Shown: one piece after another, positions 1-64,000 of the stretch
How the letters are laid out: every line of letters begins with the position of its first letter
Position numbering within the stretch: the first letter of the stretch is position 1
Source: a bacterium
Lineage (GTDB): Bacteria > Patescibacteriota > CPR2 > UBA1875 > CAIMLA01
Direction: 5' to 3'
DNA length: 64,000 nt
Assembly (NCBI GenBank): GCA_037129835.1
Contig: JBAXUE010000004.1
Location: forward strand, 25,638 to 89,637
Notes under the pieces: generated by a model
What the model was told of the DNA's origin: nothing
What the model saw: the letters and a program-made list of their open reading frames with translations, nothing else
Databases searched by the model: none
Made by a program: the position numbers and the translations under genes

Positions 1-291
1 AGGGAAACCGTCAAGACCGCCGATGTCTTTCATTACATTGGCGGCATATTCTTGAGATTTTTTAATGCCGTTTTCAAGGGCTGTTTTGATGTCTTTTTCA
101 AGAACATCTAGTCTGTCTATATTTATATCTTCTTTGTTGAGAATAACTTGTTGGATTTTCTGTTCTCCGTTGATAATTATTCTTACAGAACCGGATTCTA
201 CGGTAAAAGTTTCACTTTTCAATTTTTTTTGTATTTCTCGTGCTTTTTTTATAAAATCGAGTTGTTCCTTTGCCTTACCAAACATTGCCAT
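1..291 (-). CDS. ybaB: YbaB/EbfC nucleoid-associated protein; C-terminus runs off the window edge
   Basis: Reverse-strand translation from the ATG at 291 gives MAMFGKAKEQLDFIKKAREIQKKL...GGLDGFP, typical of the YbaB/DUF149 family. It is not in the ORF track because it is open at the window edge. Confidence 0.65.
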   Translation of the reverse strand, partial: MAMFGKAKEQLDFIKKAREIQKKLKSETFTVESGSVRIIINGEQKIQQVILNKEDINIDRLDVLEKDIKTALENGIKKSQEYAANVMKDIGGLDGFP

Positions 292-334
292 AAATATTGC
301 CTTTCTTTATTAACAAGATTATAGCAAAAAAAGC

Positions 335-1834
335 CTATCTAGTATATAGAACTGCCTTTATATTTTTTCTTTCTATTGTTATATTAACCTGCCAATCTTT
401 TAGTGGGGTCTCCTCTATAATCTCATCATTTGGTTTCCCTATTACCCATATTCTGTTCCCCAGGCTATCTAGGACCTCCCTATTTACAACATATTTATCT
501 ACTTGGTCATAAAATAAAGAAGTTTCACCATAACCAATAACGGAATCTGGTATCAGTCTTATGTTTCCATATCCAAAATAATAGCTTCCATCCAAGAAGG
601 TATAAAGGGAACTAGATAAAACAATATCTGATTTTTGTTTGACTGCATTAACTTGATCATAAACCTGTTTCATTTGGTGATTAACGTCAATGTGCATATA
701 CACCACCCCTGATAATAAAATACCCAAAAAGATAGATCCAGTCACTATTCTTATATATTTATTCCCGATTTCCGATATTAAGCAACCCCATATTATAAAT
801 ATTGCTATAGAAGAAAATATAAAATATCTATCTTGATATATCGGTGTTCTTAGCTTTGATAATATTAATACAAAAACCATTGGCATATACCCATAAACGT
901 AGAGGGAGAGAACCGACATTTTTTGTTTATCTTTGATTAAAAGCAGTAATAAACCAGAAAAAATAGCGATAACGGTAATAAACCAATATATGATATCCCC
1001 AAAAATCAATTCATTATATACAAAATCAAGGTGCGAGTATGTAAATAATTGCAAAACATTACTGGGAATTGTTGCTATATTAATCCATTCTGGCTTAATC
1101 CAATAGTCTCCACTTATTCGAGTAACCTGTTTGTATGCGATATAAAACCAAGGAATATACAATATCAAAAGTAAGATGTTTGCCAGCCACCATTTATAAT
1201 CAAAAATGCCCACTACTTGCTTGAAAGATTTTTTCCAATTTAAAGTTAAAAATCCAGGTGTTAACATGGCAAGGATAATCCAGAAGGAAATTATTGCAAA
1301 AAACGAATAATACTGAGTATACATTGCCACAATCATAGAAGGTACAAAGAAATACAAATATTTAAAGTTTTTCTCTTTAACATATCTTATGAAATAATAT
1401 GCCGCTAGTGTAGTAAAGAACGCTATAACTCCATACATTCTTGCTTCTTGACCAAAGCGAATCATAAAAGGAGAAAATGAAACAATCATTGAAGACCAAT
1501 ATGCTGCCTTCTTATTCCAAATTAACTCTACAATCTTGTAGGTTATAAAAACTATACCAATCGAGAAAATAAGTGATAAAAATCTGATCGAAAAAACTGA
1601 GCTACCAAATAATGCTGTCCAAAATTTTGCGATTAAATAGTAACCAGGTGGATGAACATCTCTAGCAGTTCTGGCAATTATTTCCAAAGGGTTATATCTT
1701 ATTAACCACATAGTGTATCCCTCGTCGTGCCAAATACTAGAACTAGTAAGCATGAATAATCTAAGCACTAGGGCGGTAGCCACGGGTATTGACCAAGTAT
1801 GTTTTAAAATAAACGATTTAATTCTGATATTCAT
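335..1834 (-). CDS. GT-C fold glycosyltransferase, family 39/83 (PMT/ArnT-like)
   Basis: 499-aa polytopic membrane protein with an N-terminal WHDEGYT...DVHPPGYY motif typical of dolichyl/undecaprenyl-phosphate-sugar dependent GT-C transferases. Confidence 0.6.
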   Translation of the reverse strand: MNIRIKSFILKHTWSIPVATALVLRLFMLTSSSIWHDEGYTMWLIRYNPLEIIARTARDVHPPGYYLIAKFWTALFGSSVFSIRFLSLIFSIGIVFITYKIVELIWNKKAAYWSSMIVSFSPFMIRFGQEARMYGVIAFFTTLAAYYFIRYVKEKNFKYLYFFVPSMIVAMYTQYYSFFAIISFWIILAMLTPGFLTLNWKKSFKQVVGIFDYKWWLANILLLILYIPWFYIAYKQVTRISGDYWIKPEWINIATIPSNVLQLFTYSHLDFVYNELIFGDIIYWFITVIAIFSGLLLLLIKDKQKMSVLSLYVYGYMPMVFVLILSKLRTPIYQDRYFIFSSIAIFIIWGCLISEIGNKYIRIVTGSIFLGILLSGVVYMHIDVNHQMKQVYDQVNAVKQKSDIVLSSSLYTFLDGSYYFGYGNIRLIPDSVIGYGETSLFYDQVDKYVVNREVLDSLGNRIWVIGKPNDEIIEETPLKDWQVNITIERKNIKAVLYTR

Positions 1835-3362
1835 AATAAAGAACTGTTTTCCTGTCTATTTTTGAAAATACTGGTTGAAAGTAAGTGTTAAAACCGTTTT
1901 CTTTAAGTTTCGCTTGTGTTTCATAAAGCCAGCTTTTTGTTACAAAAATTTTGTTATTTGATTGCGCAAGCACTATTTGATCTGCGTCGCGAGGTTCAAA
2001 TCTTTTCCATTTATGTTGAGTAGAATGAGTAATAAATTCGACTGTTTTGGTCCCATATTCCCCCACTATAAGAATATTATTACGATTGGGTGATGCAGAA
2101 TTAATATCATTAGCAATCGATACCATGTCTTCAGAGTAGGCTTCGCCAGCTTCTACCATTGTAGGAAATACCATAAAATATTTATAATATCCAAAAACTG
2201 AAGATACGGCAAGTAGTCCGATAAAAATATATGTCGTATACTTTTCGGCTTTTAATTTTACAATTAACCAATTTACGGCAATACCAACACAGATAAATAC
2301 TACAGGTATTATTCCCACAATTCTAAGAGCGTGGGGTATACCTTCCGCAGTTAGTAATTCTGGTAGAGAAAGAGCCCCAGCCCACATTAATAAAAGAAAG
2401 TTTTCAATCTTATTAATTTTAAAAATAACCAAAACGACTCCAACCCAAAATAATATACCCACTATTGGGTCTAACATGGGCCAGCCCCCAAGGTTATGTC
2501 GAAAATTTTCATCACCATGGACATTGAGCATAAGAGCTGTTTTCTGTACCCCGTTTATAAAAGTCATGGCTGGATTGCCACCATTTAAATCTTGGTTAAA
2601 AATACTTGTAGACGATCTTCCGGCTATATCTTCGGGAACATTATAAAAATGAATAAACATTGGTATCATCACGATTAAAAACGCAACCCCCATCCAGGAT
2701 ATATTCTTCCAGTATTTTGATATAAATTTTTTGTCTTTGAATAATATGAATATAAGTAGCGCAAATAATACAAGCGGGGCCATTCTAAATGATAGATATG
2801 TGTAACAGCCGAGTGCTAATGTAATACCAGTCGCTAAATAATATTTAAGTTTTCCCTCTCGGTAAGCTTTAATAAAAAAGTAAAAAAGAAAAATTAAAGC
2901 TAGTGGTGCCATAATTGCCCTAAAGCCGTTTCTACTAAACTGAATGTGCCAAGCACTTACTGCTAGAGCGGTAGCAGCGAAGAGTCCAACATTTTTGTTG
3001 TACATCTCCTTTCCAAGAAGATATATCGCCCAAACAGTAATAACTCCTATAATTGCCGGCGCGATTCTAAGAGAAAGAGGCGTATAGTTTATTGCTGTAA
3101 TATTTAATAGATTACCCAACCAGACAAAAATCCCCTGTAAATATAGGAATAAGGCTTCTCGGGGTCCATTAGTATCGTAAATGGCAGCAAACCTTCCTTT
3201 TTCTATCATGCTAATAATATCTAAGCCATTTGCAGCCTCATCGGGGTGTAGGCCTGGCGGCAGTGATGCTAGTTTATAAAAACGTAGTGATGTTGCTATA
3301 ATTAAAACTACTATTAGTTGCCAATTGTGTTTAAACCATTTAGCCATATCGCCCCATTTCAA
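1818..3362 (-). CDS. GT-C fold glycosyltransferase (ArnT/PMT-like), tandem paralog
   Basis: 514 aa with LPPGLHPDEAANGLD near the N-terminus and many TM segments. It overlaps the neighbouring paralog by 17 nt. Confidence 0.6.
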   Translation of the reverse strand: MKWGDMAKWFKHNWQLIVVLIIATSLRFYKLASLPPGLHPDEAANGLDIISMIEKGRFAAIYDTNGPREALFLYLQGIFVWLGNLLNITAINYTPLSLRIAPAIIGVITVWAIYLLGKEMYNKNVGLFAATALAVSAWHIQFSRNGFRAIMAPLALIFLFYFFIKAYREGKLKYYLATGITLALGCYTYLSFRMAPLVLFALLIFILFKDKKFISKYWKNISWMGVAFLIVMIPMFIHFYNVPEDIAGRSSTSIFNQDLNGGNPAMTFINGVQKTALMLNVHGDENFRHNLGGWPMLDPIVGILFWVGVVLVIFKINKIENFLLLMWAGALSLPELLTAEGIPHALRIVGIIPVVFICVGIAVNWLIVKLKAEKYTTYIFIGLLAVSSVFGYYKYFMVFPTMVEAGEAYSEDMVSIANDINSASPNRNNILIVGEYGTKTVEFITHSTQHKWKRFEPRDADQIVLAQSNNKIFVTKSWLYETQAKLKENGFNTYFQPVFSKIDRKTVLYYEYQN

Positions 3363-4267
3363 TCCCAGTTAAGGATGTCTTCTTCAATATTTATATTAAT
3401 ATTCTTTTTCACTTTATTTTTTGAATATTTGCCGCTAAGCAAATTCCACTGAACGGTAAATATATCTTTAAAAGAGTAGAAGGTGTCCCTTATGGGATTT
3501 GGGATTGCCGTAGCAGCCGAATCAAACCAATAAACAGGAACCTCAATAGTCCTTAGTTTGTATTTTTGAGCTATTGCACAGTATTCTGTGTCGAAGCCAA
3601 AACCATGATCTTTGCCTGTGACGGCATTGCCATATATAGTTTGCAAACCAGCTAATAATCTAGCGACGTTTTTCCTATATAGCTTAAACCCACATCGCTG
3701 ATCAATATAGCTTTGATTTAATAGAACCGTAAACGCTAAATTACCACCACGTGATATAAATTGCCGTACCCTGCCCTGTTTACCGACCGCTTGATAGTCT
3801 TTCGAGTGTCCGAAGACAAGGACCTCAAATACACTTTTTATGCCATGGAATACCCCTGCAAAATAGTTTGGATTATAGGGTTTCGCCTCTTTGATATATC
3901 TTGAGCCCATCACTATATCGTATTTATTGATAAATGGGAGTAACCTATCTATTTCCTTGATTGGAGTAGAGCTGTCTGCGTCCATAAACATAACAAATTT
4001 ACCTTTTGCAACGGCAATACCATCGTGGATTCCTTGGCCCTTGCCACCACGATTATCCGTCGGCTCAGTGTATTCAAAGTGCTCTATAGCTTTTGCATAC
4101 TTTTTGGCTAAATCCAGACTACCATCAGTACTATGTGTGTCAGAAAATATAACCTGAGTCTTAAATGAAGCTTTGTTGGTATAATCAACTATTTCTTTAA
4201 TTGTTTTTTCCAATACTTTGGCTTGATTTTTAAATGGGACGATTATGCTTAAATATATTTCTTCCAA
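3359..4267 (-). CDS. GT2 polyprenol-phosphate sugar synthase (DPM1/GtrB/ArnC-like)
   Basis: IIVPFKN...FSDTHSTDGS...FMDADSS (DXD) pattern of family-2 glycosyltransferases that charge polyprenol-phosphate. Confidence 0.75.
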   Translation of the reverse strand: MEEIYLSIIVPFKNQAKVLEKTIKEIVDYTNKASFKTQVIFSDTHSTDGSLDLAKKYAKAIEHFEYTEPTDNRGGKGQGIHDGIAVAKGKFVMFMDADSSTPIKEIDRLLPFINKYDIVMGSRYIKEAKPYNPNYFAGVFHGIKSVFEVLVFGHSKDYQAVGKQGRVRQFISRGGNLAFTVLLNQSYIDQRCGFKLYRKNVARLLAGLQTIYGNAVTGKDHGFGFDTEYCAIAQKYKLRTIEVPVYWFDSAATAIPNPIRDTFYSFKDIFTVQWNLLSGKYSKNKVKKNININIEEDILNWD

Positions 4268-4281
4268 AAAATCCCTCCGAA

Positions 4282-5517
4282 TTATTTTTTAATTATTGTA
4301 ATGCTATTAGTAAACTGACTTCTAATTGTGTTACTACCCAACCAACCTAAAAAAAACTTTTGATAATTATAATAAACCGATAAAAAAACGAATAATGAAA
4401 AAACCAAGGTCATAATTAGTCTAGCATTTTTGTTATATGGAAATGTTTTAGTCCAACTAGTTAATAAGTAGTCAAACAACAATGCCGAAAATATATAAAT
4501 TGTAGGTAAAACTATTAATAGATAGTCAAATATCTGTTTACCGGAAAGAGAAATAATAACAAGCCCAAATAATAGCCACATTAAAAGAAATTGATGCTTT
4601 CTTTTGCCCGCATGAAAGAAGGCATATATGATGCCGCAAATTGCACTTACTGCCAAGAAAGGATCTAATATAGGCTCAGAACCAACATTATATGGTGTAG
4701 CATAAATGGAATTTCCCATAAGCGCCAGAACGTTGTTACCGATGTTTTGAGAAAATAACAGAAAAGAACCTGGGGTTACTATGTAGCTAATATTAGAATA
4801 AAAATCAGGTAAAAAAACAATGTAGATAACTGCCGAAATCATAATCGGTAGAATCAAAAAGAGAAGTTCATAGACAAACATACTTATAAACTTTGTATTT
4901 TTCAACATTATCACAAAAGCAACAACGGCAAGTAGGGCTCCTGACAGAACAAATATCGGGGAAGTGAAGATTCCAAGTGCAGAAACCAGGCCTGCCAGCA
5001 AAAACAGATATTTCTTTTTATCCCTAAAGGCATATGTTAATAACAGTAAAATTAAAAACTGCAATAGAACTATTATTCCAATTTCACTAACTATCCGAGA
5101 AAATATAATAATTGGTGCGCTTGTAGCCATAAATAAAGTCGAAAGTATCGCAACCTGTTTATTAAACCAAGTTCTTACGAATAAGAAAAATACTACCAGA
5201 AGAGATATCATAATTATCACGTTTAAAAGTCTGTATGTTGACACATCATATCCAGAAAGGAAAATCAGACTCGATTGAAGATAGACATATAGGGCGCGGT
5301 AAATCTCCTTTTGCTGAATGATCCAAGAATTATTAATAACTTTCGTAAAAACAGCCAGATTGGTTTTTTCCATAATAGAAAAACCATGAAATGCACCTAC
5401 ATTCCAGATGCGCCATAAAGAACCGATCGTGATAATTAATACAGTGAGGATCCCAAACTGATTGCGCTCAGAGTAGCTTGATATATTATTGTATATACTT
5501 TTTAAATTCATCTTCAC
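4282..5517 (-). CDS. Polytopic membrane protein, possibly a third GT-C type transferase
   Basis: 411 aa with more than 10 predicted TM helices in the same cluster. No diagnostic motif was recognised. Confidence 0.3.
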   Translation of the reverse strand: MKMNLKSIYNNISSYSERNQFGILTVLIITIGSLWRIWNVGAFHGFSIMEKTNLAVFTKVINNSWIIQQKEIYRALYVYLQSSLIFLSGYDVSTYRLLNVIIMISLLVVFFLFVRTWFNKQVAILSTLFMATSAPIIIFSRIVSEIGIIVLLQFLILLLLTYAFRDKKKYLFLLAGLVSALGIFTSPIFVLSGALLAVVAFVIMLKNTKFISMFVYELLFLILPIMISAVIYIVFLPDFYSNISYIVTPGSFLLFSQNIGNNVLALMGNSIYATPYNVGSEPILDPFLAVSAICGIIYAFFHAGKRKHQFLLMWLLFGLVIISLSGKQIFDYLLIVLPTIYIFSALLFDYLLTSWTKTFPYNKNARLIMTLVFSLFVFLSVYYNYQKFFLGWLGSNTIRSQFTNSITIIKK

Positions 5518-5592
5518 TATTTTACCAGACTGTGCTCGAAATAGCTAAAAGTTCAATCTTTATGGCAATCCATGATCTACTCATTTGAACAT

Positions 5593-6258
5593 TTATTTAT
5601 CTTTAAATACCCAGAACTTATATAAAGTAAAGTTAAAAATCATTGCGGTTAGTGAGCCAGCAACAGTGGCAATATTCGCCCAACCAATACCATTAATGTT
5701 GTCAATAAAGCTTGGTCCTATATTCGAAATAGTTGTTGCAATAGTTACATTAATTAACAATCCGAGAAGTGTGGCGATCGCGAATTTAGATATTTCACTA
5801 CCTTCTTTTTGCTTCTTGGAACCATAAAAAACCCATAACTTGCTCCAAAAAAAACTATTTGTTGCTGCCACTAAGAAAGATATCCCTTTGAATAAAATAA
5901 AATATATACCTGCGTTCTGACCAGTTATAATAATTAGTATATTTACTATTCCGATATCGACTAGCCAGTTCAGTCCACCAGCTTCACCAAACTTTAAAAA
6001 CTTATATAAAACTGGTGCAAACATTCCAAGCAAACGGCCTACTAAAATGCCAGTCATGCATATAAATACAAAAAAAGAAAAAATTACTACTGGATTGAGG
6101 TATACTCCAAAATATACTTGATTTATAAATCCCAGGCTTTTAGCTACAAATACTGCAAAAAAACCAGCAATTGCACCAAGCACTGTTGCGGCTGCTAAAT
6201 CTTGATAAAAAGGCATCATTCTAAGTTTATTATTTTCTGAAGACATACTTACCCTCAC
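5593..6258 (-). CDS. GtrA-family membrane protein (polyprenol-P-sugar flippase family)
   Basis: Four-TM protein with KFGxxGGLNWLVD...NFTLYKFWVF, characteristic of GtrA. The true start is probably an internal Met. Confidence 0.55.
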   Translation of the reverse strand: MRVSMSSENNKLRMMPFYQDLAAATVLGAIAGFFAVFVAKSLGFINQVYFGVYLNPVVIFSFFVFICMTGILVGRLLGMFAPVLYKFLKFGEAGGLNWLVDIGIVNILIIITGQNAGIYFILFKGISFLVAATNSFFWSKLWVFYGSKKQKEGSEISKFAIATLLGLLINVTIATTISNIGPSFIDNINGIGWANIATVAGSLTAMIFNFTLYKFWVFKDK

Positions 6259-6302
6259 TACATACTTAGATTATTATATTGCACCAACGGGCGGACGTCT
6301 AG

Positions 6303-7655
6303 CTATATTTTCTGATTGCTTTGATGTTTTTTCTCTATGCTGGTAAATAACATTTGTTCTGGTTTGAAATATAATTCGATCTGTCCAATCGGCCCGTTTC
6401 TGTGTTTTCTGATTAACACATCTGCAATATTCTTTCTTTCTGAGTCTTTATCATAATAATCATCGCGATAGATAAACATAACTACATCAGCATCTTGTTC
6501 TATAGAACCAGATTCACGCAAGTCGGCAAGTTGTGGAATGCGGCTTGGTCTATTTTCAACGGCCCTAGAAAGCTGTGAAAGCGCAATTACAGGTACATGT
6601 AATTCTCTGGCCAAACCCTTTAAAGATCTTGAAATATCACTCACCTCTTCTACCCTATTAGAACTACCATTTCCTTGCATCAGCTGAAGGTAATCAATTA
6701 CAATCAAGCCAAGTCCATGCTCAGATTGCAACCTTCTTGCTTTTGTTCTCATCTCTAAAACATTTATACCGGCAGAATCATCAAAATACAGTGGTGCTTC
6801 AGATAATCGTGCCATTGCCTCCCCAATTCGTTGAAAATCATCATCACTCAAATTCGCATTTCTTAGCTTCCAGGAATCTACATTAGCCTCAGAGGCTAAA
6901 ATACGATCCACAAGTTGTTCTTTACTCATTTCTAAAGAGAATATTGCGACTGGAATACCTTCGTTGATAGCTACATGTTGGGCCATATTGATTGCCAATG
7001 AAGATTTGCCCATCGAAGGCCGAGCCGCTAATATTATTAGATCCGAGGGCTGAAAACCAGCAAGTAAATTGTCTAAATCCTTGAAGCCAGTCGGTACTCC
7101 TCGGATTTTGTCTTTATTTTTGTGTAGTTCATCTAATCTATCAAAACTCTCCGTAAGAATATCCTTTATTGCGATAAAGCTCTCTTTGGTATGTTTTTGT
7201 GATACTGCAAAAATAGTTTGTTCTGCGTGATCTAGAATTTCTGAAATTTCCTTGTCTTCGTGCATTGCGATATCGGATATATCGGCAGAGGCATGTAACA
7301 GTTTTCTTAAAACCGCTTTGCCCGAAACGATTTTTGCATAATGAAGGATATTGGCAGCAGAAGGCACAGAACTTGCTAAAGTTGCAATATAGCTACCACC
7401 GCCAACTATATCTAGCTTTCTAAGCTCTTCTAACTTGTTTGTAAGCGTTATGACGTCAATTGGCTCTCTATGCTCGTATAGAGTAACCATTGCTCCATAT
7501 ATGACGCCGTGAGCGTCTTTATAGAAATCATCTGGAACGACAAGGTCAGCAATTTTAACAATAGCATCTTTATCGAGAAGGATTGCCCCTAATAAAGAAA
7601 TCTCTGCATCGATGTTTTGCGGTGGAATATTAATTCTATTTATATTTTGTGCCAT
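6303..7655 (-). CDS. dnaB: Replicative DNA helicase DnaB
   Basis: 450 aa with a Walker A GKSS motif, LIVIDYLQLM and the C-terminal RecA-like domain. Confidence 0.9.
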   Translation of the reverse strand: MAQNINRINIPPQNIDAEISLLGAILLDKDAIVKIADLVVPDDFYKDAHGVIYGAMVTLYEHREPIDVITLTNKLEELRKLDIVGGGSYIATLASSVPSAANILHYAKIVSGKAVLRKLLHASADISDIAMHEDKEISEILDHAEQTIFAVSQKHTKESFIAIKDILTESFDRLDELHKNKDKIRGVPTGFKDLDNLLAGFQPSDLIILAARPSMGKSSLAINMAQHVAINEGIPVAIFSLEMSKEQLVDRILASEANVDSWKLRNANLSDDDFQRIGEAMARLSEAPLYFDDSAGINVLEMRTKARRLQSEHGLGLIVIDYLQLMQGNGSSNRVEEVSDISRSLKGLARELHVPVIALSQLSRAVENRPSRIPQLADLRESGSIEQDADVVMFIYRDDYYDKDSERKNIADVLIRKHRNGPIGQIELYFKPEQMLFTSIEKKHQSNQKI

Positions 7656-9127
7656 TATTCGATTACCTCCCCACCAAAAATGCCGATTGCATCATCGAGA
7701 AGATCGTCTCTACTGGCCTTATTAGAAACTGGTGTAGCTATTACCATGCTGGAATTTAATATTGCTTGAACTATAATCTTTTCCCCATAAACGCGCTCTA
7801 GTGCGTCTTCGATTAGTTGCTTGTTTTTTCTATCATCAGCTCTTTCTTTGTGCCAATTGGTCGTAAAGTATAAACACACTTTATTCCCATTAAACTCTGG
7901 GCTACAAGACTTTAATATTGCGTGTACCTGAACAGATTTTGCCTTTACTTCGAGCAAAGACTGCTGCCACTTGGTCTTATCATCTGTTTTTAAAACAGGT
8001 ATATTAACCTTTTGATTTTCTGAATTGATTGATTTTTTACTCTCTACGGCATTCACGGTATTTTGCTGTGTTCTAGTGCCAAAATCTTTAGTAAATTTTA
8101 TTATCGCAACTTCTAAAGCAAGTTTCGGCATATTAATATATCTGTAGTCAGACTCAGTGTTTATAAATACATCGATTGCATTAGTGATGTTTTCCAGATT
8201 ATGTGTAGCGTCATCTATAACATCTTCTTCAGAAATCGCCTTTATTGCAAAATCTCTTAAATTGAGAACAATCTCTTTAAACAAATACCCAGGATCATTT
8301 CCGCCCTCGATAATAATACTCGCAAGGTCTATAGACTTTGCAGTTTCTTTATTTAGTATCGCAATTGTGAGTTCGTTTAGAGACTTCTTGTTTCCTGAGC
8401 CAATAAGTTCTTTAACTTTCTCTCTAGAAATTTCACCATCAGAGCCGTCTACAAGTTGATCTAATATGGAAATAGCGTCTCTAAAACCGCCGTCAGCTAC
8501 TTTGGCAATTTCAGCAAGAGCCTCCTCACTGATTGTTACTTTTTCATTTTCTGCGATATGGGTCAGTCTATCGATGATCGCCTTTTCGCCGATCTTATGG
8601 AAATCATATTTTTGACATCTGGATTGTATAGTAGGTAATATTTTATGAACTTCTGTCGTTGCCAAGATAAAGATTGCGTGCCCTGGAGGCTCTTCTAGCG
8701 TCTTTAATAGAGCATTAAAGGATGACTTTGATAGCATGTGGGCTTCATCAATAATATATACTTTGTATTTTAAAGATGTTGGAGTAAATTTTGCTCGTTC
8801 TACTATAACCTCACGGATATTGTCAACTTGGGTATGAGAGGCTGCATCGATTTCGATGATATCAACCGAACGATTATTATTAATATCCTTACAATTAGTG
8901 CAAGTATTGTCCGGGTTACCATCTGTGGAATTTAGACAATTTATAGCCTTGGCAAGGACCCTAGCGGCTGAAGTTTTTCCAGTACCTCTTGGTCCATAAA
9001 ATAGGTATGCATGAGAAAAATTACCATTTTTAACTGAGTTCTTTAAGGTAATAGAAATATGATCCTGACCGAATATTTCATCAAAATTTGTGGGGCGATA
9101 TTTTCTATATAATGCTAGCTTTGACAT
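7655..9127 (-). CDS. dnaX: DNA polymerase III subunit gamma/tau
   Basis: MSKLALYRKYRPTNFDEIFGQ...YLFYGPRGTGKTS...IIDEAHML, the canonical clamp-loader N-terminus. Confidence 0.85.
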   Translation of the reverse strand: MSKLALYRKYRPTNFDEIFGQDHISITLKNSVKNGNFSHAYLFYGPRGTGKTSAARVLAKAINCLNSTDGNPDNTCTNCKDINNNRSVDIIEIDAASHTQVDNIREVIVERAKFTPTSLKYKVYIIDEAHMLSKSSFNALLKTLEEPPGHAIFILATTEVHKILPTIQSRCQKYDFHKIGEKAIIDRLTHIAENEKVTISEEALAEIAKVADGGFRDAISILDQLVDGSDGEISREKVKELIGSGNKKSLNELTIAILNKETAKSIDLASIIIEGGNDPGYLFKEIVLNLRDFAIKAISEEDVIDDATHNLENITNAIDVFINTESDYRYINMPKLALEVAIIKFTKDFGTRTQQNTVNAVESKKSINSENQKVNIPVLKTDDKTKWQQSLLEVKAKSVQVHAILKSCSPEFNGNKVCLYFTTNWHKERADDRKNKQLIEDALERVYGEKIIVQAILNSSMVIATPVSNKASRDDLLDDAIGIFGGEVIE

Positions 9128-9246
9128 TCTTGTTCCTTAAATTCCTATATGATTATACTTAAAATACAACTACATTTCGAGTACATAATAGTCGAATTTC
9201 GAGTATAAATAGTTATTTAGAGGGGATAAGCTGTTTAAAAATGGTC

Positions 9247-10497
9247 TTAAATGTTTAATTCTGCTATTGGTTGGTCCGACCTGGCAACTTGATTTTCAGT
9301 CGGGGCACTAGTGGGAATTGTCGTCGTTGCTTGTGTTACAATCTGCGGACTTTGTGTTACCGGTGATTCTGTTGCCGTATCGGCTGGATTTACAGAAGTT
9401 CCAGGAGAGACATTTTCTAGATCTGGTTTCTTAATGTTGGCCAGATTTTCTTTTAATTTTGCCAGCAATTCCTCATCACTGGTAGGTTGTCCGCCAGGAT
9501 ATTGTATTTGGAAGGAGTTTGAATTGTCAGTTGCTACTGGTGACATTTCCGACTTAACTGGTTCACTCAAACTGCTTGCCGAAACATTTGTGGTAGTTTC
9601 CGGTGGAGGTTGAATCACTTGTTCTTGTGTGTTCTGTGGAGTTACCTCAGAATTACTGTTGTGCGTTATAATGCCGGGTGCTACTGTACTGCTTGACACT
9701 CCGGCTGTTTCTGAAATAATTGCTGGTGCCGCCGTTCCTGTCTCTTCAGTCACTGCAGTGGTCGGTACTAGAATATTTAATTCAGGCTGGCCTTCAATAG
9801 GCTGTATCGGCGGGGTTTCTACTATCGGTTCTGGGACTACTTCTGCGGGGACACTTGCCACCGCTTCGGCCGTTTCTACTACTGGTGGAACTAAACCATC
9901 TGTCTGGGGATTATCCAGAACCACTATCGGTGCTTCCTCGTTTTGCGTTTCTACAGTAACTAACTCAGGTGCAGTGGCACCTCCGGGTATAACATTGTCA
10001 ACTACGGCCCAGCTGGCTTCGTGTTCTTTAGGGATAATGACAGTGACCGCATCTCCTGCAGTTGCTTTATAAAAAGTTACACTAGCTGTGAGTACCTTAT
10101 AGCTCTTACCACCGGCATTTACCGCAAAAGTACCGTCTTCGGCGAGTACCAGAGTTCCGGCGACGCTTTGTCTCTCTACTGGCTGGATTTGTTTGAAGAC
10201 ATAGCTACCGTCAGCGACGATCGTGAGTTTAAGCACATCACCTTCTACTAGCTTTGACTTCGAAGCATAATTTGGTGGGATCTGATATGTTTGGCCATCA
10301 TTTCCGACCATCTCAGAACCATTAAAGACACCCTCGATAACTGCTTCCTCGGGTGGTGTTAAGTTTTCTAATACTTTTTTTGTATCTTTTTCTGGCTTAT
10401 TTTCGCCTATATATTTTCGTAATAAATTTCTTGCTGAATGTAAATTGCCCTCTGCGCTATCGAGTAGCTTCTGTATCTGACGAATACTATCGTCCAT
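9247..10497 (-). CDS. Hypothetical protein with an N-terminal globular domain and a long P/T/V/E-rich low-complexity tail
   Basis: 416-aa ORF. The low-complexity region casts antisense ORF shadows (9311..9613, 9629..10072). Confidence 0.5.
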   Translation of the reverse strand: MDDSIRQIQKLLDSAEGNLHSARNLLRKYIGENKPEKDTKKVLENLTPPEEAVIEGVFNGSEMVGNDGQTYQIPPNYASKSKLVEGDVLKLTIVADGSYVFKQIQPVERQSVAGTLVLAEDGTFAVNAGGKSYKVLTASVTFYKATAGDAVTVIIPKEHEASWAVVDNVIPGGATAPELVTVETQNEEAPIVVLDNPQTDGLVPPVVETAEAVASVPAEVVPEPIVETPPIQPIEGQPELNILVPTTAVTEETGTAAPAIISETAGVSSSTVAPGIITHNSNSEVTPQNTQEQVIQPPPETTTNVSASSLSEPVKSEMSPVATDNSNSFQIQYPGGQPTSDEELLAKLKENLANIKKPDLENVSPGTSVNPADTATESPVTQSPQIVTQATTTIPTSAPTENQVARSDQPIAELNI

Positions 10498-10541
10498 ATC
10501 CCCTCCTAGTTTTTTTTGTTTTTGTTTTTGTTTATTCTATT

Positions 10542-11702
<1,161 letters not shown>

Positions 11703-11754
11703 TTAAATTACGATTATTTTATATACTATAGATTAAATATGGTAAAATCGTCAT

Positions 11755-12378
11755 ATGAAGAAAATAAATGTCCAGAAAATACTAGATAATATTATCGCAA
11801 AGGTTTTCTTTCGTTTTATCCCCCACTCTCTGAAACCAAATTTTTTCAGTTATGCCAGATTGGTCATGGCGCCCTTTGTTTATCTACTATTGCATACTAA
11901 TCACATCTACTCAGCTACGATCCTGCTATTCGTCGCCATCTGTACTGATTTTATCGATGGAGCGCTAGCCAGGAAGAGGGACCAGATTACAGAGCTCGGC
12001 AAAATACTCGACCCGGTTGCTGACAAAACTCTCATCCTCGCAGTACTGATATTTATCGGTTTCAAATATTGGATTGTTTGGGTATTTACGATCTTTATTA
12101 TCTTGGAAATGGTGGCGGTCGTTAGCGGCGCTCTACTATCAAAGTATCTCGGCAGACCGCTCGGTGCTAGCGTTTTTGGAAAGATCAAAATGATACTTCA
12201 AAGCGTCAGTGTAATGCTTTTTATCCTGGGATTCTTGATGTTAAATGAAGATATCATTATATTCTCGGAAAATGTACTAATATTAGCCTTTGCTTTCGCT
12301 ATTATCGCCGGGCTTGATGTGGCCAGAAGAAAACTTATATATCTTAAGAAGAATACTTCGCTGAAAGATCTACCATAA
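11755..12378 (+). CDS. pgsA: CDP-alcohol phosphatidyltransferase (PgsA-like)
   Basis: DFIDGALARKRDQITELGKILDPVADK, the CDP-OH phosphotransferase signature. Confidence 0.75.
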   Translation: MKKINVQKILDNIIAKVFFRFIPHSLKPNFFSYARLVMAPFVYLLLHTNHIYSATILLFVAICTDFIDGALARKRDQITELGKILDPVADKTLILAVLIFIGFKYWIVWVFTIFIILEMVAVVSGALLSKYLGRPLGASVFGKIKMILQSVSVMLFILGFLMLNEDIIIFSENVLILAFAFAIIAGLDVARRKLIYLKKNTSLKDLP

Positions 12379-12390
12379 ATATAAAATGTT

Positions 12391-12463
12391 GTCATCCTTA
12401 CGAAAGTGAGGATAACCTTCGGAGGGTACGGGAGAGATCCCTGGGTTTGTGACCAGGGATGAC
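12391..12463. ncRNA. Candidate small structured RNA or 3'-UTR element
   Basis: 73-nt segment whose ends gtcatcc / ggatgac form a perfect 7-bp closing helix. It encloses hairpins including cc-UUCG-gg and tccctgg-gtttgtga-ccaggga. It sits between the pgsA stop and a terminator, and no ORF covers it. Confidence 0.25.
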
Positions 12464-12485
12464 AAAAGTAAGTATTGTCTAAAAT

Positions 12486-12520
12486 AAAAAGACCCAAGAT
12501 TATTCAAGGGTCCTTTTATT
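12486..12520. terminator. Putative bidirectional intrinsic terminator between convergent pgsA and rplL
   Basis: A-run, then gaccc...gggtc stem, then a T-rich tail (cttttattta). Confidence 0.35.
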
Positions 12521-12536
12521 TATAGATACTGTCTGA

Positions 12537-13109
12537 TTATTGAAGTTCTACAGATGCACCAGCTTCTACTAGTTTAGCTTTTGCAGCTTCTGCGTCTTCT
12601 TTCTTCATGTTCTCTTTTACTGTTGCTGGAGCGCCGTCTACGAGGTCTTTAGCCTCTTTTAGACCGAGCTCAGGAAGTACTTCACGTACAGCCTTGATAA
12701 CAGAAATCTTGTTGCTACCCGCTGCAGTTATAACAACATTGTACTCTGATTTCTCTTCAGCAGCTTCTGGAGCAGCGCCACCAGCGGCAGGCATAGCACC
12801 CATCATCATTGGAGCAGCAGCTGAAACACCGAAACGGTCCTCAAGTGCCTTTACAAGCTCAGAAAGCTCAAGAACGCTCATATCTTCGATAGATTTGATA
12901 AGTTCTTTGAATTTACCACTTGGAGCAGCCTTTTCCTTGTCCGGCATAGCTTTAGCGACGTCGGATTCTTTTTTAGGTTCTGCAACAACTTCTTTTACTT
13001 CTTTGACGGCCTCAGCAGCTTCTGCAACTGCCTCTTTTGCCTCTTCTACAGCTTCTGTAGCAGCTTCAACCGCTTCAGTAACTTCTTCTGTCTTTACATC
13101 ATCTGACAT
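12537..13109 (-). CDS. rplL: Ribosomal protein L7/L12 with a ~45-aa acidic N-terminal extension
   Basis: The C-terminal half has [23 protein letters not shown]. The L10-binding NTD ([22 protein letters not shown]) is preceded by an A/E/V-rich extension. The upstream ATG has an AAGGAG SD 7 nt away, immediately after the rplJ stop. Confidence 0.85.
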
Positions 13110-13120
13110 ATTAGTCTCCT

Positions 13121-13642
13121 TTACTTTGTTTCTTTAATAGAATTTAATACATTTACCAAACCACGGATATTGCCACTAAGAACATTTACCATACCAGACA
13201 TTGGTGAAGCAAGTGTTCCTACTAGCTTAGCGTATAGCTGTTCTCTAGTAGGCAGGCTAGCCAGAGATTTGACCATAATATCGCTAATTTGTTTGCCTTC
13301 TAAAATACCGCCAACTATGGTCAACTTATCATTCTTTTTTGAATAATCATAAGTGACTCTAGCTGGTGCTACCTCATCATCGGCTGCAAAAGCAGCGGCA
13401 ACTGGATGATTCTGGATCAGGTCTTTATCGATTTCAATCCCTGCATCTTTTGCAGCGAGTGAAAATAAAGTGTTTTTGATTACTTTGTACTCAATACCTT
13501 GGGCACGTAAATTGTTACGAACTTCATCAATCTCTTCTACAGTAAGACCGCTATAATCAGTAAGTACGACTGACTTCGCATTTCTTAGCTTTTCTGAGAG
13601 TTCTGCAACTCGTGTTTCTTTGACTTCGCGTGTAATCGCCAT
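13121..13642 (-). CDS. rplJ: Ribosomal protein L10
   Basis: [19 protein letters not shown]...[13 protein letters not shown]. Confidence 0.9.
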
Positions 13643-13897
13643 TTTTTTTCTCCTAATTCAGGTGAATATTGTCGACCCCTGTCCGGCTTTCGACGGACAA
13701 TAAAAAATCTTCGATTTCTCGAAGACATATCCTGTCCTGCATAGCGCAGCGACGTTGGATGGAATAAAATCATAATAGTTATGCGTTTTATCCCCTAGGT
13801 AGCAGATTAAGGCTCGCGCCAGCTACTGTCTCCGGAAATTACTTACATATTTTAGCAAAATTCTAGTTGAGTGTCAACATCTGAAGAATCTAGAAAA
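13643..13897 (-). promoter_or_regulatory. Long 5' leader of rplJ-rplL (possible L10-leader autoregulatory RNA)
   Basis: ~255 nt without an ORF upstream of rplJ, containing several hairpins (e.g. ctgtccg-gctttcga-cggacaa; tcttcga-tttc-tcgaaga). Confidence 0.3.
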
Positions 13898-14575
13898 TCA
13901 CTTACAATATCTAATCATTAATCTGTCTTCATTTGTTGGTATAGTAGTCAGTATCTCGGGTCCTTCAGGATACATTATTGAGGTCTTTTCTTTTGCGTGC
14001 ACTCTTGTTTTTGAATGACCTAATTCATGCATCAGCAAAACTTCCAAGTCTTTGTCTCCATCATATGCATAGACAGTTATTACAGATGAAGATTGATTAA
14101 TATATTTGTTAGCTCCTAAGCCGTCTTTTTCGGAAAATCCTACAAGATTAATCGCTTCGCTATATATCTTTTTTTTCTCTGGGGAAGTTTCTTTACTTAA
14201 TAACATCAGTTCATCAATAAGCTTTTCTTCGCTCATAAATTTGAAACCGAGTACCGAGAGTTTCTGTCTGTTAGCATCTCTTGTCTCCTGTCTATCGTCG
14301 TAAACAAAATTAATCTTTGTAGAGCCTGTTTCTTCGTAGATATATTGTTCTCTTCCAGTAGTATCGTCCCAATTTTTACCAGCTTTTTTGGCTATCGAAA
14401 CTATCTTGTCTCGGTCTAAATTAAATCTAGGATCAATCGTGCCTATGGAGTATTTCACGGGAGGTTTGCAATATTTACTGTCATAAAGATAGTTACGAAG
14501 TATCTTTTGAGCGAGGAAAAGGAATAACAATGTAAATAAAACAAAAAATAATATATTCCATGTTTTACGTGTCAT
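13898..14575 (-). CDS. Membrane-anchored zinc metalloprotease-like protein (HExxH)
   Basis: LLMHELGHSKTRVHAKEKTSIMYPE zincin motif after a single N-terminal TM. The track ORF starts at 14746, but the Met at 14575 (MTRKTWNILFF) avoids overlap with the upstream small ORF. Confidence 0.45.
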   Translation of the reverse strand: MTRKTWNILFFVLFTLLFLFLAQKILRNYLYDSKYCKPPVKYSIGTIDPRFNLDRDKIVSIAKKAGKNWDDTTGREQYIYEETGSTKINFVYDDRQETRDANRQKLSVLGFKFMSEEKLIDELMLLSKETSPEKKKIYSEAINLVGFSEKDGLGANKYINQSSSVITVYAYDGDKDLEVLLMHELGHSKTRVHAKEKTSIMYPEGPEILTTIPTNEDRLMIRYCK

Positions 14576-14589
14576 ATATTTTAGAATTA

Positions 14590-14778
14590 TTACTCTTCTG
14601 TTTTCGTTTTCTTTTTTGCTATTAATTGTATTATCCATATCAGAGTAAATAGTATAGCAGCTATATTTATTGCTGCATAAACCGTACTGAATATTAATCC
14701 TTGATAATATTGGGTTATTATCATACAACCGAAATACATCACCCAAAGCAGTAGAACTGTAACGCCACTAATCTTCAT
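14590..14778 (-). CDS. Small two-TM membrane protein (62 aa)
   Basis: Hydrophobic ORF immediately upstream of the HExxH gene. Confidence 0.3.
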   Translation of the reverse strand: MKISGVTVLLLWVMYFGCMIITQYYQGLIFSTVYAAINIAAILFTLIWIIQLIAKKKTKTEE

Positions 14779-14789
14779 ATATCTCCTTT

Positions 14790-15320
14790 CTAATGTGATA
14801 TATCTTCAATATTTATATCCTCTTGAGTAATCTCTTCCTGCTTGAAAGCACTTTTGGGTGGCATATTTTCATTAATTAATTCGCCCGCTAATTCTTCGTT
14901 TAGGTTCCAGTATCTATTTGCATGTTGCATGATCAACTCTAATCCTTCGGCTGTATTCAGCCAATCAAAATAATCTATAAATTGTTTACCATCTGCTATT
15001 TTAGAGATACCATTTAATACATAGCTTCTAGCATTGTTCATAGCATCTACGTCTGTATGATCTAACCCCACCTTTATTGGGAGAATAGTACCGTTACTAT
15101 AATCTAAATCTTCGTGTTTTTCTCCCATGGCGTACTTGGGTTTTGCGTCTAGATTAATATCATTGTTATTTAGCATTAATTTATATAATGCTATTTGGGT
15201 TTCTCTGTATCTATAATGAATTGCCAGAGGCGATTTTGATACTTTATTTTTTAATATATAAATATAGCTCAATAGGGTACCAATTCTCACCACATTTTTT
15301 GGATTTTTTTTGTTGTCCAT
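14790..15320 (-). CDS. Hypothetical protein (176 aa)
   Basis: Intact ORF with no recognisable family. Confidence 0.4.
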   Translation of the reverse strand: MDNKKNPKNVVRIGTLLSYIYILKNKVSKSPLAIHYRYRETQIALYKLMLNNNDINLDAKPKYAMGEKHEDLDYSNGTILPIKVGLDHTDVDAMNNARSYVLNGISKIADGKQFIDYFDWLNTAEGLELIMQHANRYWNLNEELAGELINENMPPKSAFKQEEITQEDINIEDISH

Positions 15321-15340
15321 AAAGTCATTATATCATAACA

Positions 15341-15366
15341 AAAAAAAGGCTTATAAAAGCCTTTTA
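15341..15366. terminator. Intrinsic terminator (bidirectional form)
   Basis: aaaaaaa-AAGGCTT-ataa-AAGCCTT-ttaaata: a perfect 7-bp stem flanked by A and T runs, just downstream of the 15422..16162 gene on the minus strand. Confidence 0.6.
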
Positions 15367-15421
15367 AATATCATGGTGAACGTAATTTAGTATTTTGTGC
15401 TCAAGAGAGTTCTGAAATTAT

Positions 15422-16162
15422 TTAGTTCGTACAGGAACTTTCTGGCATTATTATCATCCACTTGTCACCGTTCTCATCTGTGGTCAGCATAATACCGTCA
15501 GTGTTCTTTTCACTATCAACAAGGTGGACATGACCGCCTTTTGGAAAATTGATGGTTTTTGGCACAGCATTGACAAAGTCAGCAGTAAGCGTATAAACAG
15601 CATCATAATTCTTTGTTACGGTAACAGACACGTTCTTTTTTGTTATAGATAGACAGTTTGTATTAGGTATTAGACCAATTCCTGGCAGGAAACTACCGAC
15701 GAAAGAAAGAAACAAAAAAACTATAAATCCCCCAATAAGTACTAGTGTGAAGGTGCAGAGCCCTATATAATAAATCAGGTATAAAAACTTACGCCATACA
15801 GGCCAATCTACATTGTATTTATACATATTTTTAAAAAAGTTATCAAATTTACCCATCTTAACTGGTGCTTCTACACTTTTGTTAGGAGCTTCTTCGGTGG
15901 GGTCTTCTCTAATAACTGATTTAAACCAATTATCAACGTCTACTTCCTTGTGTTTATTAGCAGCCGGAAGTGCTATTATTGTTGCGATTTCTTTTGGTTT
16001 AACATGGGGAATATCTAAATTGCAATCACTAAAACTAGAGTCTGACACTTCGTTCTTTTTTGTCTGACCATTAGCTGTTTTGGAATCATGAACTTCGGTA
16101 CCACAATTTTTGCAGTACTTTGAATTAGAATCAATTTCTTTACCACAGTTTGAACAAAACAT
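15422..16162 (-). CDS. Zinc-ribbon (CxxC-x12-CxxC) membrane protein
   Basis: MFCSNCGKEIDSNSKYCKNCGTEV N-terminus, one TM, then a probable extracytoplasmic domain. Confidence 0.4.
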   Translation of the reverse strand: MFCSNCGKEIDSNSKYCKNCGTEVHDSKTANGQTKKNEVSDSSFSDCNLDIPHVKPKEIATIIALPAANKHKEVDVDNWFKSVIREDPTEEAPNKSVEAPVKMGKFDNFFKNMYKYNVDWPVWRKFLYLIYYIGLCTFTLVLIGGFIVFLFLSFVGSFLPGIGLIPNTNCLSITKKNVSVTVTKNYDAVYTLTADFVNAVPKTINFPKGGHVHLVDSEKNTDGIMLTTDENGDKWMIIMPESSCTN

Positions 16163-16166
16163 CGAT

Positions 16167-16919
16167 TTACTCCGGATATCTCTTGAAACAATAATTTAGA
16201 TCTTCGTCTGAGATTGCATTATTGTTATCTATGCCATCATTATTTTCCGGCCCATCATAAAAATCTATACAGCCCTGGTAGTCCCTTCTGTAATCATTGG
16301 GATCTGTGGGGTCTGATGGATAGGTTGGCTTATTATTAAGTAATAACCAAAATCCCCATAGATTGAGAGCAACGAATAGCGCCAACAATATCGCTGAAAT
16401 TATTTGGACTATTCGTAGTACACGACTTCTATCAATAGCTACTTGAGAGATTGGTACGCCTACAATATTCCAAAAGCTTATTTTTGTTTCATCCTTAGGA
16501 CCATACTTGTTATTTTCATCTACCGAACGTCCTAGCATAATTATAGCAACCCATAAACCCACTATTGGAACGAGTACTAAAAGAGAGTACCATCCTGACT
16601 TATTTATATCGTGAAGTCTTCGGACAAAATTATAGAAAATACAAGCAGCTAAGTATATTAGAATCACATTTATGATAGTGTTGGGGATAGGGTCTATGCC
16701 AGAGAATCTACCAATAATATAGTTTTGGAATGACACTAATACAAAAGATGATAGGCCAAAGACTAGGCCTGATATTATGTATCTTTTTCTATTCATTCTT
16801 TTAGAAAAAGTAACCGAAGTGTTTTTAGGAATCTCTTCTTTGCCCTTTATGCGAAAACCGCAGTTCACACAATATTTATTACTCGCGTCTAATTCATTAC
16901 CACACTTTGAACAAAACAT
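16167..16919 (-). CDS. Zinc-ribbon + DUF805 membrane protein, paralog of the upstream gene
   Basis: MFCSKCGNELDASNKYCVNCG N-terminus plus RRLHDINKSGWYSLL (DUF805 signature). Confidence 0.45.
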   Translation of the reverse strand: MFCSKCGNELDASNKYCVNCGFRIKGKEEIPKNTSVTFSKRMNRKRYIISGLVFGLSSFVLVSFQNYIIGRFSGIDPIPNTIINVILIYLAACIFYNFVRRLHDINKSGWYSLLVLVPIVGLWVAIIMLGRSVDENNKYGPKDETKISFWNIVGVPISQVAIDRSRVLRIVQIISAILLALFVALNLWGFWLLLNNKPTYPSDPTDPNDYRRDYQGCIDFYDGPENNDGIDNNNAISDEDLNYCFKRYPE

Positions 16920-16964
16920 AATGGTTCCTATTTAATATTAACTACATTATAGCACCAAGAAGCC

Positions 16965-17309
16965 TTAATTTGTTGCCTTTTTAATTATACTTCTCATTTC
17001 AATAAATTTATTCTCGACCCCCTGGCAAAAGAATTCTCCGCAAACTGCAGGTCTATTCTTGTGGATACTGCATTTCTTATCCTTGAGATAGATACAGCTT
17101 CCGTCCGTCTTTTGCTTTAGAAATATCGCACCAGCTTCTTCGACTTCAGCAAAAGTGTCGAATGTAACAATATCATCAAATACGGTTTGGTATTTTCCTG
17201 AAAAGTATTCTTCTTCATTGAGATTAATCAAAAAGAGCTTACAACAAAGCCCACACATAGAACATGTTGGTGTGGGCTTTTTGTTATTAATAGTTTTATT
17301 CATAGACAT
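16965..17309 (-). CDS. YkgJ-family (UPF0153) Cys-rich putative Zn/Fe-binding protein
   Basis: CSMCGLCCKLF...CIYL...CSIH...CGEFFC pattern. Confidence 0.45.
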   Translation of the reverse strand: MSMNKTINNKKPTPTCSMCGLCCKLFLINLNEEEYFSGKYQTVFDDIVTFDTFAEVEEAGAIFLKQKTDGSCIYLKDKKCSIHKNRPAVCGEFFCQGVENKFIEMRSIIKKATN

Positions 17310-17321
17310 AGTCTAGTGAAA

Positions 17322-18599
17322 TTATTCTACAAATGTAAGAGCTATACCGGTGCTGTGACCTCTGCCAGTACGACCGATACGATGAACGTAGTCATCATAG
17401 GTCTTAGGAGTAGTGTAGTTGATCACGTGACTGACGTCTTTGATATCTAGACCACGAGCAGCGACATCGGTAGCAACAAGGATCTTTACTCTCTCGTCCT
17501 TGAAGTCCTTGAGGGCCTTTTGTCTCTGTCCTTGTCTCTTATCACCATGGATGGATTCGGCGCTGAAACCTCGTTGAGCAAGTTCAACAGCAAGTTTCTC
17601 TACATCTCTCTTGGTTTCTGAGAAGATAAGGACTTTGTCCATACCAGCTTCGCCAAGAATTTCTTGGAGTTTAGCCATTTTCTCATGTCTTGCGACTTTG
17701 ACAACTGACTGCTCGACATTTTCTGCTGTTTGACGGCTAGAAACCTTGATAGTTACAGGGTTTTTTGCAAAGCTCTCTGTGAGACGAGCAATCTTCTCTG
17801 GCATAGTAGCGGAGAAGAACAGACTCTGTCTCTCGGCAGGAACCTTTGATAAGAAATATCTGATTTCATCTACAAATCCCATGTCTAGCATACGATCTAC
17901 TTCGTCTAGAACAACATTATTGAAAGTAGAAAAGTTGATAAATCCTCTATCGGCAAGGTCTTTGATACGACCAGGAGTACCGATAACGAAATCTTGACGC
18001 ATCTTGAGTGAGCCAATCTGTTTTCCTATAGGTAGTCCGCCAACACATGAGGTATAAAATATTTTCATTCCCCAAGAGAATTGACGAAGCTCAGCCTCTA
18101 TCTGAAGCGCTAGCTCACGGGTAGGAGCGATAATAAGCGCCTTCTGAGTACGATCTTGGTAAATCTTATTAATAAGTGGGAGCAAAAAGGCCGCAGTCTT
18201 ACCTGTACCAGTGTTTGCAAGCCCGATGATGTCTCTACCAGCCATAATAGGCTCAATAGCTTGATCCTGAATAGGAGTAGGTATCACGTATTCACGCTTA
18301 GCTACGTTCTCAGCAAGAGGTTCAACAAAACCAAAATCGGTAAACTTGTGATTGATTACTACTTCTTTTACTGGAGCACCATCTTTTATGGCATTCTTTT
18401 GTATAAATGCATTGATATCGATCTTACTATCGGCTTTGCCTCTAGAGTTTCGATTTGGCCCAAAAGTCCTGTTGTTACCACGACTCCTGAAGCTACTTTG
18501 TGAGTTCTTTTTAATAAAACTATTTTTGGCAGTTCTAATATTCTGCATGTTTTTCCTTTCGCCGACTTTTGTCGGTTTAATTGTTTTAATCTTTCTCAT
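17322..18599 (-). CDS. DEAD-box ATP-dependent RNA helicase with a basic R/N-rich N-terminal extension
   Basis: Q-motif PTPIQ, Walker A GTGKTAAF, DEVD, SAT and HRIGRTGR motifs. Confidence 0.85.
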   Translation of the reverse strand: MRKIKTIKPTKVGERKNMQNIRTAKNSFIKKNSQSSFRSRGNNRTFGPNRNSRGKADSKIDINAFIQKNAIKDGAPVKEVVINHKFTDFGFVEPLAENVAKREYVIPTPIQDQAIEPIMAGRDIIGLANTGTGKTAAFLLPLINKIYQDRTQKALIIAPTRELALQIEAELRQFSWGMKIFYTSCVGGLPIGKQIGSLKMRQDFVIGTPGRIKDLADRGFINFSTFNNVVLDEVDRMLDMGFVDEIRYFLSKVPAERQSLFFSATMPEKIARLTESFAKNPVTIKVSSRQTAENVEQSVVKVARHEKMAKLQEILGEAGMDKVLIFSETKRDVEKLAVELAQRGFSAESIHGDKRQGQRQKALKDFKDERVKILVATDVAARGLDIKDVSHVINYTTPKTYDDYVHRIGRTGRGHSTGIALTFVE

Positions 18600-18933
18600 T
18601 CGTCTCTAGAACATCGAAAGATTTAAAACTTCGGAAATCTACAGAACAAATTTATTGTACAATTATATAGTTAATTTGAGTTCTTGTCAATACTAATAAT
18701 AGTGATTGATAAAACTTCCACATTGGCATGCCTTACGAAAAATCGCTTTGGTACCATGTACCCGACTATCTACGAGGTCGAGTAATTATTGGTTACAAAA
18801 TTACGAACCGAGTAGAGGGAGATCGATTTTTCTTGAACTTAACTCCATTTTCTTTCAAGAGAAAATGGATAAGAAAAAATAGTTAACACATATTTATAGT
18901 TCTCGATAATACTCGAACAATAATAAGAAGGAG

Positions 18934-18954
18934 ATCCTGAAATAAATTCAGGAT
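18934..18954 (-). terminator. Probable terminator of the 18990..19223 gene
   Basis: atcctgaa-ataaa-ttcaggat is an 8-bp perfect stem. On the minus strand it is followed by a T-rich tract (ctccttcttatta). Confidence 0.35.
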
Positions 18955-18989
18955 GACAGAGAGATTGGTTTAGAATGACAAAAATTTAT

Positions 18990-19223
18990 TTAGCTTATTG
19001 TATCGCAAGTCTTACTACCGCACTTCCCCTTTTTAATATAAGTCTTACAGAAAGGTGAGGGGGCTTTACCTTCCTTTAGCTTTCGTCGGCAAACATCTTT
19101 CTCATCTTCACTGATAGACTTGGTACTATTTTTCATCAAAAAATAGGCCAGTGTCTGATAAAAAGCATAAGAAATAACTATTGTTGCAAGGACAAACCCA
19201 CCGATAATATATACGAATTCCAT
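18990..19223 (-). CDS. Small membrane protein with a Cys-rich C-terminus (77 aa)
   Basis: N-terminal TM, then CRRKL...CKTYIKKGKCGSKTC. Confidence 0.35.
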   Translation of the reverse strand: MEFVYIIGGFVLATIVISYAFYQTLAYFLMKNSTKSISEDEKDVCRRKLKEGKAPSPFCKTYIKKGKCGSKTCDTIS

Positions 19224-19291
19224 ATATATCTCCTAATTTATGTATAAATTGTATCTGAATTGTTAAAAATTTTCAAGAAATGAGCTCGATT

Positions 19292-19861
19292 TTAAATATA
19301 TTTCGCTATCAATCGATCAAGTTCTCCAAAGGTAGCGTGCTTATCCCCTTCCAGTGTAATAATTTTGTGGTCTATATGGCCGCTTTTCTCGAGCCTTGCC
19401 AAGTCTTTCAAATCCCCCTCAATTGTATTGATACGACTCTTAAGCTCCGCCTCCGAAAGATTGCGCTCACTAATACGCCTAACCGTGTTTTCTATAATAG
19501 GTTCAGCCAGCGAAAGGTGAACTATAACGGTTTCTGGCATCTTCTCTTTTAGCTCAACCGCTCTATCAGCCGTCAGTGTATATACGCAGTGGCCTTTCTC
19601 TAATAACGAATCCACATCAGCTTTCCTTTTACCATAATAATGATCGTTAAAAATTGTGTACTCTAATAATTCGTCATTTTCTATCATCTGCAAATATTCT
19701 GCGGGTGTGAAATGTATATATTCATCTAGATTGCCTTCTCTGGGCGGTCTGGTAGTAACCGATGGTATATAGTGAAGGCCATGGTTCTCTACGAGGTATT
19801 TTGAGTAATACGTCTTACCAACACCGGTTGTACCAACAAAAGCAAAAATTCTATTTTTCAT
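19292..19861 (-). CDS. gmk: Guanylate kinase-like nucleoside monophosphate kinase
   Basis: P-loop GTTGVGKT and TTRPPREGNLDEYIHF, the guanylate kinase signature. Confidence 0.65.
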   Translation of the reverse strand: MKNRIFAFVGTTGVGKTYYSKYLVENHGLHYIPSVTTRPPREGNLDEYIHFTPAEYLQMIENDELLEYTIFNDHYYGKRKADVDSLLEKGHCVYTLTADRAVELKEKMPETVIVHLSLAEPIIENTVRRISERNLSEAELKSRINTIEGDLKDLARLEKSGHIDHKIITLEGDKHATFGELDRLIAKYI

Positions 19862-19868
19862 ATTCTGA

Positions 19869-21089
19869 TTATTCTATACCAGGTACCGGATATTTCTCAA
19901 CTATTTTCTTAACGTCTTCTCGTATCTCGGTATATATATCTTCATTTCCGACATTTTTGAGAGTTTTTATGAGCAACTGAGCAACTTTCGTGCAATCATC
20001 TTCTTTAAAGCCTCTAGTGGTTATGGCTGGGGTCCCGATTCGAATACCCGAGGTCACAAAAGGGCTTTCTGGGTCGTTTGGAATCGCATTTTTATTGACC
20101 GTAATGTGCACCTTATCGAGCTCGGCTTCTGCGACCTTGCCCGTAACTCCTAAATTTCGTAAATCCAATAAGATTAAGTGATTATCAGAACCACCGGAAA
20201 CCATATTTACTTTTTCTTCATTGAAAACCGCTTCCATCGCCTTGATGTTCTTAATTACCTGCGTGGCGTAAAGTTTGAACTCTGGCTTTAGAGCCTCACC
20301 GAAACAAATAGCTTTTGCGGCAATAATATGCTCAAGTGGACCGCCCTGAGAGCCCGGAAAGACCGCTTTGTCTATTGCCTTCGCATACTCTTCTTTACAC
20401 AAGATAATCCCGCCTCTAGGGCCTCTGAGCGTCTTATGGGTAGTAGAAGTAACCACATCGGCATAAGGAATCGGGGATTGATGCAAGCCAGCAGCTACAA
20501 GGCCTGCAATATGAGCCATATCTACCATTAGTTTCGCACCCACTCTGTCTGCAATGACTCTAAATTTTGCAAAATCGATCTCTCTTGGATAAGCTGAAGC
20601 GCCGGCAATAATCATTTTAGGTTTATGTTCTATGGCTAGTTTCTCTAGATTTTCATAATCGATATAGCCCTCAGGCGTTAAACCGTAGGGTACTATATTA
20701 TAAAGTTTTCCTGAGAAATTAACCGGGCTACCATGAGTCAAATGCCCACCCTGGTCAAGTGCTTGGCCCATTACCGTATCACCTGGCTCGACCAGAGCTA
20801 GATACGCGGCAAAATTCGCATTAGCACCACAATGCGGCTGAACATTAGCATATTCAGCACCAAAAAGTTTCTTTACTCTTTCTCTGGCCAAATCCTCTAC
20901 TTTATCGATGTATTCGCAACCACCGTAATATCTGTGAGAAGGAGTGCCTTCGGCATATTTATTCGTAAGTATAGAACCTGCTGCCGCTAAAATTTCTTCT
21001 GAAACATAGTTTTCACTCGCAATCAGCTCAATCCCGTTTTTTTGACGACCTTTTTCTAGCTCGATTATGTCAAAAACTTCGCTGTCCAT
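19869..21089 (-). CDS. glyA: Serine hydroxymethyltransferase
   Basis: [10 protein letters not shown]...TNKYAEG...HLTHG. Confidence 0.9.
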
Positions 21090-21105
21090 GTAGTCCCCCT
21101 TTGTA

Positions 21106-21936
21106 TTAATTATCTAATCTATATGCCTTCAGGGTGTTTGATATCAGCATCGCGACAGTCATTGGGCCAACGCCACCGATGCTTGGAGTGATATAGCTAG
21201 CCTTTTTGGAGACTTTATCGAAATCTACATCCCCGACTATCTTGCCTTCTATTACCGAAGTCCCGATATCGATAACTACAGTGCCTTTATTTAGCATACT
21301 CGCCTTGATAAGACTCGGCTTACCGACTGCGCTAATAACAATATCTGAGTTTAATGTTAGTTCCTTTAGATTTTTTGTTTTGCTACTTGCGATAGACACT
21401 GTTGATTTCTCGTTGAGCAGCATGATAGAGAGAGGTCTGCCGACTAGGTTGCTTTGTCCTACCATAGCAACCTTACTGCCCACAAGTGGGATCTGATAAT
21501 ACTTGCACAGATTGATAACTCCTTCGGGTGTTGCTGGGAATAACCCTGGCATTCTTTTCATAAGGCGTCCTAGATTGATAGAATTTAGCCCATCGACGTC
21601 CTTTGCAGGAGCGATCGCTTCTAGCAACTCATTAGTATCAAAAACAACAGGTATAGGTAGTTGTACGATGATACCTGTGATTTTATTGTCATTATTAAGT
21701 TTTTGTATCAGCTGTAGTACCAAGGCTTGTTTGTCATTTTCTTTGAAACGGAACATTTTAAAATCTATACCCACGGCCATACATGCCCTCTCCTTGATTC
21801 CAACATATTTTTCGCTCGCAGGGTCAGAGCCAATAAGAATAACGGCGAGACAAAGACTTAGCTTGTCTTTAACTATATCGGTAGCAACCTGTTCGCGAAT
21901 AGTTGCTGATAGTTCTTTTCCGCTCATAAGTATCAT
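21106..21936 (-). CDS. folD: Methylene-THF dehydrogenase / methenyl-THF cyclohydrolase
   Basis: Domain layout and overall motifs of FolD. Confidence 0.85.
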
Positions 21937-23003
21937 AATTTTTGTATATACTCCTCATAAACTATTTCTGCCCAATTTTCTTTACCATCTATATATTTAG
22001 GTAAGTCCTCTTTTGCTACAAAAAAACCTTTTAGCTTATCTTCTTCTAAAACCTTGATATTTTGATTTTTTGCTTCAGCAGAATAGACAAAGCCGATGTG
22101 ATGTCTGGAAACTTCTTGTTTATCGTCATACATAAAACCAACTAGCTTAATGTCTCCCAAGCTTTCTACCCAGACTTCTTCGTCGAGCTCACGTCTCATA
22201 CCGCGCTCAATGACGTCTTCGCCCTCTATCTCACTAGTAGAATCAGCAGGATTAATATGCCCACCGACACCAAATGTAAAAGCATTGTGTAACCTTTTTT
22301 CTCCACTACGTGGTAGGCGTTGCATTACAAAATAATTATCTTCATTTTTTATGACTATATAAGGGATTATTTGTTTATAATTCTCATCTTTTTCCGCATC
22401 ATCACGATTCACAAAACGAATATTTGAAAGTATTTTTTTATAAAAAGTAGGATCATATTTTTTATAGCCGATGAAGCTTCCTGCTTCTTTGAAAGTTTTC
22501 TCTGAAATGGCCAAAACCTGTTCTGATATCATTGCTGTATTAAAAGTAGGCTCCTTATGTATCTCAAGGATGATTCCGACCTCATTAATCAACTGGATTG
22601 AATCATCATCTGGGTAATTGTGGATACAGACGATTCTCTTGATCCCTGCGTTTACCATAATCTTGGTACATAAAATGCAAGGTGTGTGAGTACAATACAT
22701 TGTAGCGCCCTGAGTAGTAACACCATGAAGAGCTGCTTGAATTATCGCGTTTTGTTCGGCATGTATGGCTCTACAGATCTCGTGCCTAGTGCCAGATTTT
22801 ATCTTTTGTTGGTCGCGGAGACAACCAAGTTCCAAACAATCCTTAGCTCCCGCTGCTGCGCCGTTATATCCAGTTGAAAGTATTTGTTTATCACGAACCA
22901 AAACAGCCCCGACTTTGTGCCTAAGGCAAGTCGAGCGTTGTGAAACTACTTTTGCAATTTCCAAGAAATATTCGTCGATATCCGGTCTAAGTTGTTGTGC
23001 CAT
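21933..23003 (-). CDS. dCMP deaminase (ComEB-like) fused to a C-terminal Nudix hydrolase domain
   Basis: N-terminal HAEQNAI...CTHTPCILC zinc deaminase motifs. The C-terminal half has the Nudix box [11 protein letters not shown]...[12 protein letters not shown]. Confidence 0.7.
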
Positions 23004-23020
23004 AATAGTAATATTTTAAC

Positions 23021-24961
23021 TTAGTTTTGATTGTTAGAGAAGTACCATTTGAGAACATCGTTGGCAACAGGGGCTGCAAATACGTCTCCACCTCCTGCTC
23101 CTTCAACCAATATCGCCATAGCAATAGGCTGCGCTGCATCTTTTGTAAAACAGATAAACCAAGCATGCGACTTGCTATTGTCAGGACCATATTGAGCTGT
23201 ACCTGTTTTTGCATAAACTTCTTTGGGTAAAGTATTCAGCAATCTACCCGAACCCGTTGTTACCGTCTCTCTCATTCCCCTTGTTACAACATCTATGGTC
23301 GCCGGACTTACCACATTGCTTCTAACGACCTTAGGGGTTGTAGTTTTTATAACAGCCCCACTCCCATCAGTAATGCTTTTAACTATGCTTGGTTGATATA
23401 GAGTTCCCCCGTTTGCTATTGCAGCCGTTGCATTTGCCATTTGCAATGGTGTCGCCAAAAGATCACCCTGTCCAATGGCCATATGGTAAGTATCTCCCAA
23501 ATACCAATCTTCATTGAATATTCTAAGTTTCCAGGCCGGATCTGGTATATTGCCTTTTGATTCTCCACCGATATCGATACCAGAATATTCATCAAAACCA
23601 AACTTATCTAGATAGGTCTTAATTTTATCAGGGCCAAGGCCAGTGATACCGCCGTAACCGCCGCCTATTGCGTAAAAGAACGTGTTTACTGAATTCGCAA
23701 TAGCTCCGACCACGTTCACGACACCGTGGCCTCCCGGTTTCCAATCAGGAAACTTAGAACCGCCAACTTCAATACCGCCCGTAGAATTAACTGTGGTGTT
23801 TTCTGTTATATTGCCTTCCTGCAAAGCCGCGGAAGCCACGAAAGGCTTTATCGTAGAACCCGATGGATATTCACCTGCAATCGCTCGATTTAATAGTGGT
23901 GTGCTTGGATCTGTCAATAAGGTCTGATAGTCTTTTTCAGAGATCCCGTTTGCAAATAAATTATTATCATATGACGGGATATTAACTAAAGCTAAAACCT
24001 GCCCATTTTGAGGATTTATAGCTACGGCAGTCGCCTTTGATACCTTTGCCTTATCCATCTGAACTTTCAGTGCATCCGCGATGTGTTTTTGTAATTCTAG
24101 ATTAATTGAAAGTTGGATATTATCACCCGGTATTGGGTTTGTCGTGCCTAAGTCTTTTTTTGTTTTGCCGATTGAGTCTACTTCTGCTCTTACATAACCC
24201 ATTTTTCCACGAAGTGTGCTTTCATAGGATTTTTCTAAACCCGTTTTACCAATATAGTCAGTAAGTAAGTAACCTTCTGTTTTACTAATTTCTTCAGCTG
24301 ATATTCTATTTACATAACCTAGTGCGTGAGACAGCAGGCTAGTATCTAAGTATTGTCTAATTGGATTTACCTCAATTGTCATACCTGGCAAATTTGAAGC
24401 TTGTGATTCTAAAATAATTGATTTGTCTTTATCTATATTTTTAAGAAGCAATATGGGCTGCGTCGAATGTTCGCCTCCTTTGGTTATCTTGTTTTTTAGA
24501 TCATCCAATGATGATCCTGTTACCTTAGCGATATCCGACAGAATCTTTAATCTTTCAACAGTGTCTATGGGTAAATCGTTAGGCGTTATGCTAAGATCAT
24601 AGTTTGGCACATTTTTAACAAGCTCTGTGCCCTTAGTATCATATATTATACCCCGAGGTGCCCTAATCGGAGTTTGATGAACATAATTATTTTCAGCTTC
24701 TGTTAAATTGGCCTTACCACTGAGTATTTCTAAACTAAAAAGCCTACCACTTAATACAACCAAACCCAAGAGGCATACTGCTAATATTATTAAAAATGGT
24801 TCTTTTTTTCGATCATTTTCAATATTGGGAGCCTCAGCGTCTGATGGTAATAAATGTTGCAACCATTTTTCAGAATTTTGATTTGGAGAATTCTTAAGAT
24901 GCCACTTTTTATTACCGCTTTCTAGGTAAATAAGCTTTTTAAAAATATTTTTATCTTTCAA
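23021..24961 (-). CDS. mrdA: Penicillin-binding protein 2 / elongasome transpeptidase
   Basis: STIKPF (SxxK), SVN (SxN) and KTGTA motifs, positioned after mreBCD. Confidence 0.8.
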   Translation of the reverse strand: MKDKNIFKKLIYLESGNKKWHLKNSPNQNSEKWLQHLLPSDAEAPNIENDRKKEPFLIILAVCLLGLVVLSGRLFSLEILSGKANLTEAENNYVHQTPIRAPRGIIYDTKGTELVKNVPNYDLSITPNDLPIDTVERLKILSDIAKVTGSSLDDLKNKITKGGEHSTQPILLLKNIDKDKSIILESQASNLPGMTIEVNPIRQYLDTSLLSHALGYVNRISAEEISKTEGYLLTDYIGKTGLEKSYESTLRGKMGYVRAEVDSIGKTKKDLGTTNPIPGDNIQLSINLELQKHIADALKVQMDKAKVSKATAVAINPQNGQVLALVNIPSYDNNLFANGISEKDYQTLLTDPSTPLLNRAIAGEYPSGSTIKPFVASAALQEGNITENTTVNSTGGIEVGGSKFPDWKPGGHGVVNVVGAIANSVNTFFYAIGGGYGGITGLGPDKIKTYLDKFGFDEYSGIDIGGESKGNIPDPAWKLRIFNEDWYLGDTYHMAIGQGDLLATPLQMANATAAIANGGTLYQPSIVKSITDGSGAVIKTTTPKVVRSNVVSPATIDVVTRGMRETVTTGSGRLLNTLPKEVYAKTGTAQYGPDNSKSHAWFICFTKDAAQPIAMAILVEGAGGGDVFAAPVANDVLKWYFSNNQN

Positions 24962-25458
24962 CCCCTAAACCTTTCCCTGGTTTCTTTCTCTATCCAATCG
25001 AAATATTTTCCGCCAAAACGCAATAATAGAAAAGACTCAGTAAAAACTGCCAAAATATTTATTATTAATAAAATATATAAAGAAACATTTTGATATGAAC
25101 TAATAATAACATCGTAGGAAAAGAATATAGAGATGATATAACCAACTAACACTAATATATATATTGCCCTATTAACACTGTAGCTAGTAAGCTTCGAGAA
25201 TAGAAATTTCGAGAATAGAATAATACTAATAAATAACAAGGTATACAAAGGAAGGGTCAGCCTTGTTGCACTATCATATATAAGCCCTGCCAATAAAGCT
25301 AAAAAATATGGATATATAGTCTTATCCTTTATCGAGATAATCGCCAAATATGGTAAAACTAAAATCGGGGTTGTTAAATATGGCCAAAAATGAGGAAGAA
25401 AACTGATACCCATAATCGATAATGCGAATGTCATTAAAGCGGATGAAAAATATATCAT
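24958..25458 (-). CDS. mreD: Rod shape-determining protein MreD (by position and topology)
   Basis: 166-aa multi-TM protein between mreC and the PBP2 gene. Confidence 0.5.
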   Translation of the reverse strand: MIYFSSALMTFALSIMGISFLPHFWPYLTTPILVLPYLAIISIKDKTIYPYFLALLAGLIYDSATRLTLPLYTLLFISIILFSKFLFSKLTSYSVNRAIYILVLVGYIISIFFSYDVIISSYQNVSLYILLIINILAVFTESFLLLRFGGKYFDWIEKETRERFRG

Positions 25459-26234
25459 TTTTTTACTATCATTACTTTTCTAATTTTAGAAAATTCTACC
25501 ATGGGGTCAAGGCGGATTTGCTGAAATATGGAGCCTGATACTTTTTGTATATCACTTACACGGCCTAAAATAATTCCACTCGGAAGGTTACCACCAAGCC
25601 CAGAGGTAACGACCAAATCGCCTTTTGTGACCTCGTCACCTTGCGGTACCTGGTCTAAAATTAGCCCATTTCCTATAAGTCCTTTTGCTATACCGGTTGT
25701 ATTCTTTGATTTTATCACTGCCGGTATCACGCTATCGCTATCAATGACTAGGGATACGTTTAAATTATTTCCATTTATTTTACTAACACTACCGATTAAA
25801 TAGCCATCAGCAATAACTGCACTGCCCCTTGATATTTGAGAACTATCGTCGACAAAAACATTTATACCGCTACTCAGAGTGGGGTCGAAAGAAGTAATTA
25901 TTCCCGGAAGAAGATTCAAACCACTGCTTTTTTGAAAACCTAGAAGCTTGGTCAATGAGTCATTTTCTTTTTTTGATTCTGCTAAAATTGCATTTTCTGA
26001 CAAGGCTTGATTGAGCTTGTTTTTTAGATCGCTATTTTCTGCCTGTAATGTACCAATGTTGGCAAGTCCTCCGAAGAAACCCGAAATACTTGATCCGGTT
26101 GTTGTAAAAACGAGTTCAACGGGAGTAAATAAATTACCAGCTACTTTAATAATACCTATGTTGAATACAAAATCAAAAACAACTCCTAAGGACAAAATTA
26201 TTGCGATGGTGAGAAATATAAATTTTTTTTTCAT
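25455..26234 (-). CDS. mreC: Rod shape-determining protein MreC
   Basis: N-terminal TM, a coiled-coil (LQAENSDLKNKLNQALSENAILAESKKEN), then a beta-rich domain. Confidence 0.65.
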   Translation of the reverse strand: MKKKFIFLTIAIILSLGVVFDFVFNIGIIKVAGNLFTPVELVFTTTGSSISGFFGGLANIGTLQAENSDLKNKLNQALSENAILAESKKENDSLTKLLGFQKSSGLNLLPGIITSFDPTLSSGINVFVDDSSQISRGSAVIADGYLIGSVSKINGNNLNVSLVIDSDSVIPAVIKSKNTTGIAKGLIGNGLILDQVPQGDEVTKGDLVVTSGLGGNLPSGIILGRVSDIQKVSGSIFQQIRLDPMVEFSKIRKVMIVKK

Positions 26235-26236
26235 AA

Positions 26237-27292
26237 CTAAATTCTCGGTGATTTAGCATATTGAGTCGTAACGAGAACATCCTTTAACAAATCAATGTCT
26301 TCAAGAACTAGACCGGCTCCACGTACAACTGAAGTTAACGGATCATCTGCTATATGTACTGGCATTTTAGTATTTAAGCTCAGAAGCTTATCCAAACCCT
26401 TTAAAAGAGCTCCGCCGCCAGCAAGCACTATCCCTTTATCCATAATATCTGCAACAAGCTCAGGAGGGGTTTCTTCTACGGTCATCCTAACTGCATCAAC
26501 TATTGACATAACTGATTTTGATAAAGCTTGTCTAATCTGATCAGAATCAACAGATATCGCTTTTGGTAAACCAGTAACAAGATCTCTGCCCCTCATTACA
26601 GCTTCGGTCTTTTCTCCAACCGGATATGCAGAACCTATACTAATCTTGATATCTTCAGCGGTTCTTTCGCCGAGTAAGAGATTAAACTCATCTTTTGCAA
26701 ACTGAATAATGTCTTCGTTGAGCTCATCGCCAGCAATTCTTAGTGATCTTGAAGCAACAATCCCACCCAAGGAAACAACCGCTACTTCTGTAGTGCCGCC
26801 GCCGATATCAACTATCATAGAACCTGCTGCTTCCTGTATGGGCATTCTGGCCCCTATAGCGGCCGCCATTGGCTCTTCTATAAGAAAGGCTTGCCTAGCT
26901 CCGGCATTGATAGTTGCGTCCTCTACGGCTCTTTTTTCTACTTCAGTTACTCCAGAAGGTATCCCGATAACAACTCTCGGCCTGGGCATTAAAGTAAAGC
27001 TTTCTTTGTGTACTTTTTGGATAAAATACTTAAGCATTTGTTCGGTAACCTCGAAATCGCTTACTACGCCGTCCACAAGTGGCCTTCTAGCCACAATGTT
27101 TGCAGGCGTTCTTCCAACCATTCTTTTAGCTTCTTCTCCAATCGCAAGTATCTGTTTGGTCTTAACATTAAGAGCGACAACAGAAGGCTCATTAATAACT
27201 ATGCCCTTGCCCTTAACGTATACAAGAGTATTGGCGGTGCCAAGATCTATACCAATGTCATGGCTGAAATAGCCAAAAAATTTATTTAGCAT
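26237..27292 (-). CDS. mreB: Actin-like rod shape protein MreB
   Basis: IGIDLGTANTLVYVKGKGIV... Confidence 0.9.
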   Translation of the reverse strand: MLNKFFGYFSHDIGIDLGTANTLVYVKGKGIVINEPSVVALNVKTKQILAIGEEAKRMVGRTPANIVARRPLVDGVVSDFEVTEQMLKYFIQKVHKESFTLMPRPRVVIGIPSGVTEVEKRAVEDATINAGARQAFLIEEPMAAAIGARMPIQEAAGSMIVDIGGGTTEVAVVSLGGIVASRSLRIAGDELNEDIIQFAKDEFNLLLGERTAEDIKISIGSAYPVGEKTEAVMRGRDLVTGLPKAISVDSDQIRQALSKSVMSIVDAVRMTVEETPPELVADIMDKGIVLAGGGALLKGLDKLLSLNTKMPVHIADDPLTSVVRGAGLVLEDIDLLKDVLVTTQYAKSPRI

Positions 27293-28544
27293 TTAGTGTC
27301 TCCTCGACAGCTGCGATTAATTCATCTATCCTTACTATTTCGCTTTTTTCCGCAGAACGTAATTTTAGTTCAACTGAATCATTATCAAGTGACTTCTTAC
27401 TTATAAGCAACCTTAATGGGCAACCAATAATATCCGCATCGGCAAATTTGGTTCCCGCAGTTTCGTCGCGATCGTCCCACAGAACATCATAACCATGTTC
27501 TAAGAGCTCATTATAGATTTTATCTGCGGTTTTGTTAACACTTTCGTCGCCCAAAGTAATGAGATGAATCTCAAAAGGGGCAATACTTCTAGGCCAAATT
27601 ACACCCGCCTTATCGTGAGACACTTCTGCTACTGTTCCCATTAGTCTGCCAAGACCGATACCATAACATCCCGTCAAAACTGTTTGCCTCTTACCGTCTG
27701 CGTCGGTAAAATCTAGGTCAAAAACACTCGAGTACTTTGTCATATTTTTGAAGATATTACCAACTTCTACAGCTTTGATCTTCTTGAAGTCGGTGTTGCC
27801 GCATTCTGGACAATCTTTTTGAATATCTATAACCTCTTGGTTGATAGCAATTTTGCATTTCTCACACAAATATATAGTATCTTCTCCAGAATCGGTAATG
27901 GTTTGGAATTCGTGTGAAAATTTTGAGAATGAACCGCCAGAGGCGAATGTTAAATATGTCGCTTCACCTATTCCACAACGATTATATATATTAATGTATG
28001 CCTGTTTCATGATTTCATAATAACGATCCAAGTCCTCCAGATTGGCATGGAAGGAATACAAGTCTTTCATTAGAAATTCTTTACCCCTGAGCAATCCAGC
28101 TTTTGCACGTTTCTCATCTCGAAATTTATTTTGAATTTGGTAGACATATTTAGGTAAGTCTCGATAAGAATCAACAAAGTTTTTCATAAGCGGCATCACA
28201 ACCTCTTCGTGAGTTGCACCGAGAGCAGAATCAGTCTTTGAATAATGACTGGTAAACCGATATAGATTATCTTCGGTTTCCCAACGACCAGTTTTTTCCC
28301 AATTTTCTCTAGGATGTAGTGCGGGCATCAGAAGTTCGACTCCGCCCGCTTTATTCATCTCGTCTCGAATAATATAGGCTATTTTATCAATTACCCTTAA
28401 GCCAAGTGGTAGATAGGTATAAACTCCAGCTGAAAGCTGATCAACAAAACCTCCTCGTATTAATAAGTCAGCGTTAATGCTATCTACTTTGTTAGGGGTT
28501 TCTTTGTAAGTTTTTATTAAATATTCACCGTATTTCATTTCCAA
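27282..28544 (-). CDS. proS: Prolyl-tRNA synthetase, short form lacking the editing insertion
   Basis: Class II aaRS with SAGVYTYLPLG and GCYGIGLGRLMG motif 3; 420 aa. Confidence 0.75.
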   Translation of the reverse strand: MEMKYGEYLIKTYKETPNKVDSINADLLIRGGFVDQLSAGVYTYLPLGLRVIDKIAYIIRDEMNKAGGVELLMPALHPRENWEKTGRWETEDNLYRFTSHYSKTDSALGATHEEVVMPLMKNFVDSYRDLPKYVYQIQNKFRDEKRAKAGLLRGKEFLMKDLYSFHANLEDLDRYYEIMKQAYINIYNRCGIGEATYLTFASGGSFSKFSHEFQTITDSGEDTIYLCEKCKIAINQEVIDIQKDCPECGNTDFKKIKAVEVGNIFKNMTKYSSVFDLDFTDADGKRQTVLTGCYGIGLGRLMGTVAEVSHDKAGVIWPRSIAPFEIHLITLGDESVNKTADKIYNELLEHGYDVLWDDRDETAGTKFADADIIGCPLRLLISKKSLDNDSVELKLRSAEKSEIVRIDELIAAVEETLNAK

Positions 28545-29692
28545 AGGCCTTTCAACATACCGATTATATTAAATGTAAATAAATCTTTCACTGTAATAAT
28601 TATTATTAACAATATAAGTACACCAAACCCTGCAAGTGATATTATATTTTTTTTCCGGCTGTCGATCTTCTTGCCCCTTATTACTTCTATTAAAGTTAGT
28701 AATATATGACCTCCGTCTAGTCCTGGTATTGGAAGTATGTTAAAAACGGCTAAACTGATACTCAAAATCGCTGCGAACTGAAGCACATACATAAAACCCA
28801 TGCTTGCAAAATAATTTGTTACCACAACGATACCAACCGGTCCGGAAATATTATCACTAACCTGGAAACGTAATACTAAGTTTTTAAAGAGATCAATAAT
28901 CGCCATAAATGTCATACCGATCGATTTAAACACTTGGCTTGTAGCCGCGACTAGTGAAGAGAATATATTGCCACGAATTACACCTACATTTTCTAGTGTT
29001 ATTCCGATTCTCTGGACATTAATTTCCTTACCGCCTGAATTTACCTTACTTTGATAGGTGGAAATATTTAATTTCTGTTCTTTATTGGCTCTTAGGACCA
29101 GCAATGACACTGATTTATTGCCGTCAGATACTTTTTGTATCAAGGTTATAACTTCTTGCATATTGGCTACTTTAATACCGTCAACCTTGATAATAATATC
29201 GCCAGATTTTAAACCTTGTTTTTCTGCGGGTGCATCTTTTTCTACACCCGTTATTAAAACTTGTCTTGAATCCGTAATATTCGAGTAGTTTTGCATGTCT
29301 GGCAAAATTGGTTGAAAGCCGACTAGGTAGCAAATATAAAGTAAAAATATTGCCAACATAATATTCATAAATACGCCAGCCACTAAAATAAAAAGTACTT
29401 CTATAGGTTTTTTAGAAGCTAGACTTTTGGGATTTGCTTGCTCTTTTACGGCCTCAGATGCTGTCAGGTTTTCTTCGTCTTGACCACGAAGTGTGCAATA
29501 GCCTCCTAGTGGTAATGCGTTGATGGCGTAGACCGTGTCTTTGTATTTTTTAGACCAAATTCTTGGTGGGAAACCAAATGCAAAAGTCTTTACCTCGACA
29601 CCAACTAGTTTGGCAGCCACAAAATGTCCAAGCTCATGGACAAAAACCAATAAACCAAAAACGAATATTAAAGCTAAAATTGTAATTATCAT
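28535..29692 (-). CDS. rseP: RIP site-2 metalloprotease RseP
   Basis: HELGHFVAAK, a PDZ domain, and a C-terminal LDGG motif. Confidence 0.8.
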   Translation of the reverse strand: MIITILALIFVFGLLVFVHELGHFVAAKLVGVEVKTFAFGFPPRIWSKKYKDTVYAINALPLGGYCTLRGQDEENLTASEAVKEQANPKSLASKKPIEVLFILVAGVFMNIMLAIFLLYICYLVGFQPILPDMQNYSNITDSRQVLITGVEKDAPAEKQGLKSGDIIIKVDGIKVANMQEVITLIQKVSDGNKSVSLLVLRANKEQKLNISTYQSKVNSGGKEINVQRIGITLENVGVIRGNIFSSLVAATSQVFKSIGMTFMAIIDLFKNLVLRFQVSDNISGPVGIVVVTNYFASMGFMYVLQFAAILSISLAVFNILPIPGLDGGHILLTLIEVIRGKKIDSRKKNIISLAGFGVLILLIIIITVKDLFTFNIIGMLKGLWK

Positions 29693-30747
29693 GCAATCAT
29701 CTCCTTCGCTTCTGGGAGAAGCGCATATGTTATCTCAATTAATTTAGTCTTCTTGTTTTTGTCAAGCGAGAGCTTTTCGATAGAATCCATTACGATTTCA
29801 ACGGCCTTATTTGCTCTTTGTAGAACAAATTGCTTCGTATCACTTTTATCCAGAAGAGCTTTAACCGTTTCTACCTCTTTATCATTTAAGATACCTTTTT
29901 TAGTATACAGTCTTTCAAGAACTTTTGAGTTTTGTTTATTAGAATTATTATATAAATAAATGATAGGTAGGGTTTTTTTCTTATCGATTATGTCTCTTAA
30001 CTCATCCTTGCCACTTATATCAGCATTGCCCCAAATAGAAACCATGTCATCGAAAAGCTGATAAGCAAGCCCCAAGTTATATCCGAAATCCCAAAGCCGT
30101 TCTTGTTCTTTCTCTGAAACCTGAGCGATAATACCTGCCGATTGTGTAGCAGCTCCAACCAATACTCCAGATTTTCTTCCAAGCATATCAATTATGTTGT
30201 TTTCCGTAATACTGGGATCACTGATTTTCATTTCACTATATGTAAAATCCAAAAACTGGCCTTCAGCGACCTCGAGATACTTTTGGTTTAAGAATTTCTG
30301 TACTCTGATTCCCAACTCTGGATTTCTTGTAAGTAGCCCCTCAAGTGATTTTGATGCCAATATTAGTTGGGCATCGCCGGTATTTATTCCGTGATTAATC
30401 CCCCATTTACTCCAAACTGTTTGCCTGCCTCTTCTTAATTCATCTCCATCGGCTATATCGTCGTGTATTAGTGTAAAATTATGAAATATCTCTAAAGAGG
30501 TTGCAACATCTATTGCCTCGTCAAAACAATTATAATATTCTGCAAACAATAAACAAAGTCCTGGTCTGAATCGCTTCCCCCCATAAGATGTTGTTTTTTG
30601 TAGATTGTCGTCGAGATATCCCATAAAATAACTCATCATCTGGTACATTAATAGATCAGAACAATCATCGATAGTCTGCTTTATGTTCTTATCAACTACT
30701 TTTGTATATTTATCAAAAACGCTTAAAACTTTTTCGGGTTTTTTCAT
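29689..30747 (-). CDS. Polyprenyl diphosphate synthase (trans-isoprenyl transferase)
   Basis: FARM motif LIHDDIADGDELRRG and SARM motif FDDMVS. Confidence 0.75.
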   Translation of the reverse strand: MKKPEKVLSVFDKYTKVVDKNIKQTIDDCSDLLMYQMMSYFMGYLDDNLQKTTSYGGKRFRPGLCLLFAEYYNCFDEAIDVATSLEIFHNFTLIHDDIADGDELRRGRQTVWSKWGINHGINTGDAQLILASKSLEGLLTRNPELGIRVQKFLNQKYLEVAEGQFLDFTYSEMKISDPSITENNIIDMLGRKSGVLVGAATQSAGIIAQVSEKEQERLWDFGYNLGLAYQLFDDMVSIWGNADISGKDELRDIIDKKKTLPIIYLYNNSNKQNSKVLERLYTKKGILNDKEVETVKALLDKSDTKQFVLQRANKAVEIVMDSIEKLSLDKNKKTKLIEITYALLPEAKEMIA

Positions 30748-30752
30748 ATCTC

Positions 30753-31448
30753 CTACTTACCAAAGTTTCTCTTTATTTTACTATAAAATTCGAAGGATTT
30801 CATCAACTCTTTTACGTCAAAATCAGGCCAAAGAGAATCGGTAAAATAAATTTCACTATATGCTGCTTGCCATAATAAAAAATTTGATAATCTTGGCTGT
30901 CCACCTGTCCTAATAATTAAATCAGGATCAGTTTGACCTCCAGTATAAAGGTTGGCGCCTATAGATTCTTCAGTAATCTCTAGATTATTGTCTGCTGCTA
31001 TACAGGCCGCGCGAACGATTTCTGATCTTGAACCATATGAAAAGGCAATATTAATAACATTGCTATTTTTCTTCTCAGTTTCACTCTCAATAGTTGCAAT
31101 TTGTTCTTGTATGTCTACCGGGAGCATATCCGTTTCGCCGATAATATTTACTTTAACGTTTCGTTTTTTGTAACTAGCGATATCGTTTTTAATTACATAT
31201 CGGGCAAGATTCATTATTCCTGAAACTTCATCATCTGATCTATTCCAGTTCTCGGTAGAAAATGCGTATACTGTAACGGTTCTTACTCCAAGCTCAAAAG
31301 ATTTATCAATAATTTCCTTAAATCTTTGGTATCCTTCTTTGTGACCTAATTCAGTAGCAAGAGAATGTTTTTTGGCCCATCGCCTATTTCCATCCATAAT
31401 AAAAGCCACATGACTTGGAAGGATATTCTCACCAAGGCCACTAATCAT
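30753..31448 (-). CDS. uppS: Undecaprenyl diphosphate synthase
   Basis: HVAFIMDGNRRWAKK. Confidence 0.85.
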   Translation of the reverse strand: MISGLGENILPSHVAFIMDGNRRWAKKHSLATELGHKEGYQRFKEIIDKSFELGVRTVTVYAFSTENWNRSDDEVSGIMNLARYVIKNDIASYKKRNVKVNIIGETDMLPVDIQEQIATIESETEKKNSNVINIAFSYGSRSEIVRAACIAADNNLEITEESIGANLYTGGQTDPDLIIRTGGQPRLSNFLLWQAAYSEIYFTDSLWPDFDVKELMKSFEFYSKIKRNFGK

Positions 31449-31449
31449 A

Positions 31450-32007
31450 CTATACTTCCAGTAATTCTTTTTCTTTTGTGATAAGTAATTCTTCGACTTT
31501 TTTGTTGTATCTATCTACAATTTTTTGTATTTCAGCTTCGCCAAAATACATATCGTCTTCACTGATATCTCCATCAGTTTTGGCTTTTTTAATTGCATTC
31601 CAGACTTCAGACCTTGCAGTACGAATCCCAACCTTGGCTTCTTCAGCTTTTTCTTTAGCAATTTTCACGAAACCTTTTCTTCTTTCTTCGGTTAGCTCTG
31701 GGATATTAATTCTAACAACATCACCTGCGTTAACTGGGTTAAAACCCATACCAGAATCTCTTATCGCAGCTTCTATTTGTGAAGTAACACCCTTGTCCCA
31801 AGGTTGAATCAGGATCTGTCGTGACTCAGGAATAGTGATATTGGCAATTTGTTTAATTTGTTGTTTAGAACCATAAGCATCAACATAGATATCATCAACC
31901 ATAGAAACCGAGGCACGTCCAGTATGAATACTGGACAGTTCGGTTGAAAAAAATTCTACTGATTTATCTAACTTTGCTGGCATATCCTTTAAAAATTGAT
32001 TTATCAT
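31450..32007 (-). CDS. frr: Ribosome recycling factor
   Basis: 185 aa with characteristic RRF motifs. Confidence 0.9.
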   Translation of the reverse strand: MINQFLKDMPAKLDKSVEFFSTELSSIHTGRASVSMVDDIYVDAYGSKQQIKQIANITIPESRQILIQPWDKGVTSQIEAAIRDSGMGFNPVNAGDVVRINIPELTEERRKGFVKIAKEKAEEAKVGIRTARSEVWNAIKKAKTDGDISEDDMYFGEAEIQKIVDRYNKKVEELLITKEKELLEV

Positions 32008-32027
32008 AACTTTTCTCCTATTTAATA

Positions 32028-32618
32028 CTATTTACCTAGTTCAAATCGTACAAATCTGCGAACGGAAATTTTTTCCCCTATTGCAGCTGTTTTTTCGTTA
32101 ATAAGATCTTCGACAGTAACGTCAGGATTTTTAATAAATGGTTGTTTCATCAGACAAACTCGTGAGTAAAACTTCTCTATTTTACCCTCAAGAATTTTGT
32201 CAATTACCTTTTCCGGCTTACCGGCATCTTTTAGTTGAGCGAGTTCGATTTCTTTTTCCTTCGCTACGATTTCAGCAGGGACATTAGAAGGAGAGATGTA
32301 TTCAGGTGCTGATGCTGCTATGTGCATTGCAAGGTCGTTAGCAAGCAGCTTAAAATCATCATTAAGGGCTACGAAATCAGTTTCGCAATTAAATTCGAGC
32401 AATGTACCTATACGATTATTGTGAATATAAGAAACTATCAAGCCTTCCTTGGCGTCACGCTCTGCTCTTTTGGCGGATGTGGCTGCGCCTTTTTTACGAA
32501 GGACCTCGATAGCACCATCAAAGTCTCCCTTCGACTCTTCGAGAGCTTTTTTGCAATCCATCATCCCAGCACTAGTAGCTTCTCGTAATTTTGAGATTTC
32601 TTCCATTGTTATAGTCAT
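32028..32618 (-). CDS. tsf: Elongation factor Ts (short form)
   Basis: EISKLREATSAGMMDCKKALEES. Confidence 0.85.
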   Translation of the reverse strand: MTITMEEISKLREATSAGMMDCKKALEESKGDFDGAIEVLRKKGAATSAKRAERDAKEGLIVSYIHNNRIGTLLEFNCETDFVALNDDFKLLANDLAMHIAASAPEYISPSNVPAEIVAKEKEIELAQLKDAGKPEKVIDKILEGKIEKFYSRVCLMKQPFIKNPDVTVEDLINEKTAAIGEKISVRRFVRFELGK

Positions 32619-32643
32619 ATTACCTCCTTGGTTTATTTAAGTT

Positions 32644-33345
32644 TTACTGAATTGCTTCTACCTCTTTTGGTACAAGAGGCTTGTTTTCATTTATAGTGTT
32701 TGCAATTTCTGTTACAAATAGTTGAATTGCCTTGACTGCATCATCATTCCCCGGGATAACGTAATCAATCTCTTCTGGATTTGCGTTTGTGTCGGTTATT
32801 GCGATGATAGGTATATGAAGCTTTCTTGCTTCAGTAATAGAATTATTTTCTTTTACTGCGTCGACGACAAAAATCGCATCAGGAAGTTTTTTCATATCCT
32901 TAATACCAGTCAAAGTGGCAGCTAGTTTTTCAACCTGTTTTTTAGCTACTGTTAATTGTTTCTTGGTGGCAAAATCGTTATTTGCAATTTTGTCTTCAAG
33001 TTTTTTTAGATTTGATACTTGAGATTTAATGGTAGAAAAGTTGGTAAGCATGCCACCAAGCCATCTTTCGGTTATATAGGGCATACCACAAGATTCAGCG
33101 CCCTCTCGGACAATGGTTTGTCCTTGTTTCTTTGTACCAACGAATAATATCGTTCCTGAATTGGAAGAAACATTTCGAACAAACTTTTCGGCTTCTAGAA
33201 GAAGCTCCTCAGTTTTCGCTAAGTCGAAGATATGTACTCCGCCTCGCTCTGTAAAAATAAATGGCGCCATCTTTGGGTTCCATCTTGATTTCTGATGGCC
33301 AAAGTGTACGCCGGCTTCTAGCATTTCTTTCATGCTTGTGTTCAT
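32644..33345 (-). CDS. rpsB: Ribosomal protein S2
   Basis: MLEAGVHFGHQKSRWNPKM. Confidence 0.9.
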   Translation of the reverse strand: MNTSMKEMLEAGVHFGHQKSRWNPKMAPFIFTERGGVHIFDLAKTEELLLEAEKFVRNVSSNSGTILFVGTKKQGQTIVREGAESCGMPYITERWLGGMLTNFSTIKSQVSNLKKLEDKIANNDFATKKQLTVAKKQVEKLAATLTGIKDMKKLPDAIFVVDAVKENNSITEARKLHIPIIAITDTNANPEEIDYVIPGNDDAVKAIQLFVTEIANTINENKPLVPKEVEAIQ

Positions 33346-33568
33346 GGGATCCTTTCTGCAGCAAAGCTGCCCTCCAACGCCAAATGTTTATGTTACTTAT
33401 GCCCATATATTTTGGGAGGATTAATGTAACTAGGCGCTGTGTGAATTTATTATTGCGATAAAATTTTATCAGCCATTTGGGGTTTTGTCAATCGAGATAA
33501 TCTCTATTAACTCTTGAAAATCAATAATTGATGTGTTAATATTTTAAGGCGTAATTTTCGGAGAAAGA

Positions 33569-33898
33569 ATGAAAACAAACCTACATCCTAAATACAATGA
33601 AATAACAGTGACTTGCTCGTGTGGCAACAGCTTTAAAACAAAATCTACTGTCGACGATATCAATGTAGAAATTTGTTCTGCTTGTCATCCATTTTATACG
33701 GGCAAACAAAAACTAGTTGACACTGCTGGTAGGGTTGATAAGTTCAGAATGAGACTAGAAGCTGCTACGGCAAAAAAAGCTGCGACTACCCAGAAAAAGG
33801 ATAGAAAAATTGACGCAGATAAGAATGATAGTGCAGTAAAATTATCAGACATTAAAAAAGAACTCGATAACGAACTAGTAGAAAACAGCGAAAAATAA
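33569..33898 (+). CDS. rpmE: Ribosomal protein L31 (Zn-ribbon type) with a ~40-aa K/A-rich C-terminal extension
   Basis: [17 protein letters not shown]...[13 protein letters not shown]. Confidence 0.85.
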
Positions 33899-33938
33899 CT
33901 ACAAATATATAGCGCCATTTATTATTTCGGCGCTATAA

Positions 33939-35027
33939 TTGTATCTAGGTATTAATATGTTGACTAAAGTCGAAAGAACAATCAATAAATTCGCTGAAAT
34001 TGAATCAGAACTATCAGATCCCGAAATCATTAAGGACCAGGACAGATATTTAGTTCTGAACAAAAAGCGTTCTTCAATGTTACCCCTATATAACCTAAGC
34101 GTTAAATACAAAAAAGTACTTTCAGATATAGAAGACTCGGAGCAAATGATTAAACTTGAAAATGACCCAAGTTTTGTTGAGCTAGCTGAAGCCGAATACC
34201 AAATACTACATCAAGAAAAAGATAAAATCGAAAAAGAAATAGAAATCGAACTGCTCCCAAAAGATGAAAATGATAATAAAAATGTTATTATCGAAATCCG
34301 CGCTGGTGCTGGCGGTGATGAATCTTCATTATTTGCCGGCGAACTGTTCAGGATGTATAGTCGGTGGGCTGAAAAACACAAATATAAAATTGAAATACTT
34401 GATTCGCATGAATCTGAGGTGGGCGGGTTTAAAGAAATTATATATTCCGTTAAAGGTTCCGGAGCTTATAAAAACTTAAAATATGAAAGTGGTGTACACA
34501 GAGTGCAGAGAGTCCCCGAAACAGAATCAAATGGTCGAATACACACATCTACCGTCACTGTAGCTGTTCTTGCGGAAGCAGAAGAAGTTGATATTGATAT
34601 TAACCCATCAGAAATACGTATTGACGTATTTCGTTCATCGGGTCCAGGAGGCCAAAGTGTGAACACAACTGATTCTGCCGTTAGAATAACACATCTTCCA
34701 ACTGGGTTAATTGTATCTTGCCAGGATGAAAAATCTCAGATAAAAAATAAAGACAAAGCGATGCGAGTTCTACGCTCCAGACTATTACAACTGAAGGTTG
34801 ACGAAGAGACAAAGAAACGTGGAGATCAAAGAAAAGACCAAATAGGTACCGGTGATAGATCAGAAAAAATCAGAACTTATAATTACCCACAAGACCGGGT
34901 AACAGATCACAGAATTGCTTTTAGTGTAAATAATCTACCTGATTTTATGGCTGGTAATATAGAAAAAATGTTAAATAAATTAGCTAGCGCAAACCGTGAA
35001 AATTCCTTAAAAAATCTTTCTCTATAA
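33939..35027 (+). CDS. prfA: Peptide chain release factor 1
   Basis: GGQ motif ([11 protein letters not shown]). The codon-recognition tripeptide is PET in [17 protein letters not shown]. Confidence 0.85.
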
Positions 35028-35041
35028 GAGACTTTGTACAG

Positions 35042-36220
35042 TTATGAGTTCTCGCCTAGTTTAATATTTGCCGTTTTGGTAGAATCATCCCTATTATAGG
35101 TAACTTTTACCGTATCGCCAGGGTTGTATTTCCCTAATAGGCTAATCAGGGTGTGATTTTCATCAATTTTGTCATCGTTGATTTGGGTAATAATATCACC
35201 AGATTTAAGTCCAGCTTTTTCTGCTGGACTATTTGGAGCGACTGCTGGCGAATTGCCACTAGAATATATATATACGCCATAGTTTACTGGGAGCTTATTC
35301 TTTGCTGCAAAGTCTGGATTTATTGGTATATATCTTACTCCGAGCATAGGTCTGACTATTTTACCACTAGAAAGATAGCTAGCCAGAGCGCTTTTTACTA
35401 GATTTACAGGTATTGCAAAACCGATACTTTGACCCTGCTGGTCAACCGCGGTATTCATGCCTATCACTTGCCCAGATATATTGAGCAGTGGGCCACCTGA
35501 ATTGCCCGAATTTATCGCTGCATCAGTTTGTATTACATTATCAAGTGATTCTGTTGATGAACCAACAGAATCCGTAGCCTCTATCACTCTACCAACGCCG
35601 CTAATAACCCCTAGAGTGACACTGTTTTGATACTGTCCGAGAGCATTACCTATTGCGACGGCCGTTTGTCCCGAAAGCAGCCCGTCAGAAGTCCCTAACT
35701 CAACCACAGGGAGTTCTGTGGCTTCAATCTTCAATATTGCGATATCATTTACTGGGTCGGTTGCTTTTACTATTGCCACATAATGCTTACCAGTATTCGT
35801 AATAACTGTGAAGTCGGCCTTTGAATCACTAACAACATGTTTATTAGTAACAATTAAACCATCAGCACTAACTATATACCCCGTCCCCGCAACCTCAGAT
35901 TGACCTATATTCCCAAAAAACCCAGTTGTTTGTGTTACGCCCGTAATACTAACAACCGTTGGTGAAACCTTTTTTACTGTATCAACAACGGCAGAACTCT
36001 CTACAACCTTGACCGTAGAAGTAAATATTTTTCCATCTTTACTCTTTTTTGAAATATAGTTGTAATAGACTAAACTGCCGAAGGCACCGCCGATAATACC
36101 CAGGATTAAACTAAATATTAAAAATAAAGCTTTGTTATTAAAAGTATGGCCATTCTTTGTTTCTGTTACTTTATTAGAAACTACTTCTTCCATAGCACCT
36201 CCTATATGGTCGTAAACCAA
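35042..36220 (-). CDS. htrA: HtrA/DegP-family serine protease with PDZ domain
   Basis: GNSGGPLLN catalytic serine motif, N-terminal TM and C-terminal PDZ. Confidence 0.8.
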   Translation of the reverse strand: MVYDHIGGAMEEVVSNKVTETKNGHTFNNKALFLIFSLILGIIGGAFGSLVYYNYISKKSKDGKIFTSTVKVVESSAVVDTVKKVSPTVVSITGVTQTTGFFGNIGQSEVAGTGYIVSADGLIVTNKHVVSDSKADFTVITNTGKHYVAIVKATDPVNDIAILKIEATELPVVELGTSDGLLSGQTAVAIGNALGQYQNSVTLGVISGVGRVIEATDSVGSSTESLDNVIQTDAAINSGNSGGPLLNISGQVIGMNTAVDQQGQSIGFAIPVNLVKSALASYLSSGKIVRPMLGVRYIPINPDFAAKNKLPVNYGVYIYSSGNSPAVAPNSPAEKAGLKSGDIITQINDDKIDENHTLISLLGKYNPGDTVKVTYNRDDSTKTANIKLGENS

Positions 36221-37080
36221 CTTGCTGTTGACAATAAAACTGTAATAAATAAACTTGCGAGAATCAAGTATTCAGTCAAAATTTTACGATTTAAATTATT
36301 TTCTAGTTTATGGGAGATGATTCCCCAAAGGAAATAATATACTATTGTAATTAAGATAGCAGCTAGGGGGGTTCCTCCAAGATTAGATTTCTGCATTATG
36401 CCGATGACTGGATAATTAATTACCCAGATAGATGACACCCAGGCGATTTCTGCACAAATCAAAGCACAGGTTATATTATATAACCGATATTTTTTGTCCG
36501 ATGATCCTTGCTCCCAAGTTAAAAAATAAGTAATAAAATATACAATAAACAACACGCCCGCAACAACCAATAGTCGAGAAAGAAAAGCATATGTGGTAGT
36601 TGACAAAATTATTTGGAATCTAAAGAGCAGCGCCGTGGAAAAGAAGATAATTAAAAAAGAAATTACAATAAGCATATTCCGATAGAATATAGCGGCTCTC
36701 TCGCCTAAATTCTGCACCTTTTTTAAAGCTATAAATAAATAGAAATTAACAGGTAGTGCCAAAACAGTGATTACTCCCCGTACTAAAGGATTGCTGATAT
36801 AGGCGATAAATGCCAATGCTGATAAATTAAAAAGTAGAAGCATTAACACAAACTTTATTCCACGGCTTATAGACTCCTTATCTAGTTTAATGGAAAATAA
36901 ATAGCTACTAATTATAATTATCATCACAAAAACAACTGAAAAAGTATATATCAAATTGATTGGAGAAAATTGATTAAATATATATACGACACTTAGAGTG
37001 GATGTAGCAATTAGACCTTTTTTCGTGAGAGGGTTCATCGGATGCTCCTTAAAATTACTGTGGCTTATAGTCTTGGCCAA
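36202..37080 (-). CDS. Polytopic membrane protein, hypothetical
   Basis: 292 aa with ~8 TM helices. Confidence 0.35.
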   Translation of the reverse strand: MAKTISHSNFKEHPMNPLTKKGLIATSTLSVVYIFNQFSPINLIYTFSVVFVMIIIISSYLFSIKLDKESISRGIKFVLMLLLFNLSALAFIAYISNPLVRGVITVLALPVNFYLFIALKKVQNLGERAAIFYRNMLIVISFLIIFFSTALLFRFQIILSTTTYAFLSRLLVVAGVLFIVYFITYFLTWEQGSSDKKYRLYNITCALICAEIAWVSSIWVINYPVIGIMQKSNLGGTPLAAILITIVYYFLWGIISHKLENNLNRKILTEYLILASLFITVLLSTASWFTTI

Positions 37081-38500
37081 TAATAACTACTATATCCGCT
37101 CCTGAAAGCGAATCCCCTGAACCAGCCGTGCTTTTTACGTTAAATTGTTTTTCCAATTCAGCCAAGGTAGATTTTTTGCCACCATTACTATAATCGATTA
37201 TCTTTGTTTGTTGATATTGAGAAGAATCAGCCGTGCTGATATCTATTACATTATAATTTGCCTTTTTAAGAACGTCTGCAGCTTTACTCGCCAGGCCCGG
37301 GGTTGTTGTACCATTTTGTACAGATATTTCAGCATTTTCAGTTTGTTTTGAATTATTAGAAAAAATATTTAACGCCACTCGCTGCAAATCCGTGTAATCA
37401 AATTCTCCCAGTCTTGGTAATAAAATATAACCTGCCGAGGTACTTGAATCATCTATTAATAATCCTTCTTTTGAATTGTCGAATACTTTGTTTTTAATCT
37501 TACTCGTATCTACGTTTTTAAAAATATCAATTGCCCGAGGAAGCTCATCGATTGAGAAATCTGTTTTTAGATGTGATCCAAGCGCAGTGGCGATTTCAGA
37601 TATTTTTGCAGGATTCAAAAAGGTTTCTGCAGACATTACTTTGTCTTTAATGGCAACCAATATTTGTTGCTGTCGTCTAGCTCTGTCGAAATCTGTAGTT
37701 GTTTCTCTAGATCTTGCATACCGCAAGGCCATTGCGCCAGCCATATGCTGTTGGCCCTTCTTGATATATAAATCAGCGCCTTTTAAGCCATCATCATTGG
37801 GGTAAAAGGGATCATATAAATCCTCTGTAACATTAATCTCGACTCCTCCAATAGCATCTACAATGTCTTTAAGACCGGTAAAGTCTACTCTTGCATAGTA
37901 GTTTATTGGAATATCCAAGACCTCACTAACCACATTCTTTGATATCGCTGGACCACCACCTGTCAATTTTTCAATTTCTCCACACGCGTGAGCATAATTT
38001 ATTTTCGCAGAACCACATTCTTCTCCGATATTTACATAAAGATCCCTCGGAATAGATATCATGGCCACTTGTTTTGTTTTAACATCATAGCTAACTACCA
38101 TTATCGTATCTGACAGGTACTGGCCCGCGTGACCATCATCACCAACACCGAGTAGAAGAATGTTAATTCTACCAGTATTCTCCCCTTTTAGCTGCTTGTT
38201 ATCGAAAATGTTCAATAAATTTGGTGCGCCTCCACTTGAAAAAACATTAGATAAAGAGCCGTATATTACCCAACCAAAATAACCCAAACAGCCAAATATA
38301 ACAGCAATAACCCCAAGTACTATGTAGAGCCTTAGGTGCTTAATTTTATTCTTCTTTTGAAATTTTATTGGTGTTTTCAACCTGTCGTTGTTTTTTCCGT
38401 TATTGCCGACTTCACTATTTCCCACTGCCACGCTTTTTTCTATTTGATCTATTGTAACTTTCTTTTTCATGATTCCTTTTATTATTTTTCTGCATAACAT
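37055..38500 (-). CDS. LytR-CpsA-Psr (LCP) family cell-envelope phosphotransferase
   Basis: N-terminal TM, LCP core (LLGVGDDGHAGQYLSDTIMVVS...ISIPRDLYVNI) and a C-terminal LytR_C-like domain. Confidence 0.75.
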   Translation of the reverse strand: MLCRKIIKGIMKKKVTIDQIEKSVAVGNSEVGNNGKNNDRLKTPIKFQKKNKIKHLRLYIVLGVIAVIFGCLGYFGWVIYGSLSNVFSSGGAPNLLNIFDNKQLKGENTGRINILLLGVGDDGHAGQYLSDTIMVVSYDVKTKQVAMISIPRDLYVNIGEECGSAKINYAHACGEIEKLTGGGPAISKNVVSEVLDIPINYYARVDFTGLKDIVDAIGGVEINVTEDLYDPFYPNDDGLKGADLYIKKGQQHMAGAMALRYARSRETTTDFDRARRQQQILVAIKDKVMSAETFLNPAKISEIATALGSHLKTDFSIDELPRAIDIFKNVDTSKIKNKVFDNSKEGLLIDDSSTSAGYILLPRLGEFDYTDLQRVALNIFSNNSKQTENAEISVQNGTTTPGLASKAADVLKKANYNVIDISTADSSQYQQTKIIDYSNGGKKSTLAELEKQFNVKSTAGSGDSLSGADIVVIIGQDYKPQ

Positions 38501-38568
38501 TATTCTTTAACCATTATACCTATAAACAACTGGACAGCCAATAGTTTTTCATTGATAATATATAAATA

Positions 38569-39213
38569 ATGCAATATAACAAAATGGATGAAATAAAAGA
38601 AGGCGCTTACATAGGATGGGAAATTTTTAAAACTATTGCCATTATTGGTTTGCTAGTTATATTTTTCAGATTCTTTATTATTCAACCTTTTTCAGTTTCG
38701 GGAAATAGTATGAACCCAGATTTTCAAAATGGTGAATACCTTTTTGTCGACGAAGCAAGTTACTATTTTAGATCCCCAGAACGTGGAGAAGTGATTGTTT
38801 TTAAACATCCAGATCCTCAGCCTTCAAGCAATTGCACAGCTTTTGTTGAAAACAACAAATTTATTACCAAATTTGTTCAGGGTCCTTGTCTAAGTTTTAT
38901 TAAACGAGTAATCGGTATTCCCGGAGATACAGTTATTGTAAAAAATGGCAAAGTAACTGTTAAAAACACTGAAAATCCAGAAGGGCTTAAACTAAATGAG
39001 TCCTATATCGAAACTGGCGTCGAAACCTTAGGCGATCAATCGATTACTCTTCAGAAAAATGAATATTATGTTTTGGGAGATAATCGTCTTCCGGGTATGA
39101 GCTATGATTCTAGAGGTTGGGGAGTTCTACGGAAGGAATTTATTATTGGCAGAGCATGGCTAAGACTTCTACCATCAGAGTCTATCGGCTTTATACCAAA
39201 AGCTAAATACTAA
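38569..39213 (+). CDS. lepB: Signal peptidase I
   Basis: SGNSMNP (catalytic Ser) ... YVLGDNRLPGMSYDSRGWG. Confidence 0.8.
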   Translation: MQYNKMDEIKEGAYIGWEIFKTIAIIGLLVIFFRFFIIQPFSVSGNSMNPDFQNGEYLFVDEASYYFRSPERGEVIVFKHPDPQPSSNCTAFVENNKFITKFVQGPCLSFIKRVIGIPGDTVIVKNGKVTVKNTENPEGLKLNESYIETGVETLGDQSITLQKNEYYVLGDNRLPGMSYDSRGWGVLRKEFIIGRAWLRLLPSESIGFIPKAKY

Positions 39214-39264
39214 AAAGCTTTGCCTTATAAAACAATTGAGTAGTTAAAATTTGAACTAAAATAT

Positions 39265-40119
39265 CTAATTTGAAATTTTCTTTAGTATTCTTTCAAGGTC
39301 TTCGTTATTATAATATTGAATAATGATATTTCCCTTAATACCTTTGTTTTTAATGCTTACTTTAGTGCTCAATGCTTCTGAAAGGGTATTCTCAATAGCT
39401 TGCAACTCTATGTCTTTTTCTGTCGTAACTTTTGAAGCACTTTTTTTAGTTCGCATTTCTGTCTGACGAACATTAAGGCCCTCATTGATAATCTGGTAAA
39501 AAAATGCGATTTGAGCCTCTCTATCGTCAATCGCCATGATTCCCCTAGCATGTCCTTCAGTAATTTTTCCATCCATTAGACCTTGCTTAATAACGGCAGG
39601 CAACGTTAGTAACCGCACTGCATTTGCTACTGTTGATCGCGCCTTCCCGACTTTTCGGGACACATCTTCCTGAGAAAGACTAAATTCATCCATAAGCCTT
39701 TTATAAGAAAGAGCTGCTTCTATGGGACTAAGATTTTCTCTTTGAACGTTTTCGATTATAGCTAGCTCAAATTTCTTTTGCTCATCTAAACTTCTAATAA
39801 TCACTGGTACTGTTTTTATATTTGCAAGCTTTGCGGCCCTTAGTCTTCTCTCCCCAGCAATTAATTGGTAACGACCGTTTATCGATTTAGTGACTAAGAG
39901 TGGTTGGATTATACCATATTCCCGTATCGAAGATGCAAGCTCGGCGAGAGGAGTTTCGTCAAAGCTAGTTCTGGGTTGTAGAGGGTTAGGATCAATAAAT
40001 TCAACACCCACCTCAGAGTCAACTGTTGACCTACTTTCGTCTATAACTGGAATAAGCGAATCTAGTCCTCGACCTAAGCCAAAATGACTTTTACTAAAAG
40101 AATTATTTACTGGTTGCAT
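39265..40119 (-). CDS. parB: Chromosome partitioning protein ParB/Spo0J
   Basis: GERRLRAAKLANIKTVPVII. Confidence 0.85.
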   Translation of the reverse strand: MQPVNNSFSKSHFGLGRGLDSLIPVIDESRSTVDSEVGVEFIDPNPLQPRTSFDETPLAELASSIREYGIIQPLLVTKSINGRYQLIAGERRLRAAKLANIKTVPVIIRSLDEQKKFELAIIENVQRENLSPIEAALSYKRLMDEFSLSQEDVSRKVGKARSTVANAVRLLTLPAVIKQGLMDGKITEGHARGIMAIDDREAQIAFFYQIINEGLNVRQTEMRTKKSASKVTTEKDIELQAIENTLSEALSTKVSIKNKGIKGNIIIQYYNNEDLERILKKISN

Positions 40120-40874
40120 TTAAAGTGTACCTCCTTAGCTAGCTGCTTATATGCAACTGCTCCCTTTCCAAATTTATCATAATTCATAATGGTTTTGCCG
40201 TATGACGGAGCTTCTGCCAATCGTATATTTCTAGGTATAATTGTATCAAATACTTTATTTGGGAAATGTTTTTTTACCTCAGATTCAACTTGCCTTGATA
40301 ATAAAGTGTTCTTATTATACATCGTGAGTAGTACTCCAAGTAGTATTAAACTTGGGTTTAGGCTTATTCTGACTCTTTGAACAGTATGAAGTAATTGGCT
40401 TAAGCCCTCTAGGGCATAAAACTCTGTCTGTACCGGTATCAAGATGCTGTCTGCACTTACTAACCCATTTACAGTTAATATACCCAGGGAAGGCGGTGAA
40501 TCAATAATCACGTAGTCGTATTCGTCTTTAACTTTATCGATTGCCTGCTTCAAACGATGTTCTCTGGCGATTTGACTAGCAAGCTCCACTTCTGCAGCCG
40601 CTAAAACGACACTCGCAGGCGCAAGGTCGAGTCCTTTTACATCTGTCTTAATCCTTATATCCCGAATCAATGTCTCGCGAACCAAGACATCATATAGACT
40701 CAGTTTGACACTATTTTTATCAATACCAAGACCGCTTGTTGAATTACCTTGTGGATCTAGGTCGATTAACAAAACTCTTTGACCTGACTTAGCAAGATAC
40801 CCAGCAAGATTAACGGTTGTGGTTGTTTTCCCAACCCCACCCTTTTGATTAGTTATTACGATTACTTTTGCCAC
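40107..40874 (-). CDS. parA: Chromosome partitioning ATPase ParA/Soj
   Basis: KGGVGKTTTTVNLAGYLA deviant Walker A. Confidence 0.9.
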   Translation of the reverse strand: MAKVIVITNQKGGVGKTTTTVNLAGYLAKSGQRVLLIDLDPQGNSTSGLGIDKNSVKLSLYDVLVRETLIRDIRIKTDVKGLDLAPASVVLAAAEVELASQIAREHRLKQAIDKVKDEYDYVIIDSPPSLGILTVNGLVSADSILIPVQTEFYALEGLSQLLHTVQRVRISLNPSLILLGVLLTMYNKNTLLSRQVESEVKKHFPNKVFDTIIPRNIRLAEAPSYGKTIMNYDKFGKGAVAYKQLAKEVHFKCNQ

Positions 40875-40928
40875 AAGATAATTTTAACAAAATATTAGCA
40901 ATCTATCTAGGGTTCTTTTAGATTAAAT

Positions 40929-41447
40929 CTATTTAATAATAAAAGAGCTATAAAAAATATACAGCGCTCCATTAACATGTAAGTTTAGGGCGGTAGCTAT
41001 AACACAAGCAACGCCTACCGTCATAATAATCATCAGATAAATGAGAAAGAATGTAATTGTCCACTTCATAACTGTATCAATTGTCAAACCCTTTGCGTAT
41101 TGGAAAAACTTTTTTTCAAAATTATCGAAACGCTCTCGATGCTCTTTGGTATATTTTTCTCCGCGCACGCCTTGTTCATATATTTTATTCCACGCTTCTG
41201 CACCTGCCCAAATGCCGAATAATATACCGAGCAAAAAGATGCCTGCGACTAAAAATGTAGCAAACCAAGAAGGCTCTATGCTTGATTGATATACCAATGA
41301 AGCTAATTGAAATACCCCAATAAGCAAAACACTCATTAAGAGCCCTGCAAAAACCCACAAGCAATAATATAATACTTTTTTATCACGTTTAGTCATTTCC
41401 CCTCCTATTTCAATAATAATTATCATATTAATCTTCAAAAAATGCAA
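40929..41447 (-). CDS. Hypothetical membrane protein
   Basis: 172-aa ORF with 3-4 TM helices. Confidence 0.3.
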   Translation of the reverse strand: MHFLKINMIIIIEIGGEMTKRDKKVLYYCLWVFAGLLMSVLLIGVFQLASLVYQSSIEPSWFATFLVAGIFLLGILFGIWAGAEAWNKIYEQGVRGEKYTKEHRERFDNFEKKFFQYAKGLTIDTVMKWTITFFLIYLMIIMTVGVACVIATALNLHVNGALYIFYSSFIIK

Positions 41448-41533
41448 GCAATATATTACAAATCAATAATGATTATATATTTAAAAAAATTTAATCAGAT
41501 AAATCGACTTTTATATTATTATTGTTATTAACT

Positions 41534-41561
41534 AAAAAAGAAGCTATTAAGCTTCTTTTTT
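41534..41561. terminator. Intrinsic terminator downstream of rplU
   Basis: aaaa-AAGAAGCT-atta-AGCTTCTT-tttt: an 8-bp perfect stem with A and T runs on both sides. Confidence 0.6.
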
Positions 41562-41910
41562 ATGGTGATTCTATTTTATTAATTGTGATTTTGGTTAAAC
41601 TCTGGCGATGACCATTCTTGACACGATAGTTTTTGCGTTTTTTGTATTTAAATACGATCTTTTTTGCATCACGGTATTGTTCATCAACAGTAGCGAGTAC
41701 TTTTGAATCGCTTAAAATTGGTTGGCCAATAGATACTTTATCTCCGTCAATAACGAGTAAAACATCCTTGATTTCAAACTTTTCACCAGCTTCAATGTCG
41801 AGTTTTTCTACCGAAAGGTACTCTCCCTCATAAACCAAGTATTGTTTACCGCCGGTGCGAATCACCGCATATTTATTTATTTTCTTTTCAGCCATTTTCA
41901 TTTCCTGCAA
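41560..41910 (-). CDS. rplU: Ribosomal protein L21
   Basis: YAVIRTGGKQYLVYEGEYL. Confidence 0.85.
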   Translation of the reverse strand: MQEMKMAEKKINKYAVIRTGGKQYLVYEGEYLSVEKLDIEAGEKFEIKDVLLVIDGDKVSIGQPILSDSKVLATVDEQYRDAKKIVFKYKKRKNYRVKNGHRQSLTKITINKIESP

Positions 41911-41961
41911 ATTACAACGTGTTATATATTAACATTTATTGTATCTACTTTCAACACTTTC

Positions 41962-43059
41962 TTAAAAATCAATTTTCTTATAACGAATATGTATACTTTC
42001 TAAAATTCCCAGCATGCATAGTGTTACAATTACGCTAGTACCACCTGAAGATAAAAGAGGTAATGGAATTCCAGTTACGGGCATTATCCCTAGATTCATT
42101 CCGATGTTGATAAATATGTGAAAAAATAAAACAGAGAATATTCCGGTAGCGACAAACATCCCAAAATAATCTCTTGCTAGCTGTGCTATTCTTAGTGCTC
42201 TGTATAGAATTACTCCAAAAAGCAGTATAACGGAAAAAGCACCGACAAAGCCCATCTCTTCAGCAAGCGCAGCAAAAACAAAATCAGTATGCTTAAAAGG
42301 AACAAAGTTGAGTTGGCTTTGTGGTCCTCTCCCGAGACCCCTGCCCCAAAATTGACCCGAACCAATAGCGATAATAGCCTGATTAACATTCCAACCGCTA
42401 CCCATTTTATCTGCAGTGGGATCTAAAAAAGTTAGAATACGTTGTTTTTGATATTCTTGTAAAACACTATATATTGGATATAAGCTAAACAAACCAACAA
42501 AACCCATTGTGGCAATATAGACTTTACGGATATTGCTGACTAGTAGCATAGACAACCAAATGATGCCGAAAGTTATTGCAGTGCCTAAGTCTGGCTGCCA
42601 AGCAACAAGCCCAATAGGCACGCCGATATATACAAGTGATAGCAAAATAGTTTTGGGGCGGTTCATTTGCTCAACATTCTCAGCAAAAAATTTCGCCATA
42701 ACAATAATCATAAATATCTTTGCTAATTCAGATGGTTGAAACTGAAACCCACCAATACTAATCCAGCGAGTCGCACCTAGTGCCTTTTGACCTAAAAATT
42801 TTGTAGCCAGGAGCATAACTACCGAAAGTAAATATAATATTCCTGAATAATTTGTGTAAACACGATAATCTATTCTTGCGATAATAACCAGCCCAATTAA
42901 ACCTATCGTAGCAAACAAAAGTTGCTGTAAAGCTTCTGAGCCACCAGCCAAAGTGAATGTTGTGCTATATATAATAGCAAGCCCAAAAATAAGAAGCAAC
43001 AAAGCTGAACCCAACAATATCCAATCAAAATTTTTGTAAAATCTAGAGAACCTATTCAC
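41962..43059 (-). CDS. SEDS family peptidoglycan glycosyltransferase (RodA/FtsW)
   Basis: 365 aa, 10 TM helices, conserved periplasmic loop motifs. Confidence 0.8.
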   Translation of the reverse strand: MNRFSRFYKNFDWILLGSALLLLIFGLAIIYSTTFTLAGGSEALQQLLFATIGLIGLVIIARIDYRVYTNYSGILYLLSVVMLLATKFLGQKALGATRWISIGGFQFQPSELAKIFMIIVMAKFFAENVEQMNRPKTILLSLVYIGVPIGLVAWQPDLGTAITFGIIWLSMLLVSNIRKVYIATMGFVGLFSLYPIYSVLQEYQKQRILTFLDPTADKMGSGWNVNQAIIAIGSGQFWGRGLGRGPQSQLNFVPFKHTDFVFAALAEEMGFVGAFSVILLFGVILYRALRIAQLARDYFGMFVATGIFSVLFFHIFINIGMNLGIMPVTGIPLPLLSSGGTSVIVTLCMLGILESIHIRYKKIDF

Positions 43060-43061
43060 AG

Positions 43062-46000
43062 CTATCTTTTTAATCCTATGCTATACTCATGGCCGTCAAT
43101 AATAATATTTTCATTATAGTCTGTTTCTGGTAAATTACCGAATACTACTTGGGTTGCCAGTGTTTCTTTTTTTAAATATTCAAGCCATTTTACGGATATC
43201 TCTCTTTGGAAATTTTTGTCGTCAGATTTGATATACACTTGTATCCTATCGCTTACACTGTAATTTGCTTTTTTCCGTGCATCTTGAATTTTGCGTATAA
43301 ATTCTCTGACCGTACCCTCAATTTTTAACTCCTTTGTTAGTGTTGTATCAAGAATTATTAACACTTCACCTTCATTGGAAGAAATTTTATTAGAATCTTT
43401 TGATATTAACCTTGTTATTATTTCTTCGCCAGTGAAACTTTCGCCAAGAACATTGTAATCCCCCGAGTCTACACTATAATCACCTTTTTTTAGAGCTTCC
43501 GATATTTCTTTTACTCTATTTCCCAATCTAGGCCCGACTAGTTTAAAATTGATATTAACACTTAATTCAACGTCGCTGGAATTATCTAGATTTTTCCCTA
43601 AAACATTCACTCTTTTTACATTTAATTCTTCTTTTATTGAGTCTACTATTGTTTCAGAAAAATAATCTTTATTAACGCCATACACATCTATTTGTCCAAG
43701 GGCTTGCCTAACGTTAATTTTTTCTTGCGCCCTAAGTTTCAATCCCAATTCCACAACCTTTCTTGCAAGGTGTATCTCGTTGTTTATTTTTAAATCAATT
43801 TGAGATTTTACCGCTACTGGCCACTCGGATAAGTGAATCGAGGTTGGTGGTGTGCTATCTCCTCCTTTTGATAAATTCTGGTATATCGCCTCAGTTGTAA
43901 AAGGCATAAATGGTGCCAGCAACTTTATATATGTGGTAAGGACGTAATAAAGTGTCTCATAAGCCGCTGCCTTGTCGGTATCGTTTTCGCTTTTCCAAAA
44001 TCTTCTTCGGTTACGACGAATATACCAATTAGACAAATTATCAATAAACTCAGCAAGTAGTCTTGAAACCTTAGATAAATCATAATCATTAAAAGCATCC
44101 GTCACATTATCTATCAATTGATTTGTTTCAGATATAATCCAATAGTCCATTTTATTATCTCTTTGCAGTTCACCGCTAGGTTTAAAATTATCAATATTCG
44201 CATATGTGACAAAAAAACCGTAAGAGTTCCAAAGGGTTAAAATGATTTTCTTTACCACTTCTTCTACACCTTTTTCTGAAAAACGAAAATCTTCAGCTTT
44301 AACTGCTGGTGACGCCATAAGATAAAATCTAATTGCATCAGCACCGTATTTATTAATTAATTCCATTGGATCTGGGTAATTACTTAGCTTTTTAGACATT
44401 TTTTGCCCATTTTCAGCCAGTATAATGCCATTAACAATTACGCTTTTATACGAGGACTTGCCGAATATAGCAGTAGATAAAACTAATAATGAATAAAACC
44501 AGCCTCTTGTTTGATCTACCCCCTCGGCAATAAAGTCGGCGGGATAGTCAAGAGCAAATTTATCTTTATTTTCAAAAGGATAGTGAATAGAACCATACGG
44601 CATACTTCCCGATTCAAACCAACAATCAAACACTTCGCCAGATAATTCCATATCGTGTCCACAGCTACATTTATAAACTATATTTTGAATTTTATGTAAG
44701 TGAATATCAGTAATAACCTTCCCTGTCTTTGATTCAAGGTCCTTAATAGAGCCAATAACCTCAACTTTCGCACATTCATGACATTTCCAAACAGGTAAAG
44801 GTGTTCCCCAAAAACGGTTTCTCGAAATACTCCAATCAGGTGCATTCTCAATAAGTTTATTAAACCTATTATGCCCCATGCTATCAGGAAGCCAATAAAT
44901 ATCCTTATTATTCTTAATCATCTCAGGTTTAATCTTCTCGACTGCCACAAACCAACTAGACACACCCTTGTAAATAAGAGGGGTGTCACATCTCCAACAA
45001 TGAGGATATGAATGTGTTATTGTTTCTGTTTTAAAAATTTTATTACCAAGTTCTGTGATAATTCGTTGATTTGTCTCAAGGGCTATTACGCTCGAACCTG
45101 AATAATCCGTAACATCAATTGTAAATCTCCCGAGATCATCTACGGGCATAAAAAAATCTATCCCATGTGCCTTCGCTACTTTATAATCTTCTTCTCCAAA
45201 AGCTGGGGCGGTATGTACAATGCCTGTTCCATCTGAAATATTTACATGTGTACCATCAATAATCTCAAAAGCTTTTTTGGGATTTTTGTAATAATTAAAA
45301 AGCTGCTTGTATTTTTTCCCAACCAGTTCTTTTCCCAAAATTCTCGAAACAATCTCATAATCACCAAATTCGTTTTTGTATGATTCAATACGATCAGTGG
45401 CGATAATAAATCTAGAATTATTTGAACTAACAATAGAGTATTCAATCTCGGGTCCAACAGAAAGAGCCAGATTACCTGGCAAGGTCCATGGAGTAGTAGT
45501 CCATGCTAATAAATACGTATTTGGCTCTTCTGAAATTTCGAATTTAACAGTAATTGCCTTATCTCTTTTGTCTTTGTAGCCTTGACCTACCTCGAAATTG
45601 GACAAAGGAGTGGAGCATCTAGGGCAGTACGGCATTACCTTATGACCCTCATATGCAAGATCTTTATCATATAATTGCTTAAATACCCACCAAACAGATT
45701 CCATGTACTCCGGGTTCATTGTCAGATAGGCCGCTTCCATATCTACCCATCTACCAGTTCGAGCCACTATCTTCTTCCAATCATTTGCATAAGCAAGGAC
45801 CTTGCTTCTACAGAGCTCATTAAACTTATCAATTCCATATTCTTCTATTTGAATTTTACTTTTGATATCAAGCTCTTGTTCTACTATATTTTCGATAGGC
45901 AAGCCATGAGTATCCCAACCCCATATTCGTTCAACTCTATATCCCTGCATAGTTTTAAAGCGAGGGATAACATCCTTTATGGTGCCTGCCAACAAATGCC

Positions 46001-46172
46001 CGTAATGAGGGGTTCCGGTAGCAAAAGGGGGTCCGTCATAAAATGAAAAAACTTTTTCTTTACTCTTAGTGTCTACTGATTTTTCAAATATCTTATTGTC
46101 CTCCCAATACTTGAGCATTGCAGCTTCTAGCGCGGGGAAATTCTGTTTTGGATCTACCTTATTGAGACTCAT
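43062..46172 (-). CDS. ileS: Isoleucyl-tRNA synthetase
   Basis: HIGH motif (PHYGHLL) and KMSKS motif (KMSKKLSN); 1036 aa. Confidence 0.9.
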   Translation of the reverse strand: MSLNKVDPKQNFPALEAAMLKYWEDNKIFEKSVDTKSKEKVFSFYDGPPFATGTPHYGHLLAGTIKDVIPRFKTMQGYRVERIWGWDTHGLPIENIVEQELDIKSKIQIEEYGIDKFNELCRSKVLAYANDWKKIVARTGRWVDMEAAYLTMNPEYMESVWWVFKQLYDKDLAYEGHKVMPYCPRCSTPLSNFEVGQGYKDKRDKAITVKFEISEEPNTYLLAWTTTPWTLPGNLALSVGPEIEYSIVSSNNSRFIIATDRIESYKNEFGDYEIVSRILGKELVGKKYKQLFNYYKNPKKAFEIIDGTHVNISDGTGIVHTAPAFGEEDYKVAKAHGIDFFMPVDDLGRFTIDVTDYSGSSVIALETNQRIITELGNKIFKTETITHSYPHCWRCDTPLIYKGVSSWFVAVEKIKPEMIKNNKDIYWLPDSMGHNRFNKLIENAPDWSISRNRFWGTPLPVWKCHECAKVEVIGSIKDLESKTGKVITDIHLHKIQNIVYKCSCGHDMELSGEVFDCWFESGSMPYGSIHYPFENKDKFALDYPADFIAEGVDQTRGWFYSLLVLSTAIFGKSSYKSVIVNGIILAENGQKMSKKLSNYPDPMELINKYGADAIRFYLMASPAVKAEDFRFSEKGVEEVVKKIILTLWNSYGFFVTYANIDNFKPSGELQRDNKMDYWIISETNQLIDNVTDAFNDYDLSKVSRLLAEFIDNLSNWYIRRNRRRFWKSENDTDKAAAYETLYYVLTTYIKLLAPFMPFTTEAIYQNLSKGGDSTPPTSIHLSEWPVAVKSQIDLKINNEIHLARKVVELGLKLRAQEKINVRQALGQIDVYGVNKDYFSETIVDSIKEELNVKRVNVLGKNLDNSSDVELSVNINFKLVGPRLGNRVKEISEALKKGDYSVDSGDYNVLGESFTGEEIITRLISKDSNKISSNEGEVLIILDTTLTKELKIEGTVREFIRKIQDARKKANYSVSDRIQVYIKSDDKNFQREISVKWLEYLKKETLATQVVFGNLPETDYNENIIIDGHEYSIGLKR

Positions 46173-46174
46173 AC

Positions 46175-46660
46175 TTACTCCTTTTCCTTATCATGACTTC
46201 GTAAATCTATCATAATCATAACCTGATCCCCTTTTCTTAGTTCTGAAAGTGCTTCAGGAATACTTGGAGAAATCGATTCTGTAGAGAAACGATGCTCTAC
46301 CATAGCCAGGACTTTTTCACTACCTACTTGCATTTGAATAAACTTTACCTCATATCCTCTTTCTCTTATCTTAGATACTTCCTGGAGAAACTCGTCAAAG
46401 ATTACGCTTCCGTTCCCCATTCCTTCAAAAGCTGACCTAACCTCAATGTACGACAAGTGTAAAATACAGGTAGCGGGATTATAGTTTGCCTTATACTTTC
46501 CTACCCGCTCACGATAAACATTCTTAATATCTTCACTCCCATCGAAATTTGGATGTAAGGATCTGCGAAAATCGTTATCCAAGAATTCAGCCTTGCTAAC
46601 GTCTATGTAGCCGCTTTCAATAGCTTCACCAAAATTATCTCGAACGTCCTCTGGACACAT
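46175..46660 (-). CDS. Hypothetical protein (161 aa), first gene of the leader-ORF-ileS unit
   Basis: Open frame whose stop (TAA) lies inside the ileS Shine-Dalgarno sequence (AAGGAGTAAgtATG). No family recognised. Confidence 0.4.
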   Translation of the reverse strand: MCPEDVRDNFGEAIESGYIDVSKAEFLDNDFRRSLHPNFDGSEDIKNVYRERVGKYKANYNPATCILHLSYIEVRSAFEGMGNGSVIFDEFLQEVSKIRERGYEVKFIQMQVGSEKVLAMVEHRFSTESISPSIPEALSELRKGDQVMIMIDLRSHDKEKE

Positions 46661-46930
46661 AGAATTTATGAGAACATCTTCAGTACTTTCAGCGTCAATT
46701 GGTACGTGTCTTTCTATTATAACTACTCCTAAATAACAAATACCACACCTGCTCAGGAGCCCTCTCGGACGGTACCATCCTGATTTCAGCGTGTGGAATA
46801 CTTACTTTTCTGCTATTACGGGCTTACCCGTCGGGTTCTAATTGCTATATGCTTTCTTCCCGAAACTCACGGTTGATAGCCGCGTGGAACGTCTTTAGTG
46901 AATTATAACTTGATTATTAACTTTTTTCAA
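46661..46930 (-). promoter_or_regulatory. Sigma70-type promoter plus T-box-like riboswitch leader
   Basis: Minus strand: TTGAAA-17 nt-TATAAT (comp. 46925-46930 / 46902-46907). In the transcript, AGGAUGGUACCG (comp. 46770-46781) matches the T-box consensus AGGGUGGNACCG with one mismatch. It folds as CAGGA[UGGUACC]GUCC-GAGA-GGGC-UCCUG, an antiterminator-type helix with a 7-nt bulge (comp. 46753-46783). The outer helix CCACAC...GUGUGG is followed by UAUUUGUUAUUU (comp. 46731-46742). No ORF is present. Confidence 0.5.
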
Positions 46931-49430
46931 CCGCTTCTGGTGGCAAAATATCTGCACCGATAATTACTTTTTGTCCAGTAACAATACCACCTTCAAGTAT
47001 TTTTCTGGCCACAGAATTCTCAATCATATCCTGAAAAACTCTTCTAATTTCTCTGGCACCAAACTCTGGTTTATAGCCAGCTTCGGCGACTGCCGTTAGA
47101 AGATCTTGATCAAAGTCTATGTCAAAGCCTTGTTCAAGAAGCTTCTTATGTAATTTATCAAAAAATATTTTTGCTATTTGAACAACTTCTTCCTGATTAA
47201 GAGATCTAAAAAGAATAATATCATCGAACCTATTTAAGAACTCAGGTTTAAATAAATTATTATTTTGCAAGAATTCTAGTACTTGTTCTTTTTCTTTAGA
47301 AATATCTTTACCTTCTGCACAGATAGTTCTAATTAGATTAGCCCCAGCATTTGAAGTTGCAATAATAATATTGTTTTTAAACAATATTTTTTCACCCATT
47401 CCATCTGTGATATAACCCTCGTCAAGAAGTTGCAAAAATAAATTAAGAATATCTGGATGCGCTTTTTCTATTTCATCTAATAAAACAACGGAGAAGGGCA
47501 TCTGCCTTGCTTTCTTAACAAATTCACCGCCGTCGAGTTCTTGCTGACCTACAATTTTTTTACCAATAAAACGATCTAGTCCGGAAGTATCTTGGAATTG
47601 ATTCATGTCCATTCTTACCATTTTGTTTTCATCTCCAAAATATGTCGCTGCCAAAGCTTTTGATAGTTCAGTCTTACCTACACCTGTCGGCCCTACGAAT
47701 AAGAAACTTCCCATTGGTCTCTTACTATCACCGACATTTGTTCTAGCCCTTCTTAGCGAATTCGAAACAGCCACTACAGCTTCTTCTTGACCGATTACTC
47801 TCTGATGAATTGTCTTTTCAAGGTTTAAAAGCTTAACCTTCTCAACCTCATCGGCCTCTCTAATAGGTATATTAAAAATTTCTTCAGCTATTTCGTCGAC
47901 AAATTTCTTTGTAACAAATTTGATACCCTTATTCTTTGCGGCGTTAGAAATACTGTTCAATAAATCTATTGCTCTTCCTGGAAAATCCTTAGGAACCGAT
48001 TGGCTTTCTGAAATCTGATAAATTTCCTTTAAGGAATCATAGGTGATTGATTGTCCCTTGACTGCAGCCAAATATATACTTATATCTTCCATAGATTGAA
48101 TTGTTTCATTTTTATTTGTTGGTTCTACTTGTATCACAGAAAGCTTCGAAGCGATCCCACCTTTGGGCTGTATATATGTAGAATAGCTTGCCTGGTCTGT
48201 GGCTGCAATTAATTTAAAATCTGATCTTTCAAGATATTTATTCAATACGTCAGAAGCATCGATTGAAGAGATTGTTTCATTACCCTTTAAAAATACTTCA
48301 AAATTATCAATAAATAAAATAATATTCCCCGCTCTTACAGTATCGTTAAACGATGCTGTTAAATTCTCTAACAATTCTTGAGGAGATGCGCTTGAAGACA
48401 TCATAACCTGAGCATCAAGTGCCACTATTCTTTTATACATTAAAGCTGGCATCACTTTACCCCAATATATATTTGCTGCCAGCTCCTTTACTATTGTACG
48501 TTTTCCGACACCTGCCCTACCAAGCAATATACAACTATTACTACTATCTCCTGTTAAAACATTTTGTAATTGCTCTAGTAAATGTTCTCTAGATTTTATA
48601 CTGATACCATTAAAACTATTTGGCACTGTATAATCGACACCGAACCTGTCAAGAGTAAGAGTATATCCAGAAGACCAGTTTTGAGCAAAGCCACCGTTAG
48701 AAACTAATAATTTTTCAGAAATAGTTTTAGGCCTAGAAAATTTTGAAAATAGATTTTTGCTCCAAGAAATAATATTGACCAAGTCTTCTTCATTAAGATC
48801 TATGGACATTAAAAATTCTTGTATTGCAGGATTCTGTTTCAATAAAACATAAAATAAGTCAGCCTTTGTAATGTAATTTACTGCAGGTTCTTTGAGGGCC
48901 TGTTCGAGCATTAAACTAAAAATATTCAAACCATCAACGGCTCCAAAATTAATTAATTTATTTATCGTTATCTTGTCTCCTGCTACTCCCATCTTACTAA
49001 GAATAAACATAATTTCGTTTGATTTGGAGAACAATTTAGCCAAACCAGTAAAATTATTTTTTAAAAGATATTCATCCATAATATAAATCGTATCAAAATC
49101 GCAAAGAGTATAAATCTCATCAATACTTGTAACGCTCTCGGGTAATTTAATTTTATCTTCATTCTCGACAAAATAATGTCGTACGAATGTTAAAAAGTAA
49201 TATATAGAAAGACCAAAAAATATAGATATATTCAATACGTAATTAGGTATAATCTTCGCTACTTGTCCAAGAGCTGTAAATTGAAATAATTTTATAAATA
49301 TAGCAAGTCCGCCCAAAACAATTAGTAATCTTAAAATTTTGTCCAAAAGACGATACTTCTTGAACTTAAAATAAAAAGCAGCAGATAGGGCTGTTTCTCT
49401 AATTTTGTGATCTGCCTGAACCATCATACT
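46917..49430 (-). CDS. ClpB/ClpC-like double AAA+ protein with N-terminal transmembrane segments and a degenerate first nucleotide-binding domain
   Basis: D2 is canonical (GPTGVGKT; LLDEIEKAH). D1 has GRAGVGKRT and ILFIDNFE in place of Walker A and Walker B. The N-terminal ~100 aa are hydrophobic. The track ORF extends to 49487, but the ATGATG at ~49430 overlaps the upstream ORF stop (ATGA). Confidence 0.7.
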   Translation of the reverse strand, partial: SMMVQADHKIRETALSAAFYFKFKKYRLLDKILRLLIVLGGLAIFIKLFQFTALGQVAKIIPNYVLNISIFFGLSIYYFLTFVRHYFVENEDKIKLPESVTSIDEIYTLCDFDTIYIMDEYLLKNNFTGLAKLFSKSNEIMFILSKMGVAGDKITINKLINFGAVDGLNIFSLMLEQALKEPAVNYITKADLFYVLLKQNPAIQEFLMSIDLNEEDLVNIISWSKNLFSKFSRPKTISEKLLVSNGGFAQNWSSGYTLTLDRFGVDYTVPNSFNGISIKSREHLLEQLQNVLTGDSSNSCILLGRAGVGKRTIVKELAANIYWGKVMPALMYKRIVALDAQVMMSSSASPQELLENLTASFNDTVRAGNIILFIDNFEVFLKGNETISSIDASDVLNKYLERSDFKLIAATDQASYSTYIQPKGGIASKLSVIQVEPTNKNETIQSMEDISIYLAAVKGQSITYDSLKEIYQISESQSVPKDFPGRAIDLLNSISNAAKNKGIKFVTKKFVDEIAEEIFNIPIREADEVEKVKLLNLEKTIHQRVIGQEEAVVAVSNSLRRARTNVGDSKRPMGSFLFVGPTGVGKTELSKALAATYFGDENKMVRMDMNQFQDTSGLDRFIGKKIVGQQELDGGEFVKKARQMPFSVVLLDEIEKAHPDILNLFLQLLDEGYITDGMGEKILFKNNIIIATSNAGANLIRTICAEGKDISKEKEQVLEFLQNNNLFKPEFLNRFDDIILFRSLNQEEVVQIAKIFFDKLHKKLLEQGFDIDFDQDLLTAVAEAGYKPEFGAREIRRVFQDMIENSVARKILEGGIVTGQKVIIGADILPPEAVEKS

Positions 49431-49804
49431 ATTTCCCAAAAAATATTGATAAAAGCCAAAACAACTAAGGCTGGTAGAAAAGCCCATGCAATAATTAAAA
49501 ATATTGAGAAAATAATGTAAGAAATTAAACTCAAAATATAGGCTAGTATTAAAAGAGTTCTAACCACGAAACCGACACCTCTAGAAATTAAGTTATCGAA
49601 AAACCAATCCCTAAAGGCATATATTCCTTTGCCTCGACTCATTGCCATTCTTTTCCATGGGGAAAACAAAGTTTTTATAATAACAATGATCGAAAAATTA
49701 TTATTTAAATTTGAAAATAATGCTTTTAGAAAATATAATAAATCACTGGGGGCTTTTGAATACCACCAGAAAAATGAATATGGGAAAAAATATAATACTT
49801 CCAT
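49424..49804 (-). CDS. Small polytopic membrane protein translationally coupled to the ClpB-like gene
   Basis: 126-aa hydrophobic ORF whose stop overlaps the downstream start. Confidence 0.35.
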   Translation of the reverse strand: MEVLYFFPYSFFWWYSKAPSDLLYFLKALFSNLNNNFSIIVIIKTLFSPWKRMAMSRGKGIYAFRDWFFDNLISRGVGFVVRTLLILAYILSLISYIIFSIFLIIAWAFLPALVVLAFINIFWEIV

Positions 49805-49829
49805 AACTTATATATATAATAATAAATAA

Positions 49830-51140
49830 ATGAGTAATATGCCAACAGAAAATTTTGTAACGATCGAAAAAATTATCCCAGAAGGAAGATCTTTGGGTCA
49901 CATTGAAGGTAAATCAGTATTGATTTGGGGTGGACTACCTGAAGAAAAAGTAATTGTGGATGTATATAAAAACAAAAAAAGTTTTTCAGAAGCACGTCTA
50001 ATTAGGGTTGTCGAACCATCTCCGATTAGAATAAAAGAACGCGAAAATCATTACCTGATATGCTCTCCATGGCAAGTGCTTCCATATAATTCTCAAGTTG
50101 CTATAAAAAAATCGCTACTAAAACAAGCCTTCTTAGATATTTGTGATTATAATATTACTGATATAAATTTTTGTGAATCGACCACAGAATATGGTTATCG
50201 AACAAAACTTGAATTTAGTTTTACGGTCGACAAAACCGGAAAAATAGCTCTTGCCTTCCACAAAAGAGGCGTAAATAATGAATATGAAATTATAAAGGGC
50301 TGCTTACTCGGGTCTGATAAAATGAACCTTGCTGCCAGAAAAATAACCGCTGAATTAAACAAGGATTCCAATATCAATTACAAGGGGTTAAAGAGTCTGG
50401 TTATACGAGAGAGCAAAACCAATAATCAAATTATCGCCATATTGTATTATAAATTTAAGGAATTTAAATTTAATATCAGGCTGTCTGATCTCGGTGGTAT
50501 TGTTGACGGTCTATATATAGCTTATTCAAGCATTAAATCCCCCATTTCAGTTATTACAGAACTTATATATTCTGAAGGGATAAATTATCTCGAAGAAGAT
50601 ATCTTAAACTTAAAGATCAGATACCCTTTCGACGGCTTTTTCCAAAACAATATACCTTTATTCGAAAAAACATTAACGGAAATTATAGCGAGTACACCAA
50701 AATGCAACAGGATAGTTGAGCTATATAGCGGCGTTGGTTCTATAGGATTAGCTCTTTGCGACAAAGCAAAAGAAGTGATGGGGCTAGAGATTGTCGACTC
50801 GGCAGTCGAATATTCTGAGATAAACAAGAATGTAAACAAAATTAACAACTACAAAGCCATAGCGCTTGCAGACTATAAAATTACTTTAAATATACTAGAA
50901 GAAGTTGATGTTTTAGTTTTAGACCCACCAAGGTCAGGACTACACCCTAAAACAACTAAGCTAATAATCGACACTAAACCTAAAAAGATAATATACCTGT
51001 CCTGTAACCCTAGCACTCAGGCGAGGGATTATAAAATCTTAAGTCAGGAATACAAGATAGAAAAAATCACTGGGTACGATTACTATCCTAACACATTCCA
51101 TATGGAATCTTTGTTGGTTCTGGTCCCGATAGAGAAATAG
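49830..51140 (+). CDS. rlmD: 23S rRNA (uracil-C5)-methyltransferase RlmD/RumA family
   Basis: N-terminal TRAM-like region, a SAM-MTase fold with VLDPPRSGL, and a C-terminal catalytic Cys region. Confidence 0.7.
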   Translation: MSNMPTENFVTIEKIIPEGRSLGHIEGKSVLIWGGLPEEKVIVDVYKNKKSFSEARLIRVVEPSPIRIKERENHYLICSPWQVLPYNSQVAIKKSLLKQAFLDICDYNITDINFCESTTEYGYRTKLEFSFTVDKTGKIALAFHKRGVNNEYEIIKGCLLGSDKMNLAARKITAELNKDSNINYKGLKSLVIRESKTNNQIIAILYYKFKEFKFNIRLSDLGGIVDGLYIAYSSIKSPISVITELIYSEGINYLEEDILNLKIRYPFDGFFQNNIPLFEKTLTEIIASTPKCNRIVELYSGVGSIGLALCDKAKEVMGLEIVDSAVEYSEINKNVNKINNYKAIALADYKITLNILEEVDVLVLDPPRSGLHPKTTKLIIDTKPKKIIYLSCNPSTQARDYKILSQEYKIEKITGYDYYPNTFHMESLLVLVPIEK

Positions 51141-51142
51141 CC

Positions 51143-51376
51143 TCAATTATTGTATTTATCAAGCCTGACAATTTTGTTCGAGTTTCTTTGACCACTTATA
51201 ATCTTTACCTCTGTAACTCTTAATGAAAATTTTTCAGCCAGCAACCTAATTATTTCAGTATTTGCCGAACCTTTATGAGGTAAAGACTTTACTTTAACAA
51301 GGTAGTAACCGCCATTCTCAACATATTCTATATTCGAATCATTTTTACCCGTTTTGACCTTAATAGCTATGTTCAT
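51143..51376 (-). CDS. YggU/DUF167 family protein
   Basis: 77 aa, KSLPHKGSANTEIIRLLAEKF, typical of UPF0235. Confidence 0.5.
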   Translation of the reverse strand: MNIAIKVKTGKNDSNIEYVENGGYYLVKVKSLPHKGSANTEIIRLLAEKFSLRVTEVKIISGQRNSNKIVRLDKYNN

Positions 51377-51634
51377 TTATAGAAAATATTCTGCAATAAT
51401 AATCAAAGCTTGCAGGACCAAATATACTATAATTGGTGAAAGATCCATCACGCCACCCATAGGTGGTATAACTTTTCTAACTGGGGCCAAAACAGGTTCC
51501 GTGGCATTGAAAACGAATAATCTAAAACGCAAAAGCTTAAGTGGCACAAAACTTAATAATATTCTTGTGAATAACAGTAATATAAATATATTACTAAAAA
51601 TATTTAAAAAATTTAAAATAAATTCTTTAACCAT
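51377..51634 (-). CDS. YggT/Ycf19 family membrane protein
   Basis: LLSFVPLK...FNATEPVLAPVRKVIPPMGGVMDLSPII. The track ORF starts at 51703, but the Met at 51634 avoids overlap with the upstream ORF. Confidence 0.5.
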   Translation of the reverse strand: MVKEFILNFLNIFSNIFILLLFTRILLSFVPLKLLRFRLFVFNATEPVLAPVRKVIPPMGGVMDLSPIIVYLVLQALIIIAEYFL

Positions 51635-51635
51635 C

Positions 51636-51887
51636 CTAGACCCTCGAACTAACCTCTGAATAAGATGGGGTCGAATCCTGCCATCCCTCAATATAAGAAC
51701 CATCTTCTCTTACAATCACTAGGGCTGGAGGGTTATAAATATCATATAATTGTGCAACCGAGTTTGTATCTGCATCCTCCCATTCTAGATACTCTACCTG
51801 TTTACTCTCTGCCTCCAGCTGCTTTCCAATTTCTAAGAAGCTTCTGCATTCTGGACCGTCATCATTAATAAATATCAGTGCTTTCAT
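51636..51887 (-). CDS. Small hypothetical protein (possible thioredoxin-like fold, single Cys)
   Basis: 83-aa ORF upstream of yggT/yggU. Confidence 0.3.
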   Translation of the reverse strand: MKALIFINDDGPECRSFLEIGKQLEAESKQVEYLEWEDADTNSVAQLYDIYNPPALVIVREDGSYIEGWQDSTPSYSEVSSRV

Positions 51888-51899
51888 AATTACTCCTTG

Positions 51900-53723
51900 C
51901 TATTCAACTGTTACGCTTTTTGCTAAATTTCTTGGTTTATCGACATCCAAATTTTTTGCCACTGCTACATAATACGCAAAAAGCTGTAGCTGTGCCACGG
52001 CGACTAACGGTGTGAGCATTTCCAATGTCTTTGGAATATAAATTACGTCATCGGCAACCCTTGTTGCTTCTTTTGCACCTACCGTGGTTAGCACGATAAC
52101 TTTTCCTGATCGCGCCCTGATTTCCTCAACGTTTGAAATTCCTTTTTCATACACACTATCCTCTGGAATAAGTGCAAAGGTAGGGAAGTTCTTGTCTATA
52201 AGAGCAATCGGTCCATGTTTCATCTCCCCACTAGCGTAACCCTCAGCGTGTATATAAGAAATTTCTTTTAGCTTCAACGCACCTTCTTCTGCTAAAGGGA
52301 AACAATATTTTCTACCTAAATACATAAAATGTTCGAAGTCTTTATATTTATTAGCAAGCTTCTCTATTACAGCAGTATCCTTTAAAATCTTTGATACATG
52401 ATCTGGTACCTTCAAAAGCTCCTTCAGTATATCTCGACCTGTCGCCGCACTCATTTGTCGCTGACGACCAAGCATAACAGCAATAAGTATCAATACTGTT
52501 ATTTGTGAGGTAAATGCTTTTGTTGAAGCGACGGCAATCTCTGGTCCAGCATGATTATAGACCCCCGCATCTGTTTCTCTGGCAATCGTAGAGCCGACAG
52601 CGTTAACGATACCCAGAGTGAGAGCACCTTTTTTCTTTGCTTCCCGAATCGCAGCAAGTGTATCGACGGTTTCACCAGACTGGCTAATTGCAAGTACAAT
52701 AGTATTTTCATTAACAATTGGACTACGGTATCGAAATTCAGAAGCATATTCTACTTCAACGGGAATCCCGGTATATTCTTCAATAATATACTCACCCACT
52801 AGCCCTGCGTAGCGGGCAGTGCCACAGGCAACAATAATTATGCGCTCTATTTTCCTTAATCTATCTCTAACTATTTCTAGTCCACCGAGCTTCACATCAC
52901 CTTGATCTAATAATATACGGCCCCTAGTGGAGTTTTTAATTACATCTGGCTGTTCCATGATCTCTTTGAGCATATAATGAGAATAACCACCCTTTTCTGA
53001 CTCTTCTAGCGTCCATTCTACTTCATTTATCGCGGACTTTACGTCATTTTTATCAAAATCATATATCCTGTAGTCATTTTTATGAATATCAACCACCTCA
53101 CCATCATTCAGATATATCACTTTATTGGTGTGGCCAAGAAAGGCAGATACGTCTGAAGCGACAAAAAACTCGTTATGTCCTACCCCAAAAATAAGTGGGC
53201 TTCCCATTCTCGCCGCTACTAGCCTGTTCGGTTCATCTGCGTGAACCACGGCTATTCCATAAGCGCCTCGTACTTGCTTGAGAGCCTGCTGAACCGCTTC
53301 GAGCAAGTCGCCCGCGTATAACTTACCAATAAGGTGCGCCAACACTTCGGTGTCTGTGTCAGAGTGAAAAATATTTCCTTCTGCTAGCAAAGCTGTCTTG
53401 ATCTCCTGATAGTTTTCTATTATGCCGTTATGGACCAAAGCCAATTTGCCATCATTAGATAGGTGGGGATGTGCATTCCTTTCGGTTGGTACGCCATGTG
53501 TGGCCCATCTAGTGTGGCTAATACCAACTTTTGCATTTCCGCAAATAGTTACCTTCTTTTCAAGCTCAACTATCCTACCGACTGCGCGAGTGACTTTGAT
53601 TTTTCCTCCCTCGACGATAGCAATACCCGAGGAATCATAACCCCGATATTCAAGCCGCTTCAAACCCTCTAGTAAAACATTATTTACATTTTTATCGCCT
53701 AAATAACCAACAATTCCACACAT
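51900..53723 (-). CDS. glmS: Glutamine--fructose-6-phosphate aminotransferase
   Basis: MCGIVGY N-terminal nucleophile and two SIS domains. Confidence 0.9.
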   Translation of the reverse strand: MCGIVGYLGDKNVNNVLLEGLKRLEYRGYDSSGIAIVEGGKIKVTRAVGRIVELEKKVTICGNAKVGISHTRWATHGVPTERNAHPHLSNDGKLALVHNGIIENYQEIKTALLAEGNIFHSDTDTEVLAHLIGKLYAGDLLEAVQQALKQVRGAYGIAVVHADEPNRLVAARMGSPLIFGVGHNEFFVASDVSAFLGHTNKVIYLNDGEVVDIHKNDYRIYDFDKNDVKSAINEVEWTLEESEKGGYSHYMLKEIMEQPDVIKNSTRGRILLDQGDVKLGGLEIVRDRLRKIERIIIVACGTARYAGLVGEYIIEEYTGIPVEVEYASEFRYRSPIVNENTIVLAISQSGETVDTLAAIREAKKKGALTLGIVNAVGSTIARETDAGVYNHAGPEIAVASTKAFTSQITVLILIAVMLGRQRQMSAATGRDILKELLKVPDHVSKILKDTAVIEKLANKYKDFEHFMYLGRKYCFPLAEEGALKLKEISYIHAEGYASGEMKHGPIALIDKNFPTFALIPEDSVYEKGISNVEEIRARSGKVIVLTTVGAKEATRVADDVIYIPKTLEMLTPLVAVAQLQLFAYYVAVAKNLDVDKPRNLAKSVTVE

Positions 53724-53818
53724 AATATAATCTCCTATATATATCTGTAACTAATAATATTTATCAAAAACCGTCCTTCGAATAATTTTCAGTGTATTTA
53801 TTCAATACTCGCTTGATT

Positions 53819-54106
53819 CTATTCTTCATTCTCCGTATCATCTATTGTTTTCTTTATCTCTGATACTAATGTTTCCGCCTGTTCTCGTATTTCTTGAACT
53901 GCAGATTTCTTACTTTTAGAAGCTGGGTTCAGTGGGATTATTATCCAGGCCAGTATATATAAGATCATACCAATTCCAGTAAAAATAAATATTGCAATAA
54001 ACAATCTCAAAATCGAAGCGTTTAAACTAAAATACTCTGCGATACCACCAGCCACGCCCCCCAATATTCTATTACCACTTGAACGATATAGTTTCTTTGC
54101 GACCAA
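53819..54106 (-). CDS. PspC-domain membrane protein
   Basis: YRSSGNRILGGVAGGIAEYF followed by a TM segment. Confidence 0.6.
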   Translation of the reverse strand: MVAKKLYRSSGNRILGGVAGGIAEYFSLNASILRLFIAIFIFTGIGMILYILAWIIIPLNPASKSKKSAVQEIREQAETLVSEIKKTIDDTENEE

Positions 54107-54148
54107 GGCTTACTCCATATAAACTATGATAATTATAAAATATTTATA

Positions 54149-54844
54149 CTAAGTAGACAAATTATTATAGAGTACAACGTTTTTTACATGTTTTTTCATA
54201 ATTTGACATATTTGTTCCATTTCTGACAATGAAAAAGACAATTCGTTTCTAAGATTTTGATTATAGGTTATGTCTGGCCTGAAGCCTTGAACTACATATT
54301 TATTTGCACCCTTGATTAGTTTACCAATATCTTCGAAGTCATTGAGACTATGATAGTATGGCAAAACAGTGGTTCGAAATTCGTATTCAGTTTTAGAACC
54401 CAATAATAAATCTATACTCTCTTGTATAAATTTATTATTCAAATAACCAGAGATATTACTATAATTCTTTAACGGTCCCTTAATATCCATCGCAATATAA
54501 TCAACCAATCCTTGCGACAAAAGTGTGTCTAATATTTTAGGATTAGAGCCGTTTGTATCTATTTTTACTAATAGTCCCATGTCTTTTATCTTTCGAATAA
54601 AACTTACAATATCTCTCTGAATTAATGGCTCGCCCCCGGTTATAACCACTCCATCTAATATATCTTTCCTCTTTTCTAAGTGCTTAAATATTTCTTCTTC
54701 CGATATTAATCCTGGCTTTATTGGAATTAAATCTGGATTATGACAAAAGCCACAACGAAAGTTGCAGCCTTGTGTAAAAACAACAGCTGCAACTTTGCCT
54801 GGATAGTCTATCAAACTAGATTTAATTAACCCCGATAAATGCAT
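54149..54844 (-). CDS. nrdG: Anaerobic ribonucleotide reductase activating protein (radical SAM)
   Basis: CNFRCGFCHNP cluster motif. The ATG at 54844 overlaps the upstream stop as TAATG; the track ORF uses a TTG at 54856. Confidence 0.8.
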   Translation of the reverse strand: MHLSGLIKSSLIDYPGKVAAVVFTQGCNFRCGFCHNPDLIPIKPGLISEEEIFKHLEKRKDILDGVVITGGEPLIQRDIVSFIRKIKDMGLLVKIDTNGSNPKILDTLLSQGLVDYIAMDIKGPLKNYSNISGYLNNKFIQESIDLLLGSKTEYEFRTTVLPYYHSLNDFEDIGKLIKGANKYVVQGFRPDITYNQNLRNELSFSLSEMEQICQIMKKHVKNVVLYNNLST

Positions 54845-55005
54845 TATATGACGCAATTACTCGATTTAAATTCGATGCGGTCATCATATTCTGCCCGTTT
54901 ACCTTCATTCCATTGAGAAACTGGACGTATGTATCCAACCACCCTAGAATAAACCTCACATTTAGTTCTATTTTGTTCTGACCCAGTTGTTACTTCCTCT
55001 GACAT
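54844..55005 (-). CDS. Stand-alone NrdD glycyl-radical domain peptide (53 aa)
   Basis: MSEEVTTGSEQNRTKCEVYSRVVGYIRPVSQWNEGKRAEYDDRIEFKSSNCVI matches the class III RNR C-terminal consensus RV.GY...W.N.GK..E..DR. It is preceded by AAGGAGGGGAT-ATG and lies 13 nt after the nrdD stop in a different frame. Confidence 0.6.
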   Translation of the reverse strand: MSEEVTTGSEQNRTKCEVYSRVVGYIRPVSQWNEGKRAEYDDRIEFKSSNCVI

Positions 55006-55018
55006 ATCCCCTCCTTCT

Positions 55019-57118
55019 TTATTTATTTACTAAACTTAATTGTTCTTTATACCCTATTTCACTATCACATGTTGGACAATAAAAGTGTTCGCCCTTGATA
55101 TATCCGTGCTTAGGACAAACAGAAAATGTCGGTGATAAGGTAAAATATGGTAATTTGTAATTTTCGGCTACCTTACGAACTAAGGCTTTTACAGCAATAA
55201 TATTGTCCAATCGTTCACCCATAAATATATGAAGAACAGTACCACCGGTATATTTGGTCTGTAGTCCATCTTGTAAATCAAGTGCTTCAAATACATCTTC
55301 TGTAAAATTTACAGGCAATTGAGTCGAATTTGTATAATAAGGCTTGGCTCCCATGTCTTTTACAGCTGCCGTGTTTGCTACCTCGATGTCAGGGTATTGT
55401 TCTGTATCTCTTTTGGCGAATCTATAGGTTGTCCCTTCGCCTGGCGTAGCTTCAAGATTATAAATATGGCCTGTTTCTTCTTGGTAGCTAGCAATTCGGT
55501 CTCGCATATAATCCATTACCTTCTCAGCAAAAGCATGCCCCTTTTGGGTTGTAATATCTTCATCCGGACCCATAAAGTTTTTAATAGATTCATTCATACC
55601 AAGAAGCCCTATTGTGGAGAAGTGATTTTCCCAATATGTCCCAAAACGTTTTTTGACCTCTGATAAATAGTGTCTAGCAAAAGGATACAGACCATTTTCC
55701 ATAAATCGTTCAAGTTGCTTTCGTTTAATCTCCAGGCTTTCTCTTGACAAGTCCATTAAGTGACCAAGTTGATCAAAATACTCTTTTTCGGTCTTTGCGT
55801 TATAGCCTAGTCTGGGCATATTTATAGTAACTACGCCGATAGAGCCAGTCAGTGGGTTGGCGCCGAAAAGTCCACCACCCCGTTTCTTTAGCTCTCGGTT
55901 GTCTAATCGCAAGCGACAACACATACTTCTTGCATCATCTGGATTCATATCGCTATTTATAAAGTTAGAGAAATACGGGATACCATATTTTGCAGCCATC
56001 TCCCATACGGGATCAAGGCTTTTATCTTCCCAATTAAAATCCTTTGTAATGTTATATGTTGGGATGGGGAATGAGAATATTCGACCATTCGCGTCGCCCT
56101 CTAGCATTACTTCTGCGAAAGCTTTGTTTACCATATCCATCTCTTTTTGAAAGTCTTTATATTTTTCTTTTTGTATCTTGCCACCAATAACTATATTTTC
56201 TTCAGCTAACTCGCCACTAGCGGCAAGATCCATAGTAATATTTGTAAATGGTGTCTGAAAACCAACACGTGTAGGAATGTTCATACCAAAAACAAACTCT
56301 TGCATAGCTTGCTTCACCTGTTTGTAGTCTAATCCATCGTACCTTACAAAAGGAGCAATCAAAGTGTCGAAGCTAGACATCGCTTGCGCTCCAGCACTTT
56401 CTCCCTGCATTGTATACATAAAATTGACTACTTGGTTAAGTAGAGCCTTAAAGTGTTTTGCCGGCTTAGAATTTATCTTGCCAGAAACGCCACCAAAACC
56501 ACGTACAATTAAGTCTTTTAAGTCCCAACCACAGCAGTACGTAGCCAAGAAACCGAGATCATGTATGTGCAGATCGGCATTCTTGTGAGCTTCGCGAATT
56601 TCAGTTGGATACATTTTGTTAAGCCAATATTTCTCAGTAATTTGTGCCGCCAAAAAATTATTTAAACCCTGTAGACTATATGTCATATTTGAATTTTCTT
56701 TGACGTACCAAGTATCTTCGCCCAAATATTCCTCTACCATTTTGTCACTATCTGTTAACTGCGCCTTGCGAAGCTCCTCGTGTTGCCTACGATAGACGAT
56801 GTATGACTTGGCAGCCTCTTCAAAAACAGAATCCATGAGGACGTGTTCTACGGCATCTTGAACCTTTTCCACAGTTGGTAGATTATCAGCGTCAAACTGC
56901 TTATTTAAAATATCAATTACTTTTTGAGTAAGTTTCTCGGCAATATCGTGGCCGTATTCACTGGTAGCTAGACCGGCTTTCTCAATAGCACCAACTATTC
57001 TCTCTGGATCAAATTTTGTGAGAGTACCATCTCTCTTTTCTATTTTTGTAAACTTCCTTTTTGTAAGATGTTTTTTTGAGAGATTTAACTGTTCTTGCTG
57101 AATATCGTCTTTTACCAC
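55019..57118 (-). CDS. nrdD: Anaerobic ribonucleoside-triphosphate reductase catalytic subunit, lacking the glycyl-radical tail
   Basis: N-terminal ATP-cone, class III RNR core, and a C-terminal Zn site (CPKH...CPTC). The ORF stops before the Gly-radical motif. Confidence 0.85.
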   Translation of the reverse strand: MVKDDIQQEQLNLSKKHLTKRKFTKIEKRDGTLTKFDPERIVGAIEKAGLATSEYGHDIAEKLTQKVIDILNKQFDADNLPTVEKVQDAVEHVLMDSVFEEAAKSYIVYRRQHEELRKAQLTDSDKMVEEYLGEDTWYVKENSNMTYSLQGLNNFLAAQITEKYWLNKMYPTEIREAHKNADLHIHDLGFLATYCCGWDLKDLIVRGFGGVSGKINSKPAKHFKALLNQVVNFMYTMQGESAGAQAMSSFDTLIAPFVRYDGLDYKQVKQAMQEFVFGMNIPTRVGFQTPFTNITMDLAASGELAEENIVIGGKIQKEKYKDFQKEMDMVNKAFAEVMLEGDANGRIFSFPIPTYNITKDFNWEDKSLDPVWEMAAKYGIPYFSNFINSDMNPDDARSMCCRLRLDNRELKKRGGGLFGANPLTGSIGVVTINMPRLGYNAKTEKEYFDQLGHLMDLSRESLEIKRKQLERFMENGLYPFARHYLSEVKKRFGTYWENHFSTIGLLGMNESIKNFMGPDEDITTQKGHAFAEKVMDYMRDRIASYQEETGHIYNLEATPGEGTTYRFAKRDTEQYPDIEVANTAAVKDMGAKPYYTNSTQLPVNFTEDVFEALDLQDGLQTKYTGGTVLHIFMGERLDNIIAVKALVRKVAENYKLPYFTLSPTFSVCPKHGYIKGEHFYCPTCDSEIGYKEQLSLVNK

Positions 57119-57132
57119 CGGGAATCCTCCAT

Positions 57133-57582
57133 TTATTTATTAATTTTTGATAATTCTTGTTGAAACGCTTCTAATGTTTCAAATTTCTTATATACGCTTG
57201 CAAATCTCAGATATGCCACCTCATCTATAGCGAGTAGATTCGTCATGACGAGATCCCCGATTTTTTCACTAGCAATCTCATTTGCTCCAGTGGCGTGCAC
57301 TTCCTTCTCTATCTCTGTAATCAGGCTATCAGTATCTGCCTCCTCTATAGGTCTTTTCTCTAAAGCTCTCTGGATACCACCAGCAAGCTTATCTCGACTG
57401 AACTGCTCTCTGTGTCCATCCTTCTTTATAACTACCAGAGTAGGTACTTCTAGGCGCTCATAAGTCGTAAACCTAAACCCGCAATCATTGCATTCCCTTC
57501 TCCTTCTTATGGCAGGCTCAATTTCTGTATCTCTTTTTTCGATAACTTTTAGATTTTGTGATTCACATTTTGGGCAGACCAT
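57133..57582 (-). CDS. nrdR: Transcriptional repressor NrdR
   Basis: MVCPKCESQN...CNDCGFRFTTYE zinc ribbon plus ATP-cone. Confidence 0.85.
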   Translation of the reverse strand: MVCPKCESQNLKVIEKRDTEIEPAIRRRRECNDCGFRFTTYERLEVPTLVVIKKDGHREQFSRDKLAGGIQRALEKRPIEEADTDSLITEIEKEVHATGANEIASEKIGDLVMTNLLAIDEVAYLRFASVYKKFETLEAFQQELSKINK

Positions 57583-57593
57583 TTATATCCTTT

Positions 57594-57640
57594 CACTACA
57601 TGTAGCGTAGTTAGTAAATGATAGAACGCTATATATGTGG
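57594..57640. promoter_or_regulatory. Candidate tandem NrdR boxes upstream of nrdR-nrdD
   Basis: CTACATGTAG (57596-57605) is a perfect palindrome fitting CwAtATaTwG. A CTATATATG element lies at 57629-57637, about 32 bp centre to centre. Confidence 0.35.
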
Positions 57641-57736
57641 TGTCAAGCATTTTCTTATCCACAAAAAATATTGACTATATCGTGGGAAAAATTCGTTTTT
57701 CCACATGAACTTGTAACCAACTACTTTTATAAACAT

Positions 57737-57768
57737 ACAAAAAAAGAGGCCTATATGGCCTCTTTCAG
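57737..57768 (-). terminator. Intrinsic terminator of ftsZ
   Basis: On the minus strand, AAGAGGCC-atata-GGCCTCTT (8 bp) is followed by TTTTTTTG. Confidence 0.65.
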
Positions 57769-57775
57769 TTGAAGA

Positions 57776-58876
57776 TTATTCCATTCTTTTACGAATAAAT
57801 GTTGGGATTTCCCAATCGCCATCTCCGTCTTCGTCTGTATTTTCTTTTTCAGGCTCGATAGTAACGGGTCTAGTATTAGTTTCCATAGATTGGTGTGTGA
57901 GTCTTGGAGATAATGGGTTGTGCATACCCTCAAAACCAGTAGCAATAACGGTTACAGTTACTTCTCCGGTAATTCTTGGGTCGATAACAGCACCAAATAT
58001 GATATTAGCTTCAGGATCAACGGCATTTGTGATAACCTTAGCAGCTTCGTCAATTTCATACATACCCAAATCTGTTCCGCCAGTTACATTGAATAGCACG
58101 CCTTTAGCGCCGTTAATAGAAAGCTCAAGGAGGGGTGAATTAATAGCTTGTTTTGCAGCTTCCATCGCTCTGCTTTCGCCGCTACCACGACCAATACCCA
58201 TAAGAGCTGAGCCGGCATTTGACATAATAGTTTTAACATCTGCAAAATCGACGTTTATTAAACCGCTATCTGTAATTAGATCAGATATACCTTGTACGCC
58301 CTGTCTTAGAACATCATCAACCACCTGAAAAGCGTCTAATAGGGTTGTTTTCTTATCTACAACTTGGAGTAATCTATCATTAGGAATTGTAATTAAGGCA
58401 TCTACATTTTCTTTTAAATCTTCTATACCTTCTTCGGCGACTCTTTTTCTTTTTTCACCTTCAAATCCAAAGGGTTTAGTAATGACACCGACAGTAAGCG
58501 CCCCTACTTCTCTAGCAATATTCGCAACAATAGGACCAGCACCTGTGCCTGTACCACCGCCACTACCGTAAGTAACAAATACCATATCGGCACCTTTTAG
58601 AGACTCATAAATTTCTTCGCTTGTTTCTTCGGCGGCTTTTTTACCTATTTCAGGATCTGAACCAGCGCCCAAGCCTTTTGTAAGGGCTTTACCGATGTGA
58701 AGTTTCTTGTCAGCCTTAGAGTGGTGTAATGCCTGAGCATCTGTATTAATAGCAATAAACTCTACGCCCTTAAGACCTGCTTCAATCATTCGGTCTACAC
58801 CGTTTCCACCAGAGCCTCCTACACCTACCACCTTGATCCGTGCGAATGTTTCCATATTTGGTTTTACTTCACCCAT
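57776..58876 (-). CDS. ftsZ: Cell division GTPase FtsZ
   Basis: [10 protein letters not shown] tubulin signature. Confidence 0.9.
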
Positions 58877-58920
58877 ACTGGGCCTCCTTCTATATGTTTT
58901 ATATTATAAATTTACAGCAG

Positions 58921-58992
58921 TATTGTACATTTATTTAATACAATTGTAAAGTAATAAAAAACAGATTGTACAATATTGTTATACAATCTGTT
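58921..58992. promoter_or_regulatory. ftsA-ftsZ intergenic region with repeated TTGTACA/TGTACAA motifs
   Basis: tattgtacat, tacaattgta, gattgtacaatattgttatacaatctg: four copies including a 13-bp imperfect inverted repeat. Confidence 0.25.
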
Positions 58993-59007
58993 CGTAAGTT
59001 TACTGAA

Positions 59008-60234
59008 TTATGGTAGGAATATTTTGAATATCTTTTTTACTCTTTCAATAGTTATTTTAACCCATTCAGGTCCACCGATGGCTTCTTTTTCTTCGTAAGA
59101 GTACAACATAAGACCGATGGCTGTAGAAAAAGATGGATCATAAATCTTTTCAGTTAAGCCTCCCAAAGAATGTGGCTTCCCTATATTAACGGGAAGTCTA
59201 AAGAAGCTTTTTGCGAGTTCTTCAACTCCAATAAGTTTAGCTCCTCCACCTGTTAATACAACACCGGCAGGAAGTAAGCTGTCATGTTTTATTTTACGTA
59301 ACTCATCAAGTATTAGCCTAAATATTTCTTCAGATCTATCTTGAATTATTTCAGCAACATGCCTAGTTGGTACCACGCCTTCCTCAGAAATGTCGATGGC
59401 CGATAAATCAATTTTACTCGCTTCGGAGACATCTGCCGCAACTGCGTTGCCATATTTTATTTTTATTTTTTCTGCAACATCAACTGATGTTCTAAGTCCA
59501 ATTGCGATATCATTCGTTATACTAGCAGCGCCTATCGGGAAGACTTTAGTATATAGTACGCTATCGTCAATAAAAACAGTCAAGCCAGTGGTTGCAGCTC
59601 CGATATCGACCATAACACAACCCAGCTCTCTTTGTTTTTTTGTTAACGAGGCCTTCGCTGCCGCTAAAGGAGAAACAATAATGTCTTCAACATTCACTCC
59701 GGCTTGGGTAACACATCTTGTTATGTTCTTTGCTGCTTGGGAAGACACTGCTATTAAATGAGTTTCAACCTCAAGACGAACACCCGACATTTTAATAGGA
59801 TCCTTTATGGGCTCGCCATTATCAATACTAAAAAATCGTGGGATAACATGCAACAATTCTTTGTTTGCAGGTATTTGGATTGCCTGTGCAGCGTCTTCCG
59901 CTCTTATAATATCATTGCTAGTAATCTCTTGATCTGCCTTTGCTACAGCCACAACGCCTCGAGAGTTGGTGGAGCTTATGTGGCCACCATTAATATTGAC
60001 CATTGCCGAAGATATTTGCAGTCCCGAAACACCTTCGGCCATTTCTATGGCCTCAGAAACACCACTTACAGTCTCCTCAACCTCAGAAACTACACCCTTT
60101 TTTAGTCCTGTATTTTTTGAAATACCAATACCAATAATGTTTAATACACCTTCTTCGTCTGGTTGACCGACCACAACTGATATTTTACTCGAGCCGACAT
60201 CTAGGCCGACATAATATTCTTCCTTATTAGCCAT
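59008..60234 (-). CDS. ftsA: Cell division protein FtsA
   Basis: Actin-like ATPase domains and the position upstream of ftsZ. Confidence 0.85.
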   Translation of the reverse strand: MANKEEYYVGLDVGSSKISVVVGQPDEEGVLNIIGIGISKNTGLKKGVVSEVEETVSGVSEAIEMAEGVSGLQISSAMVNINGGHISSTNSRGVVAVAKADQEITSNDIIRAEDAAQAIQIPANKELLHVIPRFFSIDNGEPIKDPIKMSGVRLEVETHLIAVSSQAAKNITRCVTQAGVNVEDIIVSPLAAAKASLTKKQRELGCVMVDIGAATTGLTVFIDDSVLYTKVFPIGAASITNDIAIGLRTSVDVAEKIKIKYGNAVAADVSEASKIDLSAIDISEEGVVPTRHVAEIIQDRSEEIFRLILDELRKIKHDSLLPAGVVLTGGGAKLIGVEELAKSFFRLPVNIGKPHSLGGLTEKIYDPSFSTAIGLMLYSYEEKEAIGGPEWVKITIERVKKIFKIFLP

Positions 60235-60280
60235 ATAGTTTTTTATCTGATCCTCTTCATTAACTTAAACATTATATATG

Positions 60281-61048
60281 CTAAACCCACAACTTTTCAA
60301 GTGCTGAGGTCGTGGTTGTGGTCAATATTTCTGGCCCATCAGCATGAATCCATACTGTATGCTCAAAATGAGCAGACAAGCTTTCATCTAACGTCTCGTA
60401 AGTCCAGCCGTCCTCATTAATCGCGACCTCATAATCACCGACAGTAACCATTGGCTCAATTGCTAGAGCTGAGTCGACAAGAATTTTTGGACCATCGTTA
60501 TTGTTTCCGTAGTTAGGTATAAACGGATCCTCATGAACATTTTCGCCGATCGCATGTCCTACCAACGAACGAACCACCCCAAAACCACTTTTTTCCACTT
60601 CTGTCTGGACAGCGTATCCAATAGCACCAATATTATTACCCGGATGTGCTGCTGCAATGCCCATTTCTAGTGCTTTTTCGGTTACAACCATCAGTCGATG
60701 TGCTTCAGCTGAAATATTTCCAACACCGAAGGTAATCGCAGAGTCTGTATGAAATCCACCTAATTCAACACCAAAATCTAGTGAAACTAGATCGCCGTTT
60801 CTAATTACATATTCTCCTGGTATGCCGTGAACAACTTGGGTATTTACTGATACACAAATTGCTGCGGGATATCCTTGATAATTTAGAAACGAAGGTTTGA
60901 CATGGTGCTTAAGACATAAACGTCTAGCCATATTATCAATTTCTATCGTCTTCATCCCAGGTACAGTTTTTCCCTTAATCTCATTAAGAATCGCTGCTAA
61001 TATTTGACCACCTTGGCGCATAGCTATAAGCTTATTACTTTGAGACAT
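60281..61048 (-). CDS. map: Methionine aminopeptidase type I
   Basis: Metal ligands in VVHGIP...HTD...pita-bread fold. Confidence 0.85.
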   Translation of the reverse strand: MSQSNKLIAMRQGGQILAAILNEIKGKTVPGMKTIEIDNMARRLCLKHHVKPSFLNYQGYPAAICVSVNTQVVHGIPGEYVIRNGDLVSLDFGVELGGFHTDSAITFGVGNISAEAHRLMVVTEKALEMGIAAAHPGNNIGAIGYAVQTEVEKSGFGVVRSLVGHAIGENVHEDPFIPNYGNNNDGPKILVDSALAIEPMVTVGDYEVAINEDGWTYETLDESLSAHFEHTVWIHADGPEILTTTTTSALEKLWV

Positions 61049-61661
61049 TTAAAAGTCCTTGGCTAATATCCTTTGCTACTCGATTAATTGATTGATCACC
61101 ATTAATATTTATTAAAATACCTTTATTAGTAAAATAATTGACCAGAGGTAGTGTTGATTCAAGGAATGTCTGAACTCGTTTTATAATAGTAGCCAAGCTA
61201 TCATCGTCTCGAACAACCGGTCTACCACTACAATGTATGCACTTCATAGCTCCGACTGGAATGTTCTTTTTGCAGAGTGAACAGACCTTCCTTCTAGATA
61301 ACCTCTCTACAATCTTATCTTCTTCCAGCTGAATATATATTACTGCGTCTAAGTTTCTACTATGATGTGAAAGAATTTCATACATTTTTTCTGCTTGGTG
61401 CAGAGTCCTTGGAAAACCGTCAAATACTATCCCCTTATCTCCAGAAATAGTTGCCAACATCTTATCGGTTTCATTAATCACAAGGTCGTCATTTATTAAA
61501 CCGCCACTATCTATAATAGCCTTAATACTTGGATTCGTTGAAGATAAGCTTCTTGCGATATCACCGCCTGAAATCATCTCAAATTCTAAATATTTCTTCA
61601 TTTCCTCAATTTGGGTATCTTTGCCTGAACCTGGTGGCCCTATTACGATAATATTTTTCAT
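61035..61661 (-). CDS. adk: Adenylate kinase (Zn-lid type)
   Basis: GPPGSGKDTQ with CSLC...CIHC in the lid. Confidence 0.9.
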   Translation of the reverse strand: MKNIIVIGPPGSGKDTQIEEMKKYLEFEMISGGDIARSLSSTNPSIKAIIDSGGLINDDLVINETDKMLATISGDKGIVFDGFPRTLHQAEKMYEILSHHSRNLDAVIYIQLEEDKIVERLSRRKVCSLCKKNIPVGAMKCIHCSGRPVVRDDDSLATIIKRVQTFLESTLPLVNYFTNKGILININGDQSINRVAKDISQGLLNVSK

Positions 61662-62071
61662 TGTATAAACCCCTCCCTTTTAAGTATCTTTCTTTCCAAT
61701 GATTGCATTATTTCTGCCTCTTTTTCGGTATTGTGATCAAACCCATAAATATGTAAAATTCCATGAACTAATAATAAACAAAACTCGTTGCTCAAATCAT
61801 TACAAATCGAGGCTGCTTGTTTGACTGTATAAGTATAACAAATAAATATTTGTCCCACTAGCGGAGAATCGCTTATATTAAAGCTTAGGACGTCTGTTGG
61901 CTTATTAATGCCTCGATAGCCCAGATTCAGTTCTGTCATTTTTTTAGTTGAAATAAATTTTAACTCAATATCGCCGTCTTTTTTATTCATAAAAGAAAAA
62001 GTAGCCTCTGCTACCCTTTCTAGTAAATCGTGTTTGATTTTGTAAGTATTACCGATTATGGTTATCTTCAT
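61658..62071 (-). CDS. ybeY: rRNA maturation endoribonuclease YbeY
   Basis: HGILHIYGFDH metal-binding motif. Confidence 0.8.
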   Translation of the reverse strand: MKITIIGNTYKIKHDLLERVAEATFSFMNKKDGDIELKFISTKKMTELNLGYRGINKPTDVLSFNISDSPLVGQIFICYTYTVKQAASICNDLSNEFCLLLVHGILHIYGFDHNTEKEAEIMQSLERKILKREGFIQ

Positions 62072-62511
62072 GAAAGCTTGGTCCTAACAATTTCAGAAAG
62101 CTCTTTTCCGTCTACTGTACCTGCTGATAACTCCATAATAGACTTAATTACACCACCCATATCCTTTATTGACGAAGCTTGTAAATCTTCAATGGTTTTA
62201 TCAACAAGAGCTGTCAACTCTTCTGTTGGCATCTTTTTAGGTAAATACTGTTCTATTATAGATACTTCGCTTAACTCTTTTTCGGCAAGCTCTGTCCTAC
62301 CACCGTTTTCAAATAAATTCGCTGCCTCTTTTCGTTGTTTCGATTGTTTTTCTAATACCAAAAAAGTCTCCGTATCCGTCAAAGTATGACCTAGAGCGAT
62401 TTCTTGATTTTTTAAAGCACTTTTGAGCATTCTAAGGACGGATAGCCGGTCCACTTCTTGGCTTTTCATTGCCAACACGAGATCTGCATTTAATTGTTCC
62501 CAGACGGTCAT
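62068..62511 (-). CDS. GatB/YqeY domain protein
   Basis: 147 aa, YqeY family. Confidence 0.65.
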   Translation of the reverse strand: MTVWEQLNADLVLAMKSQEVDRLSVLRMLKSALKNQEIALGHTLTDTETFLVLEKQSKQRKEAANLFENGGRTELAEKELSEVSIIEQYLPKKMPTEELTALVDKTIEDLQASSIKDMGGVIKSIMELSAGTVDGKELSEIVRTKLS

Positions 62512-62512
62512 C

Positions 62513-62725
62513 TTAGTAGCCTTTCAATAATAGGTTTCTTGATTTAGTGTCTTTACGCGCCTGTTTTTTTATTGCAATTTCGCGTGCTTCTCTTTTTGAT
62601 AAATCTTTTTCAAAATGTTGTTTTTTCCTAGCCAATGGTAAGTTACCGCTCTGTTGAACCTTTCGGTTAAAGCGGCGTAGTAGGCTATCAAAATTTTCAT
62701 GATCTTTTCTTGTTACTGCTTGCAG
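62513..62725 (-). CDS. rpsU: Ribosomal protein S21 (start codon unresolved)
   Basis: Translating comp(62513..62731) gives ...VTRKDHENFDSLLRRFNRKVQQSGNLPLARKKQHFEKDLSKREAREIAIKKQARKDTKSRNLLLKGY, S21-like. The frame opens after a TGA and has no ATG/GTG/TTG; CTG at 62723-62725 is the only near-cognate start. The stop is 1 nt before the yqeY ATG. Confidence 0.5.
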   Translation of the reverse strand: MQAVTRKDHENFDSLLRRFNRKVQQSGNLPLARKKQHFEKDLSKREAREIAIKKQARKDTKSRNLLLKGY

Positions 62726-62887
62726 TGTAAGTCACCTCCCTTGCCGTTCAAAGTCCCGTAACAATGAATGGTTAGATTCTTGTGAAAATGTATATTTTAC
62801 CATTTCAACAGGCAAATTGTACCATAATAAAGACACGTAGTAAACTGTCTCATAGGTTTATTTTTACCGATAGCAAGTGTACTATAA

Positions 62888-64000
62888 TTAATTTACAAGG
62901 ACTGCTTCGTATTTTGATTTTTCTACAGAATAGAACCCCTGTTCAGCATCTGACATTTGTGGAACCGTAATTGTAATCTTTTCATTATTTCTTAGTACTA
63001 TAAGATTGAGGGCAACGCCAGATTCTAATATTGAACCACTAGAAACTTTAGACGATGGTACAAAAGCCGCTAAATCAATATCATTTGCTCGCGTAATTAT
63101 ATCTCCAGACCTTAACCCAGCTTTTTCAGCTAATGACGTGGGGTATATTTCACCAACGATATAACCTTGATTGTATGAATATTTTGACACCATCCCAGCC
63201 GAATTAAATTGTAGCATTTGTTCAATAGAAATAACTCCTGTTTCTTGTTCAAACATTTTTTCTACATCAATGGAGATATTAACATTTGTACCCTGATCAT
63301 CATAAAACAAAAATAAATATTTACTGTTTGAAGAGAATCCCAATGACTTTGGAGTAAGCGTCTTGGATGAATAGCTTTCGTTCTGTAAATCCTGGCCTCT
63401 AAAACGTTTTGAATCGCTAGTTTGAGTGTCATAGACTATTAGCTCGCTCAGTGAATAATCAGAAACATAGTATGCAACATATCTTCCATCCTTTGATACG
63501 CCGGCCAGTTGTTGCCCATAACTTGTGGCACTAGGCATATTCACCACTTCCTTAGTTATTAAATTAATTAGTTCAAAGCCGTCTGAATCTTTATTCAACA
63601 GTACCTGGCCTTTATTAGTTATTCCATAAGGAGGTAAATTGTCGTATGAAAAAGAATCACTTGAGCCATCAGAAATTTTATCGATTGGCTTTTTGCCCTT
63701 ATATAACTGTATTCCCTTGCTAGTAAGTAGATATATATTATCTGCATCTGACTGAACAATATAACTATTGTTACTTGAGTAAGAATCTTGTGAATCCTGT
63801 TTAATGGCGAAGAAACTAAGTTTTCCTGTTGCTAAATTAACTGAATTTAGATTATTTGGGAGAGCGGATGATCTAAAGTAATTAAAAACACCTGAAGTAT
63901 TTTTCTTAGTCCTTGAAGTAACAAATTCCAAACTTTCACCATTCTTATTGAAAGCCAACGAAATAATACCCGTATCTTCGCCTGTTTCGATATAAGAAAT
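62888..64000 (-). CDS. Hypothetical beta-propeller-like protein with a C-terminal PDZ domain; N-terminus beyond the window
   Basis: The frame stays open through 64000. The C-terminus has GYIVGEIYPTSLAEKAGLRSGDIITRANDIDL, a PDZ motif. Confidence 0.4.
   Translation of the reverse strand: MSYIETGEDTGIISLAFNKNGESLEFVTSRTKKNTSGVFNYFRSSALPNNLNSVNLATGKLSFFAIKQDSQDSYSSNNSYIVQSDADNIYLLTSKGIQLYKGKKPIDKISDGSSDSFSYDNLPPYGITNKGQVLLNKDSDGFELINLITKEVVNMPSATSYGQQLAGVSKDGRYVAYYVSDYSLSELIVYDTQTSDSKRFRGQDLQNESYSSKTLTPKSLGFSSNSKYLFLFYDDQGTNVNISIDVEKMFEQETGVISIEQMLQFNSAGMVSKYSYNQGYIVGEIYPTSLAEKAGLRSGDIITRANDIDLAAFVPSSKVSSGSILESGVALNLIVLRNNEKITITVPQMSDAEQGFYSVEKSKYEAVLVN

Follow-up and report, generated by a model that had tools for sequence, protein, structure and literature searches.

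A probable isoleucine-specific T-box leader with an ultrashort Stem I and a nested antiterminator-like element upstream of ileS in Patescibacteria

A consensus promoter and a leader of about 175 nt are located upstream of ileS, at 46930..46718 on the minus strand of the 64,000-nt stretch of DNA analysed in this study (the window; all coordinates below are those of its minus strand). Our results suggest, with a probability of about 0.75, that the leader is an isoleucine-specific T-box of a compact class of Saccharibacteria-related Patescibacteria, and that it controls an orphan open reading frame (ORF) and ileS from its own promoter. A T-box leader for tRNA-Ile ahead of ileS had been proposed in the initial annotation of this DNA, and a comparison of related leaders bears this out at the sequence level. 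The T-box is the textbook case of an RNA that reads another RNA, and its switching is seen as a competition of two helices for one strand. In the leaders described here, the antiterminator-like element appears to be nested within an outer helix. A non-exhaustive full-text literature search found no report of T-box riboswitches in Patescibacteria or Saccharibacteria and no paper with both "T-box riboswitch" and "valS", and this compact T-box type of Saccharibacteria-like bacteria is apparently undescribed.

Results

The leader is preceded by a sigma-70-type promoter (46902..46930) that consists of TTGAAA (46930-46925), a 17-nt spacer and TATAAT (46907-46902). It matches the consensus at 11 of 12 positions and is the joint best among the 103 sites found in the 20 kb between 36000 and 55999, in agreement with the near-perfect sigma70 promoter that had been annotated. 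The hexamers and their spacing are identical in L084, the locus with the closest relative of the window leader. The promoter overlaps the 3' end of a ClpB-like ORF (46917..49487), and the transcription start site is predicted at about 46895. As also annotated initially, the leader is without any listed ORF down to the ATG at 46660, and it carries the T-box core 12-mer AGGAUGGUACCG at 46781-46770.

The T-box family RF00230 was absent from the Rfam scan of the whole window at gathering thresholds, as the leader reaches 23.4 bits against a gathering score of 93. The match to this family that the initial annotation had anticipated was significant only locally: in a permissive scan of 601 nt (46500-47100), RF00230 was the sole family match, with E=0.0038. 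The alignment spans 46898..46752; Stem II, Stem IIA and the T-box core align, and 11 nt take the place of 80 model positions in Stem I. Rfam misses the leader because its Stem I is a mere 17-nt hairpin. At the gathering threshold all of the Patescibacteria leaders are missed, and only a leader from the Chloroflexi loci, which hold fully canonical T-boxes, passes (L070, 112.5 bits). The only match at gathering level in the window is an L10 leader located elsewhere.

Relatives were collected from the DNA around homologues of IleRS, the nearest of which come from Saccharibacteria and other Patescibacteria metagenome-assembled genomes, and from one metagenome pattern scan. Ten homologous leaders with the architecture of the window leader were found on related Patescibacteria contigs, and the related leaders are 46-87% identical to it. 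Seven of the ten lie directly upstream of ileS and carry AUC (L084, L002, L087, L088, L089, L091, and L095), L091 and L095 being the more divergent ones. In L084 the IleRS is 76% identical to that of the window, and the ClpB-like/ileS synteny is the same. The other three carry GUC and lie upstream of valS (L081, L082, and L083), whose identity is given by NCBIfam NF004349 with 1055 bits. Between L083 (valS) and L084 (ileS), the stretch running from Stem II to the U-tract is 95% identical, and Stem I is essentially the one part that distinguishes the two leaders. In addition, six Patescibacteria loci have a short Stem I with AUC and an ordinary terminator (L009, L024, L047, L049, L055, and L060). 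Several close relatives have no leader before ileS (L001, L003, L085, L086, L092-L094, and L096); the structured 460-nt intergenic region of L085 gave no Rfam match. Two pattern scans of viral_contigs yielded only chance 14-mer matches and no T-box. No gene for tRNA-Ile or tRNA-Val was found in the window or in ten loci.

A covariance model (R1) was built from five relatives with the window excluded. Its sole match in the window lies at 46731-46888 (118.4 bits, E~5e-24); the six loci with ordinary terminators score only 21-40 bits. Covariation was measured on a model-guided alignment of the 11 leaders, which covers six helices and 27 pairs. Standard pairs occupy 98.3% of the cells, compared with 81.5% in shuffles and 22-41% in slid registers, and 17 of the 27 pairs have changed on both sides, and every modelled helix has compensatory pairs. 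None of 500 shuffles reached any of the five measures, RNAalifold independently recovered the same helices, and the window leader is intact at every modelled pair. A promoter-proximal hairpin that merely happens to contain a T-box-like 12-mer would be in keeping with the Rfam score far under gathering, with the unremarkable z-score of the single-sequence fold (-0.16), and with the three occurrences of the loose motif RGNTGGNACC in the window against 1.5 expected. However, this explanation is extremely improbable in view of the ten homologous leaders ahead of ileS or valS, and chance resemblance was ruled out by the score of 118 bits with an independent model and by the covariation in six helices.

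Stem I of the window leader is ultrashort. The hairpin (46868..46884) has 17 nt, in which CGCGG and CCGUG form 5 bp and close the 7-nt loop CUAUCAA, and it is also seen in the single-sequence fold. The isoleucine codon AUC (46877-46875), followed by A, stands in the terminal loop as the putative specifier. The AUC of the two triplets initially put forward, AUCA and AUUA, is retained; AUUA was rejected, since the triplet in the Stem I loop is AUC alone, and it is this triplet that covaries with the downstream gene. A long Stem I with K-turn, specifier internal loop and distal tRNA-elbow platform is absent from the window leader; of the specifier-loop context considered earlier, the canonical architecture was not found, and what was found is AUC in the terminal loop of an ultrashort hairpin. 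Stem I changes compensatorily among the leaders (CGCGG/CCGUG, GCGG/CCGC, GUGG/CCAC, CCGG/CCGG, and CUAG/CUAG). AUC is present in the loop before ileS in all eight nested leaders (the window and seven relatives) and in the six other Patescibacteria leaders, and GUC is present before valS in 3 of 3. The predicted specifier thus tracks the amino acid of the downstream synthetase, with no exception among the leaders compared. Stem I was left out of the column-wise covariation scoring, because the codon is one position further 3' in the valS loops than in the ileS loops.

Stem II (46831..46863) has a lower helix of UCGGG (46863-46859) and CCCGA (46835-46831), an invariant purine string AAGAA (46858-46854), and a short apical helix (46852-46844) followed on the 3' side by AAUUAGAA (46843-46836). 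Compensatory pairs were found at 3 of 5 positions of the lower helix and 3 of 3 of the apical helix, and the GAAGAA and UAGA of Stem II are invariant in 9 sequences. This element corresponds to the known Stem II S-turn with a string of five purines (PMC7583486). It is followed by the Stem IIA hairpin CGGG-UAAG-CCCG (46819..46830), which is paired in 11 of 11 sequences. A IIB pseudoknot pairing could be traced by eye, without a common column register, over 4-5 bp in relatives (UGACA:UGUCA in L002, L087, and L088; GAGCU:AGCUC in L091; AAGC:GCUU in L095), compared with only 2 bp (GC:GC) in the window. The single-stranded linker UAAUAGCAGAAAAGUAAGUAUU (46797..46818) measures 18-22 nt in all 11 leaders by hand count and includes the purine-rich AGUAAGUAU (46806-46798), which is invariant in 9 of the 11, whereas the neighbouring loops vary.

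The linker leads into a closed discriminator hairpin (46743..46796), which is the minimum free energy (MFE) structure in 11 of 11 leaders. Its outer helix of 6 bp is formed by CCACAC (46796-46791) and GUGUGG (46748-46743), and inside it lie a CUG/CAG helix (46789-46787/46751-46749) and the junction purines AAA (46786-46784). These are followed by A1 (UCAGGA, 46783-46778/UCCUGA, 46758-46753), the 7-nt T-box bulge UGGUACC (46777-46771), A2 (GUCC, 46770-46767/GGGC, 46762-46759), and the loop GAGA (46766-46763). The parts of the antiterminator described in the initial annotation (A1, UGGUACC bulge, A2, and GNRA loop) are all present, with A1 having 6 bp and not 4, and its nesting within an outer helix gains comparative evidence, since the outer helix covaries. 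Compensatory pairs were found at 3 of 6 positions of the outer helix (CCACAC/GUGUGG, CCAAGU/ACUUGG in L091, and CCACGU/ACGUGG in L095), 4 of 6 of A1, and 3 of 4 of A2, and the UGGUACC bulge is invariant in 11 of 11 leaders. The U of UGGU would pair with the discriminator base A73 of tRNA-Ile and tRNA-Val. The closed hairpin has a dG of -23.8 kcal/mol in the window and of -19.6 to -25.7 over the 11 leaders, and the inner A1 and A2 part has one of -10.7 to -14.7. The closed hairpin can be likened to the range of terminators in TBDB (-19.5±7.9), and the inner part to that of antiterminators (-7.4±4.2) (PMC7778990).

In the known discriminator, a Stem III hairpin flanked by 5'-RRRxG and AA-3' stacks on A1 (PMC7583486), and Stem III stacks coaxially on the antisequestrator (PMC12647780). 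In the folds of the present leaders, no Stem III hairpin can form between the linker and A1. Instead, CCACAC, which occupies the Stem III position, is paired with the GUGUGG that lies 3' of A1. The order is AGUAAGUAU, CCACAC, nGAA and then A1, and the purine-rich flanks (AGUAAGUAU and GAA/AAA) are retained. As predicted from these pairings, the topology is that of a Stem III with an opened loop and a sealed nick to A1. The basal wobble G·U of A2 is the primary steric sensor of the aminoacyl group (PMC7583486), and the corresponding pair is G46770-C46759 in the window; in the family it is G-C in 9 leaders and U-A in 2, and never G·U. No terminator or sequestrator competes for the 3' strand of A1 and A2, and the only hairpin before the U-tract is the one that contains A1 and A2. 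No conserved upstream partner of the discriminator 5' strand was found, the RNAduplex partners being inconsistent and judged to be noise. Two other pairings were discarded. Pairing of the A-rich linker with the U-tract appears in the MFE folds of the window, L081, L088, L091, and L095, and is absent in L002 and L084; pairing of the T-box bulge with GUACCA (46705-46700) occurs in the window only.

The U-tract annotated after the extended helix is found as UAUUUGUUAUUU (46731..46742), directly 3' of the outer helix. All 11 leaders have at least 6 U among the first 8 nt that follow the helix, and the window has 6. A classical terminator score is -21.6 in the window and +3 to +22 in seven relatives. 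It is below 0 in four leaders (the window, L081, L091, and L095), only because a non-U occupies position 1 or 2 of the tail; in the window this is an A at position 2. A generic terminator scanner was blind to the closed hairpin owing to its loop limit, and the generic terminator-like sites of this genome segment are not enriched (14 found and 11.1 expected).

A Shine-Dalgarno sequence (SD) AGGAG (46730-46726), a 5-nt spacer and AUA (46720-46718) follow the U-tract at 46718..46730. This site aligns with AGGAGUAGGUAUG at the ileS start of L002 and with AGGAGUAAGUAUG at the valS start of L081. In the relatives, AGGAG-N5-AUG is followed by the synthetase, and in the window the sequence is AGGAGUAGUUAUA, with AUA at the position of the synthetase start codon. 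In 9 of 11 leaders, exactly 12 nt separate the helix from the start of the SD; distances of 9, 12, and 22 nt were seen, the last of them in L084. The AUA is in frame with the orphan ORF (46175..46660), which codes for 161 aa from the ATG at 46660 and for 181 aa from the AUA at 46720; in translation, 206 codons are open upstream of its stop. The description of this ORF as lacking an SD holds for the ATG at 46660, and not for the in-frame AUA, which is preceded by the strong SD AGGAG.

The orphan ORF shows the coding-like pattern GC1>GC2. It is absent from the ten related leaders, where the synthetase gene follows directly. The only homologue of its product among 5.8e9 proteins is the protein itself; no Pfam or NCBIfam family was matched, similarity to zeta-toxin is below threshold, and the AlphaFold2 model is uninformative (pLDDT 47). 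A second SD (46182-46178) precedes the stop codon UAA (46177-46175), and the ATG of ileS (46172) follows it. The SD-start regions that flank the ORF form a direct repeat with a match of 10 of 13 nt. A target-site duplication is not claimed, as the shared SD and start context can explain the repeat. The ileS gene (43062..46182) has AGGAG at 46182-46178 as its own SD, located 546 nt further downstream, and codes for 1036 aa. It was identified by TIGR00392 (974 bits, cut-off 621), and IleRS contains the Pfam domains tRNA-synt_1, Anticodon_1, and DUF5915. The N-terminus of IleRS aligns with those of L001 and L002 from residue 1.

Discussion

The closed hairpin and the U-tract may together act as an intrinsic transcription attenuator, for which we see about an even chance, and transcription attenuation is favoured over sequestration of the SD. 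In L091 and L095, the tail UUUUUAUUUAU matches the bona fide terminator tail of L049, a canonical Patescibacteria T-box. In addition, the identity of the valS and ileS paralogues stops at the U-tract, the distance to the SD is variable, and an intervening ORF is tolerated in the window and, behind the canonical terminator, in L049. However, several points argue against attenuation. On simple thermodynamic grounds, a tRNA docked in the bulge should make the hairpin more stable, an effect of the wrong sign for a terminator, and no alternative pairing competes with the hairpin. The U-tract of the window is below the classical terminator threshold, and terminator-like sites in general show no enrichment in this genome segment. 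The basal G·U sensor of A2 is replaced by G-C in the predicted structure. Transcriptional T-boxes also generally need a long Stem I (PMC7583486).

Alternatively, the leader might be a translational T-box like those of Actinobacteria, a possibility that the initial annotation had raised. The 3' strand of A1, GCUCCUGA (46760-46753), would pair with UUAGGAGU (46733-46726) and hide the SD, and docked uncharged tRNA-Ile would keep A1 closed and free the SD. The known T-boxes with an ultrashort Stem I are translational (PMC7583486; PMC12647780), 9 of 11 leaders share the spacing of exactly 12 nt from helix to SD, and the complementary strands could form 8 bp in the window and at least 5 bp in L081 and L082. 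However, when all 11 leaders were checked, the L002 type had lost the complementarity (CACCU against AGGAG), as had L091 and L095 (CCCC), and a compensatory change from A-U to U-A keeps A1 and not the SD pairing. The closed hairpin, at about -24 kcal/mol, far exceeds any sequestrator in stability, which would leave the RNA constitutively ON. Moreover, the SD of L084 is 22 nt away, and in the window the leader-proximal SD faces AUA, with the SD of ileS 546 nt further downstream. Translational readout is less supported, since the SD/anti-SD pairing is not conserved, the module ends at the U-tract and ileS has an SD of its own, and we regard it as rather unlikely.

It is also conceivable that tRNA is still bound without any switching, the leader being a folded relic, a means of transcript stabilisation or a partial constitutive attenuator; in the window, regulation would have decayed after insertion of the ORF. 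This would fit the lack of a competing structure and of the G·U sensor pair, the weakened U-tract, AUA start and inserted ORF of the window, and the several close relatives that are leaderless before ileS. On the other hand, the specifier follows the downstream gene, the helices, the bulge and the purine strings are kept by compensatory change across leaders of 46-87% identity, and the window copy has all of its pairs intact. A bound leader without switching is quite improbable on these grounds.

In the proposed T-box, tRNA-Ile would be selected by AUC in the 7-nt terminal loop of the 5-bp Stem I, which is presumably backed by the purine string of Stem II and the IIA hairpin. The free ACCA 3' end of the tRNA would pair with UGGU of the UGGUACC bulge between A1 and A2. 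According to the attenuation reading, the outer helix would close and transcription would stop when the tRNA is charged or absent. A geometric exclusion, which we infer purely from the layout, might couple these events, as the purine string AGUAAGUAU sits at the far end of the outer helix. Should this string need to contact the tRNA/T-box duplex, as it does in canonical discriminators, tRNA docking would preclude closure of the helix and vice versa. A steric block of RNA polymerase by bound tRNA was considered and rejected by reasoning, the bulge lying about 14-16 bp above the base of the hairpin. In the window, the U-tract appears to have been weakened and the orphan ORF to have been inserted after the leader SD, and ileS is probably translated from its own SD, so only control at the level of RNA synthesis would still reach ileS directly. 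Taken together, the leader may switch ON and OFF without strand-swap: a permuted Stem III would close the discriminator and complete the terminator, docking and the linker would block this closure, the sensing would work without G·U, the ultrashort Stem I would serve transcription, and the scaffold would be modular for ileS and valS. This joint proposal is tentative, and it would be surprising if every part of it held.

Nested T-boxes of this kind are naturally occurring, evolutionarily maintained and invisible to the standard Rfam model. They show an unexpected pairing of an ultrashort Stem I, so far tied to actinobacterial translational control, with a terminator-like output, and they lack three elements regarded as essential, namely the Stem III hairpin, the G·U sensor pair and the competing helix. 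If they work, they would provide a minimal tRNA-sensing module of about 150 nt in which docking of the ligand is coupled to termination in a different way, and might be of interest to RNA structural biologists and designers of tRNA-responsive switches. If switching without strand-swap is true, an ultrashort Stem I can serve transcriptional control. If the leaders do not switch, they would be an example of riboswitch decay. If they do work, they would also rank among the few regulatory elements identified in Saccharibacteria.

The nearest known system is the class II ileS T-box of Actinobacteria, a translational element reportedly described by Sherwood et al. in 2015. It is found in M. smegmatis, M. 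tuberculosis, and N. farcinica (PMC7583486; PMC12647780; TBDB, PMC7778990), and the class II model of TBDB was searched only in Actinobacteria (PMC7778990). As far as this class is known from descriptions, the leader resembles it in the ultrashort Stem I without tRNA-elbow platform and with AUC in the terminal loop, in the Stem II purine string and IIA(/B) that compensate for the short Stem I, in the UGGNACC bulge between A1 and A2, and in the regulated gene ileS, which in the window is of the long DUF5915-containing form. It differs in that no Stem III hairpin is present, the closing helix being built from the sequence in the place of Stem III and a second strand located 3' of A1, and in that no sequestrator is stabler than the antisequestrator. 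Furthermore, a U-tract follows the hairpin, the basal pair of A2 is G-C and not G·U, the same scaffold also serves valS with GUC, and the host phylum is Patescibacteria.

The canonical T-boxes of RF00230, such as those of B. subtilis tyrS and glyQS, share with the leader the T-box core, the A1/bulge/A2 arrangement, the junction purines 5' of A1, Stem II and IIA, and a hairpin with a subsequent U-tract ahead of an aminoacyl-tRNA synthetase gene. In contrast, the leader scores 23 bits against a gathering score of 93, and its Stem I has 17 nt rather than about 90 nt, with no K-turn or distal platform. It has no Stem III hairpin, and its terminator-like hairpin encloses the antiterminator rather than sharing a strand with it. 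The six Patescibacteria loci L009, L024, L047, L049, L055, and L060 are similar to the leader in their short Stem I with AUC, Stem II and IIA, T-box core, position upstream of ileS and U-tract tail, and are likewise missed by Rfam at gathering. Unlike the leader, they retain a hairpin where Stem III belongs, and the 5' strand of their terminator is the 3' strand of A1 and A2.

Discussion

Two of the related loci carry closely matching leaders with different synthetase genes downstream. The valS leader of L083 (860-1020, minus strand) and the ileS leader of L084 (1821-1979, plus strand), which come from separate samples, share 95% identity from Stem II to the U-tract, and their Stem I hairpins differ. 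At the sequence level, this high identity combined with differing Stem I hairpins suggests a recent duplication or conversion accompanied by a specifier swap. A valS twin of the leader is probably also present in the genome studied here, beyond the window.

In L087, roughly 70 extra nt are inserted apically in Stem II (approximately 1800-1880) of an ileS leader that is otherwise typical of the nested type. The relative L085 lacks a T-box, and its 460-nt intergenic region upstream of ileS (1540-2000) is GC-richer and structured in appearance, with no Rfam match at E ≤ 0.01. Several IleRS relatives of approximately 1196-1231 aa, including P0083, P0087, P0089, and P0093, contain an additional PF00300 histidine-phosphatase domain.

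Within the window, the orphan 161-aa ORF between the leader and ileS (46175-46660, minus strand) had no homologues among 5.8 × 10^9 proteins. Its GC3 is 0.35, compared with 0.25-0.29 in neighbouring genes; its only similarity is zeta-toxin-like and sub-threshold (Pfam, E = 0.15; PDB 1gvn_B, E = 0.079). The protein's AlphaFold2 model has a pLDDT of 47. This ORF contains GUACCA (46700-46705, minus strand), 13 nt 3' of the in-frame AUA, which resembles a tRNA 3' end and is a perfect 6-nt complement of UGGUAC in the T-box bulge. A counterpart was absent from related leaders, and the motif may be a chance occurrence.

The only RNA family at gathering level in the window according to Rfam was the ribosomal protein L10 leader (RF00557; 13693-13853, minus strand), with a score of 51.8 bits where the gathering cut-off is 44. 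A second consensus promoter, TTGAAA-17-TATAAT (49711-49739, plus strand; 11/12 consensus match), lies upstream of a 436-aa ORF (49830-51140), and the ClpB-like gene is oriented divergently from it.

Six Patescibacteria ileS leaders, located upstream of position 3001 in L009, L024, L047, L049, L055, and L060, combine a short Stem I, with AUC in the terminal loop of its hairpin, and an ordinary terminator; none of the six reached the Rfam gathering score. In L049, the canonical T-box terminator and ileS are separated by an ORF (approximately 2560-3000; about 150 aa) that carries a Nudix-box-like motif (GGAVEGSENEMQALERELNEELE), an arrangement similar to that of the ORF inserted in the window. 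Transcriptional T-boxes are generally said to require a long Stem I (PMC7583486), and the combination of a short Stem I with a terminator in these six loci runs counter to that generalisation.

Follow-up and report, generated by a model that had tools for sequence, protein, structure and literature searches.

In textbooks, Clp/Hsp100 proteins are soluble motors that thread their substrates, and the tyrosines of their pore loops are regarded as indispensable. Patescibacteria, a radiation with a substantial share of bacterial diversity, carry a protein of this class that appears to sit on the membrane. In the window analysed here (a stretch of 64,000 nucleotides), its gene is overlapped by one for a small membrane protein. 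An earlier note, made from the sequence alone, had described a membrane-anchored, ClpB-like unfoldase with a probably dead first nucleotide-binding domain and had called it unusual. Unusual it is when set against characterised Clp proteins, but the architecture is common in Patescibacteria.

Locus organisation

Both genes lie on the minus strand at the coordinates previously assigned to them, and the ATGA stop/start overlap between them is present (Table 1). The longest open reading frame of the AAA+ gene begins at 49487, but two ATGs, at 49427 and 49424, sit at the TGA of the small ORF, GTATGATGG. The 836-aa product read from 49427 is identical to database protein P0001, which begins at the second ATG. 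An overlapping gene order is also seen at distant homologous loci, and the ATGA overlap would couple translation of the ATPase gene to that of the small gene. The promoter-like site is a possible operon promoter for both genes, and no convincing terminator-like site splits one from the other.

The neighbours that were scanned are housekeeping genes (FtsW, a tRNA methyltransferase, YggT, NrdD and FtsZ) and ORFs without a family. Rfam and tRNA scans in and beside the locus gave no match. A reading in genetic code 25 (UGA = Gly) was rejected, because code 11 gives long ORFs and a small protein that stops where its homologues stop.

Table 1 Features of the two-gene locus, in window coordinates.
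Feature	Position	Strand	Remarks
Promoter-like site TTGGCA-18-TATTAT	49816..49845	(-)	Upstream of small gene; consensus match only
Small partner gene	49424..49804	(-)	126 aa; ORF list
SPWKR motif, small protein	49649..49663	(-)	S48, P49 and W50 invariant in family
NLISR motif, small protein	49580..49594	(-)	N71, I73, S74 and R75 invariant; directly before hydrophobic hairpin
ATGA stop/start overlap of small ORF and AAA+ gene	49424..49427	(-)	
Second in-frame ATG of AAA+ gene	49424-49422	(-)	
Double-AAA+ Clp/Hsp100-type membrane-anchored gene	46917..49427	(-)	836 aa + stop
K/R-rich N-terminal helix, then predicted TM hairpin (aa 1-92)	49152..49427	(-)	TM ~26-48 and 62-91
Predicted divergent Clp_N-like domain (aa ~108-222)	48762..49106	(-)	hhalign
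D1 (NBD1) putative pseudo-ATPase module	47913..48596	(-)	
D1 Walker A GRAGVGKRT (aa 303-311)	48495-48521	(-)	Aligns with GEPGVGKT of B. subtilis ClpC
D1 pore-loop region MMSSSASPQELLE	48366-48404	(-)	Without KYR
D1 Walker B IILFIDNFEV (IDNFE = aa 373-377)	48294-48323	(-)	Aligns with IDELH of B. subtilis ClpC
D1 Arg-finger region GIASKLSVI	48132-48158	(-)	Without RR
D2 (NBD2) ATPase module and D2-small domain	46959..47810	(-)	Pfam AAA_2, ClpB_D2-small
D2 Walker A GPTGVGKTE	47667-47693	(-)	
D2 pore-loop region IGKKIVGQQELDGG	47526..47567	(-)	Ile at Tyr position of canonical GYVG
D2 Walker B VVLLDEIEKAH	47457-47489	(-)	
D2 Sensor-1 TSN	47343-47366	(-)	
D2 Arg finger, in PEFLNRFD	47223-47246	(-)	
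D2 Sensor-2 GAR	47040-47063	(-)	

Domain architecture of the ATPase

The ATPase is a class-I Clp/Hsp100 AAA+ protein in which a transmembrane (TM) hairpin, a divergent Clp_N domain, a degenerate D1, a catalytically intact D2 and a D2-small domain follow one another. The two-domain Hsp100 layout proposed earlier was borne out by Pfam (AAA_2, 6.9e-47; ClpB_D2-small, 6.1e-21; D1 weakly detected), by alignment to ClpC, in which D1 matches residues 153-423, and by the AF2 model (pLDDT 88.3, pTM 0.86), for which the top Foldseek matches were ClpC and ClpB (E 1e-47 to 1e-37). The two AAA+ modules stand in tandem, the second an AAA_2 followed by ClpB_D2-small, which is the pattern that defines class I.

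Hydropathy and AF2, from which the TM helices were assigned, agree on the hydrophobic N-terminus reported by the earlier note. Kyte-Doolittle windows place two helices at ~aa 26-54 and 64-82, and AF2 models them at 26-48 and 62-91. There are six K/R residues before TM1, one in the loop and three after TM2, and both ends of the hairpin are predicted to be cytoplasmic. A true start further downstream, which would have left a soluble protein, is excluded because ~99 of the 120 best homologues keep the hydrophobic helices, even at identities as low as ~25-30%.

These helices had been thought to stand in place of a Clp N-domain, which proved incorrect. A divergent Clp_N domain is predicted behind the hairpin, where hhalign of family aa 88-262 against canonical Clp N-domains gave a probability of 97.4% (E 1.3e-11). 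Pfam reports no Clp_N match in the window ATPase, the domain being below detection, but several of the homologues with TM helices do have a PF02861 entry. The label ‘ClpB-like’ also had to be given up, since the spacing from Walker A to Walker A is 276 aa in the window ATPase and 263-293 across the family, against ~400 (396-402) in ClpB-type controls. An M-domain is thus absent by spacing, and the layout is ClpA-like.

A degenerate D1 and a conserved D2

The motifs GRAGVGKRT and DNFE, read earlier as replacements of Walker A and Walker B in D1, do align with those motifs of ClpC, and the substitutions (GKT to GKR, DE to DN) are real. The further claim that D1 is catalytically dead gained from additional losses, as D1 is also without its arginine fingers and has lost the KYR pore loop with its tyrosine. 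The degeneration extends across the family: GK[ST] and DE occur together in D1 in 8 of 140 members, and the D1 pore-loop region is free of aromatics in 117/140. At the position aligned to the second Arg of ERRF, R is outside the seven commonest residues (n = 140) and the window has K; among the TM-family rows listed, P0094 alone retains RR. D1 is probably a pseudo-ATPase that acts as a non-hydrolysing scaffold.

The earlier note called the second domain canonical, which holds for its ATPase motifs. All 140 members carry the K/T of Walker A, the D/E of Walker B, the N of sensor-1 and the R of both the Arg finger and sensor-2, and D2 appears to be catalytically intact and the sole motor of the protein. 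The description does not hold for the pore loop, where the tyrosine is replaced by Ile in the window and the loop is cut from 14 to 8-10 residues in 118/140; 128/140 have no aromatic there. With the GYVGY loop deleted in most of the family, the term ‘unfoldase’ is in question, and classical threading is doubtful. In the window ATPase and the four relatives nearest to it the loop has its full length, with I, L, I, L and Q at the Tyr position; some grip on a polypeptide is therefore possible in this subclade.

The small partner protein

The 126-aa protein comprises an N-terminal portion of ~75 aa and a C-terminal hydrophobic hairpin (aa 76-126), which hydropathy registers as a 52-aa hydrophobic stretch. 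Family alignment places the invariant motifs in or beside the N-terminal portion, namely W13, FS37-38, LFSPW(46-50)KR and NLISR(71-75)..G78...R82, and this portion is probably cytoplasmic. The AF2 model is all-helical (pLDDT 88), and comparison of the fold with the PDB gave nothing below E = 1. No model for the protein exists in Pfam, NCBIfam or PADLOC, and Pfam returned only noise (E above 0.01) for 23 members of the small family. It belongs to a large unannotated family without a Pfam model, of about 1,100-1,470 clusters at 50% identity; a profile search gave 1,473 representatives. A common origin of its hairpin and that of the ATPase was rejected (hhalign probability 0.4%).

Linkage and distribution of the pair

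The coupling of the ATPase to a small membrane protein, proposed earlier from the overlap, extends well beyond the window. In loci collected with the small-protein alignment, the small gene adjoins the ATPase gene or is fused to it at 48/48 informative species-representative loci, and the pairing recurs at 3/3 extra loci reached through distant partner homologues. The partner domain is fused to the ATPase N-terminus in ~20 of 120 homologues (E 1e-12 to 1e-29), and neither of the two fused loci inspected has a separate small gene upstream. The small protein is always encoded directly upstream of the ATPase or fused to its N-terminus. When the ORFs of 55 loci were clustered, no other neighbour was universal.

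Together, the two genes form a translationally coupled membrane module typical of Patescibacteria (CPR), where the ATPase family is large. The small-family HMM matches the window's 126-aa protein, and the window pair has the features by which this analysis defines a patescibacterial module of TM-Clp and SPW/NLISR partner. In the literature on Clp/Hsp100 proteins of Patescibacteria/CPR, on membrane-anchored or transmembrane Clp/Hsp100 proteins and on Southlakia Tn-seq, no account of the family was found.

In Southlakia epibionticum Tn-seq, both genes of the pair SEML1_0701/0700 have the phenotype pattern NE, NE, GD, and the genome also encodes canonical ClpC and ClpP (PMC10633639 Tables S1/S2). 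SEML1_0700 is likely the orthologue of the window ATPase, matched by annotation (size, Pfam positions and an overlapping 127-aa upstream ORF), not by sequence. SEML1_0512 was discarded as a candidate, being a canonical ClpC (Clp_N twice plus UVR). A defence-system reading was likewise set aside, as PADLOC gives it no support: the ATPase shows generic AAA_2-type similarity to DolB and PDC-M37B only, and the partner has no match.

Placement among Clp-type families

The window ATPase falls far below the equivalog cut-offs of the named families, with 410 bits against 1232 (TIGR03346) and 364 against 1417 (PRK10865) for ClpB, 345.5 against 993 (TIGR02639) and 244 against 1350 (PRK11034) for ClpA, and 314 against 885 for ClpV/TssH. 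The scanned neighbours, housekeeping genes and family-less ORFs, are not those of a T6SS. With FtsH it has only the N-terminal two-TM anchoring in common, as there are two AAA+ modules and no Peptidase_M41 match.

The ClpP-docking tripeptide [ILVM]G[FL] occurs in 0/140 family members, against 16/21 canonical ClpC/E-type controls in one alignment, and the window reads TICAEGKDISK at this position. In place of the ClpB pore loops (KYR in D1, GYVG in D2), the window has SSASPQ and KKIVGQ. Comparison with the traits of Torsins gave a divided picture: pore loops are free of aromatics in most members, but the D2 Arg finger, which Torsins lack, is present in 140/140.

Proposed function

We favour, with a probability of roughly 0.55, the view that the pair constitutes a membrane-face remodeller powered by D2 and dependent on an obligate small membrane partner, and that it probably does not work by classical threading as an unfoldase. 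Lacking an M-domain, a ClpP-docking loop and aromatic pore loops, the ATPase is neither a DnaK-coupled disaggregase nor a ClpP partner, and the missing aromatics in both rings make a processive Tyr-paddle threading unfoldase improbable. Both proteins would have N-in/C-in hairpins, which would put the partner's motifs and the whole of the ATPase in the cytoplasm. Neither sensor-2 nor the D2 arginine finger, which acts in trans, varies in the family, and for this reason the ATPase is expected to form a ring. In a hexamer with one partner per subunit, up to 24 TM helices, those of both proteins together, would fix the N-domain/D1 face to the membrane; ring, helix number, topology and partner interaction are deduced from sequence, gene fusion and synteny. 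D1 would serve as a scaffold without hydrolysis and D2 as the only motor, whose ATP hydrolysis would most likely remodel or free membrane-associated clients. Clp_N and the cytoplasmic domain of the partner may bind such clients, and the small protein would serve as obligate co-anchor or adaptor.

A clearly less probable alternative, though one to be taken seriously, is that of the earlier note, in which an unfoldase tethered to the membrane and with a single live ring would thread its substrates. It would extract or unfold membrane proteins for quality control in the manner of FtsH, Msp1 or PEX1/6, with no protease of its own. The entry face (N-domain/D1) must point towards the membrane, since the TM hairpin is N-terminal; the strictly conserved D2 site, the retained Clp_N domain and the full-length loop (I/L-V/P-G) of the window subclade also fit. 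ClpB and Hsp104, however, need their pore-loop tyrosines for translocation, and it is these aromatics that most of the family has lost from both rings, together with the D2 loop itself; even in the window subclade the residue at the Tyr position varies. Torsins (PMC5425593) suggest another possibility, in which the D2 ring, by assembling and coming apart with ATP, would regulate the partner, for instance as a channel, gate or scaffold formed by its helices, and no polypeptide would be handled. The obligate TM partner and the degenerate AAA+ module, here D1 in cis, recall that arrangement, but in D2, unlike Torsin, the Walker A is canonical and an arginine finger is retained, the Clp_N domain is of the substrate/adaptor type and the partner has no AAA-like fold, so that we regard this switch as unlikely.

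The database annotation, an ATP-binding subunit of Clp protease that feeds ClpP, is very improbable. The layout is colinear with ClpA and at least one Patescibacterium has ClpP, but the docking tripeptide is missing from the whole family, the pore loops are gone, and the scores lie far under the ClpA, ClpB and ClpV cut-offs. Least credible of all is an artefact, whether a soluble protein with a downstream start or a decaying Clp paralogue. The degenerate D1 is all that speaks for it, and it is already refuted by conservation, both of the N-terminal helices and of the D2 catalytic residues, in an intact ORF coupled to its partner.

A bolder reading is speculative, and we rate it slightly less probable than the threading alternative. 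It would make the pair a non-threading, Hsp100-derived bacterial machine, in which a collar of up to 24 helices from the hairpins of both proteins is driven by a single live D2 ring with deleted pore loops. Such a machine might be a CPR-specific membrane gate, a lipid/protein handling station or a complex-disassembly factor, with a mechanism nearer that of Torsin than those of the known bacterial Clp proteins. It might also add to epibiotic fitness.

Comparison with known systems

The family is a large natural one in which all D2 ATPase residues have been kept, the M-domain and ClpP loop have been discarded, as have the tyrosine loops and D1 site in most members, and a membrane anchor and an obligate small membrane partner have been gained. 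As such, it is a natural experiment on the abilities of an Hsp100 ring that does not thread. It also gives the membrane biology of Patescibacteria, most of it uncharacterised, a two-gene module that can be tested.

The closest likeness is to ClpA and ClpC. Clp_N, D1, D2 and D2-small come in like order, ClpC is the best PDB match by sequence and fold, and the ATPase matches the ClpA model colinearly over a single stretch, with a ClpA-like D1-D2 spacing and no long M-domain. Unlike these proteins, it has a TM hairpin and an obligate small membrane partner but no ClpP-docking loop; its D1 lacks the Walker A Thr, catalytic Glu, Arg fingers and KYR, its D2 Tyr loop is lost or replaced, and it reaches about one third of the equivalog cut-offs. 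By NCBIfam score, D2 is nearest ClpB (410 bits over D2), and ClpB/Hsp104 share the absence of a ClpP loop. They differ in that the window ATPase is membrane-anchored, has a dead D1 and no pore-loop tyrosines, and, without the M-domain coiled coil, offers no site for DnaK coupling.

FtsH, Msp1/ATAD1 and PEX1/PEX6 with PEX15/26 are likewise rings at the cytoplasmic membrane face, tethered there either through TM helices at the N-terminus or through a small TM partner, and in PEX1/6 an inactive D1 ring is combined with an active D2 ring, as proposed here. These machines keep their aromatic pore loops and thread their substrates, FtsH carrying an M41 protease domain in addition, and the window ATPase is related to them by the AAA+ fold alone.

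Torsins are Clp/Hsp100-related, membrane-associated proteins without aromatic pore loops, whose transmembrane cofactors have degenerate AAA+ folds (PMC5425593). Torsin with LAP1/LULL1, of the metazoan ER and nuclear envelope, thus parallels the pair described here in combining a membrane Clp-type AAA+ protein, a TM partner and a degenerate AAA+ module (PMC5425593). The parallel is one of analogy only: Torsin has a single AAA+ module with a GKN Walker A and no Arg finger of its own, and the degenerate AAA fold is provided in trans, by the cofactor, whereas the window ATPase has canonical D2 residues and its degenerate D1 in cis, and the partner is small and helical. The family is a possible bacterial counterpart to the unsettled Torsin problem.

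Domain architecture of the membrane-anchored ATPase

Pfam assigned AAA_2 (residues 570-737) and ClpB_D2-small (743-823) to the ATPase, with only weak generic P-loop matches in the first AAA+ module (D1) and no match to Clp_N. Its NCBIfam scores lie far under every equivalog cut-off (ClpB, 410 vs 1232; ClpA, 345 vs 993; ClpV, 314 vs 885), and the ClpA model aligns to residues 180-823 as a single stretch. The protein lacks the defining features of ClpB, and the label ‘ClpB-like’ used in the earlier note is not supported; membership of ClpA/C or ClpV is likewise ruled out by the defining features of those families. The top Foldseek matches of the soluble part are ClpC and ClpB.

Hydropathy analysis located two hydrophobic helices (residues ~26-54 and 64-82), placed at 26-48 and 62-91 in an AlphaFold2 model built from a 73-sequence alignment (pLDDT 88.3, pTM 0.86). 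The Lys/Arg distribution (six before TM1, one in the loop, three after TM2) agrees with an N-in/C-in hairpin. These helices had been described as standing in place of a Clp N-domain. A profile of residues 88-262, however, matched canonical Clp N-domains (probability 97.4%, E = 1.3e-11), so the hairpin has been added ahead of a divergent Clp_N and does not replace it.

Residue-level alignment to B. subtilis ClpC upheld the D1 substitutions originally proposed, Walker A changing from GEPGVGKT to GRAGVGKR and Walker B from IDELH to IDNFE. The D1 pore loop (AGTKYRGEFE in ClpC) reads SSSASPQELLE, and the arginine-finger segment (ALERRFQ) reads GIASKLS. The second module (D2), previously called canonical, is so in its ATPase motifs, with Walker A, Walker B, sensor-1, Arg finger (LNRFD) and sensor-2 (GAR) intact, but not in its pore loop, where PPGYVGYDEGG is replaced by KKIVGQQELDGG and the Tyr by Ile. 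The ClpP-docking segment KYVGF has become CAEGKDISK. The motifs were assigned from what is established for these families, namely ClpB Y251, Y653, R331/R332 and R756, and the IGL/VGF/IGF loop of ClpA/C/X.

Motif conservation across the family

About 99 of the 120 best homologues are proteins of 750-950 aa with N-terminal hydrophobic helices, and these come from Patescibacteria wherever the source is named. The ~99 proteins and 41 full-length genes from species-representative genomes (n = 140) were compared with canonical ClpB/C/E-type controls (n = 21).

Catalytic, pore-loop and docking motifs in the ATPase family and in canonical controls
Feature	Family	Controls
D2 Walker A K and T, Walker B D and E	140/140 each	21/21 each
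D2 sensor-1 N, Arg finger R, sensor-2 R	140/140 each	21/21 each
D1 Walker A Lys	70/140	21/21
D1 Walker A Thr/Ser	23/140	21/21
D1 GK[ST] plus DE	8/140	21/21
D1 pore-loop region without aromatic residue	117/140	0/21
D2 pore-loop length	8-10 residues in 118/140	14 residues in 21/21
D2 pore loop without aromatic residue	128/140	0/21
ClpP-docking motif [ILVM]G[FL]	0/140	16/21
Walker A-Walker A distance	263-293 aa	276-402 aa (two ClpB-type, 396-402)

The comparison demonstrates this architecture, with a degenerate D1, a conserved D2 and loss of the pore loops, M-domain and ClpP loop. The pattern indicates strong selection on ATP hydrolysis in D2, which is taken to be ring-forming because its trans-acting Arg finger is kept, together with the loss of the threading, ClpP-docking and DnaK-coupling elements alike. 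Arg is outside the family's seven commonest residues at the D1 position that corresponds to the second Arg in ERRF (the window protein has K); among the TM-family rows of the alignment listing, the homologue P0094 alone keeps RR.

In about half of the family (65/140, including homologues P0009, P0012, P0015, P0017 and P0020-P0033), R replaces the D1 Walker A Lys and K-S/G comes next (GxxGxGRKS). Its conservation marks this motif as an alternative P-loop and not random decay, and D1 of that branch may thus still bind nucleotide without catalysis or serve a structural role.

Genomic context and distribution of the module

Annotated features at and around the module, with the only Rfam match in the window
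Feature	Position	Strand	Remarks
Small partner ORF, 126 aa	49424-49804	minus	ORF scan
Long AAA+ ORF	ends at 46917	minus	ORF scan; downstream of small ORF
Promoter-like site	49845-49816		Promoter-pattern match; near small gene start
161-aa ORF	46175-46660	minus	Between AAA+ gene and IleRS; ends 2 nt before IleRS start
Strong promoter-like site, TTGAAA-17-TATAAT (11/12)	46930-46902		AAA+ gene 3' end, upstream of 161-aa ORF
Ribosomal protein L10 leader (RF00557)	13693-13853	minus	51.8 bits; only match at gathering score, window-wide

The two genes meet at GTATGATGG, where two ATG codons lie at the small ORF's TGA stop: the first, at 49427, overlaps it (ATGA), and the second, at 49424, touches it. 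P0001, a database protein of 835 aa identical to the ATPase, begins at the second; the 836-aa form is used throughout. Only 25 bp (49805-49829) separate the small gene's start (49804, minus strand) from a tRNA (U5) methyltransferase-like gene that runs divergently from 49830 on the plus strand, so the promoter of each must sit within the other. GC content around the locus is ~31-37%. The neighbours are housekeeping genes: IleRS and GlmS (each by its sequence), FtsW (three genes downstream of the module), NrdD/NrdG-like, FtsZ and YggT. The 161-aa ORF had no match in Pfam, NCBIfam or PADLOC, and no tRNA genes were found across the 64 kb window.

When a single genome from each species was scanned with a sequence pattern, 52 loci emerged; 51 carry the label Patescibacteria or that of an unclassified bacterium, and the last is labelled an Acidobacteriota MAG. 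The ATPase gene is adjacent to the small gene in 44, fused to it in one and within 1 kb in three, the remaining four reaching a contig edge; the partner is therefore conserved with the ATPase at all 48 loci free of that limit, bearing out the coupling noticed earlier. Three further loci, reached through partner homologues of 30-37% identity, have overlapping stop and start codons and differ in flanking genes. Clustering all ORFs of the 55 loci gave no universal neighbour besides the pair. The ATPase and the small protein are obligately paired or fused.

The Acidobacteriota-labelled locus (L034, JBLMYW010000081.1) holds a complete module; it is most likely a binning contaminant, although horizontal transfer is possible. 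One form of the module, of Saccharibacteria type, has a 55-aa ORF (L002, 6357-6524; L003, 394-561), Cys-rich and non-hydrophobic, between its two genes, with 4-nt overlaps at both ends; this ORF may provide that lineage with a third component. A ~112-aa membrane protein gene directly precedes the small gene in 14 of the 55 loci (among L006-L057; e.g., L024, 3467-3826). MraZ and the dcw cluster lie downstream of the AAA+ gene in 14 loci, and a methyltransferase-like ORF lies upstream in 20. Inertia within lineages, or a loose tie to the division/cell-wall cluster, may explain these recurrent neighbours.

The small partner

The partner has no model in Pfam, NCBIfam or PADLOC. Its homologues (119-136 aa) share invariant W13, F37, L46, S48-P49-W50, N71, I73-S74-R75, G78, R82, W107 and P111. 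Searching 1.84 billion representatives with a profile returned 1,473 proteins at E ≤ 1e-3 (1,107 at E ≤ 1e-10), mostly of ~120-135 aa, with a few of ~640-825 aa. The AlphaFold2 model is all-helical (pLDDT 88), with no fold match in the PDB.

The small-family HMM also matches the N-termini of ~20 of 120 ATPase homologues (E 1e-12 to 1e-29). This is a Rosetta-stone fusion, in which the partner domain stands where the ATPase's own hairpin would be; no separate small gene lies upstream at either fused locus examined, and homology between the two hairpins was not detectable. Fusion to the ATPase N-terminus would fix the topology, since the partner's C-terminus must be cytoplasmic, and its conserved N-terminal 75 residues would consequently face the ATPase.

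A probable counterpart in a cultivated Saccharibacterium

The full-text literature searched holds no description of this family. In the Southlakia epibionticum Tn-seq data (Tables S1/S2), SEML1_0701, a 384-nt hypothetical gene, overlaps SEML1_0700, a 2583-nt ‘AAA family ATPase’ with AAA_2 (544-706) and ClpB_D2-small (713-792) and without a Clp_N match (PMC10633639). Matched by annotation only, these are likely the same pair. Both were called NE, NE and GD over three time points, that is, non-essential with a late growth deficit, and the genome also encodes canonical ClpC (SEML1_0512) and ClpP (SEML1_0493), each called NE (PMC10633639). If the genes are orthologous, the module is an extra paralogue and not the cell's sole Hsp100, its two genes act as one unit, and they are dispensable yet add to fitness in co-culture.

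Discussion

The observation in the earlier note is real and its details are more unusual than first seen, yet the module is less singular, belonging to a common Patescibacteria family. We favour, with a probability of roughly 0.55, a D2-driven remodeller acting at the membrane face over a classical threading unfoldase. The ATPase would assemble into a ring whose N-domain/D1 face is held against the membrane on its cytoplasmic side. In this arrangement D1 would be a scaffold, comparable to the structural ring of other type-II AAA+ proteins that have one, D2 would be the motor, and the small protein would serve as a co-anchor or adaptor.

The threading extractor originally envisaged, set beside a family in which pore-loop aromatics are mostly absent, is less likely but still a live alternative. 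This applies in particular to the window protein's own small subclade (P0001-P0005), which keeps a full-length D2 loop with I, L, I, L and Q at the Tyr position.

The geometry of a membrane-face remodeller built in this way is like that of FtsH, Msp1 and PEX1/6. The Torsin system likewise places a Clp-related motor without aromatic pore loops at a membrane, together with a TM partner and a degenerate AAA module (PMC5425593); unlike that system, D2 of the ATPase retains its own Arg finger.

What the first reader, a model, noticed from the sequence alone, without database searches (positions are those of the whole stretch)
54844..57118. Class III ribonucleotide reductase with its glycyl-radical domain encoded as a separate 53-aa gene
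The nrdD ORF ends right after its zinc site (CPKH...CPTC), with no Gly-radical motif. Thirteen nucleotides later, in another frame, AAGGAGGGGAT-ATG opens a 53-aa ORF. That ORF carries the canonical NrdD radical motif (RVVGYIRPVSQWNEGKRAEYDDR). Its stop overlaps the nrdG start (TAATG). Established knowledge is that the radical glycine is normally the C-terminal tail of one NrdD polypeptide. A separately translated radical peptide would parallel the GrcA/YfiD spare-part protein of pyruvate formate-lyase and could be an oxygen-damage repair module. The strong SD argues for a genuine split rather than an assembly frameshift. A one-base indel would, however, fuse the two frames.
Basis: partly seen in the sequence, partly recalled or inferred. 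Interest (0 to 1): 0.7.

Follow-up and report, generated by a model that had tools for sequence, protein, structure and literature searches.

The report
Two-gene anaerobic ribonucleotide reductase
This bacterium, like many other ultra-small bacteria and archaea, encodes the radical-carrying glycine loop of its oxygen-sensitive DNA-precursor enzyme as a separate 53-residue protein, an arrangement I could not find described in the literature.

Summary

**In the window.** On the minus strand, nrdR, a 699-aa NrdD, a 53-aa ORF and nrdG form one tight operon. The 699-aa chain ends 15 residues after its zinc ribbon. The 53-aa ORF carries the whole glycyl-radical loop. Together the two pieces tile the NrdD profiles, and the T. 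maritima crystal-structure chain, end to end.

**Evidence that it is genuine.**
- The junction is identical in five other assemblies.
- All 120 closest homologues of the large chain (100–62% identity) lack the glycine motif.
- All 120 closest homologues of the small ORF are stand-alone proteins of 38–90 aa with 18 invariant residues.
- Across CPR bacteria and DPANN and other archaea the junction varies from a 59-nt overlap to a 355-nt gap, in all three frames. Some have in-frame stops. In Synergistales, nrdG lies between the two genes.

**Interpretation.** This is best read as an obligate two-chain class III reductase, not a GrcA-type spare part, because the large chain has no radical loop of its own.

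**Found elsewhere.** True spare-part candidates do exist in other genomes: ~100-aa zinc-ribbon-plus-glycine-loop proteins in Fur–rubrerythrin–superoxide-dismutase operons, and stand-alone copies on viral contigs.

I found no published description of any of this.

The parts
57618..57646 (-). Best promoter-like site (TTGACA-17-TATCAT) upstream of nrdR. It lies just after the ftsZ terminator-like hairpin at 57742-57766.
   Evidence: 11 of 12 consensus positions; a consensus match only. Sequence read.
57133..57582 (-). nrdR, 149 aa: a zinc-ribbon plus ATP-cone transcriptional repressor of nrd genes. First gene of the operon.
   Evidence: PF22811 E 1.3e-16; ATP-cone E 5e-22. The same synteny is seen in L001, L002, L008 and L095.
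55019..57118 (-). nrdD large chain, 699 aa: ATP-cone, catalytic barrel and zinc ribbon, with no glycine-radical loop. GTG start 8 nt after GGAGG; TAA stop at 55019-55021.
   Evidence: Pfam NRDD 1-529/562, E 3.7e-183; NCBIfam NF006126 1040 bits against a cut-off of 548.
56774..57046 (-). ATP-cone (residues 25-115 of the large chain), the allosteric activity site.
   Evidence: PF03477, E 2e-20.
55916..55921 (-). Cys400-Cys401 in SMCCRLR, the finger-loop cysteines. The predicted thiyl-radical site that must face the glycyl radical.
   Evidence: positions. (the motif aligns with TMGCRTR of P. copri NrdD, 8p23). The motif is conserved in the consensus of 75 homologues.
55067..55117 (-). Zinc ribbon C668-x2-H671 ... 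C681-x2-C684, the last structural element of the large chain.
   Evidence: It aligns with the C-x2-C...C-x2-C of P. copri NrdD.
55022..55066 (-). 15-residue tail, DSEIGYKEQLSLVNK. The D-x-E-[IV]-G-Y start recurs in many split forms from both bacteria and archaea and is absent from short-linker fused forms.
55006..55018 (-). 13-nt intergenic spacer AGAAGGAGGGGAT, carrying the Shine-Dalgarno sequence for the small gene.
   Evidence: Identical in five other assemblies. A GGAGG/GAGGT-type motif was read before the small gene in all eight junctions inspected; the automated scan found one in about half of 43 further loci.
54844..55005 (-). nrdD small chain, 53 aa: the glycyl-radical loop peptide. 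Invariant core C16-E-V-Y-S-R-V-V-G24-Y-x-R-P ... W-N-x-G-K.
54934..54936 (-). GGA codon of Gly24, the predicted radical-bearing glycine.
   Evidence: It aligns with the RIVGY glycine of T. maritima NrdD. Invariant in 121 sequences.
54149..54844 (-). nrdG, 231 aa: the radical-SAM activase. Its start ATG overlaps the small gene's stop (TAATG).
   Evidence: TIGR02495 NrdG2, 211.7 bits against a cut-off of 131. Gene calls of 231 aa in L095-L096. The ORF listing extends the ORF to an upstream TTG at 54856, but homologues start at the ATG.

Best explanation
This is a naturally split class III (anaerobic) ribonucleotide reductase made of two chains.

The 699-aa chain provides the ATP-cone, the catalytic barrel with its finger-loop cysteines, and the zinc ribbon. 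The 53-aa chain provides only the glycine loop. Both are translated from one nrdR-nrdD-small-nrdG transcript. The small gene has its own Shine-Dalgarno sequence and ATG and is stop/start-coupled to nrdG.

Inferred mechanism (not shown here): NrdG uses S-adenosylmethionine to abstract a hydrogen from Gly24 of the small chain. The peptide sits non-covalently in the barrel where the C-terminal loop of a one-chain NrdD would sit. Its radical generates the thiyl radical on Cys400/401 that starts nucleotide reduction.

The small chain is an obligate subunit, not a back-up copy. The split lies in a linker that tolerates change, and related lineages have switched between split and fused forms.
For: **The split is real.**
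- The junction is 100% identical in five assemblies from separate read sets: ENA x2, Logan x2 and JGI.
- All 120 best homologues of the large chain (100 to 62% identity) stop 3-45 residues after the zinc ribbon and lack R-x-x-G-Y. The one exception, P0239, has a longer tail.
- All 120 best homologues of the small chain are proteins of 38-90 aa.

**It is not a frameshift.**
- In 50 loci the spacing between the two genes runs from a 59-nt overlap to a 355-nt gap, in all three relative frames.
- L006, L008, L022 and L087 are in the same frame and separated by an in-frame stop.
- In Synergistales, nrdG lies between the two genes.

**The small gene is under selection.**
- 18 invariant positions are shared between bacteria and archaea.
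- dN is 0.10-0.28 while dS is saturated in nearly all pairs. L001 and L002 differ by 7 nt, all synonymous.

**The two pieces are complementary.** They tile Pfam and NCBIfam profiles and the 4coi chain without loss.

**The rest of the system is intact.** The activase gene is present, and no terminator-like site lies between the genes.

**The split is widespread.** Of the 80 best species-representative genome loci, 48 have the glycine loop on a short separate ORF, 31 are fused and 1 is cut by a contig end. Of the 48, 43 sit directly after a truncated nrdD.

**A radical domain can work in trans.** YfiD restores oxygen-cleaved PFL, and PFL activase acts on a 7-residue peptide (PMC8683613, PMC13450708).
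Against: - There is no expression, proteomic, EPR or activity data for any split enzyme.
- The association of the two chains is inferred only from homology to one-chain structures. A single-sequence AlphaFold model of the joined chains was uninformative (pLDDT 34).
- Only 64 kb of the genome is visible, so a second, complete nrdD elsewhere in this organism cannot be excluded.
- Some lineages (Saccharibacteria, Dojkabacteria) show no obvious Shine-Dalgarno sequence before the small gene.
Confidence: 0.85

Rival explanations
1. The small peptide is mainly a consumable, exchangeable radical cofactor, a spare-part logic built into the enzyme. NrdG would activate it off the enzyme. It would then dock into the barrel. 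After oxygen cleaves it at the glycine, only the 6-kDa peptide is replaced, sparing the 80-kDa chain. On this view the split is an adaptation to intermittent oxygen in tiny symbionts with costly protein synthesis.
For: - Oxygen cleaves glycyl-radical enzymes at the radical glycine, and a stand-alone domain can rescue PFL (PMC8683613, PMC13450708).
- Related stand-alone NrdD-type glycine-loop proteins sit in Fur-rubrerythrin-superoxide dismutase or desulfoferrodoxin operons.
- 76 of the 80 best viral-contig hits are lone small ORFs with no nrdD catalytic gene within 4 kb.
- Split and fused states interconvert repeatedly, so the loop clearly works in trans.
Against: - Nothing in the window shows extra copies or stress regulation.
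- The gene is translationally coupled inside the nrd operon, which suggests a roughly fixed ratio of the chains rather than surplus peptide.
- Exchange of a loop buried in the barrel has not been demonstrated for any NrdD.
- Some 'viral' contigs may be misclassified CPR fragments; L100 carries a cellular-type RecA.
Confidence: 0.3
2. It is a sequencing or assembly indel in a homopolymer-like AAATAAATAAA run, and the true gene is one ~750-aa nrdD.
For: A one-base deletion within about 5 nt before the stop would join the frames.
Against: - The junction is identical in five assemblies.
- Hundreds of independent split homologues exist, with different spacings and frames, in-frame stops and even an intervening nrdG.
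- The joined product would have a 30-residue linker, against 3-8 residues in 29 of the 30 fused relatives measured.
Confidence: 0.01
3. Programmed frameshifting or stop-codon read-through makes a fused protein, and the small ORF is not translated on its own.
For: A few relatives have the two genes in the same frame with only a stop codon between them (L008, L022, L087).
Against: - No junction geometry is conserved: all three frames, overlaps up to 59 nt and gaps up to 355 nt.
- An ATG follows a GGAGG-type motif in all eight junctions read.
- The Synergistales gene order, large chain - nrdG - small chain, makes fusion impossible.
Confidence: 0.02
4. The locus is a decaying nrdD pseudogene, or the two halves are rejoined by a split intein.
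For: This NrdD clade is rich in inteins. CPR genomes are reduced and lose genes.
Against: - Both genes and nrdG are under strong purifying selection.
- The flanks at the break are only about 15 residues each, far too short for intein halves.
- No intein-type (Hint) domain is found, and the small chain has R-T-K before Cys16 rather than an intein's H-N.
Confidence: 0.02

Closest known systems
One-chain class III ribonucleotide reductase NrdD with activase NrdG (E. coli, phage T4 1h79, T. maritima 4coi/4u3e, P. copri 8p23)
   Same: Same family by curated profiles. It shares the ATP-cone, finger-loop cysteines, zinc ribbon, R-V-V-G-Y glycine loop and an adjacent NrdG. The nearest fused relatives (P0246, P0248; 54-58% identity) have the same C-E-V-Y-S-R-V-V-G-Y core.
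   Different: The glycine loop is on a separate 53-aa polypeptide. The 3-8-residue linker of fused forms is replaced by a 15-residue tail, a stop, a ribosome-binding site, a start and a 15-residue head.
GrcA/YfiD of E. coli and Y06I of phage T4 (autonomous glycyl-radical cofactors, spare parts for pyruvate formate-lyase)
   Same: A small stand-alone protein carrying a glycyl-radical loop that must work in trans with a large barrel protein and be activated by a radical-SAM activase.
   Different: - GrcA is PFL-type and supplements an enzyme that has its own domain. This peptide is NrdD-type.
- It is the sole radical site.
- It lacks the zinc-ribbon half of the domain.
- It is encoded inside the nrd operon.

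A June 2026 review states that spare parts are known only for formate lyases (PMC13450708).
Split class II reductase NrdJa/NrdJb of Pseudomonas aeruginosa (Crona et al. 2015, PMC4520616; cited in PMC9669993)
   Same: A ribonucleotide reductase catalytic subunit encoded by two adjacent genes, with the C-terminal functional module on the second chain.
   Different: It is a different class (B12-dependent). NrdJb is a large folded protein with zinc-finger and cysteine-pair functions, not a radical-bearing 5-kDa loop.
Genes-in-pieces NrdA of Aeromonas phage Aeh1, and 'fractured' NrdA/NrdJ genes with split inteins (Friedrich et al. 2007; Dassa et al. 2009, PMC2677866)
   Same: Split reductase genes whose products still form an active enzyme.
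   Different: Those splits were created by a homing-endonuclease gene or by split inteins lying between the halves. Here the gap is 13 nt, with no mobile element and no intein halves.
Oxygen-truncated NrdD (the alpha-prime form cleaved at the radical glycine; own knowledge of King and Reichard's work on E. coli NrdD)
   Same: The 699-aa chain resembles an NrdD that has lost its C-terminal radical segment.
   Different: The truncation is encoded in the genome, lies upstream of the glycine loop rather than at the glycine, and is compensated by a co-encoded peptide.

Membership tests
Class III ribonucleotide reductase catalytic subunit (NrdD; Pfam PF13597, NCBIfam NF006126/TIGR02487) | Profile match above the curated cut-off | tested here: met
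   Large chain: PF13597 610.7 bits (cut-off 26.2), NF006126 1040 bits (cut-off 548), TIGR02487 520.6 bits (cut-off 326). Small chain: PF13597 39.6 bits (cut-off 26.2) over profile positions 529-562.
Class III ribonucleotide reductase catalytic subunit (NrdD; Pfam PF13597, NCBIfam NF006126/TIGR02487) | Finger-loop cysteine(s) for the thiyl radical | tested here: met
   C400-C401 in SMCCRLR aligns with the TMGCRTR loop of P. copri NrdD. The motif is conserved in homologues (consensus).
Class III ribonucleotide reductase catalytic subunit (NrdD; Pfam PF13597, NCBIfam NF006126/TIGR02487) | C-terminal zinc ribbon | tested here: met
   C668-x2-H671 ... C681-x2-C684. It aligns with the C-x2-C pairs of 8p23.
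Class III ribonucleotide reductase catalytic subunit (NrdD; Pfam PF13597, NCBIfam NF006126/TIGR02487) | Radical glycine (R-V-x-G-Y) at the C-terminus of the same polypeptide | tested here: not met
   The motif is absent from the 699-aa chain and from its 120 closest homologues. It is present only on the separate 53-aa chain (G24). The locus is therefore a member of the enzyme family as a system, but with a non-canonical two-chain architecture.
Class III ribonucleotide reductase catalytic subunit (NrdD; Pfam PF13597, NCBIfam NF006126/TIGR02487) | Cognate radical-SAM activase NrdG encoded alongside | tested here: met
   TIGR02495 NrdG2, 211.7 bits against a cut-off of 131.15. The gene overlaps the small gene's stop codon.
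Class III ribonucleotide reductase catalytic subunit (NrdD; Pfam PF13597, NCBIfam NF006126/TIGR02487) | Glycyl-radical EPR signal and NTP reduction | not testable with these tools
   Requires anaerobic biochemistry.
GrcA/YfiD-type autonomous glycyl-radical cofactor (spare-part protein) | Small stand-alone protein carrying a glycyl-radical loop | tested here: met
   A 53-aa ORF with its own Shine-Dalgarno sequence and ATG. More than 400 stand-alone homologues.
GrcA/YfiD-type autonomous glycyl-radical cofactor (spare-part protein) | Homology to the PFL-type glycine-radical domain (the GrcA family; Pfam and InterPro identifiers from my own knowledge) | tested here: not met
   A Pfam scan at E <= 0.01 returns NRDD only.
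GrcA/YfiD-type autonomous glycyl-radical cofactor (spare-part protein) | The partner enzyme keeps its own radical domain, so the small protein is a spare copy | tested here: not met
   The large chain and all 120 closest homologues lack the loop. There is only one glycine-loop motif in the 64-kb window. The rest of the genome was not visible.
GrcA/YfiD-type autonomous glycyl-radical cofactor (spare-part protein) | Rescues the oxygen-cleaved partner enzyme | not testable with these tools
   Needs in vitro reconstitution.
Split (two-gene) ribonucleotide reductase catalytic subunit, as in NrdJa/NrdJb | Two adjacent co-oriented genes that together cover the one-chain homologue | tested here: met
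   The profile and the 4coi chain are tiled end to end. The arrangement is conserved in 43 of 48 split genome loci.
Split (two-gene) ribonucleotide reductase catalytic subunit, as in NrdJa/NrdJb | Homology to NrdJ (class II) | tested here: not met
   Class I/II NCBIfam models hit only the ATP-cone (residues ~9-153), far below their cut-offs. This is an analogue, not a member.
Fractured gene rejoined by a split intein | Intein halves flanking the break point | tested here: not met
   The flanks are 15 and 15 residues. No intein-type (Hint) domain is found, and there is no H-N before Cys16.

The most novel reading that the evidence does not exclude
NrdD-type glycine-loop peptides may be a general, previously unrecognised class of exchangeable protein radical cofactors. 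They would occur in three forms:
- as the obligate small subunit of split reductases in CPR bacteria and DPANN archaea (this window);
- as ~100-aa zinc-ribbon-plus-loop spare parts in PerR-like oxidative-stress operons;
- as lone genes carried by phages.

In the split enzymes the peptide would be activated by NrdG, docked into the barrel, sacrificed to oxygen and replaced. That would make a strictly anaerobic enzyme cheap to repair in organisms living at oxic-anoxic interfaces.
Probability: 0.3. Interest if true: 0.85.

Novelty: new variant of a known kind. Interest (0 to 1): 0.68.

Why it matters
In every characterised glycyl-radical enzyme the radical glycine is part of the large catalytic polypeptide. 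The only known free-standing radical domains are the PFL spare parts. A widespread, strongly conserved class III reductase whose radical sits on a separate ~5-kDa peptide would matter in four ways.

- **Biochemistry.** It shows that the loop can be supplied in trans as the normal state of an essential enzyme.
- **Experiments.** It gives a tractable system: a short, possibly synthesisable or isotope-labelled peptide plus a radical-free barrel. This could be used to study activation by NrdG, loop insertion, radical transfer and oxygen damage.
- **Annotation.** Truncated nrdD genes in CPR and DPANN genomes may be called incomplete or pseudogenes, and some sources leave the small genes as hypothetical proteins. 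This can affect inferences about whether these organisms make their own deoxynucleotides.
- **Oxygen tolerance.** Together with the orphan copies in oxidative-stress operons and on viral contigs, it makes testable the open question of whether spare parts exist for glycyl-radical enzymes other than PFL.

Tried and rejected
- **Assembly error.** Rejected: five identical assemblies, and hundreds of split relatives with different junctions.
- **Programmed frameshift or read-through.** Rejected: junction geometry is not conserved, and in Synergistales nrdG lies between the two genes.
- **Split intein.** Rejected: the flanks are too short, and there is no intein domain and no H-N motif before Cys16.
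- **Homing-endonuclease origin.** I looked in the longest gaps. L086's 355-nt gap holds only a doubtful hydrophobic ORF, and L025's holds nrdG. No support.
- **Structure prediction.** A single-sequence AlphaFold2 model of the joined chains gave pLDDT 34 and pTM 0.20, which is uninformative. I then tried a block alignment (joined query plus separate large and small homologues) for a second run. MAFFT misplaced the short peptides around residues 346-359, so I did not submit it.
- **NrdR-box search.** A consensus pattern with up to 3 mismatches found one hit, elsewhere in the window, at chance level. By eye there are two imperfect palindromes 32 bp apart over the nrdR promoter. I did not pursue this.
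- **Deposited phage genomes.** Only 3 weak hits; two lie under genes annotated as anaerobic reductase and one is in an unannotated record.
- **Literature.** Nine full-text searches and eleven papers read. These turned up split class II and split class I reductases and the PFL spare parts, but no description of a split class III enzyme. Subscription-only papers and the RNRdb database could not be searched.


Full report
**1. The observation**

The minus strand of 54149-57646 holds a compact operon.
- A promoter-like site lies at 57618-57646.
- nrdR occupies 57133-57582.
- A 699-aa nrdD occupies 55019-57118.
- A 13-nt spacer, AGAAGGAGGGGAT, follows.
- A 53-aa ORF occupies 54844-55005.
- nrdG occupies 54149-54844. 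Its ATG shares one base with the small ORF's TAA.

The large chain has an ATP-cone, the NrdD catalytic domain and a zinc ribbon (C668-x2-H671 ... C681-x2-C684). It stops 15 residues later without any R-x-x-G-Y motif. The small ORF reads MSEEVTTGSEQNRTKCEVYSRVVGYIRPVSQWNEGKRAEYDDRIEFKSSNCVI.

The two products are exactly complementary.
- Pfam NRDD covers profile positions 1-529 in the large chain and 529-562 in the small one.
- NCBIfam NF006126 covers 3-651 and 648-683.
- On the T. maritima NrdD crystal-structure chain, the large chain aligns to residues 94-609 and the small chain to 610-643.

NrdG passes its curated cut-off. The one refinement is that only the glycine-loop half of the radical domain has been split off.

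**2. Is it an artefact?**

No.
- The exact 53-aa protein, the 699-aa neighbour and the 13-nt junction recur with 100% nucleotide identity in five assemblies built from different read sets.
- The 120 closest homologues of the large chain, from 100% down to 62% identity, all lack the glycine motif. All but one (P0239, which has a longer tail) end shortly after C-P-x-C-D-x-E-I-G-Y. Some are named Patescibacteria, WS5 or Kuenenbacteria by their sources.
- The 120 closest homologues of the small ORF are all proteins of 38-90 aa.

I collected contexts from public contigs and from a scan of species-representative genomes. Junctions were measured in 50 loci.
- Spacings run from a 59-nt overlap to a 355-nt gap, in all three relative frames.
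- In L006, L008, L022 and L087 the two genes are in the same frame, separated by a plain TAA.
- A GGAGG/GAGGT-type motif precedes the small ATG in all eight junctions read by eye. The automated scan found one in about half of 43 further loci; AT-rich lineages such as Saccharibacteria and Dojkabacteria showed none.
- In two Synergistales genomes the order is nrdD-large, nrdG, small gene.

None of this fits a sequencing error, a programmed frameshift or read-through.

Selection on the small gene is strong. Eighteen positions are invariant across bacteria and archaea. dN is 0.10-0.28 while dS is saturated in nearly all pairs. L001 and L002 differ by seven substitutions, all synonymous.

**3. Distribution and evolution**

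Among the 80 best genome loci, the glycine loop is on a short separate ORF in 48, fused in 31 and cut by a contig end in 1. Of the 48, 43 sit directly after a truncated nrdD.

Split forms occur in these groups:
- Patescibacteria: Saccharibacteria, Dojkabacteria, Veblen-, Buchanan- and Falkowbacteria.
- DPANN archaea (Iainarchaeum, Micr-, Woese- and Pacearchaeota, Nanobdellota), in clearly archaeal neighbourhoods with TBP, RNA polymerase subunits and AglB.
- Thermoplasmatota, a Methanosarcinales MAG and Synergistales.

Linker lengths separate the two states.
- In 29 of the 30 fused relatives measured, 3-8 residues lie between the zinc ribbon and x-E-V-Y-S-R (median 5). The exception is L039.
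- Split forms have a tail of 5-77 residues on the large chain (median 21). In many, from both domains, it begins D-x-E-[IV]-G-Y. The small chain has a variable head (median 10).

A rough neighbour-joining tree of the catalytic core places the split forms in one large clade, with fused forms nested inside it. Examples:
- Thermoplasmata sister pairs L065/L051 and L053/L087.
- A Bacteroidales group.
- L039, a fused Nanoarchaeota protein that keeps a 19-residue D-K-E-N-N-Y...R-T-K linker.

I read this as an old split, spread by transfer, with later re-fusions. Repeated splitting is not excluded, because the tree is only a distance tree.

**4. Mechanism**

Shown here:
- two separately initiated, co-transcribed, co-conserved genes that together make one NrdD;
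- an intact activase;
- no other glycine loop in the window.

Inferred from established knowledge of NrdD and PFL:
- NrdG generates the radical on Gly24 of the small chain.
- The loop occupies the barrel next to Cys400/401.
- The complex is held together non-covalently.

There is precedent for a radical domain working in trans. YfiD restores oxygen-cleaved PFL, and PFL activase accepts a 7-residue peptide (PMC8683613; PMC13450708). Stop/start overlap with nrdG and the short spacer suggest coupled translation. I could not obtain a useful structural model.

**5. Spare part or subunit?**

In this locus the peptide is the only radical site, so it is an obligate subunit. The defining GrcA features fail: it is not PFL-type, its partner has no domain of its own, and it does not sit in a stress context.

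The underlying idea nevertheless gains indirect support from two things found elsewhere.

*Orphan proteins in stress operons.*
- A second family of proteins of about 87-135 aa carries the complete NrdD C-terminal module, zinc ribbon plus glycine loop (Pfam NRDD starting at position 505-521 and running to 562).
- It has at least 580 clusters at 90% identity.
- Its genes are not next to nrdD. They overlap the end of a Fur-family regulator gene and precede rubrerythrin and Fe/Mn superoxide dismutase (L092-L094; in L090 the intervening 52-aa gene has no Pfam hit). In L078 they precede rubrerythrin and desulfoferrodoxin, and in L043 they follow a Fur-family gene.
- One genome (Olavius Delta 3 symbiont) has both a full-length fused NrdD (L075) and such an orphan (L079).

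*Lone copies on viral contigs.*
- 76 of the 80 best IMG/VR hits are lone short glycine-loop ORFs. No NrdD catalytic ORF lies within 4 kb, by tblastn or by a profile HMM.
- L112 also carries a holin and homing endonucleases.
- Some of these contigs may be misclassified cellular fragments.

These look like real NrdD counterparts of GrcA and of T4 Y06I.

**6. Comparison with what is known, and novelty**

Split class II (NrdJa/NrdJb) and split class I (phage Aeh1 and intein-fractured NrdA/NrdJ) reductases are published. I found no report of a split class III enzyme, nor of an NrdD-type autonomous radical protein.

[quoted passage not shown] NCBIfam has no dedicated model for the small protein. Sources name it either 'hypothetical protein' or simply 'anaerobic ribonucleoside-triphosphate reductase'.

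The enzyme family, chemistry and activase are ordinary. The subunit architecture is new as far as I can tell. I therefore rate it a new variant of a known kind.

**7. Verdict**

- The reading 'genuine split' is supported.
- The reading 'GrcA-like repair module' is not supported for this locus, though it is plausible as a selective advantage.
- Interest is moderately high. The arrangement is widespread, easily testable, and bears on an open question in the glycyl-radical field.

Noticed in passing
L078 5833-6123; L043 5824-6123; L066 5758-6120; L079 5719-6126; L090 5001-5303; L092 5001-5297: A family of orphan proteins of about 87-135 aa that consist of an NrdD-type zinc ribbon plus glycine loop. 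They are not next to nrdD. They sit in Fur(PerR-like)-rubrerythrin-superoxide dismutase or desulfoferrodoxin operons. At least 580 clusters at 90% identity, mostly Patescibacteria. One genome (Olavius Delta 3) also has a full-length fused NrdD (L075). These are candidate spare-part proteins for class III reductase.
   Followed up: partly
L100-L179 (IMG/VR contigs), e.g. L112 ~3960-4190, L133, L105: 76 of the 80 best viral-contig hits are lone short glycine-loop ORFs with no NrdD catalytic ORF within 4 kb. A subfamily has the head motif N-G-D-L-x-L-D-N-G-x-x-I-P-A. L112 also carries a holin and NUMOD3 homing endonucleases, and one contig has two copies (L112 and L133). L100 carries a cellular-type RecA and may be a misclassified CPR fragment.
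   Followed up: partly
L025 3233-6147 and L062: In Synergistales the gene order is nrdD-large, nrdG, small glycine-loop gene. The activase gene lies between the two halves.
   Followed up: yes
P0189 (1035 aa), P0263 (1879 aa) and many of P0241-P0390: The NrdD clade closest to this window is rich in inteins. Cluster representatives reach 800-1900 aa, with 2-4 separate matched stretches and LAGLIDADG domains.
   Followed up: partly
P0274 (798 aa). Similar C-termini, judged by eye only: P0273, P0283, P0288, P0300, P0314: Some fused relatives carry an extra C-terminal glutaredoxin domain after the glycine loop (Pfam PF00462, checked in P0274 only). This suggests a built-in redoxin reductant.
   Followed up: partly
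L039 (Nanoarchaeota); L065/L051 and L053/L087 (Thermoplasmata): L039 is a fused NrdD that keeps a 19-residue D-K-E-N-N-Y...R-T-K linker resembling a split tail plus head. Split and fused sister pairs occur within Thermoplasmata. Both point to recent switching between the split and fused states.
   Followed up: partly
window 55022-55066 and the tails listed: The tail of the large chain begins with a conserved D-x-E-[IV]-G-Y motif in many split forms from both bacteria and archaea. Short-linker fused forms lack it. Its function is unknown; it could be a docking element for the small chain or for NrdG.
   Followed up: no
window 57593-57640 (-): Two imperfect palindromes, CCACATATATAGCGTT and ACGCTACATGTAGTGA, lie 32 bp apart centre to centre over the nrdR promoter. 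The spacing resembles tandem NrdR boxes, but a consensus search with up to 3 mismatches did not pick them up.
   Followed up: partly
window 51900-58876; L001, L002, L008, L095: The neighbourhood ftsZ - nrdR - nrdD - small - nrdG - pspC-domain protein is conserved in related contigs. glmS follows in the window, L001, L002 and L095, but was not seen in the L008 locus. The window is 36.9% G+C, consistent with a Patescibacteria genome.
   Followed up: partly
L009 1867-8129: One split nrdD lies in a nucleotide-metabolism cluster with dCMP deaminase, dCTP deaminase and dUTPase. On a longer contig of the same kind, a class II reductase and ThyX are also present.
   Followed up: no
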